From contig NC_135758.1 of the NCBI RefSeq assembly GCF_052425735.1, positions 1,612,001-1,676,000 of the forward strand: 64,000 nucleotides of DNA. Direction: 5' to 3'. The notes beneath the pieces are model-generated. The model was not told the DNA's origin, ran no database searches, and saw only the letters and a list, made by a program, of their open reading frames with translations. Below, one piece after another: positions 1 through 64,000 of the stretch. How positions within the stretch are numbered: position 1 is the first letter of the stretch; every line of letters begins with the position of its first letter. The translations under genes were made by a program, and so were the position numbers. This stretch comes from Oculina patagonica. Lineage: Eukaryota.

Positions 1-19
1 AACTCATAAGTTAAAAAAC

Positions 20-419
20 TAGGGCTGCAACAATACACTGGTGCACCGGTGAATCGCGATATTTTTTGTCAAGATACGAATATCGGTATTTGAACAAAAT
101 ATCGCAGTATCGTAAAACAATAGAATATTCTTCATCAACATTCAGAAATTAATGTTTTAAATGACTTTTTACTTAAGTCAAAGCCCTCAATAGCGATTTT
201 TGTGTGCCCACAAGCAAAAACATGCAGTTCATGAGAACTTCACTTTGAAAATAAGTTTTTGCTGCTGATAAAGTTGAAAAAACGGTGTTACCAACAGAAT
301 TTAGTAAAATTATGGCACTTGTCAGTTGTATGTAATGTTGTATCGTATCGTGTATCGTATCGTGGCATTTGTATTGAGGTACATATCGTATTGTGGGAAA
401 ATATATCGTTGCAGCCCTA
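20..419. mobile_element. hAT-like MITE, 8-bp TSD
   Basis: TIRs TAGGGCTGCAAC / GTTGCAGCCCTA; TSD TAAAAAAC at 12-19 and 420-427. Confidence 0.88.
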
Positions 420-508
420 TAAAAAACTTGTAGCCCTAACATTGACTGACCAGCTTCTTCCATAAATTTGTAGAACTGGGTTAAAAGTGAATTTTTCAGG
501 CAAGGTGT

Positions 509-541
<33 letters not shown>

Positions 542-739
542 AAGGCTACTAAAATTTAGGTTTTGGCTACCAGGTTTAGCATTCCTACTAGCCATTTGGC
601 TAGTGAAAAACTCGGAAAAGGCAACTGTTCTTGATAGAAATCAATATACCTGACTAGTGAGAAATTACTTTTGGCTAGTAAAATCTGACATGTCACTAGC
701 CAGTAAACCAGTGAGTTAAAAAGTTAGTCTCAAGCCCTG
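509..739. mobile_element. MITE with CAGGG termini and 5-bp TSD
   Basis: TIRs CAGGGCTCGAGACTAAC / GTTAGTCTCAAGCCCTG; GGTGT on both flanks. Confidence 0.8.
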
Positions 740-1001
740 GGTGTCATCATACAAGGAACTGACAGAATGGGTCAAATTCCCACTGCTCTCACCAAATCGT
801 TATAAGTTTTCTGTTAATTTGTCGGGTCAGGTAGCTGCCCTTGTCGGGTTTTTGACCTGAGAGCCCTTTCTTATCTGAAACAATGTAGAAAATGATTTGG
901 TGATTTCTTGTCTTGTGAGCTTTAATCATTATTGCATGTATTGAAGTTATGTTCCCAAGTGAGCCAGTTCCTTATCTCATATATTTCTCACTGATCATCA
1001 G

Positions 1002-3439
1002 GGATGCTACAGGTGTGGTACTGCACAAGGACTCCAAATGGTACCAACAGTGGAAGGAATTCAAAGATAACAATCCTGTCGTTACTGGTAAAAAAGCTTA
1101 TTTCATGATGTGTATACTGTGACTAGTCCATCGTTTTTCTCAAGGTTACTTATAAAAAAGTGGGTCATTGGACTAACCCAGGGCTCGAGAAAAGTGCCAT
1201 CTAGTCATCCGGGACAAGAAGATTTCCTTGCTGGCAAGTAACTCTTCTTTCTCAGTACCAAGGGCCCAGGCAAGACATCTGCCAACTACATTTTTATTCA
1301 TTTAGAAAAACTAAACTACCTTATTATAGAAAATTAACAATACATGTTATTAACACGAATTTCAAAAATTCGCATTAATTATGTGTGTTAACTTTTTTAC
1401 TATAAGCATTTGACCAGAACTTTTCCTAAATTCGCGTTAATTTTATTACGCGTCAATTTTGTTTGCGTTGTTAAAATGCCTCGTTATATTCCTATAATAA
1501 GGTAAGACAAAAATGCAACTGCCCCGGGCAAGCAAAATTTGAGAGCTGCTTAGTTCGTTTGTCCAACGGGCAAGCTAGAATTCAAGTCGTTTGCCCTGCT
1601 TATCCTGGGATAAATAAGGGACTACTCATAGTTGCCTTGATGTAGAAAATTTTGATGGTTTATGTGAATTTCAGCTACAGTAGTTGAGTTATCATCCATT
1701 CCAACAAAATTGCTGGTTAAGTTTATTCAGTCGTATGCATTTGTTTCATTATCAGGTCTGTTCAATCTCAAAACAAAATACGATGAAAGTGACAATGTGA
1801 TGGTAAGAGCTTCTAGAGTGGTGACAGACAAGCTACAAGATGTTTTTAGTAAGTGAACAGTACCGTGTTCTATGACATTTTACTGAGTTAAATTGCCATT
1901 CTGGTAATTGCTAGAGTAAAATTAATTTGCTTATTTGCTGCCTTTTTTGTGAAGTTGAGTAATTAGTGAATGGCACAACATTGACCAAAGTCATCGTTCA
2001 GATGGAGTGAAACATTTTTTATCATTTCATGATTGATCAATTTTGCCATTAATGCCCACGTCGCAAGTGGAGGTTAGGTGCCCAAGCGGCCCGGGGGCTG
2101 CAATCGCAATCACACCCCCAAGGCGCCAGAACACCCGACTGGCCTGCCCAAACCCGCAACCCAGCCATGAGCCCCCCGTATCGGGCCCCCGAACCCGAGC
2201 ACTCGTCACACTCAAGCCCAAATGGCTCAGTGGAAGAAAACTGAACATTAGGACCCAGTAAAAGGCCCAAACCCCAGGGAGGGAGGGAAGGGAATGCTGA
2301 GAACGCTACTACAAACTGACACAAACGCCACGCCGAACGAACAACTAACGCAAGCACATGGGATAGCTACGCATGTACCAAAGGGAGACACCGCTGGACA
2401 AGACTCGACCCAGCACTTCAGCAACCATGTGAACGCCACCAAACGCTACTAACAAACATACGCCAAACGCTTAATGCTACAAACGCCCGAAACACTAGAA
2501 ACACGCTAATGACTAGGCTCTTGCTCGTTGTCGTTAACTATGTTAAATTACATTTAACTGTATTTATGTTATTTGCTCTTCACTCGTGGATAGATGATAA
2601 AAATCATTATGATTAGTTTTTATGCATCTCAGCATTTCTCTGTTAACTGTCCCCTCCACACCCCTCTTTTCCTCATGCAAGCATCCAATGGGATTACTGC
2701 TACTTTTGCGTAGTTATGCAAGTTTACTACAGGTCAAGAAATGGTCAGGAAAAAAAATATCTTCAAGGTCAGGGAAAAGTCAGGGAATTTTATTTTGAGT
2801 CAGGAAAGATTGGCGTGGTGTTTTTCCTTTGGAAATGGAGGCTGGAGGCTGCAATTTTTATATCTGACATTTTGCATTTTTTAGTCAGGGAAATTTGATT
2901 TTTATCAGGTAAAGCTCAGGGAATTTGTAAAACTGATGTCTGAGGCAACCATGTAATAGAGTTCATAAAGTTCTTTGTGAAATCCAAAAGTCAATGCCTG
3001 CTGACAGCTCTCTTCTATTAGGAATTTACAAAAAACTTATTTTATTAACTCCCTAGGTGATGTGTTTTCACAATCGGACACAGCAAAGACAATGGCTGAA
3101 ATCACAAGAATTGATCCCCAGTTTAACAAAGACAGTTTTCTTAAAGAATGTGAATTTGAAATCATCCCTTCAGTTTTAGAGGTATGATATTATGGGCACT
3201 ACAGTCTATGCATCAGCCAGCTTGATAAGATGTTATAAGAAGATGTGCCGTGAAGGACACAAAACATAGAACATAAAAGTGTAAGGCATCAAAATATTTG
3301 CAGTTCAAATCTGCTTCATGGCAGACAAGTCGCACAGAGTTCATTCAGCATGTAGAGAAAGTCCTGTCCGTTAGCCCAGGCTTAAGCTAGCAGATTTTCC
3401 TGTTGGGCTAGTGGATTTTATCCATCACTTACCCAATGG

Positions 3440-3484
<45 letters not shown>

Positions 3485-6101
3485 ACAATGGCGAGCCGAT
3501 AGGCGAGCCATTGTTAACGGCCATGCAGATCGGACCAAATATTTTATTCTACTTGTGAAATGAAAACAATAAATCGAATGCAAAGTATTGTTATGCGTAT
3601 CAGTACAGATCTGTATCTAAAGTTAATGAATACTAATTAGCTGAGCAGGAGTTTGTATCAAAAGTTAATTCTATTGTTTGATTTGTATTGGGGTTTACAG
3701 TTGTGTACATGTGATCTGAATATGGTACTGGCATTGGTTTGCACCCGCATGAATATTTAATGAATTTTACAAGTAACATTTTTAGACTTTTTACTTAATG
3801 GAAATTAATTTGGGCCACTGAGAAAGGCCTTTGGGCTAGCGGGCTTTGCTATTTCTAAGTGGCTGTGCTCTTTTTTATTGTTAATTTTTTCTCTTGCATG
3901 TATTTACTTATTGTAAAACTCTTCTGGGCACGAAATAAAAGATTGTTGTTGTTGTAGCACCCAATGACTACAACTTACCCAAAGGGCAACCTTGGAAAAT
4001 CTGTTTCTTTGCACTAAGATGTATTTTCTCATGTTTTTTGTAGGCATTCCTAAAAGGTGACTTGGATGTCTTAAAAGACTGGTGCCACGAACCAGTAAGT
4101 GTTGTTAGAGTTGTTATACTGATGCTTTTCCTTAAAATCTACCCAATATACCCAACATTAGAACACCGCAAAAGAGAACAAGTCTTATGCTCTACATCAA
4201 CAATACTGTGGAAATGCAAGAATTTTAACTTTGAACCTTATATATTCTAGGACAAATTAGCGCATTTTGGAGATTACTACGGAAGCTTACCTAGTGAATA
4301 GTTTGAACCCAGGAGTATCAGTAGTTCGTATAGTGTGATCCTCTGGGTGAAAGTAGTTCTGAAAAGGGCTGTTGTTGGTTACTGACGTTTCAGACGTTTC
4401 GACAACCTGAACAGAAGTCATCTTCAAAGACAAGTGACCTTTTATGGAATAGTGTTGTTACCAATCGTATAATTATTATTGTGCTTCATTGACTTGGTTA
4501 ATACCACTTCTGAACATTTTAGGGTGTCTTTGCTATAGAATTCTAATTGTGGTCTTTTTCTAGGCATACAATGTTCTAGCTGCGCAGATTGAGCAAACCA
4601 AGCAGCTGGGACAGAAACTTGAAGCAAAAATCCTGGATGTCAGAGATGTCGACGTAAGTTAAAACGCAAAACAACTGGACAAATGGTTTGTCATAATTAG
4701 AAGGATTCATCTAATCGAAACTTTAAAGTCACTAAATCTTCGGTGGCCTTTGTCTACCTTCATCAGAGTAAAATTAAATGTTCGTTAATAATTTGTCGTT
4801 TAACCTTACATTGTGCGGGCACATACAGGGTCTACAGAGAGAGTAAGTTAGCACGAGTACACAACATGAGCTTTATTTGCATATTTTGGCGTTTCCTTCC
4901 TTCTTTTCCCTACTCGTTTACCCCTTCCCGTCCTATGCTTCTTGGCCCTTAGGCGAAACACCTTGTTTTTTGCCACTTTCATAAATGTAAATAAAGTGGA
5001 AAGCCCGCGTTTCGTGTTTCCCATTAAATTCTTAATCCTGAAAAACATGAAGCTAGAAAACGTTTTAGTAGCTTGTCTTGCCAAGATACATAATGGTAGA
5101 TATCCGATTAGGAAAGGATTTTTTTCGTCAGACTTTTTTTTGGTTAATGTAGAATTTTAATACAGTTTTACATTGACCATCAACTGCTGATTTTCAGGTG
5201 GCAATGGCCAAGGTCATGGAACAAGGACCTGTTTTAGTCCTGACGTTTATGGTCCAACAGATAATGATCCTCAAAGACGCAGTTGGCAATATTGTCGAGG
5301 GCGGTGAAGTAAGTACTTCAAACACTACTTTTAACTTTCCTTCTTCGTACAACTACATGTGTGCTGCATTGGACTCTGGGTCAAGAGGTCTGGGTTCTAA
5401 CCCAGCCAGGGCCCTTGTCAACCGCGGTCAAACGACAGAAAAATGCAAAAAAAAAAAAAAAGTACTTCAAAGAGAAGGTTTTAATTTTCACAGTTCAAAG
5501 TTCGATACATTACCGGTATCCTGACAATTTACTTAGTTTTTTGAGCTTTACTTAAAAAGTTCTACGTATATATAGCGATATGCGACTAATATCGGCGCAA
5601 TTTGTCAAAGCACTTTGGCTCGGATGCGGAACATTTTAAAGGTAAAAACACTAGCTTACCTGAGGAAAACGGAATATGTTTTCACTATGCAACTATTTTT
5701 TCGATCCATGCTCATACTAACACATTCAATATAAACCAAATTCGCCGAAATAGAGCGAAAAGCTGCCAGAAACGTTTGACCGCGGTGAAGGAAGGGCCCT
5801 GGTGCTATTACATTTTGGGCAAGACAGTTTACTTCTGAGGTGCCACCCAGAGGCCAGTTATTCAAATGGTGGATAATGCTATCCACTGGCTAAATCGCTA
5901 TCCAATAGATAAGTGTTGATAACACAAACTTCCAACATGGCCCGGGTGCAGATTTTAACTTAATCTTCATTTTGTTTTCAGGATAACATTGAAAATGTCA
6001 GCTACGTGTGGGCACTATGCCGGGATCAAAGTATTTTGGACCACAGATCAGCGTGGAGGGTACTGGAGTTTGGCATACAAAACAGCAGTGCATGGGTCTA
6101 A
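1002..6101 (+). CDS. TIMM44: Mitochondrial import inner membrane translocase subunit Tim44; last 7 coding exons (5' part lies upstream of the window)
   Basis: GT-AG exons 1002-1087, 1756-1848, 3057-3181, 4044-4094, 4564-4653, 5198-5308, 5982-6101 splice in frame: GVVLHKDSKWYQQWKEFKDNN...KYDESDN...IIPSVLEAFLKGDLDVLKDWCHEP...MAKVMEQGPVLVLTF...YVWALCRDQ...AWRVLEF...WV*. These match hallmark Tim44 motifs. Confidence 0.97.
2040..2515 (-). mobile_element. GC-rich, strand-skewed intronic insert; probable 3' UTR fragment of a non-LTR (L1/Tx1-like) element
   Basis: Abrupt compositional shift inside a TIMM44 intron, C/A-rich with internal AAACGC repeats; no coherent ORF. Class is from recall only. Confidence 0.4.
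4321..4438 (-). mobile_element. Decayed hammerhead-ribozyme repeat (Penelope/retrozyme type)
   Basis: Minus strand reads TTGAAGATGACTTCTGTTCAGGTTGTCGAAACGTC, i.e. a CTGANGA...GAAA core with the first C mutated. A more degraded copy lies at about 9545-9620. Confidence 0.55.
5406..5802. mobile_element. MITE nested in a tRNA-SINE remnant
   Basis: TIRs CCAGGGCCCT..ACCGCGGTCAAACG / CGTTTGACCGCGGT..AGGGCCCTGG; SINE-like sequence continues on both sides (about 5357-5840). Confidence 0.7.
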
Positions 6102-6899
6102 CAGAATTCATCAACATCTGCTCCTAAATTTAATTTTTACTTTTCAAAATGTTCACTGAGAAGATATTTTAAAAGATACACTGACAATAACTGTGTACAT
6201 GTACTCCTACGTGAGGAGAAAGAGCGCAAGAAGAATTCTCTAACGGCTAGGGTTAAGATTGTGAGCTTTCTTTTGGCCCGCGAGGTGATTTTGCAGTGCT
6301 CTCGGCAGGACACGAGGCGAGCGCAGGCCACGCGAGACACGCGTGTCTGAAGGTCACCACTGCGCGCGTCTCGCTGTGCCCAGAACCACACCGGAAGGCT
6401 CTCTTCCGCGAAGGGTAGAGAAAATAAACTAGCAAGCTACTTGGATGATCTTCGTGAATGTTGCGCTTGCAGTGTTTGATGGTATTGGCCGTTTTTGAGT
6501 TGTAAATACAACATTCACTTATTAACAGTCGTGATAATTTGATGATGGTATTTTGTGATATTTATGATTAAAGTAATCTACGAACAATTTTAAACTGACG
6601 TTTCAGTAATGTCTTTCACAGAGACAGTTCTTTTGGACAAATTTGTGCCTTGTACGACTATAAAAGAATTCGAAGAGAGGATCGCGTTTCTGCGCCAGAG
6701 ATAGAGCATGAGTTAGGATAGCCTGTGTACAGCCGTCCCGCGCCGCTCAGAAAAAATCAGGACATATGGCACATGCTTACGGCGTGGAGCTTTCTGCTCA
6801 GAGTTTGTTAAAAATGACCTATTTTATATTATTATCTTCCATCACTGAAGAATTTGAGGTGGCTTCCCGTAAAAAAGCAGCTTTACCTCCGAGACGCTG

Positions 6900-7330
6900 T
6901 TTTCGCATTTAAGTGCATGACGGGCTGTGCCCCGACCTATCTGACTTCGCAATTTGTCAAAAGGCAATAAATATCAAGCAGAACCACAAGAAATTCACAT
7001 CAACTGAATATTCCCCTGTGCAAAACCACTGCTGGCCAGAAGTCATTTTATTACAGAATAGTAAAGCTATGGAACTCTTTAGACAAAGACTTAAAACTAT
7101 GCAAGAGTCATACAATTTTTAAGACAACTCTGAAGACAAAGCTTCTCAGCGAGTTTTTAAATTATTTTTTTTTCTTATTTCTTGCATTTTTCTTTCTATT
7201 TCTTTTTATTTTTTATAATATATAACTAGGGTACACATTTTAAATTTTACATTTTATTCAACTTCATGTATTGTTCACTGAAAAAACCTCTTTAGGAGTG
7301 TTCAATAAAATTTTACCTTACCTTACCTTT
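6900..7330 (+). mobile_element. 3' end of a CR1/L2-group LINE
   Basis: Encodes LNIPLCKTTAGQKSFYYRIVKLWNSL...FKRQLKTKLL, followed by AATAAA and a (CCTTA)n tail. Confidence 0.75.
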
Positions 7331-8487
7331 ACCGCGCTCTGATTGGCTGCTGAGCGGGCATTATTTTCTTGTAATGACCGGGCATTATGAAAAATTTTCT
7401 CGGCTCGGTGGTTTTTATATGATTTTTTGAGTTGTGAGTAAAAGCTACTAGCGCAGTTGCGAGAACGACAATAAATACCGACAAAATGTAACTATCTTTT
7501 CAACAACTGAAAGAAAAATATAAGCATACCGATACTTCTTTAGTATGAGCGACGAAGAGAGCCACAGAGAGCGAGAGCGAGTTTCGCCTCGGTGTTTTTT
7601 AGATATTTCAGTTAACCTTCAGGACCGGCTCCAACTGTCCGTCTTAGAGAGGTGTCCGTTAAAAGAGAGTTGACTGTACTTTAAACATTGTGATTGTGGT
7701 TTTCAATAAACCTTCTGTTGTAATTTGTATCAGTTATTGTTGTTTTAACAACTATCAGAAATTTACCGGCGGTCATAATGAGCCAGGGTATTTCATAAAG
7801 ATTTGCCAGAATAGAGCGGTTGGAATCACGGTTGAATCATGGTCAGTGTTTTTCCAAAATCAACAAACCGAACGAAAGAGATGACGCTTGGAACGCTTAC
7901 CCTAACTCTGAAGGGCGCGAGAATTCAAGCAAGGCCCTGTGAACGAGTTATGAGGCAAGAATTTATAGTGGGAAGGGACAAAAGACAGTTGAAGAACACT
8001 GACCCGGTAAATGCATCACTCAGATATTCTCCCACGCAGTCGTTTTAGGGGCGATCGTGTTTCACTCCTCCAGATCGCCCCTAAGAACGACTGCGTCGGA
8101 GGATACACTAAGCACTGATGATATTAGAAAATACAAAGTAGAAAAAACAATTCTCCAGCACCTTTACACTGTAGCTTGCCTATGAGTTTATTGTCTCCTT
8201 TCCAACTGAACAATGTTGTTACAGGGATACTTGGATATTTCACGCGTTGAGTTCCTCCCCATCCCCCACCTTCCTGCGCTTTCTCAGGTGTTTTCAGAGT
8301 CTCACTAAACACCCGCTTTTACGTGTAGCACACTCCGTTCTGCATGCTATGGGGTCTGGGACCGATATTGAAATCACGTGACGCTGACCGTAACGCTTCG
8401 TTTGGCTTCCTTGGAGAGTCCGCGCCAATTCAATTTTTACTCGCTCTAGCCCTCGCTTCATGTTTTGATTGAATCTCGGCTGATAAA

Positions 8488-10457
8488 ATGGTGAGCACAG
8501 TGATAAAAAGCTCCATCGCTGGGCTTCTCGTATTTGCTTTCTGTACAGCAGGTATCGTGAAGATCACAAACAAATTTGCTCCGCAAGTTCACCAACAAAT
8601 GGTAAGCTAACAGACCTCTGTCCTTTGGTACTGGATTTTACGTGAGATAAATGACTAGCTGCATCCGCAGTGATCCTACTTTCTGTTGCTGTTGTTGTTG
8701 TCTGTTTTAACCTGGCACCTTTCTTCTGCAGCAGTGCCGCTAGTAGCATTTACACTGTATTTGAGTGTTGAGTGTTTTGCTTCATCGTAACAAATTTCCC
8801 GAGCAAATAATGTGCTAATTATTATTCCACGTTGTGTTGGAGACAATTAATCATTCACACCATTTTCTTTTTCCAAGTTGTATTAAAGAGGGCAAGATTT
8901 CCGCACAGCCCCCTACATTAATTATGCATACAATATTCTAACTGATTCGTTCTTTTCATGATTGCTGTTTATCTGTTTATGCACCTATCAATGTTAAGCC
9001 CGAGGGGGGGGGGGGGGGGGGTCGGGCTAACCACGGGAATTTGATCGTGAGGTAGGTCGACCAAAATCGCTACCCTGGGGCCATCACGTACGATCAAAAT
9101 CCCTACCCAGGGGACCTACCTCACGATCAAATTCCCGTACCTTCACTATACATAATGCACCTATCAATGTTAAGCCCGAGGGGGAGGGGGGTCGGGCAAG
9201 GGGTGAGGATTTTGACATTTTCTATAAAAAATTGTCAAATTCTCCATTGGGACAAAATAATTGGTCAAAATACCCATGAAAGGTGGTCAGATGTCCTTCA
9301 AACCTTCTAAGGTTTGAAGGACATCTGACCACCTTTCACCTTTCTTTCCTCCCAAAAAAAAACGCTAGCAAAATTTCAAGACTCCCATACGGAGATTTTC
9401 GAAATTTGTGGTTCTGAGACCCTTGTAACTCAAATGATTACGAAATTTCGAAAACTTGTTTTTCAAAGCCAAGATTTCGAGACTTGGCCGAAAATTGCCG
9501 AAACTGAATCAAGCTAATTTAGGTGACCATTCTATACCCCTTGGAGAAGACTGTTGAGGTTATTACTGTCAGACATTTCAACAAAAATGAGAAGAAGTCA
9601 TTTTCAGGGTCAATTGAAGAGTTGTTTATTGGAGACTTGTGTAAAGTGTAGAGGGGCCAGCTGTATCATGCTATCTATGGCTCTGCTTTAAGTAGAATTT
9701 CATCCACTGGTTTCTTTCTTTGGTTTTTTCTGAGGTGTACTGGTAGTTGTTGGTGTTGGTTGAGCAGTGTTCTATAAAGTTAGTGAACCAACTACTAGAG
9801 TAATATTGTAGCCTGTGACACTGATCTGGTCATGTCCTAATGCATCTGTTGTGGTACGGTTCAGAATTTTCTATGTTCTGGTGTATGGTACGGTAATAAT
9901 ATGATAATGAATATGAAAGGAAAACACCAGGTTGTACAAAGGGTAAAAGTGAACCATAATAAATCTATCTCCTCCCCACCTCTCATCATCTGATTATTCA
10001 TGAATTTGCCTTGAATTTGACACCAAAGGAAATTGGAAAGTTAAGAATAAGTTAATAATTTATTCTCTCTTATGATTCATGTTTATTTCTAAGTGAATCC
10101 TTTTTTTCATGGCATGTTTATTTTTTAACTTAACAGAAACGTGATTTTGTTGACTTGGCACGAGTGCATCCATTGAAGGTGTGGTTTGGTCGTAATGTTA
10201 ATCCAGACATTTATCGCATGGTAATTGGATATCTTGAAGTTGTCTGTGCCCTGCTGCTGTATGCTGGACCAAGGCCTCTGAAAATAGCAAGCACTGTAGT
10301 ACTGTTGATTGTCATGACTGTGATGATGGAAAGTCTTTATTGGCTGGATAAGCCTACGGTCATGTTCGCGCCGCCAACAGTTAGTTCAATTCTGCTGGTG
10401 CTAAATTTTATAATGCTGTTGGGAGAGACACCACCAAAGCAGAAAAAGAAAGAGTAA
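8488..10457 (+). CDS. TMEM35B: TMEM35 family (TMEM35B/NACHO-like, DoxX-like) multi-pass membrane protein, 144 aa, 2 exons
   Basis: Exons 8488-8601 and 10137-10457: MVSTVIKSSIAGLLVFAFCTAGIVKIT...QMKRDFVDLARVHPLKVWFG...YRMVIGYLEVVCALLLYAGPRPLK...KQKKKE*. The PLKV and GxLE motifs resemble TMEM35B; the C-terminal KKxx is an ER-retrieval-type motif. Confidence 0.85.
9277..9338. repeat. Perfect inverted repeat, 30-bp arms and 2-nt spacer
   Basis: TGAAAGGTGGTCAGATGTCCTTCAAACCTT-CT-AAGGTTTGAAGGACATCTGACCACCTTTCA. Confidence 0.9.
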
Positions 10458-11164
10458 TTGACAGTAACTCTTCATTTGTACAGGAACACTTCTGGTACAG
10501 GCTAAAAACAACTTGGTGCTTGGCACAATCACTTTTTGTCAAGAGTAATGGACATCCAACTGGTGGGCAAGAAGACTGAGCAAAATTAAGTCTTTTACTC
10601 TTGAATTCAGTCAACTGTCTCTAAAACGGACACCATCGGGACCGGCTCCTGGCCCCCCAAAAAGAATAACCTCCTCACATAAGATTCATTGATTTGGTGT
10701 TCCCTCCTCCTCCTTCCCCCCCCCCTTAAAAAAAGTGACTTAAACAACAAACATAACTAAATTTACTACCCATCATGGGGCAATGTCAGTTTTATATTTT
10801 TACTTTCTAAGATTATAAAGTATTGCATTTGTTACCATAACCTTTGGGGTATTTTTTTAAAGGCAAAATCTGTTCCAAATATAAGCACAACCAAAACATT
10901 TTAAAGGCAAAATTCTTTACCGATTCCTCAAATTTATTTGAGGCTTGTTTTCAGAAATTTATGTAATTTAACACAGGATTCCCATATTTTGCACACAATG
11001 TTTGCTTCAAAAATTTCACCCTCATGAAATATATTTTTGTATTACTGGAAGAAAATGTTGATTTTCTCTCAAAAGCCCACATTAACTTCGTTCTGGCCCC
11101 AGTTTTCAAAGGGTGGATAACACTATCTACTGGATAAATCACTATCCAGTACTGAGATAGTATA

Positions 11165-11683
11165 CCGTATTTACTTGAATAAGCGCCGCGGCGCTTATTT
11201 AATTTTTCGCGCTTCAAGTGCGGCGCTTATTCGAGGGCGGCGCTTATTTAAAGTTTGGACGCTACAAAGAATCTTATCTTTTACAGTAATTGAAAATATA
11301 TGGTCTTTTGATTGTCAGTATTCGTCTCTTGCTGAAGAGAGATGTGGCGCTAGTTGTTCGGGCAAAGTTCGCGACCTTCACAACATATACAGAACTAGCA
11401 GAGAACTACATTATAAGAATGTTAAATAGAAAACTTAGGGGCGAGCGGAAAAACAATCACATTAAACTGTAAAACATCGCTTTTGATGAAAAGAAATGTC
11501 CCAGTTGGTTTTAGAATTGCTTTGAAGTGCTGTTTTTAGTTAAACGAAATTCATCGAATAAGCGCCGCATCGAGGCTGCGGCGCTTATTCGGGGGCGGCG
11601 CTTATTAACTTTTTTGTCTCAATTGCAGCACTTATTCGAGGGCGGCGCTTAATCGGGGGCGGCGCTTATTCGAGTAAATACGG
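11165..11683. mobile_element. Tc1/mariner-pogo-like MITE (TA TSD) nested in another repeat
   Basis: TA|CCGTATTTACTTGAATAAGCGCCGC ... GCGGCGCTTATTCGAGTAAATACGG|TA. A related truncated copy starts near 33424. Confidence 0.85.
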
Positions 11684-13670
11684 TAGTTCTGTCAACACTT
11701 ATCTGCTCCATAGCGATTGATCCAGTGGATGATGTCATCCAACCCTTGAACAACGGCCCTGAAGTCAAAAGGAGTAAAAATAATAATCTGTGAGAACCGG
11801 GTACCTAGGGGTGTTGTATGAAAAAAAGAAAGTGAACAAGTGGAGCTCCCTAGCCTCTACTCGCTTAATTTTTTTAGCCCTATACCCCACTGGCAGGGAC
11901 TGCGTACACAGGCTACAGTAAGTCAGTAAAGAACGAGAAATAAAGATCACACAATTCTGCACTTTATAATAGTTGTGAGTTTTCTTTCTGGAACTGCTAT
12001 GTTTAAGCAGGACTCCTGCGTTAAGAAAAGGGAAAAACTTTTCCAGTGTTTACTTATGCCTCATCGCGCCCCGGAGGACGCTTGAGACAGTTCAGAAAAG
12101 CACTCCATGCGTCTCGGTTTTCCCGTGCACAGGGTTTCAGAAACTTGAATTTGGGGGAACGAGAACCTTGACAAACGAGCTGTAGGTTGGCGGTTGTTTC
12201 TATAATTTGCTCCACAACAACGTGTAGTAACAGACCTAGTGAAACCTTGTTGGTCGCCAGGGATTCGATAAAAACCCTAAGCGGGTCAGACAAACGAAAT
12301 CAACTAACCATCACGCTTCCAACCACCCCCCTCCCCTCCCCTCCAAAAAAAGAAACTCAATCAAGATCAAAAAAACGACACGCTTTCTCTTAGGCTATTT
12401 TGAAAAGTGAATTTCTATTAAAGTGCCGTACAAAAGTAACGTAAATATCTCTAAAACAGAAGAAGATATTTCAAAAAGGAAAACGCATTTCTTCTTTATT
12501 TTGAATTATAAAAGCCTTTTAAATAAACAGCAATCATAGACACTCCAAATTGGGAAAACATCAAGGTAAAACCACGATATGATGTGTCCCTGAAAAAACT
12601 GTACAAGCTTCATTCTTTAGATCTCTTTACTAATCCTTTCGGGACTGTGACCTATGGTGAACCCTTTTAAATCACTTTTTTCCGGTCCGTAGGCTCTTAA
12701 AGAAATACGTCCTGGTTTATCCATAGTTATAACTTATAGTGTTTACGTACGCAGGGGTTCTAGTCAATTTTTTTGTAAATTGCAAATATAGCAACGAGAT
12801 AAGGATTTAAATTCTCGTGACGTGACGAAGCAAAAGATATATATATATAAAGACAACATGTGTTTGGTATTAAAAATTCACTTACAAACAATAGCCTGCG
12901 AGCAGGCTCCCAGGCCAAGTGGGGGGTTTATTACGCGAGCGTAGCGAGCAGAAGAGCGGGCTAACAAACGCTTATCGCTTATTATAAAAACCTATTCGAC
13001 CTATTCAAACGACGATGATGAAATCTTTAGGAAGACAGTATAACTATTTCGCAGGATTTTATTTCCAGAATCTGACCAAAAGTATGGCCCGCCGGAATGA
13101 AACAATTCACTGACATTTTTGCTATATTTTGACATAAAAATAAGCTGACTTAATTAGTTAGACAATATCAGGGATTAAAAAAATTATTATACCGTCCGAA
13201 CGACTTGTAAGCCGGTGCTTATTTGCTTAAAGGCAGGTACGCGCCTGGTAAACCTCTCACTATAATGTCTATAAAATGAACATGCATGTTCGCATGTTCC
13301 TAACTCTTGATCTTTCCCGCGCTTTTCTTCCGCCTGGTTGTGCGCGCCGATGTGCGGCTTCCCGCTTTTTTCCCGCCAAATGATCCCCCAACAACTACAA
13401 AGTTTGAGTAGTTTGAGTCCATTTATCGTTTATCTGCTTATAAAAATACTTCGTGCCAGCTACATGAATGATCGATGTACACTGAACACAAATGAATTTC
13501 TCACTTGTCTTTTACGTCAACCTTTCAAGGAAAAAACAACATCACTGTAAGTGGATAAAGTGAAAGGTCAAACTTCCGGTATCCTATCGTGATGTCGTGG
13601 AATGGAAACGCCCCCTGCCTCCAGAACTCTGCACGCGGCCGCCGGTCTCCATTTAAAAACGACACAAATT

Positions 13671-16600
13671 ATGGCTTATAAACTCCTCTTTTACACGTTT
13701 CTTCCCCTGTTACTGGGTTGCCTTGCCGAATTTACCGGAAGGTAAGTTCTGAGTACCTTATGCTTCATAATTTTGTTGGTCTTCGCGACAGCAAATTGCG
13801 AATTCTGCGTTCACGTGTATACATGAAGACTCCATCACCGTCTTCATGAAATATGTTGTTTTGAGAGGCTTTTATCTCGATGCTATCTAATCTAACGTAT
13901 TTTCAGTTTGCTTTTGTCTTTACGGGGAAGGTTGCGTAGGGCTAGAAATACATTTAGCCTAGCTGGGGAATTTGTAAACGATATTTGTTTTCCCCAAGAG
14001 GGAGCACAACGTAAAATCAATCATGGGTTGAATTCATTCACTTACTTCGTTGCCTTTCGAAAGAGGCGATTATAACTCCCGCAATACTTGCAAAACTCGA
14101 TTTTACGTTTCAAATTCCTCGTGTAGCTTGTTTTTCCGTATCTGATAACGCAAAGAAGCGAAAATCGAGTCATCTGAGGTCTGCGGAAATGTTACATTGT
14201 ACAAAGTTAATCCCTGCGGTCCCTACAAGGGTCAACCTGGGTCAAGTGAATGTTTACACCATATTTCATACTACAGATTTCACAGGTAATTTCCCTTTCG
14301 TGACATAATCGATTTTCTTCGCTAACATCGCGGTTTAACCTTGATTTTGTTGACGAAAATCAATTTTGTTAATTTTGTTAGAATTATAAAACAAATTTGA
14401 AGCAACCATGCATTTCTACAGGAGGGGCCTAATTGCCTAAACAGGGGAAATGGGAACTGGGATATAGGTAAATTTTCATTGTGAAAATGAGATTTGGGTC
14501 AATGGGACTGAAATCTTAAAAAAAAATTGGGAATGGGGCTGGGACTTGGGTAAAAGATAGGCTGGAAAATAGGTTTTGGGCAAAATTTGGGCTAGGAAAT
14601 GGGAATAATCCTCCCTCCCTTGCTTCCCACCCCTTCACCTTCAGCACCCTCCTGCAGCTGTACCTACCTTTGGAACTTTTAAATGGGCTATCTGAAGAAG
14701 AGTAAACCCCATACATTCAATCTTTGAGGAGTTTGGTTATTTTTCTTTGTATAACCATAAAAGATACTTCTGTAAAATTAATAGAGAAAAAAAACTTAGG
14801 GAAGGTATGCAGTATGAAAAATCTGGAAGAAAAAGGTCAAAATAAAAAATATAGTAAAATAAAAAAATGTTCTGCATTCCAATGGTTTTGCTGCTATCTT
14901 TTTAAGATGCTAAACTAACAGTCAATTAGCATTGTTACACAATTTTATTACTGGTATGTTTGTTTGTGTCTTTTTAGGAATCCTCCAAAAATAGTTACCA
15001 AAGATGGAAACCTAGTTTTAAAAGCTGGCGAGGATGGTGACATTGTTTTTGAACCTGGTCAGGGAAAACAAGTGTTTATTGGAGGAAATGTCTTGGTAAG
15101 ATGGGCTGAGCGAACCACTGAGTGTATGTGAAGATAAGACCCTTCCACATCCTGATAAAAAGTAGAGCAGATACTCTGTATTATTTTTGGCATGCCTACT
15201 GTATTCTTTTATATCTGCTGTGTGAATAAAAGTTTTGGATCTTTTTTGTAGAATGTCTCTGGAGTTGCCGGCACTAAGGGAGAGGTATTTATGTTTTTTT
15301 TTTTTTTTTTTAAATATACAAATAAAAAAGACTTTTTATTTTTCAACAACAATGATATAAATGAAGAAGTGTTCTCAAGTTGAAATCTCGGAAAAAAGAT
15401 TTTCCGAGTACCCCCAACGGGAGTCGAACCCATGACCTTCCAAGATTACCGGTTGGACGCTCTAACCACTGAGCTATGGGAGACTCGTGGTGAGCGAGGT
15501 CATATACTAGGTTCTTATGTGTGACACATGTCCTGCCATATCTGCAAGGCTTAATATGTCGAAATGATAAATGTGGATAAATGTAAAGTGAAATGGCAAC
15601 TTGGATAAAGTGAAGTAAATGAAGAAGTGTTCTCAAGTTGAAATCTCGGAAAAAAGATTTTCCGAGTACCCCCAACGGGAGTCGAACCCATGACCTTCCA
15701 AGATTACCGGTTGGACGCTCTAACCACTGAGCTATGGGAGACTCGTGGTGAGCGAGGTCATATACTAGGTTCTTATGTGTGACACATGTCCTGCCATATC
15801 TGCAAGGCTCAATATGTCTCAGCTCAGTGGTTAGAGCGTCCAACCGGTAATCTTGGAAGGTCATGGGTTCGACTCCCGTTGGGGGTACTCGGAAAATCTT
15901 TTTTCCGAGATTTCAACTTGAGAACACTTCTTCATTTACTTCACTTTATCCAAGTTGCCATTTCACTTTACATTTATCCACTTCAACTTGAGAACACTTC
16001 TTCATTTACTTCACTTTATCCAAGTTGCCATTTCACTTTACATTTATCCACATTTATCATTTTGACATATTGAGCCTTGCAGATATGGCAGGACATATGT
16101 CACACATAAGAACCTAGTATATGACCTCGCTCACCACGAGTCTCCCATAGCTCAGTGGTTAGAGCGTCCAACCGGTAATCTTGGAAGGTCATGGGTTCAA
16201 CTCCCGTTGGGGGTACTCGGAAAATCTTTTTTCCGAGATTTCAACTTGAGAACACTTCTTCATTTACTTCACTTTATCCAAGTTGCCATTTCACTTTACA
16301 TTTATCCACTTCAACTTGAGAACACTTCTTCATTTACTTCACTTTATCCAAGTTGCCATTTCACTTTACATTTATCCACATTTATCATTTTGACATATTG
16401 AGCCTTGCAGATATGGCAGGACATATGTCACACATAAGAACCTAGTATATGACCTCGCTCACCACGAGTCTCCCATAGCTCAGTGGTTAGAGCGTCCAAC
16501 CGGTAATCTTGGAAGGTCATGGGTTCAACTCCCGTTGGGGGTACTCGGAAAAAATCTTTTTTCCGAGATTTCAACTTGAGAACACTTCTTCATTTACTTC

Positions 16601-19600
16601 ACTTTATCCAAGTTGCCATTTCACTTTACATTTATCAACAATGATATAATAACTCGTCCTGTATTTTTCTGTGTTTTAAGAAAGGGGATCCAGGAATCCA
16701 AGGGCAAGTAAGTAAACAAGCTTTGAATTATTGTCTTACTTTTATATATACCGGGTATTTATATTTTCAAACAAAAATTATATATACAGGGATGGAAGTT
16801 AGGACTCACACTCAATTCTTTTGGGTATTTCCAAATTCAACAGTTTTTCAGTGCATTTCTTCAGGTCACTTCCCCAGATGCAAGAACTGTCAAAATTAAG
16901 TTTCCATGTCTGTAAGTGTTAATATTTTTCAGACGCAAGTGGGACAGTGAGTCCAATGGTTGGACTTTCAGTCCGCCAGGCCATCCATCATTCATTTATT
17001 CAGTCACGCAGGCAGGCAGCCCATCAGTCTGTCAGTGCAGCAGTCAGACTGTCTGTCAGTCTCTGAGTCAGTCAATCCATCAGTCATTCCATCAGTCGGT
17101 TGGTGGATCATCTAATAAGCAGCTAAGCCACAAGTCTGCTGAGACCAGACATAAGAAATAGATTATGTTGTTACCGCTGACCAGTTAGCTCAGTTGGTAG
17201 AGTGCTGGACTGCCGTGCCGTAGGTTTCAGGTTCGACTCCCAGACCGAACCAACATTCAGGGAATGTGCTGTCTTTGCAGTGACATCTGCAAATGGTTAG
17301 ATGTTCTAGCCTTCTCTTCTCTTGTATTTATTTTGGCTTTTATTTATAGTTGATGTGATGTCTTACAAGATTTTATCAACTTAATAAATGTAGATGTAGA
17401 TGGATGATAAACCGTAGGCCCCGTCTCCTGCATCTTCAGTGTTATGGTCACCAGGGGATGTTAACACACTTAACGCAAAGAGTAGGGCACAGATTTCCTG
17501 GTGTGGTGGTCTGGCCTATTCAATTGAATCTGTGGGTTGGGTGGTGGGACGAGACCATATACATTGACGGATTGCAGTTGCCAAAGGTGCCTAATATGCT
17601 GATGTCCAATCTCGTTCTGTAACTCCAACTGTGAAGCCCATTGAGCTTTGTAAAATTTAATGCGCTATACAAGAATCATTACCATAGATTAACATGATTG
17701 TGTGATTCTTTGTTGCATTTGCTCAAGAATGGAAGCAAAGGAGAAAAGGGGGAAGCAGGCCCGCCAGGACAGATAGTGTCTACGGTAATATTCTAAACAG
17801 CTTAGTTTCAAATGAAATTAGCTGGCTTAATTTTTTAACTGAGGCAAACTTAACAACTTGGAAAATATGACTAAGATTGTATGACATTGTTTTCCCACCT
17901 CCATAATTTAGAATGGGACTGTTAATGTTACTGGACCTCCTGGACAAAAAGGAGAAAAAGGGATCCAGGGCATAACAGGTACAAAAGGAGATGCAGGCCT
18001 TAATGGAACAAAAGGACAGGTGAGTTGCTCCCTCTTGTTTTTAACATGTAGACTTGCACCAAGTCGCCCTCTATTGGTGAGGGAAGCGAGCCGAAAAGCG
18101 TGGCGAAGCGACGCGCAGCGAGTCGCCAGGCGACGACCGCGAGTGACAAAGTCGCGAGAGTGACATACCTAAACCGTTTCTTTTCCTAAACCGTGCATCG
18201 AAGGACTTTGAGAGTCTGTTTAACATGTTGACTTTGTGGTGTTATCTGTGCTTTAATGTGTATCATTAGTCATATCAGGTATCTCAGTTTAATTCAATAT
18301 TGATTACAAAATTTGTTCATTTAGAAAGGTGAACCAGGCATTCAAGGACCTGGAGGGAAGGTGAGTGAAAAAGCTGATTATAAACAGTACCAATGATTAT
18401 TGAAAACAATTTGAAAACATATGGCGCAAGATCTTTCTCCGTGGCAGCTCCTACACTCTGGAATACTCTACCTTCTGACAATAAGAACAGCTCCTCAGTA
18501 TCCCTTTTAAAACATAAACTTAAAACTTTCCTTTTTAAAAAAGCATTTTTATAACTTTTTAGCAACATTTTTTATTAGTCTAAGATTTTAAGCATTTTTT
18601 GTAACCTTTTAACTATTTTTATATTTATTTTTTTTAATAGTGTTTTTAATATTTTTAACGTTACTTCTGTAAAGCGCTTTTGAACTTTTAGGATATTGGC
18701 GCTATATAAATATTTTATTATTATTTATTATTATTATTATGAATGTACTGGTACATTTATGTAGAGCTTCTAGGATTGTGTTTTCCATAGGAGGAAGCGC
18801 AACTTAAGTTAAGGAGAGTTGCTTCTGGGTGGGAAAGTGACCCAATGCCAGGTAATGCCAGCTTACTACAGCAAGATGTAGAAGAAGCAAGGAATTCATA
18901 ATAAATTATTAGAATCCTGATTTCTCGAACATCCAAGGAATAAGAATTTGTTAAATACCAAGAAACCCTCTGATGATTCTTAAAAAGGTCAGATTCAGCA
19001 GGACGCACAAGCGTGTTTGCCACACAAACTACATTTCAACATCGCAAGACAGGGTCCCTCCCTTTAATGCACATGCATAACATTGCTGACAAAACATGAC
19101 AGAATTGTTTCAAGAAATCGGAAGTGTGAAAAAAAGGGGTAAAGTTGTAGCATTTGAAGCACTACAAGTGAAACAACTGTTGGTTCGAGTAAGGTATTGA
19201 GAGGTTGTTTTTTGCTGAATACTAATTACAGTGACATACATGTGATATCTGTAAGTAATTCCTGCCAGTTGTGTTCTTTATAGAATGGATCTGATGGAAT
19301 TCAGGGCCCTCCTGGTGTAAATGGAACAAAAGGTGACAGTGGACCACAAGGCCCAGCTGGCCCTTTATTTAATACCCTCAATCAGACCACTTTGAGGTAG
19401 AACCTTTTATATAATTATAATCCTTGAACTATGACTCAGCTTATTCAAGCAAATGAAGGAAAGAAATCATTCTACTTTGTTTGGCTCATTATAATAAGTA
19501 ACTACTTCAAGAAAGAGTTAGTCGATGACTGCCACAAGCTATGTTGGAAAAAATTTCCAAATTTATCCAATGTTAGCTAAACCATGAATTTCCACATACC

Positions 19601-21341
19601 GGTACTGGTCAGACGCTCAGCTACATATACAGTGATGATTTGTGGTAGAGCATCTAATTGGTGTGACTTCAGAAGGTCATAGGTTTGAACAGCTGATGTG
19701 AGAAATGTTCAGAATTCTCTCCAATTAATTAGCTGGTGTCAGTCAAATAATAGCGACCTTTAGATTGGACTACGAGTACGAAATTGAGTACGAGTACAAG
19801 TTTTCAAATCAAGTTTGTGTGCCTCCTATAATCACTTATCACACCAATCTTATCCCTAACCTTTTTTTATGTGTTAGTCAGCAACAGGAAAGAGTTATAG
19901 TTCGGGGGATACAATTGTTTTGAAATTCCAAATTAAACTTTAACTCATTTTCTATCTTGTACTCTAAGTCAGATCTAAAGGTAGCTAGTAAATAGATCAT
20001 TAGATAAATTTACTGGTACATTCTACATCCCATTGTTAATTTTTCTCATTTTTTGTCACCTATTGCTAAAACAAGCTTAACATGTACTAATTAGACTGCC
20101 ACTATTTTGTTGACATGTTTTTCTTGTCATATTGACAACATACAAAATGTCATTTTGATTTCTGACAAGAATAGAATAACAAAGAATATAAGAGTGCAAA
20201 TCTTATAAGGAAGGTTGCTCATTTTAAAATTTTAATGACCTAACGTCTCTTTTCAGATGCAAGAATACCAGTGATCATGGCTCAGTTAGGTTCATGTCAG
20301 GACATCTTCAGGTAATCGTAACACATTTATTGTTTAAACTTGTATTGTGTACTTATTAAGCTCTAGTAACTAGAGAACTTGTATGCCAGGCAATTACAGA
20401 ACTGCAAATCTACCATTCCTACCCAGATTTTGAAATGACATTCCTTTTACTCCTTAATTTAGTTGCACTGATTCAATCACATTTTCAAGGTCTGCACCAA
20501 GTTAGGTTGGCAGCAGCTGGGGTATCAGGATAGTTCATGTGAAGAACTGAATGTGCCAAGGATGAACCATGAAGCCTTCCAAACCTCAACGTTTGGCATT
20601 TTACTCCAGTTCAATGGGGATCTGCTTGTTAACCTCAGTCCCAACATGAACTACACAAACATGACAACAGGTAATATATTACCTTACAGTCAGGCTGGAA
20701 ATTATAATCCAGATTGCTCAGTTTAAGAACTGCTTAAATAATTTGCAATAAAGAAAGACTTCTTTCACCAAGCAAAACAAAATTATTGGATTCCTTTTTT
20801 CCTTATTGAATTTCATTTTACAGGGATGCTTATTATTGATTTTTAATTATCAATAATATTGTTCAGGCTGTCAATACTAACGGATTATTTCTTAATTTGG
20901 ATACATTAAATTCAAGTTACTAAGTGACACTGAGTAATTTGGCTTGGTTCCTGCAAATCTTCTTTGAACTGCAGGCTGACATTCCTTGGATTTTTTTTAT
21001 CCCATCAAATCATTGGAGAGCATGTAGTCCCTATTACGTTATAAATAATAACATATAATGAAAAAAGCAGCAGCAAAATCTTGTCAGAAATCATTGATGT
21101 AGTCAATTAGTGTAATTTAATATGTAATTATTAAAAACTAGCAATGGTATATTGCAATTTCTGCATTTTGATTGGTTAACAGGCAATGGTATATGAGCTC
21201 ATATACAATTGACCACAAATATGGTAGCTGATACGCGTCAACAAAAAAAAACTGGGGAGCTCAAATATTGCAATTCTTTTGGGCGTTTTAAATGAAACAA
21301 TTATTCCACTCGCACTTGTTGGAGAAAAGTTGGCTATAATG

Positions 21342-21372
<31 letters not shown>

Positions 21373-24300
21373 CTGTTTTATTAAAAATGCCCAGAGAATT
21401 GCAATATTTGAGCTTCCAGCTTGTTTCCTGTTAACCAATGAAAACTTAGGAATTGTAATATACCATAAAGACATTGTTAGTTGTTAAGGTCGTTGCCCTG
21501 TATTGCATTGCGCATCCTTACTGCGCAGAATTTTACGCGTAATTTGCTCGCGCACATAAACAAAATGGCGGCTTTTTTCTATGCGGCTTAGTCCGTGAGA
21601 GAAGTCAAGTGTCGCTTTCTCGTAAACTAGTCTGGTGACCTATCAATTTTTTCTCATATTTTGGGTGTAGTGATCAAATTCTTTCTGTCAAATGAAAACA
21701 GATCAATTCTTGTGCTTAAAAAATAAATTATCGTTAAAAACGTGTACTTTGCTAGTACTCGCAGAGGATTTTTAAAGGAAATATATGAAATATACAAGGT
21801 CTTCCCGCTCCTAAACGAATCTGGTGACCCCCCTTTTTTATTTCAAAATTAAAGTTCCCTTAAAGTAATAAACCAGTAGGCGAAGTTTGGTTAAAAATCT
21901 ATGTTCAGTTTTATTTCGGGGCAATGACCTTAATAACATCTCATATCCAACACATGCTCGTGGAATAACTGTTAAATATAGGACTCTTAGGAAGACCATA
22001 GTAATATATTATATAATGATAATAATAATAATAATAAATACTATTATATATTATTTTATAATTATTATATTATACTGTGAGTTAGACTTTGTATTAAAAC
22101 AGATTGATGATGAACTTAAAATTTCATACTTCCACTTGTTTTAGAGTACAAACAAAATGCAGGACGGAACTTCACTCAATACACTCAAAGTACAATGGGC
22201 CAGGCAGTCCAGCTTAAAGAACTGGAGTACATCAATTTATATGGCATTCCAGCAGGTTTCTGGAGTGGCGATGAATGGTCTGTTATGAGCTTGATTAAGT
22301 TTCGTGATGATGGTATATTAGGCAGTAGCAAAGAGGATCCTGTTTTGGGAGATGGAACACCTGCAAATGATCAGGGGTTTCATCTTGGACTGAAAAATAA
22401 GGTATTACCTTACAGATGTCAGCACAAGGATTACATTGTGATTTTTAAGATTGTTGTAAAATAAATACTAGTTCAGGGCTTGAAAAACATGAATTCCAAC
22501 CTTGGCTTTCAGAAAAGTGTGTGGGAGCTGCATTGGCCTAATGGTTAGTGTGCTGGACTCCAAAGAGAGTAAAGTGTCTTGCTCAAGAATACACTGTGTT
22601 GTGTTCTTGGGCAAGACACTTGACTTTACTCTCCTTTTGCCTCTCTTCACCCAGGTGTATAAATGGACTAGCCTGGGTCCCCTGCCCATTTGGCATTGAA
22701 ATAAGTAAGCATACAAAGTTACTTGCTCAGCAGGAAACTTAACTTGCCCTCGATGAAAGGATGGGACTCCTTTCAAGCCCTGTAGTTGTGACTGACAATC
22801 ACTGACAATGGTTTCTTAATAGATAATCGCAAAATTACACGTCAAAATTTATTAAATTTTATAAATTATAAATTTATTATGGAAATATTGTTCTGATTAT
22901 GTGCAATCTGTTGTAATCATGTCATTGCAAAGAATTCCAAATTCCCTGTTATCACATCAGTCATATGGCTTCAGTGTACCCTTGGCTAACATTCGTTACA
23001 ATTTGTTGTTCAATACATGTTGCTACTTAGCTGCTGATGCCATGTCAATGTGCACCACATTTTCATCCATCATTCTAGTAGCTTATGTCACTCTTGAATA
23101 TCTTTCTAAGGAGCAATGTGACTGTCAGTTATAGTCAATGCTATTGAAAAGAAATGTTTCTTTGCTGATGTTTTTAACTTGCATTTTTCACCAGAAAGTA
23201 CTGTATGGATTCTACTCCAGTGATATCGAGGGGAATGCTGACCTAGATTACGACAAGTGGTACCAAGTTACATGGACTTGGAAAAAAAGTAACAAAATGC
23301 GGTAAGAGGACTTATACACAGTGACACACTAAAAAAAGAAAGAAAGAGGTTAAACATCTACAACAGTACAGTAATATCACGTCTTAAGGTGGCTTAATAC
23401 AGTTTTGAGAGGGCAAATCAGTGCAATCTTCAACTCTCTTGTACAATCTCCAGAAAAGTTTTTTCTTTCTCTTATCACTATTTGTTACATCCTAAAACCA
23501 TCATATGCGATATTTGGAAAATAAAAATGCTAATAAACAGCTTAAATGGGCGGCCGAGTGCTTGAGAGGGGACTGGCACTAGTAGTTTAAACGGTGTTTT
23601 TCTCAAAATCTACCCGTACGACCCTACCTCAAAATTTCAGAAAAAAGAAACTGGCTTTGAATTATCATTCATGCAAAATAATAAAAAAATCTGTAAGACA
23701 GATTTTTCGCAAAATAGGAAACTGTGATATTTTGCCGATTTTTAAAATAGCTCAAAATCTGTCTTACAGATTTTTTCAAAATTTTGGCTGTGGACGTTGT
23801 TCACCCCTTAAATTTAATTGTGAAAGTTTCATAATAGGTTGTACGGTAGGTTTTCGAGAAAATCTGGATCAAAATCTGGCTTTTACAACCTCCGAAGCGA
23901 ATCAAATTGCGCGTGCGAGCGCGCGCTAATATGACGCCATTCATCGCGAGCGATAATGAAAGACAGATTTAGAACTTCTCTGTCGGTTGTTTATCCACCA
24001 TTTTGTCATGTTGTTTTCTCGTCCCAGGTTTCATGACCTATCTGAAAGTATTTTTTTAATTTTTTTTCGTATACAAATTTGGTAAAGCGCGGTAAAACAG
24101 ATGGAACTCTTTTTCGTTTCTGTTCAGAGTTGCTAGCGCCATTTTAGTCCGCGCGAGCGGACTAAAATTCGGACTAAAATTTCTGCTTGACGTCAAGCAG
24201 AAAATCGTAGCGCGCGCTATTGAGCCACGTAAAAACTGACTGTATTCAGCCACCTTAAGTGGGACCAAATATTTCAACCACAACCAGTTCTGGTTGAAGT

Positions 24301-25003
24301 GTCTTGTCCTAATAGACCACTTTTCCAACTGGTTTTCATTGAAACAGTTGATAAGCATTCAGTTGCATTTTATTTCGTTGTGTTTTAAAATTGGGATTGA
24401 TTAAGCTTTCTGGTGTCCTATTGAAAAAACCTGTTTTTAGCTTGATTTGGTTGAACAGATTGTTAAATATTGATCTACCATTGTCATCAAAAAGTGTTTT
24501 TTGAAAACCTAAACCAAGTCAACTGTTTCAACCTAGTTAGATGACAGTTGAAAAAGTATATCAACTGGAAATGTTTTTTCTTTTTTCTTTGTTTTTTGCT
24601 TGTTTGACATGTTTGTTTTTTCAAATAGAACATGAAAAAAAAAATCAATGCAACCAACCTAAAACCGTTGATCCCAAAAAGAACATGACCAAACTCTTTT
24701 TATTTATTATTTTTAATTATTGAATAAAGTGTTGTGATGAGTTTTGACATCATTTTCTCTCACAAACAGATTTTTTTTAATCCCTACAGGAAAATTTTCA
24801 TTGATGGCAAAATAGACATCGCAGACAACTCTAACAATGCTTATCAAGGAATTAGTGGAAACACACAAATTGGAACGTGGTGGAGTGGAAAGAAAACTAA
24901 CTTAGAGATTGATACTCTTTACATTATTGACAAGGCAATAGAGTATACCCCAGTCAACCAGCAATTATGTTTTGCCAAGGTTTTTAACTCTAACATGCCT
25001 TAG
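13671..25003 (+). CDS. Secreted short-chain collagen-like protein, about 447 aa, 12 exons: signal peptide, cubilin-N-terminal-like segment, 31 Gly-X-Y triplets, Cys neck, C-terminal LamG/ConA-like domain
   Basis: Exons 13671-13741, 14978-15095, 16681-16707, 17728-17784, 17912-18019, 18325-18360, 19284-19396, 20257-20311, 20490-20670, 22145-22401, 23195-23301, 24790-25003 are all GT-AG and phase-compatible (1344 nt). Signal MAYKLLFYTFLPLLLGCLA; collagen GDPGIQ...GPQGPAGPL; LamG-like DKWYQVTWTW...KIFIDG...TQIG...IDTLYII. Confidence 0.88.
15361..16635. mobile_element. Inverted-plus-tandem concatemer of a tRNA-derived unit (258/328 bp) within one 14-bp TSD
   Basis: Two minus-strand copies (period 258) and three plus-strand copies (period 328), junction about 15818-15821. 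A box TAGCTCAGTGG, B box GGTTCRACTCC. TSD CAACAATGATATAA at 15347-15360 and 16636-16649. Confidence 0.88.
17176..17300 (+). mobile_element. tRNA-derived SINE head (degenerate)
   Basis: TAGCTCAGTTGGTAGAG and GGTTCGACTCC boxes without a proper cloverleaf. Confidence 0.6.
18400..18740 (+). mobile_element. 3' end of an L2-group LINE
   Basis: Encodes LKTYGARSFSVAAPTLWNTLP...KLKTFLFKKAF, followed by an (ATT)n tail. Confidence 0.8.
21488..21929. mobile_element. TTAA-TSD MITE (Kolobok-like)
   Basis: TTAA|GGTCGTTGCCC ... GGGCAATGACC|TTAA. Confidence 0.8.
23388..24254. mobile_element. TTAA-TSD MITE (Kolobok-like), 867 bp
   Basis: TTAA|GGTGGCTTAATACAGT ... ACTGTATTCAGCCACC|TTAA. Confidence 0.85.
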
Positions 25004-25904
25004 CTAGAAGGAACCCAGAAAAATATACTGACTTAAAGTGTTAGAATTACTCCTGGTAACTGATAAGGTATTGAGTAAATGAAATATGTAATGTTAAGTA
25101 TCTTTATGTAATGAAATTAATGTAATGGTAAACCAATGATCAGTTCTGCCTTTTTTGTAAATTATATTAAGTAAACTAAAACACTACAGCCAAGAAGGGA
25201 GATCTAGATTGTGACAAAATGATAACAGATTAAAGTTATTTTGCAATGAACTTATTCATTAATACTTACTATTATGAAGATGCACAATAAAACTATCAAT
25301 AATAATATCTTTTTAATTAATTTGTTTTACATTGTCTCAGCTTGTTTTTGCCACTGCACTGAGTGCTAAGTATATGCTTCATTGTTTTCTCAGCATCCAC
25401 TGTTCTCGGTTGAACTTGTAACCGGTAACACCCAGGTAAGAGGTATTGCTAGTGAGTGTTACAGCTGTACAATGTGTTCTGTAAAACATCTTGTGGATGT
25501 TCACATGAAAATCGTCTAACTTTTATCAGCAAATGGAAAATCGTGAGCTTTTAGGCCCAAAAGTAATCGCAAACATTGGGTACACCAGCTGTCTATGCTT
25601 TGCAAAGTGATTCTTCAGGGAGAAAATAATGGAGACCAATGGACATTTTATGATTGTCTAGGAAAGTGTCTGTGCATTTTATCAGACTATGGTACCTGAT
25701 AAATGAACCTCTGTGCCAACCTACTGACAACCCAGCATCGAGTCCCTTTGCTCATGTGTCTTCATTATTTTCAATATATCCTCTCATTACTTGGTTTTCC
25801 AACTGCGTAGATCGCAACTTTCAGGTCAACCAAACAAACCACTAGCCTGAGGTTAATTTAGCAGACTGGCTTTTTCCTCCTATTTCATTGCATTGAGCAT
25901 CATT

Positions 25905-28900
25905 TTAGTAAATAGGCCCTTCATCCATGTCATCATCATCCATAAAACCATCTTCATCATCATCAAAATGTGACACCAAGTAGTCATTTTCCTATCAAGA
26001 GTAAGTAAAAATGTCCAGTTAGTTGGGGAGCAGGAATAGTGCATACAGCTAATTCGAGAAAAGTTGTCGCAAAAAGCACATTGTCAAGTTAAAGCTGGCC
26101 TAGAGGAAATGTACAAGTTTGTATTTTTGCATGTGAAGATTTTGTTTTTCCTCTCAGGAGGCCTTTTTCTGTAGCTTTACTTTTACTGTCGCATGTCTTG
26201 GAGTTTTGAAAGTTCTTCTAAAATTCAGCTTGTTTAAAAGTACCTTGTTTCTACATGTCTGAAGAGAAAAAAAATTGCAAATTCGTGTTTGTCATGTCGC
26301 CATCTTAGTAGCTCACTACTTCTACCCATACTACCTTTCACTCTTTTTGCGTGCACTTTTGTGCTTTTTTCCGACAACCTTTCTCGAAATTACCAGTAGC
26401 TGTAAGTGAGAGCACTCGCCTCCCCACAATGTGGTCCAGGTTCGATTTCCAGACCTGGCATTATATGATTGTTGTTGGTTCTCATCCTTGCTCAGAGGGT
26501 TTTTCTCTGGGTACTCTGCAATCTTGTTCCCGAGCCTGCGTTTCCCTTAACCAGCGGTCGGGAAACTTAATTACTCTGAACAAATCCAAAACTGGAACCA
26601 GGAAATCCTGGTTCCGGTTTGGTCGTGCGCATGCACCGGAGATTGTGGTGAAACGAACAAGTTTTCAACAGCCAATCAGATTCAGGCGCCTTTGTAGCGG
26701 GCTTTAAGAATAGCCCAGAGGTCCCGATTCCTGGCGCAGACCAGAAGGATTGCAGGCTCTGGGGACGAGATTGGGTTCTCTGGTTTTCCTCCCTCCACAA
26801 AGACCAAGACTTCAAAATTCCAATTTGTTCGGGAATCCAAGGGCCACAGGTTTGTCGATCACAAGACTGTTGCATGCAACCCTCATTAATTAACAAAGTC
26901 GATTTATTTTGCCAACCAATGATAATTTCTTAAACGATATTATATTTTATTATATAAACTGCAGTGGTATATAGCGAGTGGTAGCAAATCAATAAAAATG
27001 GTATCACACATGTGTGGATAAAAATGATATGCACACATGTGTGATATCATTCTTGACCAATCAGCTCGCAGAGTTGTCATGTTTCAGTGCTCAATGAGCC
27101 AAAGTTTATCGATATTAAGTCGACACATCGGATCTTCCTCGGCAATCTTCGGAAAAGTTCGGAAACATTTGTATGACCTTCGGACAACATTTTGAAAGTC
27201 TTCGGAAATCTTCAAAAAATGGTCAGAAATCTTCGGAATTTCATCAAAAACATCATAATTAGTAGATTTATATAATAAACAGAATAATACATGGCTGCTT
27301 GGATATATGAAATTTATCTTCTCGTGTTCAAAACTGATATCTCATATCGATTTGAACACTCGAAGATAAATTTCATATCTCTGCGCAACAATGTACTATC
27401 CTCTATTTCTCACACAGTGAAAAGTGATAAGTTTATTCCTACCTCTTCTTGTTCTTCCTCGTCATATTCAAGTTCCTCTTCATCTTCCTCTTCAATTTCC
27501 TCTTCTTGTTTATCTTCAGCCTTTTCTTCTTCAACTTCCTTCTTGACCATTTCCTAAAGCAAGGTGAACATGGAATGAATTGCATACATTTATATGTTTT
27601 GTGCATATTTACATCAGTTTCTCATAATCCTGGGGAGGGGGGGCACCCTGTATATTTTTGGGTGGGGGTGTGCCGCTGGGACTCTGAAACCCTTACCCTA
27701 CACCAGACCATCTTCAGCTGGTTAAATTTGCAACCCTATACTAGACTAGATACCAAAAATCCCTACCCTATCCCAGACTTGCTTCTTTTTAGAACTGCAT
27801 CACTATAAGCGTTTTTAATGGAAAACCATCTGTCAACAACGTTGTCACAATGATATTATTCACATGTAGGGAAGCCTCTTTCTCTTCCAAGTTTCTATAA
27901 TTTCCTATTCAGGACTTAATTCTTTATACCAATGATCAGTTTCTTGGCAAATGATACCCTATTCTAGACCAAAACTCTCTGATTTCTATACCCTATCCCA
28001 GACTAAACTCCTTGAAAACCATACCCTTCATAGCGTCTCATACCTATATACCGGTAGCTCATATATGGGATTCCCCCCCCCCCCCTGCCCGGGCTCACAA
28101 TACACCCTAAGCAATAACTGCTTAGTTTAGAACGTCTTTCAATGAGAAAACAAAATGGGTAACTGTACAAAAAAGGCGTAAGCATAACAATAATAAATTA
28201 ATAATTCCTTACATCAAGCTGCTTCAATGCATCTGTAGCTTGAGTATTTCTTTCAGCTCGTTTTGGAATTCTTGGTCCTACGGATATCATTAAAGTTACA
28301 AAATAAGAATTTGACATGTTTGTTAGTGAATGTAACAATGAAAGCAAACCAATTTCTTACTTGCACTGTTGGGAGTCAGACGTTTTTTCACTTTTATCTT
28401 CAGCTCATTTGGAAATAATTTCCAGTCTGCAATAAGACAAACAAGTATTGACTGTTGCATACATGTATGCTTTAGCAATCATCACAGTTTTTCCTTATTT
28501 CCAACCCTAAATACCAGTTAATTTTACTACTTATTACAATATTATATTTAAAATCATTAAAAACAAGCAATGGTATATAGAAATTCCTGAGTTTTGATTG
28601 GTTAACAGGCAATGGTATATGAGTTCATGTACCATTGAGCACAAATATGGTAGGTACAGTCGAAGCTCTCACAAGCGGACACCCTCGGGACGCGAAAAAA
28701 GTGTCTGCAACTGGAGCTGGCCGCTTACGAGAATGGTTCTTGTAAGCGGCCACTAGAGGTGTAGGGGATAGATGGCCGCGAAATGTAACCGGACGTGGAT
28801 GACGACCAAACAAACACTAAAATATATGGTGCTGTAATTACTGTTAAATCATTGTGACGAACGGCGATGTGAAGTTGATTGATTATTACAAGAGACAGAG

Positions 28901-31155
28901 GTTTTTTAATATATGATTTTCTTTGCGGTGTCCGCTTACGGGAGCTTAAAAAAGTCTAAGTTGTAATCTCGGAAAGTGTCTGCGGCCGCTTACGGGAATG
29001 TCCGCTTACGAGAATGTAAAAATACAGAGTTTGTATGGGAGTAAAAACGGGGTTTCTAACAAGGTGGCCGTAGTAGAGCTGTCCGCTTACGAGAGTGTCC
29101 GTTAAGAGAGCTTCGACTGTACACACATCAACGAAAACATTTGGGGAACTCAAATATTGCAAATCTTTGGCTGTTTTTAATAAAACAATTATTCCCCTTG
29201 CGCTTGTTGGATATGGGATAGTTATAGCCAATGCAGGCTTGTGGAATAATTGTTAAATACACCAACAACAATAATACCTGGTTGCCACTCTAAGCCTTCT
29301 GTTTGTTTTTCTCTGTACCTATCAGAGAACCTCTCGACATCTACCAGAAAAAAAATAGACATTAAAAATTAATGTGGACACTTAGTATGTTCTTTGGGTA
29401 GGTGGGGGTGGGGGCACTGGGGAAGATTATCTAAGATATGAGAAGAATTTAGGGTGACTTGACTTTGACTTACCCCTAGGGAATAAATCTAGTCACCCTA
29501 AACTTGGGGATCTTCCCCTTAGGGGAACCTATGTTTTAGACGGTAGCAAAGGTGGGGTCCTGATCCCATTTCATGCACAAATTAATTTTAACCAAATTTA
29601 TGTGACATGTATACTTAAAACAGCAGATTAAGTGAGAAATTTGTAAATCAAGTGCCTTTTCCATTTATTTTCTCACATCCAGTCTAATTTTTGCCCATAT
29701 CATGTGTCACACATAAACCCTTTGCTACCCTCTGAGTAACACTGCACTCATACCTTTTGTTTTGACTTTAGCCTTTACAAAATAAGGCAGCTCTCGCATA
29801 CAGCCTCTTAGTTCCTGTTTCAGTGCCAACATGTATTCATCTGCCTCTGTCTGCCTCAGTGGTAATGGTTTGGCATCAAGGGGCTGATATTCAATAAAAA
29901 AAATAATGAACTTAACTGAAATTGTCTTAATACACACACAAAACAAAGGCATTTTGAAATTCATTTTTAACCATCTTTACCTAATGTATCAGTCAAATCG
30001 AAGGTTCATACCCCAGGCATTTGACGCCCTTGTCTTCCCGGGGGGGGGGGAATTTGATCCAACCACATAGGGGGTGGGGGATTTGAACGCAGACTTGATT
30101 TCTGGTTACATGTGTCCCAGTAAACGCACTTGGGTTTATAATCATAACGGAGACCGATTTTCTTCTATGTATTGGTTATCTTCTATGTATTAATTATTGA
30201 ATAGAGGAAAAACTGTTTGGTCTATTTATAAAGCCAGTATGCAGACAGGATTATACGAGCATAAGAAGCTACACAGATAAAACAGTTATATTCTGTTCAA
30301 TTGTTTATTTTTCCTGGGGGTGGGGACATTTGATCACTGAAAATGGGCTTGTAGTGGGGAATTTGAACGGCTTTTTGGCCCAGGGAGGCAGGTATTTAAA
30401 CGCAAATTTTCCAAAAATTCAAATGGCCAGGGGGTTGCCTGGGGGGGAGGGTAGGGGAGTGGAATGTTGAACCTTCGGTTTGACTGATACATAAAGCATT
30501 TCAGCAAGCAAATAGTCACGCCAGAGGTGGTCATGAATGTAAATTAAAGTCAGTGTTCTGTTTTAGTTTTATTTCAAAAAATTTAAGAGAGCCAAAACAA
30601 AAGTAGCTCAGTTGTAGTTGTCAACAGCAACAAAGGGGTTATGGAAAAAAATTAAATTCCGACAAGGACAAGCAATTTCCCTTCAATTTAAGTACCGACA
30701 GCGACATGGAGAGCGATAAAACAGCGACATGGCACATATTTAAATTTAGACAAGCGACACGGGAACCCCCCCTGGCAGGGCCTCTTTGCAGTAGTAACAA
30801 AGCTTCTGCAATGTTTCGTTCCGTAAGCCAAGAGTGCAAAACTCAGGAACGATTGTGCTCTTTAGCCTAATATTTCTGCTCGGGTCTTACACAATTAAAA
30901 AAAAACTATCCGGAACTTTTAAACTTTTCAGCTGTTTTCATGCAGCCACGTCAACCCACAACTTGCAAAGTGCTTTCTGAAGCCATTGGTGCATTTTCAA
31001 ACCAGGCAAAGTAATGATGAATTTTCGCTTACCGGATAAAGTGGAGGAGGCTGTTGTATTGCAGCTGGTAAAGCCTCTCCACGTCCAAAGCCGATCATTC
31101 CAACATCAAACGAAAGACCACGACCTCTACCTCTTCCCCTTCCTCGACCCGCCAT
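25905..31155 (-). CDS. POLR3GL: DNA-directed RNA polymerase III subunit RPC7 (POLR3G/POLR3GL, Rpc31 family), 214 aa, 7 exons
   Basis: Exons 31155-31033, 29883-29754, 29340-29278, 28426-28361, 28277-28213, 27553-27443, 25991-25905: MAGRGRGRG..LSFDV..IGFGRGEALP..QPPPLYP..EYMLALKQELR..DVERFSDRY..DWKLFPNEL..acidic tail..ENDYLVSHFDDDE..DEGPIY*. Confidence 0.95.
27629..28093. mobile_element. MITE with CC(C/T)GGG/poly-G termini, 8-bp TSD
   Basis: Flanks CTCATAAT / CTCACAAT; termini similar to the element at 37200-37630. Confidence 0.7.
28657..29119. mobile_element. Tc1/mariner-like MITE (TA TSD), nested in another repeat
   Basis: TA|CAGTCGAAGCTCTC ... GAGAGCTTCGACTG|TA with internal GTCCGCTTACG repeats. 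Confidence 0.85.
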
Positions 31156-31237
31156 CTTGGGGGAGGCTCGGACAAGAGACTGGACACGGATTTTCAGTGT
31201 TACTCGTTCCCAGATCCCAGTGAGCTCACGCAACAAA
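31156..31237. promoter_or_regulatory. 82-bp divergent spacer between POLR3GL and PGPEP1 start codons (putative bidirectional promoter)
   Basis: ATG on - at 31155 and ATG on + at 31238. Both start codons sit in an AANATGGC (YY1-like) context. Confidence 0.6.
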
Positions 31238-34200
31238 ATGGCTGAAGGAAAACCCACAGTGCTTGTCACGGGTAAGTTTTATACGTGCAAACCCGATCGA
31301 ATATTCTTTTGATCAAAAAACAGTTGACAGGACATTTGAAATCGTAAGCGTCATATTAGAAACCCAAACTCCTGTTCTTGCTAAAGAGATTGCTGAGTTA
31401 GAGATTTCAAAAACATTCTCGTACTTGAAGAAAAATGTTTCAGGATGTTTGCAACTCCCCTCTGTGACCTCTGTCAATACTTGGTCGATCACTTTAATAT
31501 CCAAAACATCTGCCACGATCTACCGCCTTAAACTTATAGCCTCGAACGATGTGATGTGTGTTATGTTACATGCATATGCAACATGACTGTGTTGCCTTTG
31601 CAGTAAGCTTATATTAACTTGGAATAACAACCTTGCAGTTGTGATTTTTTTTAATTGGGGGGGGGGGGACATTTGAAAGAGAGGGAGGGAACCTTTTAGC
31701 TAGAAAAAAAAATGGAATAGGGAAAAGTCACATAAGGGTTCATAAGTCTTTATACAAGTCTAGATGCCTGGTCATTTCTGGTTTTCGTGGCACAAAGTGG
31801 AATAATTAGATACTTTTGCCAGATGGTATACTAAGTTCATATGCATTGCAGGTTACTCCCCCCCCCCCCCCCCCCATCATGTTCACCATTTTGTTACGTC
31901 TGGTATGTATTTATACACCTATAGTATACCACCCGACACAGTGTTTATGGGTTGTATTATTTTTTTTTCTTGTAGGCTTTGGCCCCTTTGGCTTGCATCA
32001 AACCAACACTAGTTGGATGGCCGTCCAGGTATTTTATAATATAATTTATTTATTTTGTAGGTTAAGTCTGCATAAGAGCCTAGTGGCCCATCAGGCTGGA
32101 GCTTATCCCAGTTTCATTAGCACAAAGCAACTAGCTATGTACTAACTCCGTAAAAACTAAAATCTTAAATTAAGACGTTTCGTCTTATCTAAGCACCACA
32201 ACAATAGCTGAGAAACTACGTCAGCTATTGTTCTCAGGTGCTGAGATAAGACGAAACGTCTTAATTTAAGATTTTAGTTTTTACGGAGAAGGAGTATTTC
32301 TTCTGGGTTGAAAAAGGGCCACAAAAGAACACAACACAATGCCCCTAGCCAGGGCTCAACTCTAGACCACGTGATCTGGGGTCCAAAGGTCACCCCATCT
32401 TCCTCCCACATGCCTCCCCCCTCCCATATATTTTTTACTGACACAAAATTGATGTTGATCATCAATACCTGTTGAAAATTAGGAACTACCAAACAATGAA
32501 CTTGCAGAAGAAGTCAATCTGGTGATAAAAGAGATCCCTGTAGAGTATTCTGCAGTAGATGAACAGGTTCCTGTGCTATGGAATGAAGTCAAGCCGAAGG
32601 TAATTATACTTTACATACTATAAACATATTTTTTGTTTGTGTGGCAAAATAAATAAATAAGGTTAAATAAATAACATAAATAAATGGCTTGGTGGAAAAG
32701 GGCATGTGCAGGTTTGTTTACATAAGTTAAACATTGCACTGTATTAATTTTCAATAGCTTTTGCATCGTTGCCAAGAAAATTAGTTTTTTCCATATGCAA
32801 AGGTGCAATACAGTAATAGTGAACCAGTCTAAACATAAAGACACACAACTAGTGGTATTTGTTTGTTCTTTGCAGCTGTGTGTACATGTTGGGGTCCATG
32901 GGTTAGCAGACAGTGTTCAGCTGGAGATGTGTGGTCATAACCATGGTTACAATAGACCTGACGAGTCTGGTAAAAAGTGTGGTGAAGGCTGCTGTGTCCA
33001 TGGTGAGTAGATCATCTGTCATTTATAAAGGAGAAGTTCATTCCATAAAGGCACTGTTTTTCTTCAAGGCAACAAAAAGGTAATACAAAGATATGTGATT
33101 AACCAAACAATCAGCTTCCAAAGAGTATTCAAACCTTATGAAATCCGATCCTTGTCTGATGTAGTCCAAAAATTGAAAACTGGCCACCGCCATCTTGGAG
33201 TAACTTAGCAGCCTGGCAATATCAATGAGCTCAACTTTTACTATCTCTTTTAGTTTGGTTTGTGCAAAATGATGCTATACAAACAGGCATTTTGAAAAAC
33301 AAGCCAATACAAAATAACAAGGGCTGTCAAGTATTTACTTCCTGCCAAACTTCAGGTTGAGCTCTTTGATGTCAAAAATACATAGCCAGGCTAGCAATGG
33401 CAGCTGGATCTCGATTTTTGGACTACCGTATTTACTCAATTAAAATTTTCATGCCTCAAGTGCGTCGCTTATATGAGGGCGGCACTTATTTGAGGGCAGC
33501 ACTTATTTAAAATTTGGATGCCACAAAGAATCTAATCTTTTACAGTAATTGAAAATATTGTCTTTTAATTGTCAGTATTGGTCTCTTAATGAAGAGAGAA
33601 GTAGCGCTACTACGATTTCCAGTTGAGTGCGACGCGAACAAAGTTTGGTGTCGAGGTTTCAACATAACAACGGCATTGTTGTCAAGGGCAAACTTTCCAT
33701 TGGTAACTGTCGTAAACCGGTACTGACCGCCATTGTTCTTTTATACAAGGAGGACCTCTCGGGAAACAGAGCATTTTTTTGATTGGCTAATTTCGATCCA
33801 AGATGGCGTCAGTTTTAATTGAGCAATTTTGTGATTGGCTAATTTTTTTAAAATTTCGATCTGAAATGGTGTTAGCTTTTGTCAGCTTTACGAAGCGCCA
33901 AATGTTCCTCATTTCAGTGCGCGAATTATTCATTTTGCACTTGAGAAAGATATATTATTTAAAGCTGAAGGAATTCTTAAAGCTGCTAGAAAATCCCTGG
34001 AGGTGGACAACGATTTAATTTCAGTTGAACAGTAACTCTAACGATGAAGGTAAAGTGACGCACGTTGAACATAACATCAACCTCTCAACACAGATCTGTT
34101 ACCGTCGATATAAAACAGCTAAGGCATAATATATTTCGTTATTTGTTTCTTTTATCGTTGTCTCTGTGTATATATTTTTTATTTGAAAGGGTAATAAAGT

Positions 34201-36109
34201 GTTGCTGACAATATTTGTAGTGTTTGTATTTATTTAAGCGTTGAGATTGTCGAGCAAGACAGTTACAAAAACAAATTTGTTACCAATGGTAACAGAGAAG
34301 TTTGCCCTTGACAACAATGCCGTTGTTATGTTGAAACCTCGTCACCAAACTTTGTTCGTGTCGCACTCAACTGGAAATCGTAGTATCTGTCCTGACAAAG
34401 TTCAATCTCTTGTCCACCAAGCCTCTAAACAAAAAGCATAACTCTAAAGTAACTTTTGGGACTGATAGCTATTTATTTGATTTGTTTATTAGGGGGAGGT
34501 GAATGCTTGTACACTTCTCTAGATCTGGACAGAGTGTGTTCTGAAGTAATGACAGCCAAAAGTCCCTGCCTTGTAGGACCTTCAGATGATGCTGGAAGGT
34601 TAATATTTATTTTTGTGGCATTTATAATAGTAAGATGTACAGTGGCGTGGCTCACCTTTAAGTGGGTACCCATGGGACAAGAACACCATGTCCCCTTAGT
34701 CTCCACCAATGGAAGGTGTTCTTTAGCAGATGTTTGACTAAGGTAAATTTCTCCTCAAGTTTATGGTTAACAACTAAAAGTAAGACTTTATCAATGTTCA
34801 GTTTTAACAATTAAAGAGATAGTCCCACTGTGTAGCTGATAGTTTTTCAAATGACAGAGCAGTATTTTTTGCTTCTGTTGCCCCATTTCTCTCAAGACGT
34901 TGCTGCTCATGCATTTTGCTGGTGCATTTCAACCATGATTCAGTGTATCAGTTAAATAGCTTACTATAGATAGCTTGATGCCTTTAGATGTCAAAAACAG
35001 TTTCTCTGTAGTGCGTCATCGTTATTGTGGAGTTTTTTACTTGAATATTGTATGCATCAGTTGTAGGGAATGGAATGGAAAGGGCGTGCAACTTAAGGCT
35101 TAAATAACAGCTCAATATTGTTTGCTTGCCTTATTATAGGAAATAAACGCGTCATGAAATTAACGCGAAATTTCAAAAATTCATGTTATTTTAAGTCGCA
35201 TTAATTTTTGTTAACGTTAATTTCCGCACCGTTAATTAAGTGGAGCGTTAATTTCCATTATTTTGGCCCCAATTTCTCGTTACAGTCCAGACGTTCTTGA
35301 CTCAAAGGAAAAATCATTATTTTATCAGCCGAGGGTTGTCTTCTACCACTTTCACTGATACTGTGAAGAACGCTCGAAGTGGGAAAAATACCATTGAACA
35401 ATGTTTGCATTTACGCCTACAAGTGTTTAAATAAACTTGTTCCAGTTGTGTACGTCGGGTTAATTTCCTTCATTTTGAAGTATTACCCTCTCTTTCGCGT
35501 TAATTTCCTTTATTGGAAAGTAATTTTTCCTTCAATACGCGTTAATTTAAGTCGCGTTAATTTCCAATACATTAATAAGGTAGGTAAAGTCTGCTTCAAG
35601 CCTAGTGGCCCATACAGGCCGGAGCTTATCCCGGTTTCCTTAGCATTAAGCGACTAAGAGTATTGCTACTCCCCCCTGGATGGGATGCTGGTCCATCGCA
35701 GGGTTACCCCCCAGCAGTAAATTCGCCGGTACCCATTTATACACCTGGGTGGAGAGAGGCACTGTGAGAGTAAAGTGTCTTGCCCAAGAACACAACGCAG
35801 CGCCCCGGCCAGGCCTCGAACCCGGGCCGTTCGACTCGGAGGCGAGCGCGCTAACCATTAGGCCACCGCGCCTCCCAATACATTAATAAAGACAAGCGTT
35901 AATTTCCTATAATAAGGTAATGACCGTTTCTACAATTGTCTTGCAGGTTTCTGTGTGATTATATTTATTACAAATCACTTCATTTTGGACAAGGCAAAGG
36001 CACTGTGGCATTTGTTCATGTCCCACGTGAAGATTCACCGTACAGCATTGAAGATTTGGTCGTCACACTGAGACTAATCATCTTAGCAATGCTAAAACAA
36101 CTCAGCTAG
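31238..36109 (+). CDS. PGPEP1: Pyroglutamyl-peptidase I (peptidase C15), 199 aa, 6 exons
   Basis: Exons 31238-31271, 31976-32028, 32483-32599, 32876-33002, 34493-34598, 35947-36109: VLVTGFGPF..NTSWMAV..IPVEY..VHVGV..VQLE..DAGRFLCDYIYY..FVHVP. The Glu/Cys/His catalytic triad is present. Confidence 0.96.
32146..32288. repeat. 143-bp near-perfect palindrome inside a SINE remnant
   Basis: Outer arms CTCCGTAAAAACTAAAATCTTAAATTAAGACGTTTCGTCTTATCT and its reverse complement; inner stem AACAATAGCTGA / TCAGCTATTGTT. Confidence 0.88.
35579..35874 (-). mobile_element. Full-length tRNA-derived SINE inserted into a MITE
   Basis: Minus strand GGAGGCGCGGTGGCCTAATGGTTAGCG...GGTTCGAGGCC; 15-bp TSD CCAATACATTAATAA at 35564-35578 and 35875-35889. 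The host MITE has CCTTATTATAGGAAA / TTTCCTATAATAAGG ends (about 35129-35917). Related SINEs at about 22525-22690 and 39650-39880. Confidence 0.88.
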
Positions 36110-36312
36110 GAAAATTGACTTTGCAAATTTACAAGGATTGGTAAAGGCGGCCGTAACTCTGATAAACACTGTTTCTGGAGAACAACAAGTTTTTGCTTGA
36201 ATAATATTTCCATAGAAACTACCAGGAATTGGAAGCCTGGCAGTTTCCCTCAGATGCTAAGGATGTCTGTTGGAAATTTTTAACTGAATGTCTAAAAAAG
36301 TACCTCAATCGT

Positions 36313-36571
36313 CAGGGTTCGTACAGGTCATGGAAAACCTGGAAAGTCAGGGAATTTAAGTGGGTCATGGAAAGTCATGGAAAATTGGACACAAAAAATT
36401 AGGCAGGTTATTTTTTGTGTAGAAAAGGGTAAAAACGTACCCGAAATTAAGATAATATTTGAAAATTTCCAAGAAAAATGGTCAAATTTAGGTCATGGAA
36501 ACTTTGAAAAGTCATGAAAACGGCCATGGAAAGTCATGGAATTTCGAAAGCTCAAAAGAGTACAAACCCTG
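36313..36571. mobile_element. CAGGGTTCGTAC MITE (5-bp TSD, one mismatch)
   Basis: TIRs CAGGGTTCGTAC / GTACAAACCCTG; GTCATGGAA internal repeats; flanks ATCGT/ATCAT. Confidence 0.75.
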
Positions 36572-37199
36572 ATCATGGGTGTGGCCAAAAACCAACCCAT
36601 GTGACTGAGATACTAAGAATAGAATAGAAAACTTTATTAAGACATGGTAAAAAAATCTCTTCAGTATACAGTAAGATCTATTATACCTAAATAAACTAAC
36701 TTATAATTAAACAAAATGACAACTAAATACATACATACTTAAGCTGCTTTTTTAAGGATGCCATGTGAAGTGTTTTGAACTCATTCGGAACTGTGGTACT
36801 GATGCAGTTCACGCCATACTTACAGATTCTATTAGGAAACCAGTAAAATTATTAACACTACATAGCAAAACCTACTGAGAACTTTGCACATAACTAGTAT
36901 TTTTCAACAAATTCAGAGAATCCTCAAGGTTTTTAACTGAAGACGACATTCATCCCTACATGGTACTGGTGTTGATTAAAGTTGTGACTGAGTGTTAACC
37001 TTTCTAAACCACATAATTTTAACTCGTTCAGAGAGGGCAAAACAACGGTTCTGTAATCTAGTTGCCCAGTGAATCAGTCAAATGCACATTTTTATTTTCC
37101 CCACTTAAATTTTACTTACAGTTAGATATACATGAGGATAAACTGAGCCACTGAGGACATTTTTTTACAGAGATTTTATTTTACTTGTGAACTGGACTA

Positions 37200-37630
37200 C
37201 CCGGGGGGGGGGGGGTACTCGAAAAAGATTTGTACGGGGAGGCTCCGCCCGAAGATCCAACCCCTTACCCTTTTATATACCATTTTGTTAGAAAAGGTAC
37301 CCCTTTTGTATACCTTTTATTGCAAAAAGGCACCCCTTTCATATACCTACACGACATCACATTAATATTTTACCTAAAACGGGATGTTTTCTTGTTATTT
37401 TTATGTAGCGCTTAATAAATTAAGACGATACATCCAAAAGTTGCGTCTGCTCGAAATATTTAATGTAAAGGCCTTTTAAAATATCATTATAGAAGATTTC
37501 CCTACCCTTTCATATACCTAAATTTGTGGAATCCCTACCCTTTTATATACCTGGAGCCCGAAAAAGGTACCCCTTTCGGGCGGAGCCTCCCCGTATAGGC
37601 CATTATAGGGAGTACCCCCCCCCCCCCGGG
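37200..37630. mobile_element. MITE with CCCGGG-poly-G termini, 8-bp TSD
   Basis: CCCGGGG..GTACTC ... GAGTACCC..CCCGGG; TSD CTGGACTA at 37192-37199 and 37631-37638. Confidence 0.88.
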
Positions 37631-38819
37631 CTGGACTACCACTTGTTTTCTTTTACTTGTCTAAATGCAAAACATACTTGCCTTGGGAAATCACACCTGG
37701 GTGTTTTCCTGCCCTGCCTAATTTTCGTGAAAATTGTTAAAATATTGGTCTACGTTAATAAACAGTAAGTCTCGATATTGGTACAACTGATTTTAATTTT
37801 CCACAGCATTTCCAATGAAACAATATAAAAGTTCGCGTCGTTATTTTTCGCAAAAACCTTTTCTCGCGGGTTTTTAATTTCGCGATTTTTTTTTAAAAAT
37901 AGCAAAAAATTTTAGTCCCGCGAAAATAAGTAGCAATAAGGTACCAGCAGAAAGTTATTACATTACAATACAAAACATATCTCCTGAAAATCGTTAGGTG
38001 TTAATACAGTGTTAATGAACTGGGAAAAGACGGCTTCTCATATTCGGGTGCCAAAGGCTTTCCCTGTACGGTTTCTGGACCCAGGCAAGTGTCTGTAATT
38101 AAACAGAGCAATGCTCAAAATACGGACAGTTGACTCGGTCCAAAAGAGTCCAAAATTCATATTAACTCTAGATCTACCTCTCAGCTTTAAAGGAATATGG
38201 ACACCTCCATAAAATGGACATTTTCCACGTCCCTTTGATGTCCGTATCAAAGAGGTTCAACTGTAGTTCATTCTTAAGGTTACACAATACCTTCAAAGGA
38301 CCTCAAAGGGCTACTTTTGTCGAAAAAGAAATTTGGACTAAAATAAAAGTTTACTATAAATCTAACATCTCCCCAAAAATTAGAGTAAAATCTTAAAACG
38401 CGCGCGAGTTATTTCGAAAAACTTTTTTAAATAGAAGTTAATAACAATGGAGAAGGAAAGAATTATGCGTTAACAGACCAGACAAAAATTGAAGCGTGCC
38501 TCTTTCTTAATAATTTTCGCGCGTACTTAACTTCGAAAAAATTCAGGAGCTGTGTTTCACGAGTTTTTTTTTTTTTTTTTTGCGATTCCGAGAGAAAAGA
38601 AATGCATTGCCCCAACCCTAATCCGTGGATCCCCGTTTTACAAAGTTAACGTAAATTACAGGTACTCTTAAAGTTGTACGTACCAAATATTGAAGGAGGA
38701 TTGTATTTAGAGCGGGAAGATAAGGTTAGAAAGCCACAATTTTTTAATAATATGAACAAGTACCAGAAAGCCAGTGTCTCGCAACATTTAAAACTCGTGT
38801 ATTATTATTTTTTATTATA

Positions 38820-38995
38820 CAGTGGAACCCCGATATAACGATATGCCAAGGGGGTAGTAAAATTATATCGTTATATCGAGGAATCGTTATATCGGGGTTC
38901 CGTCCCATACATTTTACTATTGCCGGGACATAACATATTCATCGTTATATCGGGAATATCGTTATATCGAAGATCGTTATATCGGGGTTCCACTG
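38820..38995. mobile_element. Tc1/mariner-like 176-bp MITE, copy 1
   Basis: TA|CAGTGGAACCCCGATATAAC ... GTTATATCGGGGTTCCACTG|TA. Confidence 0.88.
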
Positions 38996-39196
38996 TATCA
39001 GATTATATGGTATTAAGTTTCGCGTGGTCACCTTTCCCGCTTTTTTTTCGCGAGCATAAATTTCGCGATTTTCTCCAAAACGCGAAAAACTCGCGCGAAT
39101 ATTATTTTAGTGAGAACACTTGAGCGAGGTCGCTAAGCTAGTGCCAGTTTTCACAGTCTCAAAAGCTGCAAGGGCTTGGTACTGATTATATTCAAC

Positions 39197-48075
<8,879 letters not shown>

Positions 48076-48838
48076 CGAGCACGCTGTCATTTATGATCGC
48101 TGTTATTAAAATGCTTGTTGGTTTTTTTTTTTTTTTTTTTCAGAAATAGAATGTAAACTTTTGAAATAAATCATTTAGAACAGAGATACTCATGATTGTC
48201 ATTTTGTTTTTCTGGTGTTAGTGAGGGTTACTGTGGATGACTTAAGTACCGCAATATGCATGCAACGATTTGAAATTTGTAAGTGGAAAGACCAAAGTCA
48301 GTTAAAATAGATTGCTATCACCTTTAGATTTTATTCATTCTGTGCATACCAAGTGTCCAATAAAGGTCAGTACACACAAGGGACAAGTCCCTGAAACAAG
48401 TTCATTGAAGAGTTTACATGAAGAGGTCAGTACAGCCCTGGGACTTGCTTCCTTGTATGTGCAGACCTTTATTTTGGGGAGCAAGTCCCAGGGAACTCAG
48501 ACAAGTTTGAATTTGTGGGATAAGTTAAGGAACCAGATTTCGGTCCCAGAGACTTAATTTATATAAAAAAAAATGATCAGTTAACATGAAGGGACCTAGA
48601 AACGTCCCCAATGCTTGTTGCAGGAACTAGTCATTGATGAGACAACATCAGAAGTTGTGTTGCAAAAATTGAAGACACTGACAATGGGCTCGATATCAAG
48701 CTTTCTTTTGATGTTCATGTAATTATTATTTTGCTGTTTGAAATTCAGAGAAAATGTCACAAGTCCGACTAGTGTTTGACACTTAAGACTATTAAACAAT
48801 AACAAAGTGTAGCATGTACTAGTGTAAATAGTGAGAAA

Positions 48839-51259
48839 TCATTCATGGGTATACTGCCTACAGTCAATTTCTGTAAATTTCAACACATATAAAAGCTCAG
48901 TAAGTTTCTGTAGCAGATCACCAACTGCCCATTCTTCATTCTTCATAAATTGCCAGTAACTTTGCACAGCGGTTCTGATTTCCACACATGACGATGCAAG
49001 ATTGAGGTCTTCCATGCGTGGAATTGTGCAAGGTTTCTCACCATCCATTCCAACCCCAGCTTTGATGCTGCCATTTTCTGGGTTGTATTTCATTTTAAAG
49101 TCCATCTTCATACTGTTAATATGTGTGTAATGTGCTAGAACTTTGTATTCATTTAGGAAGCTGTAACACATTATTTCAAATATCTCGATCAATCTGTTTC
49201 CAAGCTGTGTTTCACACCAGTCATTAGTTTCAGTGTAGAAGTCCATCATAAATAACACCACAGTTTTCATGTAGAAAGATGGAATTAAGGTGTCCTCGCA
49301 TAAACTACAATTGTTTTTGTTCATTTTTGGCAGGAAACTTCTTGCCACATGTTTTGCCAGTTTGTAACAGTCTGCAGCCAATTTATTGTCATGAAATTTG
49401 TATGGTTCTGTCTGAAAAAAGAAGCGTTCTGCAACAAGAGGGTTTCGACTGATAACTGCCACAACCCCTGTGTTCATTCGAAGGCACTCACTGTGAACAA
49501 AGGACAGGTGCAAAGCATGAGTATGGTCAGCAACGTAGATTGTCTGGAGTCGCTCAGCGTTGAGAGGAATTCCATAACATACATCAATAGACAGGATAAA
49601 GCCTGCATCTGGTCCAGAGTCGCATTGTAGATGAAGAGTCAAAGTTTGATTCTTAAGGTATACTCTCATCATGTGTATGTCACTTTCCTCTTGCATTGTC
49701 CATCCAAGAGGCAAGTGCTTCCTTACAGTTTCACGAAAGACCTGGAGCATATAGGCATTTATAAGATAGTGCCTGTAGGATGAATCAACAAAGGAAAACT
49801 GACACAGGAAAGAAAGGACTTCATCGCGGATGTCATCATGAAGGCGAGTTTGTATTCCAAGTTTGACGTACAAAAGTTCTGCCACATCTGAATCAGCTAA
49901 CATAGGGAGAGCGATATTAAAATCAAACTCGTCAGGCTGACCAATCTTGGTACCCTCTGCCATACTGCCAGTTTCTATGATGTAGCACTTGGAAAATATT
50001 TGGTGCTTTGTCTACAGTTCTTGGACAGTGTTGTTCATTAAGCTCTTTACCAGCTGTTTGATGCGTTCAGTTTTGATCAGTGGATCAATGCTGATACTTG
50101 GTAGCCACTTTGTGATTGTATTGTATAAGACTGACTGTTCTGAAACTGGTGATTGAAGTTCAGTTTTGAAATGGTGCACCTTAAAGGTGCTAACCTGTTT
50201 TGGGGTATCCACACTTGTTACTCTCATATCTTGCCCTGACTCTTCAATTCCTGTACTCTTTTCATTAGACTTTGTTTCCATGGTTTCCAGTGATCTCCTT
50301 CCACCAATGTCTGTAGCATCCTCTTGATAATCAAATGCATCACAGAGGCTGGGGATAGCATGATCACTCTCACAACTTGGACCTGTCTCATCTGCTCTTG
50401 TTCTAAGCACCTCCTCACATTCTTCTGACTTCAGAATGCATTTCAGGTTTACGTCATTAGTTTCCGTTTTTATATTTTCTTTACTGTACACTTTATTTTG
50501 ACTGATGGGCTTCAGTTTCTCTGAACTCTCGGTCAAACTCACATCATAACCAACAGAGGTGCTTTTATCATCAGTGTAGGGTAACTGAAGGTTCTCTTCA
50601 ACCGCTTCTTCAAGTCTGCTGTTTTCGTTTTCGTTCATTGTCCGGGGGGCCATCTCCTGCATCGTCTCACCACCTTCAAGCGTTCTTTGGGTCTGTTTGT
50701 CTTCTGAAATCATTGAATCGGTTTCATTTTTCCCAGTGTCCCTTATTAAGTATTTCTCAACACCTATTGACAGAAGGTCTTGCAGGTCTGAAAGCATGTT
50801 GATACTCCTTTGCAAGAGATCAGTCATGTCATCCATTGATAACGGCTCATCGGTGGATTTGTATTCGATCGCTTCCGGGTTTGGCATCGATTCATTTCCG
50901 AGGTTAGCTTCACAAACTAATTTGCTTTCACACGAGTCAATCGTTGTATCTATAGAGCTACTATGATCTCGGTTTGACATCTGATCTGGCTGATTGCTCT
51001 CACGGGTGCAACTCAAAGGTACACGATGTCTTGTTTTTCTATTGAACTCCGAAGGACTGTTTACATAGTTGACGCACCACATAACATACGGCCACACTGG
51101 TTTTGCAACTAGTGGTCTCGTAGCATCTTCCTGTTCAACTTTTACGTCTTTTGCCAATATCGCTTTTAATCGTTTTTCAGCCGTCTCTGCTTCCTCTCTA
51201 AGTAGCAGTACCATCTCAACATCGAATGGATTTTCAAATGGATCGGTGGCTTCCGCCAT
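48839..51259 (-). pseudogene. cGAS-like receptor (cGLR; Mab-21/cGAS nucleotidyltransferase), intronless 806-codon frame interrupted by one in-frame TAG at 50014-50012 (nonsense allele, pseudogene, assembly error or readthrough)
   Basis: ORFs 51259-50012 and 49963-48839 are in the same frame. The linker reads ...LMNNTVQEL*TKHQIFSKCYIIETGSMAEGTKIGQPDEFDF, the hGS..EG.K...PDEFD NTase motif. Third Asp in LSIDV; Mab-21 C-terminal CYKLAK and IPSFYMKTVVLF. The N-terminal ~390 aa are largely acidic/low-complexity. Confidence 0.85.
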
Positions 51260-51420
51260 CTTTTCCTTTCTGTTTCGGTGGACGAGCTCGTGGAAGAGGG
51301 AGGACTGGATTTAAGTAAAGCAGTAAAGCTAAGGTCCTGGGGTGCGATGCATCATAGGTAGCAACCGGGAAAACCCCGGATATCATCAAGATTTTATTTG
51401 TTTTTATTAGGCACTTTTAA

Positions 51421-52161
51421 GGTCGCGCAGGACCCTTGCTCATTAATAAATTCATTAGCCAAATTTTTGAACATCGATCAAAAAATCATGATGGAATTAC
51501 ATCATGATTGTCCTTTTACTGAGAGATGACCGTTTGCTGTAATGTTACAGGTTCTTAAAAGTTTAACTGCAGATAATGCGGTTTTGTGTCCAAGTTTTCG
51601 GCTACTACAGCGCACCGAGTTAAATGATTATATAACCTAGTGATGAATCATAACCTCTTTTCTGTTATGACAAGAACGAAATTTTCGATTTCAAAAACTG
51701 CTAGAAGTTATCTGCTTCTAAGAGAGTAAAAATGTGAAATCTAAACTTTGAAACGTGCTATCTTCATTTTGAGAACGAAATTTCAAAATTCGCTCTTGTC
51801 ATAACACAATAGGGTGCGCCAAGTTCATGTTCCTCGCGAATCAACTCCGGAAATTCTATATCGGCGAAGATAACTTGGACACAAAATTGCAGGATTTTCC
51901 GCTTCCGAAGACCTTCCGAGTCAATCTTTACAACCGACGTGTGCTATATTCGCAGCAGTGAATCTAATTATGATAATTCGCTTTGTTTCAGCGCACGGTA
52001 CGCAAAGCTGAGAACAATACCGTGTAATTACTTGTACAAAGAACTTGTACAAAGAAAAACATTGTCATGAATATTTCGTTTGTTGTCGGCTTCAGTCGTC
52101 GCAGTTCGTGCCTACTCTTTAAATAATACATACATAATGATCTCAAGGGTCCTGTGCGACC
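51421..52161. mobile_element. TTAA-TSD MITE (Kolobok-like), 741 bp, just upstream of the cGLR gene
   Basis: TTAA|GGTCGCGCAGGACCCTTG ... CAAGGGTCCTGTGCGACC|TTAA. Confidence 0.87.
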
Positions 52162-52309
52162 TTAACAACGCATTTTGATCAAAACTGCCGCAGCTCGTTT
52201 CGAAACGTATCTTTTATCCCTCCGTTGATAAGCCCACCCAAAATTCCTTACGAAGTTGTATAAGCCCAGGGCTTCTAACCAGAATTGTACGGTATTCATG
52301 ATTGTCATC

Positions 52310-52996
52310 TTGTTGCGGGCCCAAGAGAGGCCCGCAACGTCGCCCGCAACCCTAATCTTGACATTGTCCAGCGGATTGCGTATTACGCGTGCGCGCCACG
52401 TTTATAAAGGCTATCTGCAAACCGGAAGTTGAAAATTTTGTTCTTCCACTAAGAACGATCGGAATGCAAAAAATGTGTCAATCACGACAGTTTGTCGTAA
52501 CACCGGAAGAGAAAAATCTTGTCTCCAAGAGCGATAAGAATGCGAAAAATCAACAGTTTGTCACATTAGATCGAGGCTTCTGTCTTGCAGACATTACCGG
52601 TACGTTTTGCAGACGTTGTTTTATAGGTGTTGCTTTTGAGAAGATCTGCTGTGATCACAGATAAACTACGGCAAAGCGAATGATTCCAACAACGGTTATT
52701 CTCGAGAAATTCCTTATAACACTGACAACAAAGCGAGTTTGCCGACGGAGGAAAATCACATCTCAATTCACACCGCGTGCTCGACTACACTTCGCAAAAT
52801 TGTCAATCAAAAAAACAACTCTGATTGGTTTGCGGCAATAGGAAATGATAAAAAACATTCGTGACTTAAGCGTGACGCGTTACTCGACCTTACTCGGAAT
52901 AATTTTCTTTTGTCCAGTGATTTAAAAACACTTCCCTCCAATTACCTTCTCAACTGCATCGAGGCCCGCACTTTCTAACCTGTGGTTACCACTAGT
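52310..52996 (+). mobile_element. Helitron2/Helentron-like non-autonomous element
   Basis: 5' hairpin GTTGCGGGCC..GGCCCGCAAC; matching subterminal GGCCCGCA at 52963; 3' hairpin TAACC-TGT-GGTTA; CTAG end followed by T-run. Confidence 0.55.
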
Positions 52997-54639
52997 TTTA
53001 CTGGTATTAAATAGATAGCTATGTGGATTACTGTGGGAGACTTACATACCAATGTACCGTATAAACTTGGCCAGGTGGACCCAGCGTTTATCTGACTTCT
53101 GCAGTTTATTTGTGGCCGTTGTTGAAGGGTTTTTATTCGTCTTTTTTTTTACAAACATGTATCTGACTAATATACATACAGCTTATTATACCTTAAAAAA
53201 ATACTTTAGGAGCCTATTTTCAACTCCGCCTAGGAGACCCGGCGTTTAATCAAGATAATACGATATGGGGAAACAAGTGCCAGTTAATGGCGACATCACT
53301 ATGAAATTATTTGAAATTACGCGGAGTGTATTCAAGAGAAAATGCAATAAGACACACAAAATGTTGTTATCGCACAAAACCACAAAATGTGACCTTTCAA
53401 AGAACGATTTTTTAAAAAAAAAAAAAAAAAAAAAAAAGGAACAGTTCGTTACTTTAAGCACCCAAAACAACAATGTGATGCCTGAATTGTACATTATTTT
53501 TTCCTTTTTTACAAAAAAATACATTTGAAAATTAACATAATCCATGGAAAGAGAATATGAGATAACATAATGCGAATGACCATAAAAAGTCTGTTTATTC
53601 AAAGAAAGATAAAAAATACAAAGGACGATTTGTGGAAAATCCAAAACAACATGAAACGAAGAATATAAGTGTCCAAATAAATCAGTTTCCAAATGAAATA
53701 CTTTGTGTCCAAAAAAACATGTCCATAGACATTTCGTTGAAAACCTCAAGTATCACCAGCGCCTGTTACCTGCAAAGAAAAAAACAAAACGATAAAAATA
53801 TCGAGCTACTCTCCTCCGCAGAGGCTCCTTCAGTGGAGGGAAGAAGGCGAAAAACACGGAAGATAAAAAATAGGGGGAACGTGCAGAAATCGGGAAGGGC
53901 CTACCTTCTCTCTTCCTTCCCAGTGTCGCTCGCGCGCTTCGGTGAAGCGGTAACATTAGAGAGTTTGACAGACAATTTATGAGGAAGTGATTCATTCATC
54001 ATAATTTTTTTGCTTAGCATGCTTTCGCCGGCGCACACGAAAATTACGATTCGCGAAAAAAACTGAGTTGATGACGGTTTGGGAGGCTGGAATTTTGAGT
54101 CACGCATCATGTAAGAGCCAATTTATTCATTCCACTGATTACTTACATTGCAACAGTCGTTTTAATTATCAAGTTATTCTTTAAGATCTTTCTCCTTTCC
54201 ATAATTGAATTCTCGCTGTGCGATTTCGTTGCATTCTTTACGAATTTCTGCAAAAGGTTTACGCTAAGACCCTAAGCAATCTGTGTTTGTCCACAATAGT
54301 GCAATTAATTTTATAAAAGGTACTGAAACCACAAGTACCGCTAGTTGGAAAGGGAAACAAAAATGAATGTTCTACCTGGCACTAGTAAAGGGGGACAGGG
54401 GGCGGGTGCCAGGGGAAAAGGGGAAGGAAGTGGGAGACGGGGTGGGAGAAAGGGCGGGAAGCGGGTCTCATAAGGCGGCGGGAGCCTGGAGAAAATAAAC
54501 ATTTCGCAGCATTTCGTTATATTTCCCAACAGATCTGGGACAGAAAGAGGCGGGATGCGAAAGTTAAAGGCACAACGGAGGCAGGAGGTTCAGACCCCCT
54601 GTTCCCCTTCAAACAAATTACTTACCATGTGGTTGATAA

Positions 54640-55218
54640 GGCCCAGGTGGCCTCGTCCTTATGTCCATTAAATTAGGCCCAGGTGGTCTTGTCCTTATGT
54701 CCATTGAACTAGGCCCAGGTGGTCTTGTCCTCATGTCCATTGAACTAGGCCCAGGTGGCCTCGTCCTTATGTCCATTAAATTAGGCCCAGGTGGTCTTGT
54801 CCTTATGTCCATTGAACTAGGCCCAGGTGGTCTTGTCCTCATGTCCATTGAACTAGGCCCAGGTGGCCTCGTCCTTATGTCCATTAAATTAGGCCCCGGT
54901 GGCCTCGTCCTTATGTCCATTAAATTAGGCCCAGGTGGCCTCGTCCTTCTGTCCATAAAACTAGGCCCGGGTGGCCTCGTCCTCATGCTCATTAAATTAG
55001 GCCCAGGTGGCCTCGTCCTTATGTCCATAAAACTAGGCCCGGGTGGCCTCGTCCTCATGCTCATTAAATTAGGCCCAGGTGGCCTCGTCCTTCTGTCCAT
55101 TAAATTAGGCCCGGGTGGCCTCGTCCTCATGCTCATTAAATTAGGCCCAGGTGGCCTCGTCCTTATGTCCATTAAATTAGGCCCAGGTGGCCTCGTCCTT
55201 ATGCTCATTAAATTAGGC
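54640..55218 (-). repeat. 36-bp coding minisatellite, 16 units (PNLMDIRTRPPG)
   Basis: Unit GGCCCAGGTGGCCTCGTCCTTATGTCCATTAAATTA and variants, repeated head to tail. Confidence 0.95.
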
Positions 55219-55509
55219 ATATTAGTTCTGCCGTTTCTATTTCTTATGGTACCACGTGCACTGCTGGATGATACAGGTGCTGTTTGAATGGTCATTAGCG
55301 GTTGAATACCATTGTTAACAGGCCGTCTGCTCTCCCTACTATTGTGTCTTCTGCGATAAACATCGCAAGAAGAATGAATTGGAAACGACGGCCTGCTTTG
55401 CCACTCAGTGCGTGGTGGAAACCTAGTCTTGCCACCAGATGCCATCCAGGGTCTCTCCGCGCCGCCAGCCGATCTGGAGAACCCGGTCGCAGGGAAGTAT
55501 CTAGAGCAA

Positions 55510-57940
55510 TTCGGCGAGGCCTTTTGATACTGGGTATGAGATGGCCTCTGCTGGGAATTGTTTTGACTGGCCATGGACTCCGAGGTGCCGTCGGCAGACA
55601 CAACAAATGGCTTCTCACAACGTGTGTCTTCGGTGTTAATTGGAAAATTAGGCGAGGCCTTTTGATACTGGGTAAAAACTGGCGACTGCTGGAAAGTGTT
55701 CTCACTGGCCACGGTTTCCGTGGTGCCGTCGGCTAGGCTTTTATAGATTGTGCTCCTAAAAGTGGCATATTATGCTACTAGCAGTGCTCAAAATTTTGCC
55801 AAATTATGCAAAAATTATGCCAGAATTCCCAAATTATGCTTCTGATTTCCGAAATTATGCTCACAAAATGACGTAGATTCTATACATAGAGGTGCGCAAT
55901 AATGACACCAAATTATGATGTTTTTTAAATAAACTGTTGTTGTAAATTTATTTGTGTTTATGGCAGTTTATCACGGCCGTCAGCTGTCCAAATTAGCTGC
56001 TCGCATCTCTAAACCGTTTGTAAAATGCCTCCAACGACTTAGCAATCACAATTGTATAGCTAAAACACGCATTGCAAGAACAAACTACCTAAATTTCATT
56101 TATTTCTGTAGAAAGTACACCATATTTACTACATTTTATGAATTTATGCTCCAAAAAGTGCTAAAAATTGCTAATTATGCCGTGGCAGTGCTCGTTTCAC
56201 AAATTATGCTTTTTAGCTCCAATTATGCCAAAAATTATGCTAGCACAATCTATAAAAGCCCACCGTCGGCAGACGGGACAAATGGCTTCTCACAACATGT
56301 GTCCACGGCGCTCTCGCCAGTCTCAGGGAAGTTAATTGGAATATTGGGCGAGGCCTCTTGATACTGGGTAAAAGCTGGCGACTGCTGGAAAGTGTTCTCA
56401 CTGGCCACAGATTCCGGGGTGCCGTTGGCAGACGGGACAAATGGCTTCTCACAACATGTGTCCACGGCGCTCTCGCCAGTCTCAGGGAAGTTAATTGGAA
56501 AATTGGGCGAGGTCTCTTGATACTGGGTAAAAACTGGAGACTGCTGGGATGTGTTCTCACTGGCCACAGATTCCGGGGTGCCGTTGGCAGACGGGACAAA
56601 TGGCTTCTCACAACATGTGTCCACGGCGCTCTCGCCAGTCTCAGGGAAGTTAATTGGAAAATTGGGCGAGGTCTCTTGATACTGGGTAAAAACTGGAGAC
56701 TGCTGGGATGTGTTCTCACTGGCCACAGATTCCGGGGTGCCGTTGGCAGACGGGACAAATGGCTTCTCACAACATGTGTCCACGGCGCTCTCGCCAGTCT
56801 CAGGGAAGTTAATTGGAAAATTGGGCGAGGTCTCTTGATACTGGGTAAAAACTGGAGACTGCTGGGATGTGTTCTCACTGGCCACTGACTCCGCGGTGCC
56901 CTCGGCAGACGCGCCAGGTGGCTTCTCACAAAGAGTGTCCATGGCGCTCTTGCCAATCTCAGGGAAGTTTACTGGAGTATGGGGCGAGGCCTCTTGATAC
57001 TGGGTAGAAACTGGAGACTGCTGGAAAGTGTTTTCACTGGTCACGGTTTCCGCGGTGTCCTCGGCAGACGGGACAAATGGCTTCTCACAAAGAGTGTCCA
57101 TGGCGCTCTTGCCAATCTCAGGGAAGTTAATTGGAATATTGGGCGAGGCCTCTTGATACTGGGTAAAAACTGGAGACTGCTGGGATGTGTTCTCACTGGC
57201 CACAGATTCCGGGGTGCCGTTGGCAGACGGGACAAATGGCTTCTCACAAAGAGTGTCCATGGCGCTCTTGCCAATCTCAGGGAAGTTTATTGGAATATTG
57301 GGCGAGGCCTCTTGATACTGGGTAAAAACTGGAGACTGCTGGAAAGTGTTCTGACTGGCCACGGTTTCCGTTGTACTGCCGGCAGACGCGACAAATGGCT
57401 TCTCACAACGTGTGTCCACGGCGCTTTTGCCAGTCTCAGGGAAGTTTATAGGAATATTGGGCGAGGTCTCTTGATACTGAGTAAAAGATGGCGACTGCTG
57501 GAATGTGTTCTGACTCCGGTTACGGTCTCCGCAGCGCCTTCGGCAGACGCAGCAAATGACTTCTTATAACGTGTGTCCGCGGCGCTCTCGCCAGTCTCAG
57601 GGAAGTTAATTGGAATATTGGGCGAGGCCTTTTGATACTGGGTAAAAGATGGCGACTGCTGGAAAGTGTTCTCACTGGCCACGGTTTCCGCGGTGCCGTC
57701 GGCAGACGCGACAAATGGCTTCTCACAACGTGTGTCCGTGGCGCCCTCGCCAGTCTCGGGGAAGTTTACTGAAGTATGGGGCGAGGCCATTTGATACTGG
57801 GTAAAAGCTGGTGACTGCTGGAAAGTGTTTTGAATGGGCACAGAGTCGACAGAGTCTGCGGTGCATTCGGCAGACTCGGCGAATTGCTTCTCGCAACGTA
57901 TGTTGGCGGCGCTGTCGCCAGTCTCGGGGAATTGTTTTCG
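55510..57940 (-). repeat. 159-bp coding tandem repeat, about 12 units (53 aa), interrupted by a MITE
   Basis: GACGGGACAAATGGCTTCTC recurs at 56431 and 56590 (period 159). Protein unit EKPFVPSANGTPESVASENTSQQSPVFTQYQETSPNFPINFPETGESAVDTCC. Confidence 0.93.
55734..56262. mobile_element. hAT-like MITE, 529 bp, 8-bp TSD
   Basis: TIRs TAGGCTTTTATAGATTGTGCT / AGCACAATCTATAAAAGCCCA; TSD CCGTCGGC at 55726-55733 and 56263-56270; subterminal AATTATGC repeats. Confidence 0.92.
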
Positions 57941-59331
57941 GCAAAGAGGTACGGCCTTCTGAAACGTGGTACCGGTAGTTTCTGAATCATCTCTATTGAA
58001 ATAACGTATAGCGACTCGAACCGCTAAAAACGTACACCAAACAGTAACGAAAACCATTTTCACCACAACTTGCGAAGCTTGAATTTTCGTTTCTTTCGTC
58101 ACAGAACGTAATTATCATATTCGATACGGCGAGATTTCAGTTAGAAATTCGCGCGCGCAAATGTAAGGTCTAATTTTTCACCAAGCGAGATACAACGCGC
58201 TCTCTGAAAAGCTTAACAACGTGGGCTTCGCCTTGTACTCTCAATTCCAAAACATAGTCCCAGGTGACAGGTTTCTTTCCGCCTTTTTTAAAAATTTTGA
58301 ATTCAAATAAAATTTAAAAGGTCCAGAAATTACCGGAAAATACCCCAATATCAACTGTAATACTCCGGCCGTAAAGATGCAAAATTTACCAGGGTGCCAC
58401 TCATTAGAACTCCAAAAATTCCCTGACTTTTCCTTGGCCTCAAAACAATTTTCACTGACTTTGTATTAAGCGAATTATCATAAGTTAAATCCACTTTTAC
58501 GGCTTCAGCTTCTTTTGCACACAATCGATACTCTTTTCTTTATTTTCGATCTCTTTACATTTTTCAAGGGATTTTGAACGAATGAAAACAAATTTCCCTG
58601 AAATAAGATTTTTCCTGACTTCACCCTGACCTTAAAAATTGTTTGTTTTTCCCTGACGGTGGCAACCCTGGATTATACGTACTTTTCCTATACCAAAGAA
58701 ATCATGATACCCAGTTAATAATACTTCAAGTCTATTAACATTAGCTAACAGCTTCGTCACATTCGTGTTTTCGCGTAGCATGCTAGGAAAAGAGAATGCT
58801 CTTATTCTTTTGTTGTCCGCAATTTTTAAAGCATGACCTTCCAGGATCTTCCGTTTCGTTACCCTGTAACCGACCTAACCGATCCCGCGTTCCACCGACG
58901 ATAGAGCGGCGCCTGGGACGACGCGGGAATTTGTCCCATGGCCCTGTCACTTGAAATCCCGAGTACCCCGCCTGAGAGATCGAAGGATTTTTTGGGGTCT
59001 GAAATTTTCGATTCCGGGAATTTTTTGGGAAGGAAAATTTGGCAATTTTTTTTTAATTATGCAGGGATGTTTTTGGGTACCTTGAAAACAATGTGAACAT
59101 TCGTGGTAGTGCCTTGGCTGCTTAGTTTTGCGAATAAACTAAAAAGAAAAACGTGTTTTGATGTTGATTTTTTTGAGGTCAATTTTTGATCTAGGGATTT
59201 TTTGGGTTATGTTGGACGCCCTATGGATTTTTTTGGGTCTTCATTTTTGCCTGCATTCGATCATCCCCGTCACTTGAAAAGCTGACTACCCCTCTGGGGA
59301 ATTTGACCATGTTGAACTGCTGAGTGTGACT

Positions 59332-59482
59332 CATCCTCGGAGACCCAGGGGCAGTTAGTGGGGGCGGGGGAAAGTCTATACGGGCGAAAAAAAAAAAAAA
59401 ATCGGCGAAGAAAAGTCAAGAACGAATCGCCCGTATAGACTTTCCCCCGCCCCCACTAACTGCCCCTGGGTCTCCGAGGATG
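59332..59482. mobile_element. Palindromic 151-bp MITE with 9-bp TSD (Mutator-like)
   Basis: Long TIRs CATCCTCGGAGACCCAGGGGCAGTTAGTGGGG...; TSD AGTGTGACT at 59323-59331 and 59483-59491. Confidence 0.87.
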
Positions 59483-59540
59483 AGTGTGACTATGAAGTAT
59501 GTGGCAATCATTTCGTCACGCAACGCTGCCCTTGTACTTA

Positions 59541-60593
59541 GTAGTAGTAGTAGAAGTCTTTATTAAGAAGCTAGTCACAACAAACGTGTGGCTTTACAAT
59601 AAAAAAACAATCTAAAATAAGCTAAACTAGTAAAATGAACCTATTATATGTATCAGTTACAAGGATTTTAAGAAATAAATTTAAAAAGACATCTATTTAC
59701 AAAAGTGCGTTTGAAACGTTCTGTTTTTACTTTAGGGAGTATAAAGTCATGGCCCCTTTCTCTAAGAGCTCTGTTCCGTTTGGGTGGGAGCAAGTCATAT
59801 AATACATGGCCAGTGTCACTTGTGATTCTGTTGAAAAGATCACTGTCCCTATTCTTAATAACATCAGATATCAAAATGATCTTATTTGTATAGCCAAAAC
59901 GATAGGCTCGCCGAAAGAAAGTGTCAATCCGATCTAAATATTTGCCTTGATAGGCGGAGCCCCACACTTCTAATCCATACAAAAATAATGACATTATTAA
60001 TGAGTCGAAGAGTTTACTAAGCTGATCTTTAGTGTACCCATAATATTTGCATACCCTAAGAATATATAGTCGGCTAGCAGCTCTAGAAAGTAAACTGTCA
60101 ACATGAAGGTCCCAGTTACAAGGATCTTCATGGAAGGTAATTCCCAAAAGTTTCAGCCACTCTTTTCGCTCAATCCCAAGCACTGGAGGAGGAGCAGGCT
60201 GAGTAGTTCTACTATGCAGTAGCATTTCCCACGTTTTTGACAAATTTAAAGACATCCTATTGTTGGCTGCCCAGCTCTCAAGGTTCTTAACTTCTGCGAG
60301 CGCCGTGTCAGAGTTCCTTCTAACAGGTACACTAATAGTGATATCATCGGCATATTTCGAGATCCCGTTGTTTGAATCAACTAGCTTTATATCGTTCACC
60401 ATCAGAGAGAATAAAAGTGGCCCAAGGACTGTACCCTGTGGCACTCCTCTGTTAATATCAACATAATCAGTTATCTTTCCATCCACAACGACTCTTTGTT
60501 TGCGGTTGCCAAGGAAGCTTATGATCCAGTTGATGATATATGGATTAACATTAGTAGCTTTTAACTTTTCGCAGACAATTTTGTGAGAGACAG
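59541..60593 (-). mobile_element. 5'-truncated non-LTR retrotransposon (L2/CR1 group), RT C-terminal half
   Basis: ORF 60486-59668 with GVPQGTVLGPLLF, YADD, KLLGITF; 3' AATAAA and (CTA)n tail; TSD TGTACTTA at 59533-59540 and 60594-60601. Confidence 0.92.
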
Positions 60594-62306
60594 TGTACTT
60601 ACCGTTACGTATGGAGTCAAGGAGTGATAGGACACCAAAAATTCCCGGTTATAAGCCCACCTCATTCCCACCAACATGCATTAGATGCCCATGACACTAA
60701 CAAACACGGACGGCCATTTTGCATATTATTTATTGACTCATTTCATTGCCATTAAATACAAAACTGCAAGCTTTTACCCGAAAGATTGGGGTCATGTCAT
60801 GTTCTGAGCAGATTTTGGCTTGGTATAAGAAACATCGCTTTCCTTCGTCTCACAAGATATATTGTTTTATGACATCATACATTCTTGATGTTATAGCTTG
60901 CTATATGGCTTTTAAGTGATACATGTCATGTCCTCTTAAGGCTGGTTTTCTCTAATGATAGAGTCAGAGTCATACCAGTAAGAGTGCTACAACTTAGTGA
61001 AAATCAAAAATCAGCATTGTAAGCAAAGTCATTGGATTGATAGAATCGAAAGAAAAAAAATGTGAACTAGACTGTCAGACTCACAAGCAGAAGCAGAAGA
61101 ACAAACCAATCAAGGTCTGTTCTCATGCCCTCTCAGAGTGCTTCCTTTCTGCTTGCAACTCTGACAATCTGGTTTCCACTAGATCATGAAGCCTGAATCG
61201 CAACTCTGCCCACGACTCTGTCAGTTTGATTTTTAGGGTTTGTACACTTTTTCAGGCCAAAAATTCAAGGACTTTTCAAAGACTTTCCGGGACCCTTCTT
61301 GGAAATTTCAAGGACCTTTTTTCATGAAATTTACCCCAAATCAACCATTGATGTGCTTGCTGAAGAACTAAAAAAATCGCTTATTTTGGCGGTCTTCTCA
61401 TTGCCTTGAAGCCTTTTGACGTTTAATAAAAAAATCAAGGACAATCAAGGATCGAAAACCAATTTCAAGGACTTTCAAGGCCTTGAATTTTTGAGATTCA
61501 AGGACTTTCAAGGCACGTGCGTAACACTCTGTGCCTCTGACTATGACATCAACACCATCGCTAGTGAAAACCAGCATTTAACCAATCAGATATCAGCTAA
61601 GACTGGTATAACATAACAGTGGATAATGTAGGTTGCTGCTTAGCAACAGACAACATAAAAAACAGCGAGTTTAGCAAGCCTAATGCAGTCTTTCTGTTGT
61701 TTATTTTTCCTTCTATAGGCCATAAGCGAAATTGTAGCTAGCAAGAGACAACACAAAGCACTTGTCTTGAAATATGTTATGAGAATGCTGAATAGCATTT
61801 TAAAGGTTCTAGATTTCAAATTTTCTGGAAAGCATGCCCCCAGAACCCCTTAGAAGAGATTGTGCCTTCGGTGAAGAAAGATCTTGCCAATAGTCTGGTT
61901 ACGGCCCTGACTAAGGAACCAATTTGCAGGCTAAATACTACCCTAATTTTACAAATGGAGGGGGACAGGGTTGTCTGAACTGCCTGCCTCCTGTGCCTTT
62001 TACTCCCGCTTTCCATTTTTTTTACTCCCGCCTCCCGCCATTATCATAGCCGTTTTATCCTCTTTGTCCCATTTCTTTTGCAAAATATAATGGAATGTTG
62101 CGAAATTTTACTTGTTTTCTCCCGGTTCCCACCACCTTAGAAATTCTGCTTCCTGCCCAGTGGAGGGGTATGGCTGTACACAGGCAACCCTGTCCACCTC
62201 CACTCACTATGTAGCTAAGTCAGTGCTACTTACAGTAGAAGCAATTATCAGATAGAAACAAGGCCCTGTTTTACAAAGCTTTAGTCACGCTATATCCATT
62301 TAGCAA

Positions 62307-63761
62307 CTAATCAAGATTTGAAGAGGCTAACACAGTGGACAGTGCTTTAGCATATGCTTTAGGGTTCTTATAGAAAACACAATTGTTAGCACAAGTATCA
62401 GGATTTGTATCCCAGATTGTTGGCCCACAAGAGCATAAGGCAGGAAGAACAATGTTTCTGCTCAGCACTTTTTCCTTTAAAACGGCCTGCAAAGCCTCTA
62501 TATACCTCTCTGTTTCCCTTTCTTTTTGAAGTTTCTTGTGTTGTTTAGCCAAGTCCATTTTATTTTTATTTTCTTTCTGAACTCTGATAAATGACTCCTC
62601 TTCCTTTCTAGCTCTTTGCATTTTTAGCTTGTCAATTTGTCTTTGCTCTATCTCAAGGCGTTCCACTTCTTTCTCGACCTTCAGATTTTCCATTCTTTTG
62701 CGATGTTCCTTCATTCGAATGTTTTCTCTAACTTGCTCTCGCTCGATGTCCATAAACAGCCTCCTATACACAGCAACTTGGGACTTTGCACGAGCTTTCT
62801 TTTCCTCTAAAACCTTTGAAGGTTGCAAAAGTACTTCAACACCAGCTTTGGCCGTTTTCTTTTCCTGGGGATCACCAGTTTTCTTCTGCTGGCTATTCCA
62901 GTCGGTGTTTTCAATTTCTAAATTTTCATCACCTTCAAAATGAACGCGTTTATCTGGGTTCAAAGCTGTCGTTCGATCTTCTTGACTAGGCAAACCTCTT
63001 TCAGAAATCCATCGATCGTGATCAAAACTCTGATCTTTTATCGCATTTTCACCAATCCAATAATCACCCATTTCCTTTTCTGAATCATCCTTTGAAAGTT
63101 CGTCTTGCGGGTTTTTGATTTTAGATTGTTGTCTCGACATCCCATGATCTTTAGTCGGCGAAGTACGCCACAAACCGCCAGGGAGTAGTGTACTCAAATG
63201 TTCAACTTCTGCTCCAAGACTCTTCGAACTGAGAACATTTCTTGCATGTTTGGAACAATTTCGGATCTTTTTAGCATGATCTTCTAGCAGTTGACTTGCA
63301 GTGTCCACTGCCGAGTAATCTCTAGTGGCGCTTCGTTGAATTTTCAGCTCAGAATCATCACGATACACACAGTTGTCACGCCGAACACTGCTAGGTAACG
63401 AACTCTGTTGAACAACATTTCGTTCAACTTCAAAAGCTTCCTCTGACATACCGTGCTGTTCGTCTCGTTTCATTTGCTCCAGATTTCTAACCCTTGATTT
63501 CACCTCCTGTTGGAATTCTTTTAGCCTTTCTTCCTTTTCTCTGATAATTCTTTTGAGCCGAAGCTCTTCCTCGCGTGCGCCGTGTACATGTGTTGCCGGT
63601 CCGCGATGGGGTTCTACCCAAGCCGAAAATGGCAAGACTGCAGACGATCGATGCTCGAGTTGACCCTTTGATCGAGTTTTCTGTGGTTGTTTCTTCTTCG
63701 CCCGCTGTTCTGGTTTTATTGGATTGTTCTGAGGCACTTTAAACTCGATCGAAGCCGCCAT
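62307..63761 (-). CDS. CCDC15: Coiled-coil domain-containing protein 15, single-exon ORF (likely start MAASIEF at 63761; frame open to 63839)
   Basis: N-terminal AWVEP motif, coiled coils with YRRLFMDIEREQV and RYIEALQA, and C-terminal LPALCSCGPTIWDTNPDTCANNCVFYKNPKAY, as recalled for CCDC15. Confidence 0.9.
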   Translation of the reverse strand: MAASIEFKVPQNNPIKPEQRAKKKQPQKTRSKGQLEHRSSAVLPFSAWVEPHRGPATHVHGAREEELRLKRIIREKEERLKEFQQEVKSRVRNLEQMKRDEQHGMSEEAFEVERNVVQQSSLPSSVRRDNCVYRDDSELKIQRSATRDYSAVDTASQLLEDHAKKIRNCSKHARNVLSSKSLGAEVEHLSTLLPGGLWRTSPTKDHGMSRQQSKIKNPQDELSKDDSEKEMGDYWIGENAIKDQSFDHDRWISERGLPSQEDRTTALNPDKRVHFEGDENLEIENTDWNSQQKKTGDPQEKKTAKAGVEVLLQPSKVLEEKKARAKSQVAVYRRLFMDIEREQVRENIRMKEHRKRMENLKVEKEVERLEIEQRQIDKLKMQRARKEEESFIRVQKENKNKMDLAKQHKKLQKERETERYIEALQAVLKEKVLSRNIVLPALCSCGPTIWDTNPDTCANNCVFYKNPKAYAKALSTVLASSNLD

Positions 63762-64000
63762 TGCGTTTCTAACGGTCAACTTTTCAAAATTGTGAAGGAG
63801 CGTAGTCAGCGGCTTACTTAGAACTAGTATTTCCTTCATGTAACATTACATGAATAGTCTAGCAAATTGATCGCGTGACCTTGTTGGGCATCAGTCACGC
63901 AAACGTCATTCCCCCGTGCAATGGCCTCCCTAGAAAGACTTCTTGTTTCAGTTTTTAATTTCAGCACTACGGTACTTTTGATTTGTTTCACAGTTTGTAT

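What the first reader, a model, noticed from the sequence alone, without database searches (positions are those of the whole stretch)
13671..25003. Secreted chimeric protein: cubilin-like N-terminal segment + glycosylated collagen stalk + LamG head (possible new defense-collagen-like family)
Seen: 12 phase-compatible exons give signal peptide - NPPKIVTKDGNLVLKAGEDGDIVFEPGQGKQVFIGG - 8+23 Gly-X-Y triplets rich in N-G-S/T sequons - CKNTSDHGSVRF..LQVC..GW neck - LamG/ConA-like domain. Established: the cubilin N-terminus ([35 protein letters not shown], recalled) forms an intertwined trimeric beta-helix that docks on amnionless. Collectins, ficolins and C1q use a collagen stalk plus a recognition head. 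Inference: exon 2 aligns by eye with the cubilin segment (P-x5-GNLV-x-x-x-G-x-x-x-I-x-F-x-x-G), so this could be a trimeric collectin-like pattern-recognition or matrix protein that docks on amnionless as an alternative endocytic ligand-binding subunit. I know of no named family with this architecture.
Basis: partly seen in the sequence, partly recalled or inferred. Interest (0 to 1): 0.8.

Follow-up and report, generated by a model that had tools for sequence, protein, structure and literature searches.

The report
Coral collagen-stalked lectin-like protein, cubilin-type tip
This is a real, expressed, single-copy coral gene for a secreted three-chain protein with a collagen stalk, three sugar-binding-type (LamG) heads, and an N-terminal tip whose best match among solved structures is the interlocking domain by which cubilin docks on amnionless; no function has been described for the family.

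Summary
Thirteen GT-AG exons (not 12) at 13671-25003 (+) give a 458-aa ORF. It is 100% identical to an NCBI protein annotated only as hypothetical/uncharacterized (Oculina patagonica). A 1174-nt spliced contig in a run guessed to be RNA joins exons 1-2-...-9.

- **Family:** single-copy here. Every named ortholog is hexacorallian (stony corals, Nematostella) and uncharacterized.
- **Cubilin-like tip, moderately supported:**
  - The family profile finds human cubilin (6GJE) at rank 4 of 177,635 PDB sequences (E 0.25, gapless over 34 residues).
  - hhalign probability is 88.8%.
  - The fold model's top three PDB matches are the three cubilin chains (best E 0.08; next hit E 4.3).
  - The homotrimer model scores 0.73 against 0.01 for controls, with intertwined strand contacts.
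- **Not tested:** amnionless docking. An amnionless gene exists in the genome. The coral cubilin N-terminus could not be located.

Best reading: a secreted, collectin-like homotrimer locked by a cubilin-type β-helix. This is a new variant of a known kind.

The parts
13671..13741 (+). Exon 1: start codon and signal peptide (residues 1-24; cleavage after about residue 19 is inferred)
   Evidence: RNA-type contig X4 starts at 13663 and joins 13739/41 to 14976/78. The hydrophobic stretch is read from the sequence; no signal-peptide predictor was run.
14978..15095 (+). Exon 2: the whole cubilin-type N-terminal module (residues 24-63). It holds an N-terminal strand P27-K28-I29 and three ~10-residue G-x-hydrophobic-x-hydrophobic units.
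   Evidence: Invariant P27, K28, I29, G34, G41, G44, I46, F48, E49, V56, G59, L63 and N64 in 9 family members. Profile hit to cubilin 6gje_B, E 0.25, gapless over 34 residues. hhalign probability 88.8%. Foldseek ranks 1-3 are 6GJE chains C, D and B. Trimer model ipSAE 0.73 against 0.01 for controls.
15252..17784 (+). Exons 3-5 (15252-15284, 16681-16707, 17728-17784): invariant sequon N64 and the first collagen block, 11 Gly-X-Y triplets (residues 67-99), ending in a 10-residue interruption
   Evidence: Pfam Collagen PF01391 at 57.8 bits for the whole protein. Exon 3 is present in diverged form in contig X4 (table 5c).
17912..19396 (+). Exons 6-8 (17912-18019, 18325-18360, 19284-19396): second collagen block, 23 Gly-X-Y triplets (residues 110-178) with N-G-S/T sequons, and the start of the neck
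   Evidence: GT..AG joints 18017>18323 and 18358>19282 in runs X1, X2 and X4.
20257..20670 (+). Exons 9-10 (20257-20311, 20490-20670): Cys-containing neck (C189, C208, C223; small three-stranded sheet) and the start of the head
   Evidence: Nearly invariant C189, N191, S193; invariant G196, R199, L205, Q206, C208, T209, G212, W213. Model strands at residues 198-201, 204-209 and 212-215. The loose end of contigs X1 and X4 after 19396 matches the start of exon 9.
22145..25003 (+). Exons 11-13 (22145-22401, 23195-23301, 24790-25003): LamG_3 / ConA-like jelly-roll head, C-terminal Cys448 and the stop codon

Best explanation
The locus is a single-copy anthozoan gene for a secreted, heavily N-glycosylated homotrimer.

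Exon 2 encodes a cubilin-type module. Three chains wind into one intertwined three-turn β-helix, which locks them together at the N-terminus and sets the register for the collagen triple helix that follows. That helix has 11 + 23 Gly-X-Y triplets, with a 10-residue hinge between the blocks.

A small disulfide-stabilised β neck then presents three C-terminal LamG_3/ConA-like jelly-roll heads. Their closest structural relatives are carbohydrate-binding modules.

The molecule therefore most likely works like a collectin or ficolin. It would be a multivalent, stalked recognition protein that binds glycans or another repeated ligand, on microbes or in the matrix, through avidity of three heads.

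Shown:
- the gene model
- splicing of exons 1-9 (exons 10-13 rest on the annotation and orthologs)
- conservation across the family
- the collagen repeats
- the LamG fold (model)
- the cubilin-like fold and trimer (models)

Inferred: secretion, glycosylation, the ligand class and the biological role.
For: Gene and mRNA. Orthologs with the same plan in Nematostella, Orbicella, Pocillopora, Porites, Montipora, Acropora and Desmophyllum, all 'uncharacterized'. Several come from short intron-less contigs, e.g. 462 aa on 2327 nt.

N-terminal module:
- The profile of 9 sequences hits cubilin 6gje_B with the best single-domain score in the PDB (13.4 bits, E 0.25). The alignment is gapless over 34 residues.
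- Read from that gapless alignment and the residue numbering of PMC6283879: I29, L36, L38, I46, F48, V56 and I58 all fall on hydrophobic cubilin residues, and P27, G34, N35, G41 and G51 on identical ones.
- I29 falls on Met44, the hydrophobic centre of the amnionless interface (PMC6283879).
- hhalign probability 88.8%, P 2.5e-6.
- None of 20,000 shuffles reaches the real score (15.9 bits against a maximum of 10.2). The most divergent family member is the most cubilin-like, 13/34 identical.
- Foldseek ranks 1-3 of 350,542 chains are the three cubilin chains. Best E is 0.083, probability 0.99, rmsd 2.6 Å over 37 columns; rank 4 has E 4.3.
- Homotrimer of residues 22-98: ipSAE 0.73 against a best control of 0.01. 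That mark was reached by 21 of 30 proteins solved as pairs of one chain and 0 of 23 solved as single chains. Partner pLDDT is at least 84 and the runs agree in at least 97% of contacts. Strand 1 of one chain pairs with strand 2 of the next, and strand 2 with strand 3.

Glycosylation: 13 sequons; N64 and N191 are invariant in 10 of 10 family members.
Against: - The sequence match to cubilin is not significant at database level (E 0.25-0.4).
- 6GJE predates the structure predictors. The fold and trimer models may therefore echo it rather than test it, and the complex tool itself warns of this.
- The trimer calibration was done on dimers of microbial proteins.
- The Oculina head scores below Pfam's Laminin_G_3 cut-off.
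- The best structural matches include BoNT/NTNH Hcn domains, which have no known glycan binding, so ligand class is a guess.
- No expression, localisation or binding data exist for any family member.
Confidence: 0.55

Rival explanations
1. Alternative cubam subunit. The trimeric β-helix tip docks end-on onto β-helix 1 of amnionless, as cubilin does. The collagen-LamG trimer would then be membrane-anchored and internalised through amnionless' endocytic motifs, acting as a second ligand-binding arm of an ancient endocytic receptor.
For: - The strand that forms the amnionless interface in cubilin (residues 42-49, centre Met44; PMC6283879) aligns with the most conserved part of the module. P27, K28 and I29 are invariant even in members only about 35% identical overall.
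- The motif starts 6-7 residues from the predicted mature N-terminus in both proteins.
- Open-ended β-helices need a cap, and cubilin depends on amnionless to leave the ER.
- The genome has an amnionless gene (PF14828 hits above the cut-off at G000:C9:23884833-23890061).
- In Drosophila, two different cubilin paralogues share one amnionless (PMC8710305).
Against: - No test of binding was possible.
- The cubilin-amnionless interface is mostly main-chain, so conservation of the strand is weak evidence.
- In Drosophila Cubn2 this region is not conserved, so the region tolerates change in true cubilins.
- A soluble role needs no partner.
Confidence: 0.2
2. Matrix cross-linker. The protein is a structural or matricellular mesoglea component. 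The open β-helix ends associate end-to-end, or with another matrix protein, to give dumbbell-like dimers of trimers whose LamG heads bridge matrix or cell-surface ligands. There would be no role in recognising non-self.
For: - β-helices are known to associate end-to-end unless capped (PMC6283879).
- Mollusc shell-matrix proteins appear among the structural matches that also cover the neck.
- The family occurs in both calcifying and non-calcifying anthozoans.
Against: The best head matches are microbial carbohydrate-binding modules, not matrix LamG domains. The protein could not be identified in the Nematostella matrisome paper, because no link from the NCBI gene name to that paper's gene identifiers was available. 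No evidence of higher oligomers exists.
Confidence: 0.15
3. The cubilin resemblance is chance or convergence. Exon 2 would be a family-specific non-collagenous N-terminal segment with a β-rich repeat, and the structure predictors simply borrowed the nearest memorised template.
For: E 0.25 in the PDB search means such a score is expected by chance about once in four searches; cGMP-dependent kinase segments score as high for the whole sequence. VIA-align finds nothing. The module was found in no other protein of 252-801 aa. The coral's own cubilin N-terminus could not be found for comparison.
Against: - Cubilin gives the longest and only gapless full-module alignment.
- All seven core hydrophobic positions are in register.
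- The same position relative to the mature N-terminus, and the same number of turns (three), are found.
- In both proteins the module is followed by a parallel three-chain rod.
- Similarity rises in the most divergent family members.
- The three cubilin chains stand about 50-fold in E-value above the next Foldseek hit.
- In 190 kb of unrelated coral DNA translated in six frames, the best profile score was 7.8 bits and the motif regex found nothing.
Confidence: 0.25

Closest known systems
Cubilin N-terminal region (human CUBN residues 36-75 in PDB 6GJE, complex with amnionless)
   Same: - 27-38% identity across family members in a gapless 34-residue alignment.
- Pro and the hydrophobic centre residue of the N-terminal strand are matched.
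- Three G-x-hydrophobic-x-hydrophobic turns, at the same distance from the mature N-terminus.
- Predicted N-terminal hairpin and intertwined three-chain β-helix.
- Followed by a parallel three-chain rod.
   Different: The rod is a collagen triple helix, not a coiled coil. There are no EGF or CUB domains. Binding to amnionless is untested. Sequence significance is borderline.
Defence collagens: collectins (MBL, SP-A/D), ficolins, C1q
   Same: Secreted; short N-terminal oligomerisation segment, interrupted collagen stalk, neck, then three C-terminal globular heads. Multivalent recognition by avidity is the expected mode of action.
   Different: The head is a LamG_3/ConA-like jelly roll, not a C-type lectin, fibrinogen-like or gC1q domain. 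The neck is a small disulfide-bonded β unit, not an α-helical coiled coil. The N-terminus is a β-helix rather than a Cys-rich segment. No MASP-binding motif or immune role has been examined.
Laminin_G_3 (PF13385) carbohydrate-binding-type jelly rolls: GH43 AbnA domain 4 (5HON), sialidase CBM40, clostridial neurotoxin/NTNH Hcn
   Different: Only 13-17% identity. The relatives are bacterial, sit in enzymes or toxins, and are not on a collagen stalk. Ligand-binding residues were not compared.
Collagens with LamG/TSPN domains (collagen IX NC4, XV, V/XI)
   Different: In those collagens the LamG/TSPN domain is N-terminal and the chains are long matrix collagens. Here it is C-terminal on a 34-triplet stalk.

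Membership tests
Collagen triple-helix proteins (PF01391) | Uninterrupted Gly-X-Y repeats scoring above Pfam's cut-off | tested here: met
   57.8 bits against a cut-off of 27.2. Blocks of 11 and 23 triplets.
Laminin_G_3 / ConA-like lectin-glucanase superfamily (PF13385) | Sequence score above Pfam's gathering cut-off | tested here: inconclusive
   Oculina 21.2 bits, below 27.6. Nematostella ortholog 34.3 bits, above 27.6. A divergent member scores 20.9 bits.
Laminin_G_3 / ConA-like lectin-glucanase superfamily (PF13385) | Two-sheet jelly-roll fold | tested here: met
Cubilin N-terminal β-helix module | Sequence or profile similarity to cubilin residues 40-73 | tested here: inconclusive
   hmmsearch E 0.25, rank 4 of 177,635. 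hhalign probability 88.8%. 0 of 20,000 shuffles reach the score.
Cubilin N-terminal β-helix module | Chain conformation like cubilin in 6GJE | tested here: met
Cubilin N-terminal β-helix module | Three chains intertwined into one β-helix | tested here: met
   ESMFold2 trimer ipSAE 0.73 against a best control of 0.01. The mark was reached by 21 of 30 proteins solved as pairs and 0 of 23 solved as single chains. pLDDT at least 84, contact agreement at least 97%. Staggered inter-chain strand contacts. In silico only.
Cubilin N-terminal β-helix module | End-on docking to amnionless β-helix 1 | not testable with these tools
Cubilin (the protein) | Eight EGF repeats and 27 CUB domains after the N-terminal region | tested here: not met
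   Pfam finds only Collagen and Laminin_G_3. The protein is therefore not a cubilin.
Collectins / ficolins / C1q family | C-type lectin, fibrinogen-like or gC1q head | tested here: not met
   No such Pfam hit. The head is a LamG-type jelly roll.

The most novel reading that the evidence does not exclude
The interlocking β-helix by which cubilin trimerises and docks on amnionless is an ancient, portable module, and amnionless has at least one non-cubilin client. In anthozoans a collagen-stalked LamG trimer would use the same tip to sit on amnionless. This would create a second, collectin-like ligand-binding arm of the cubam endocytic receptor.
Probability: 0.15. Interest if true: 0.85.

Novelty: new variant of a known kind. 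Interest (0 to 1): 0.62.

Why it matters

A second animal protein family carrying the module, fused to collagen instead of a coiled coil, would show that the module is a general trimer-locking device. It would also make a specific question testable: does amnionless anchor proteins other than cubilin?

Independently of that, the family adds a LamG-headed member to the collagen-stalked recognition proteins of cnidarians. These animals rely on innate recognition of symbionts and microbes, yet their soluble pattern-recognition repertoire is poorly characterised. The gene is single-copy and conserved from sea anemone to reef corals, so it can be studied in Nematostella.

Tried and rejected
- **Single-exon searches.** Exon 2 alone found no Pfam family, and cubilin was not among its PDB matches up to E 10. 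The other exons alone gave no Pfam hit except Collagen on exon 6.
- **Own-genome searches for paralogs or a cubilin N-terminal exon**. The queries were exon 2, the family profile and the human cubilin segment. Only the gene itself was found. The query included five residues not taken from a tool output; it gave nothing and is not used.
- **Hunt for the coral cubilin gene** through CUB (PF00431) and EGF_CA (PF07645) clusters, with six-frame scans of 190 kb.
  - The C2 CUB cluster has Sushi/NIDO/VWD exons upstream and looks CSMD/SUSD2-like.
  - The C14 and C1 clusters showed no EGF exons upstream.
  - The C5 locus has at least 9 EGF exons before a CUB but no module-like exon.
  - So 'coral cubilin N-terminus not found with these queries'; absence is not shown.
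- **Other structure and feature searches.** VIA-align of the N-terminal model gave no match. ESM Atlas feature search of residues 22-66 gave only scores below 0.8.
- **Literature.** No paper names the orthologous loci. The Nematostella matrisome paper and its supplements could not be linked to this gene.
- **Second paralog.** A search of the Oculina genome with the divergent member P0023 returned, outside collagen repeats, only this gene's own exons.
- **Upstream ATG.** The 481-aa RefSeq model starts at an upstream ATG (13602). I prefer the 458-aa start for three reasons: the orthologs aligned in A1, except the N-terminally divergent P0146, begin with a comparable signal-peptide-like segment; the extension would bury that segment; and the X4 contig begins at 13663 right after adapter sequence.
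Full report

The window is eukaryotic, with about 39% GC and short exons in long introns. Joining the open segments at canonical sites gives 13 exons between 13671 and 25003 on the + strand. Every acceptor is AG and every donor GT, and the 1377-nt ORF has no stop. The 458-aa product is identical over its full length to P0026, GenBank KAL9986077.1 'hypothetical protein ACROYT_G000151 [Oculina patagonica]'. Contig C1 of the window's genome has the same length as that protein's contig.

RefSeq's model of the same gene (XP_078374604.1) differs only by 23 extra residues from an upstream ATG at 13602.

Splicing is seen directly in Logan contigs of three runs guessed to be RNA. One 1174-nt contig (X4) covers exon 1, exon 2, a diverged exon 3, exons 6 and 8, and reads on into exon 9. 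The GT..AG joints of introns 6 and 7 recur in X1, X2 and X4. Those contigs differ from the window at a few positions (95-99% alike), so they come from another individual or a close relative. They are supported by the annotation and by orthologs that lie on short intron-less contigs (462 aa on 2327 nt; 443 aa on 1496 nt).

There are 13 exons and 11 + 23 Gly-X-Y triplets.

**2. What is encoded?**

| Residues | Feature | Basis |
|---|---|---|
| 1-~19 | Hydrophobic signal-like segment | read from the sequence |
| 24-63 | One exon, no Pfam match; 13 invariant positions across nine family members down to 35% overall identity | |
| 64 | N-glycosylation sequon, invariant in 10 of 10 | |
| 67-99 and 110-178 | Collagen repeats, separated by a 10-residue break | Pfam Collagen 57.8 bits, |
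| 189-223 | Three Cys and a conserved G-x-V-R-F ... L-Q-V-C-T-x-x-G-W motif, modelled as a small three-stranded sheet | |
| ~230-445 | Jelly roll | |

The protein has 13 sequons in all, and N191 in the neck is also invariant.

The AlphaFold2 model of residues 178-458 has pLDDT 79.6 and pTM 0.76. Its structural matches are:

AFDB clusters matched are named 'LamG-like jellyroll'. Pfam Laminin_G_3 is above its cut-off in the Nematostella ortholog and below it here. So the 'LamG head' is right, of the Laminin_G_3 kind.

**3. The family**

A full-library phmmer search with exon 11 found only 23 proteins at E <= 0.001 among 1.84 billion representatives. Word-indexed searches with the full Nematostella ortholog, with the head and with the N-terminal module returned the same small set:

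- Nematostella, Orbicella, Pocillopora, Porites, Montipora, Acropora, Desmophyllum and Oculina
- three divergent members of unknown source

All are named 'uncharacterized', 'hypothetical' or, wrongly, 'collagen alpha-4(VI)'. The gene is single-copy in this genome. No paper mentions the loci.

**4. Is exon 2 cubilin-like?**

Sequence:

- The nine-sequence profile searched against all PDB sequences puts human cubilin (6gje_B) fourth, at E 0.25.
- That hit has the best single-domain score and the only alignment that spans the module. It is gapless, with profile positions 4-37 on cubilin residues 40-73.
- hhalign gives 88.8% probability and a pairwise P of 2.5e-6.
- The real segment scores 15.9 bits against a maximum of 10.2 in 20,000 shuffles.
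- Identity to human cubilin rises from 8-11 of 34 in the sea-anemone and stony-coral members to 11-13 of 34 in the divergent members. That is what shared ancestry predicts.

In the gapless alignment, P27 falls on P42 and I29 on Met44. Met44 is the hydrophobic centre of the amnionless interface formed by cubilin residues 42-49 (PMC6283879). All three pairs of alternating hydrophobic residues, and the turn glycines, are in register.

Structure:

- The AlphaFold2 monomer model of residues 22-98 is confident for the module (pLDDT 81-86) and has an N-terminal hairpin, as described for cubilin.
- Foldseek against 350,542 PDB chains returns the three cubilin chains as ranks 1-3 (E 0.083, 0.14 and 0.60; rmsd 2.4-3.4 Å). 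Rank 4 has E 4.3.
- A three-copy model scores ipSAE 0.73 against a best control of 0.01. That mark was reached by 21 of 30 proteins solved as pairs of one chain and 0 of 23 solved as single chains. The partner's pLDDT is at least 84 and the runs agree in at least 97% of contacts.
- Its most certain contacts pair strand 1 of one chain with strand 2 of the next, and strand 2 with strand 3. That is the signature of an intertwined β-helix, and the Gly-X-Y part is fully in contact.

Caveats:

- The database-level E-value is borderline.
- VIA-align finds nothing for this extended piece.
- 6GJE is old enough to be in the predictors' training data, so the models show likeness rather than independent proof.
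- I could not obtain invertebrate cubilin N-termini to sharpen the profile comparison.

I put the chance that the module has the cubilin-type fold and trimer at about 0.7. I put common descent somewhat lower.

**5. How it most likely works**

Three chains are interlocked at the N-terminus by the β-helix. A collagen triple helix with one hinge runs from it, where cubilin has a coiled coil. Three LamG heads sit at the far end behind a disulfide-stabilised neck. This is the plan of collectins, ficolins and C1q, with different parts. The head's nearest structural relatives bind carbohydrates. The best-supported reading is therefore a secreted, multivalent, glycosylated recognition or bridging molecule.

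Three further readings remain open:

- the tips self-associate to give a matrix cross-linker
- the cubilin likeness is convergent

An amnionless gene is present. In flies, one amnionless serves two cubilin paralogues (PMC8710305). The most conserved residues of the module are the ones equivalent to the interface strand. Nothing here tests binding.

**6. Comparison and novelty**

The protein is not a cubilin, since it has no EGF or CUB domains. It is not a collectin, ficolin or C1q, since it has a different head and neck. It is not a FACIT-type collagen, since its LamG domain is C-terminal. It is a new variant of the collagen-stalked trimeric recognition proteins, and it carries a module so far described only in cubilin. 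The family already exists in databases as unnamed predicted proteins. The gene itself is therefore not new; the reading of it is.

**7. Verdict**

The architecture and the cubilin-like tip hold; the amnionless docking and the defence role are open.
- Interest is 0.62: a specific, testable and rather unexpected link, resting on moderate in-silico evidence.

Noticed in passing
window 15408-16544 (intron 3): Four tRNA-Tyr(GTA)-like units, two on the - strand (15408-15483, 15666-15741) and two on the + strand (16141-16216, 16469-16544). They form an inverted-plus-tandem array inside the intron. The array has very high depth in the DNA-like run X16, so it is a high-copy tRNA-derived repeat.
   Followed up: partly
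window 17324-17519 (intron 4): A very high-copy repeat. Summed contig depth is about 169,000 in run X16, and it is also the deepest bin in the RNA-type runs. A tRNA-like stretch lies just upstream at about 17180-17250; it was read by eye and ARAGORN did not call it.
   Followed up: no
window 13602-13670: RefSeq's model (XP_078374604.1, 481 aa) starts at an in-frame upstream ATG, adding 23 residues ahead of the signal peptide. Contig X4 begins at 13663 directly after Illumina adapter sequence, and the orthologs aligned in A1, except the N-terminally divergent P0146, begin with a comparable signal-peptide-like segment. The 458-aa start is therefore more likely.
   Followed up: partly
residue 24, window 13740-13741 + 14978: In stony corals an Arg (K-R-R in Acropora) directly precedes the N-P-P-K start of the module. 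Cubilin's module follows a furin-cleaved propeptide (my own knowledge, not checked here). A convertase cut that exposes the module at the very N-terminus is conceivable but untested.
   Followed up: no
G000:C9:23884833-23890061 (+): Amnionless gene of this genome: four exon hits to PF14828, three above the cut-off. Single extra hits on C7 and C10 cover only the Cys-rich part of the profile and may belong to other genes.
   Followed up: no
G000:C5:29236086-29271726 (+); loci L026-L029: A gene with at least nine EGF/cbEGF exons followed by CUB exons (cubilin- or SCUBE-like). No module-like exon was found in the 23 kb fetched upstream of its first EGF exon (C5:29213001-29236085) or between the EGF exons.
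   Followed up: partly
G000:C2:38596458-38661999 (-); loci L008, L010: A cluster of at least 12 CUB exons with a Sushi exon and NIDO/VWD-like exons upstream. It looks CSMD/SUSD2-like, not cubilin.
   Followed up: partly
head model, residues 190-440 of the protein: Among reviewed proteins, a Mytilus shell matrix protein (P86860) and a Pinctada Asn-rich shell protein match the neck plus head (E 2.7e-8 and 6.4e-7). LamG-type domains recur in biomineral matrices. Relevance to coral skeleton is unknown, and the family also exists in the non-calcifying Nematostella.
   Followed up: no

Follow-up and report, generated by a model that had tools for sequence, protein, structure and literature searches.

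Animal cGAS-like receptors (cGLRs; for example Stylophora pistillata Sp-cGLR1, and the solved structure 8gjy) combine a Mab-21 nucleotidyltransferase (NTase) core with a C-terminal helix bundle. Genes are assigned to this class by three criteria, namely an active-site motif, homology across both lobes and predicted structural homology, and the motif used for searching places X50-90 between [DE]h[DE]h and the third element, h[DE]h (Li et al. 2023, bioRxiv 10.1101/2023.02.22.529553). Expanded repertoires of these receptors have been reported for corals (Li et al. 2023). Functionally, a cGLR responds to its ligand by making a cyclic di- or oligonucleotide, which acts through STING. Two other described situations bear on a coding frame interrupted by a single stop: programmed readthrough, as in UGA-CUAG genes such as MDH1, and nonsense (loss-of-function) alleles of immune genes that segregate in populations, also known as polymorphic pseudogenes. 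Here we analyze a coral cGLR-type gene whose copy in a reference assembly carries one in-frame TAG, and compare it with these systems.

A cGAS-like gene with one in-frame TAG

The gene lies on the minus strand of a 64,000-nucleotide stretch of Oculina patagonica DNA (contig NC_135758.1; hereafter the window), which contains no N. From 51259 to 48839 (2,421 nt) it translates as one frame of 806 codons followed by a terminal TGA (48841-48839), and this frame contains exactly one internal stop, a TAG at codon 416 (50014-50012, context GAA CTG TAG ACA AAG). A preliminary description of this DNA had proposed that two minus-strand open reading frames, 51259..50012 (415 aa) and 49963..48839 (374 aa) in the program-made list, were a single 806-codon frame with a lone TAG, and that no second stop or frameshift existed in the 2.4 kb; translation agrees with it on both points. 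It also counted 14 codons from the TAG to the GS motif. The stop does precede GS, but it is located 15 codons upstream of G431, 14 being the number of codons in between. We regard the gene as a single-exon coding sequence from its translation, from an intact 806-aa product (P0088) and from a syntenic single-exon orthologue (L012), both presented below. In the assembly's allele the frame through the catalytic domain is broken by the TAG at codon 416, while an intact allele is present elsewhere.

The identity of the gene as a cGAS-like receptor, previously suggested from the letters of the DNA, was confirmed at several levels. The C-terminal piece matched Pfam Mab-21 (E 5e-6, 27.1 bits, cut-off 24.1) and, slightly below the same cut-off of 24.1, Mab-21_C (E 6e-5, 23.5 bits). 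When a family profile of 62 sequences was compared with the PDB, it matched 8gjy, 'cGAS-like receptor 1', with an E value of 3.8e-20 over profile positions 8-364 of 440, and cGAS chains at ~1e-19; homology thus extends over both lobes, the NTase core as well as the helix bundle, as in animal cGLRs. For residues 370-806 of the intact allele, an AlphaFold2 (AF2) model reached a pLDDT of 89.1 and a pTM of 0.90, and the best 50 Foldseek matches of the model in the PDB were all mouse or human cGAS (top match E 3.7e-9, probability 1.00, TM 0.49/0.58), which provides the predicted structural homology to cGAS/cGLR. On these grounds (Pfam, AF2, Foldseek and the profile comparison) we delimit a Mab-21/cGAS-fold NTase domain at codons 363-806 (50173-48842).

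The active site reads T430-G431-S432, X11, E444-F445-D446-F447 and then I558-D559-V560, so that all three elements, [QT]GS, [DE]h[DE]h and the third h[DE]h, can be recognized. The activation-loop motif G431-S432 (within T-G-S, 49969-49964) and E444-F445-D446 (49930-49922), which provides the first two catalytic acidic residues, are invariant among orthologues, and the active-site residues as a whole are invariant or nearly so across the orthogroup, a further likeness to animal cGLRs. D559 (I-D-V, 49585-49583) is the third catalytic acidic residue, and all three acids are therefore intact, as had been claimed. The distance from EFDF to this third Asp is 110 residues, beyond the published X50-90. 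In the profile alignment the S-I-D-V of the family is aligned with the S-V-D of 8gjy and, since both the fold and this alignment put D559 at the catalytic position, we attribute the longer distance to an insertion in the core and not to an absent residue. With this one exception, the gene qualifies as a cGLR by the three published criteria, and it belongs to an uncharacterised family that adds a new member to a known kind. The whole coral orthogroup may be absent from the published cGLR catalogue, as an X50-90 pattern would miss the 110-residue spacing. A literature search for the locus tag of the Stylophora orthologue, AWC38_SpisGene7052, found no paper mentioning that tag. The intact protein presumably makes a nucleotide second messenger.

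Unlike animal cGLRs, the protein carries an acidic, mostly disordered N-terminal extension of ~360 residues (codons 1-362, 51259-50174), distinguished from the catalytic domain by Pfam, alignment, model and dN/dS. These 362 residues have a net charge of -33, and a Pfam search with the N-terminal 415 aa matched nothing. In a full-length AF2 model they are of low confidence and mostly disordered, which leaves no fold to search, and the N-terminal half, used as a query against the ESM Atlas, gave no usable match. Two predicted helices, at residues 11-31 and 142-174, coincide with conserved blocks. The first ~65 residues are conserved (F12, E15, R30, K37-D38-V39, P54, W56-P57-Y58, W61, N64) and include the motif P-x-W-P-Y-x-x-W-x-x-N at residues 54-64, and a helix with a conserved L-x-x-L-x-x-L-x-S is found near residue 160. 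The architecture with a long acidic N-terminal extension is kept across coral families. The catalytic domain is net acidic as well (-11), another difference from animal cGLRs and an unusual property in a nucleic-acid sensor.

Codon 416 in other samples and in orthologues

We searched for the stop outside the assembly in four independent comparison runs from four studies: X2, a coral metagenome; X5, which bears the same species label as the possible source run but is a different sample; and X11 and X8, which bear two other species labels. As had been recommended in the preliminary description, position 50014 was inspected in these samples, here on assembled contigs. Plus-strand G was found in X2, X5, X11 and X8, that is, CAG (Gln) on the gene strand, with one bridging colinear contig each and 100% of the depth, although, given that contigs lose rare variants, a low-frequency TAG allele may exist in these samples, and a CAG allele in the source. 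The intact 806-aa product P0088 is encoded on a public Logan contig of 2,940 nt (L010), which differs from the window by 5 substitutions and no indel, 2,935 of 2,940 positions being identical. L010 is very probably the same contig as record 12 of X2, judging from their identical length and identical five differences.

Orthologues were likewise examined for a conserved stop, and none carries it. Without exception, the orthologues, which come from many corals and are 637-848 aa long, have an intact frame; Stylophora pistillata AWC38_SpisGene7052 and a protein of Montipora foliosa are among them. In an alignment of 33 orthologues, the residue aligned with codon 416 is Gln in 31, Stylophora and Montipora among them, Ser in one and Lys in one. 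The codon is CAG in L010 and in both outgroup orthologue coding sequences that we fetched (L011 and L012), and the ancestral codon is thus the one that had been predicted. A conserved stop, such as programmed readthrough or recoding would be expected to show, is found neither in the four runs nor in the two orthologue coding sequences, all with CAG, nor in the alignment with its 31/33 Gln. These results show the stop to be a derived state that occurs in none of the other datasets examined.

The TAG is not the only difference between the window and L010: the five substitutions in 2,940 nt comprise four coding changes and one non-coding change. Apart from the stop, codon 52 (51106) is GCA (Ala) in the window and ACA (Thr) everywhere else, codon 274 (50440) is TGC (Cys) instead of AGC (Ser), and codon 523 (49692) is CAA (Gln) instead of CGA (Arg), the latter being a CpG transition; all three are nonsynonymous and private to the window. 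The other three runs match L010 at all four coding differences where they are covered, X11 having no contig at 50440. Because the outgroups L011 and L012 share the L010 state (ACA, AGC, CAG and CGA/CGC), the window's GCA (A52), TGC (C274), TAG (416) and CAA (Q523) are all derived.

The derived coding changes are therefore four nonsynonymous and zero synonymous. In comparison, when the intact allele is set against the two outgroups, dN/dS (Nei-Gojobori) is 0.36-0.37 overall, which indicates that the intact gene is under purifying selection, and it is lower in the catalytic domain (0.21-0.28) than in the N-terminal half (0.51-0.56). At an omega of 0.37 we estimate p ~0.09 for a ratio of 4 to 0, which is not significant. 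The pattern fits a relaxed constraint after the stop arose, in a count too small for significance, and the three extra replacements, with no silent change, suggest a null allele that has been drifting for some time, in other words a polymorphic pseudogene that still segregates and not a very recent mutation.

The 529-Mb assembly contains one copy of the gene, the nearest paralogue being 31% identical, and a search of the same genome for a second haplotig or a close paralogue, which could represent the other allele or a donor for gene conversion, found none. Two distant Mab-21 paralogues are arranged in tandem on another chromosome (L006, G000:C2:41172015-41175815, and L003, G000:C2:41173696-41177601). 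The weaker-matching of the two (24% identity) has one TAG within the aligned stretch, which could be explained by an intron, by another cGLR that is broken, or by the presence of two genes.

As to the surroundings of the locus, the orthologue L012 of a distant coral is a single exon on a genomic contig of 517 kb, where an SMN-Tudor gene lies close to it (L012:13128-13358), and in the window an SMN-Tudor gene is found a few kb downstream of the cGLR (45117-46210). This shared arrangement indicates that the locus is syntenic, with a conserved local order of genes. On either side of the gene (47484-47851 and 51348-52800) the depth is hundreds to thousands of times that of the gene in all four runs, with many short, divergent contigs and numerous joints; these flanks are high-copy repeats (transposable elements) that bracket the locus. 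At 48804/48809, ~30 nt beyond the TGA, breaks occur in the contigs of X5, of X8 and of X11, and in some of these contigs 22-27 letters are left unaligned, while the X2 contig is colinear through 48804-48809; possible causes of the break are a small indel, a heterozygous bubble and the end of a transcript. In X8, 29 extra letters are present near 48634-48642.

Explanations for the stop

The preliminary description had preferred, as the simplest reading, either a recent null allele (CAG>TAG) or an error of the assembly, and this choice is supported by the C found at the site in 4/4 runs, by the CAG of the outgroups and by a Gln that is nearly invariant. It had also proposed that the TAG might act as an on-switch of an immune enzyme, through conditional readthrough or through A-to-I editing (UAG to UIG), or that splicing might occur at CTGTAG. 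A regulated stop of this sort would account for a single stop in 2.4 kb with intact catalytic residues downstream, and a GTAAAG...CTGTAG pair indeed bounds an in-frame stretch of 39 nt that ends in the TAG (50050-50012). However, intact downstream sequence is expected of any young null allele, and the stop is missing from 4/4 other samples and from all orthologues, which leaves nothing conserved to regulate; readthrough or editing as a rescue was rejected for this reason. Known leaky stop contexts are UGA-CUAG and UAG-CARYYA. Judged by its nucleotide sequence, UAG-ACA-AAG is neither of them, and the orthologues have Gln at this position, not the Trp that editing would produce. As for the mini-intron, no joint at 50050/50012 was seen in the four bridging contigs, from runs of which none is on record as RNA, and its rejection is based mainly on conservation: its 13 residues are conserved coding sequence that no contig skips, with V404, M408, T411, E414, L415 and Q416 nearly invariant among orthologues. 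The on-switch was rejected on account of the unconserved stop and of a context outside the known leaky ones, and a regulated stop as a conserved mechanism is effectively refuted; in any of its three forms we consider it extremely improbable. The stop shares with programmed readthrough the conserved coding sequence that follows an in-frame stop, and differs from it in being conserved in no relative and in lying outside the known leaky contexts.

Two other alternatives would confine the T to this assembly or to the sequenced colony. If the individual were truly CAG and the T an artefact of base calling or polishing, one would expect, as we found, that no other dataset shows the T; moreover, the T was read from the assembly consensus, and an exact look-up in public assemblies, in a collection that may omit the records of the window's genome, returned the 415-aa product from the assembly itself only. 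On the other hand, long-read consensus errors are usually indels. Here the window and an independent contig are identical at 2,935/2,940 positions without an indel, and the absence of indels together with the single non-coding difference in 2,940 nt indicates that the assembly is not noisy in this region and that the TAG belongs to a set of several ordinary haplotype variants; its position among three other derived substitutions resembles a normal divergent haplotype. X1, the possible source run, contains 0.98 of the sampled words compared with 0.92 for X2, a gap equivalent to the cost of about five variant sites and within sampling noise, which gives a weak hint that X1 carries the variants of the window. 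We therefore regard a consensus error as rather unlikely. Somatic mutations accumulate in long-lived clonal corals, and a mutation of the sequenced colony taken up by the primary assembly, instead of a germline change, would also be found in no other sample. Nevertheless, a single somatic hit does not fit a TAG accompanied by three derived changes within 2.4 kb, as an inherited haplotype does, and this origin seems improbable, markedly more so than an error.

We infer that the stop is present in the DNA of the source individual, and the explanation we favour, which we consider probable, is that the TAG is a real germline CAG>TAG (Gln416>stop) nonsense allele of the individual behind the reference assembly. 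This mutation would hit a cGAS-like receptor gene that is otherwise conserved, present in one copy and made of one exon, and translation would end within the spine helix, in its last turn (both models place this helix at residues 395-418). The product would be the 415-residue, acidic and largely disordered N-terminal half, deprived of the GS loop, of all three catalytic acids and of the helix bundle, and the allele is therefore predicted to be null for enzymatic function. Reinitiation at a downstream Met would probably not restore it, in agreement with an earlier remark that the spine helix and GS would be lost: M433 follows GS and the helix spans 395-418. The haplotype would then have collected the three further amino-acid replacements.

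Consequences and comparison with known systems

In practical terms, gene prediction on the reference assembly will yield split or truncated models here, and comparative counts of coral cGLRs that rely on this assembly will be wrong by one gene if the intact allele P0088 is not substituted. Should the allele be real and segregating, colonies homozygous for it would lack a conserved immune sensor as natural knock-outs, of modest use for work on coral immunity; if it is common or locally fixed, it would represent a natural loss-of-function experiment on one arm of coral cGLR-STING immunity. The stop reveals no new mechanism of gene regulation. In our view the reference copy of this conserved coral cGLR-type gene probably carries an ordinary nonsense variant of derived origin, an error being the less probable reading. 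A wider picture can be offered tentatively, as possible but short of probable: the reference individual may carry a segregating knock-out of a conserved single-copy coral cGLR, with three later replacements at partly conserved positions, in an orthogroup of intact ~800-aa proteins that perhaps falls outside the published catalogue and perhaps senses something other than nucleic acid.

Compared with the animal cGLRs already described, the copy in the assembly stands apart in being truncated at codon 416. The closest parallel to the truncation itself is found among the segregating nonsense alleles and polymorphic pseudogenes of immune genes. As in those cases, the stop, read here from the assembly sequence, is derived, premature and the only one in a gene that is otherwise intact and constrained, and other individuals have intact alleles.
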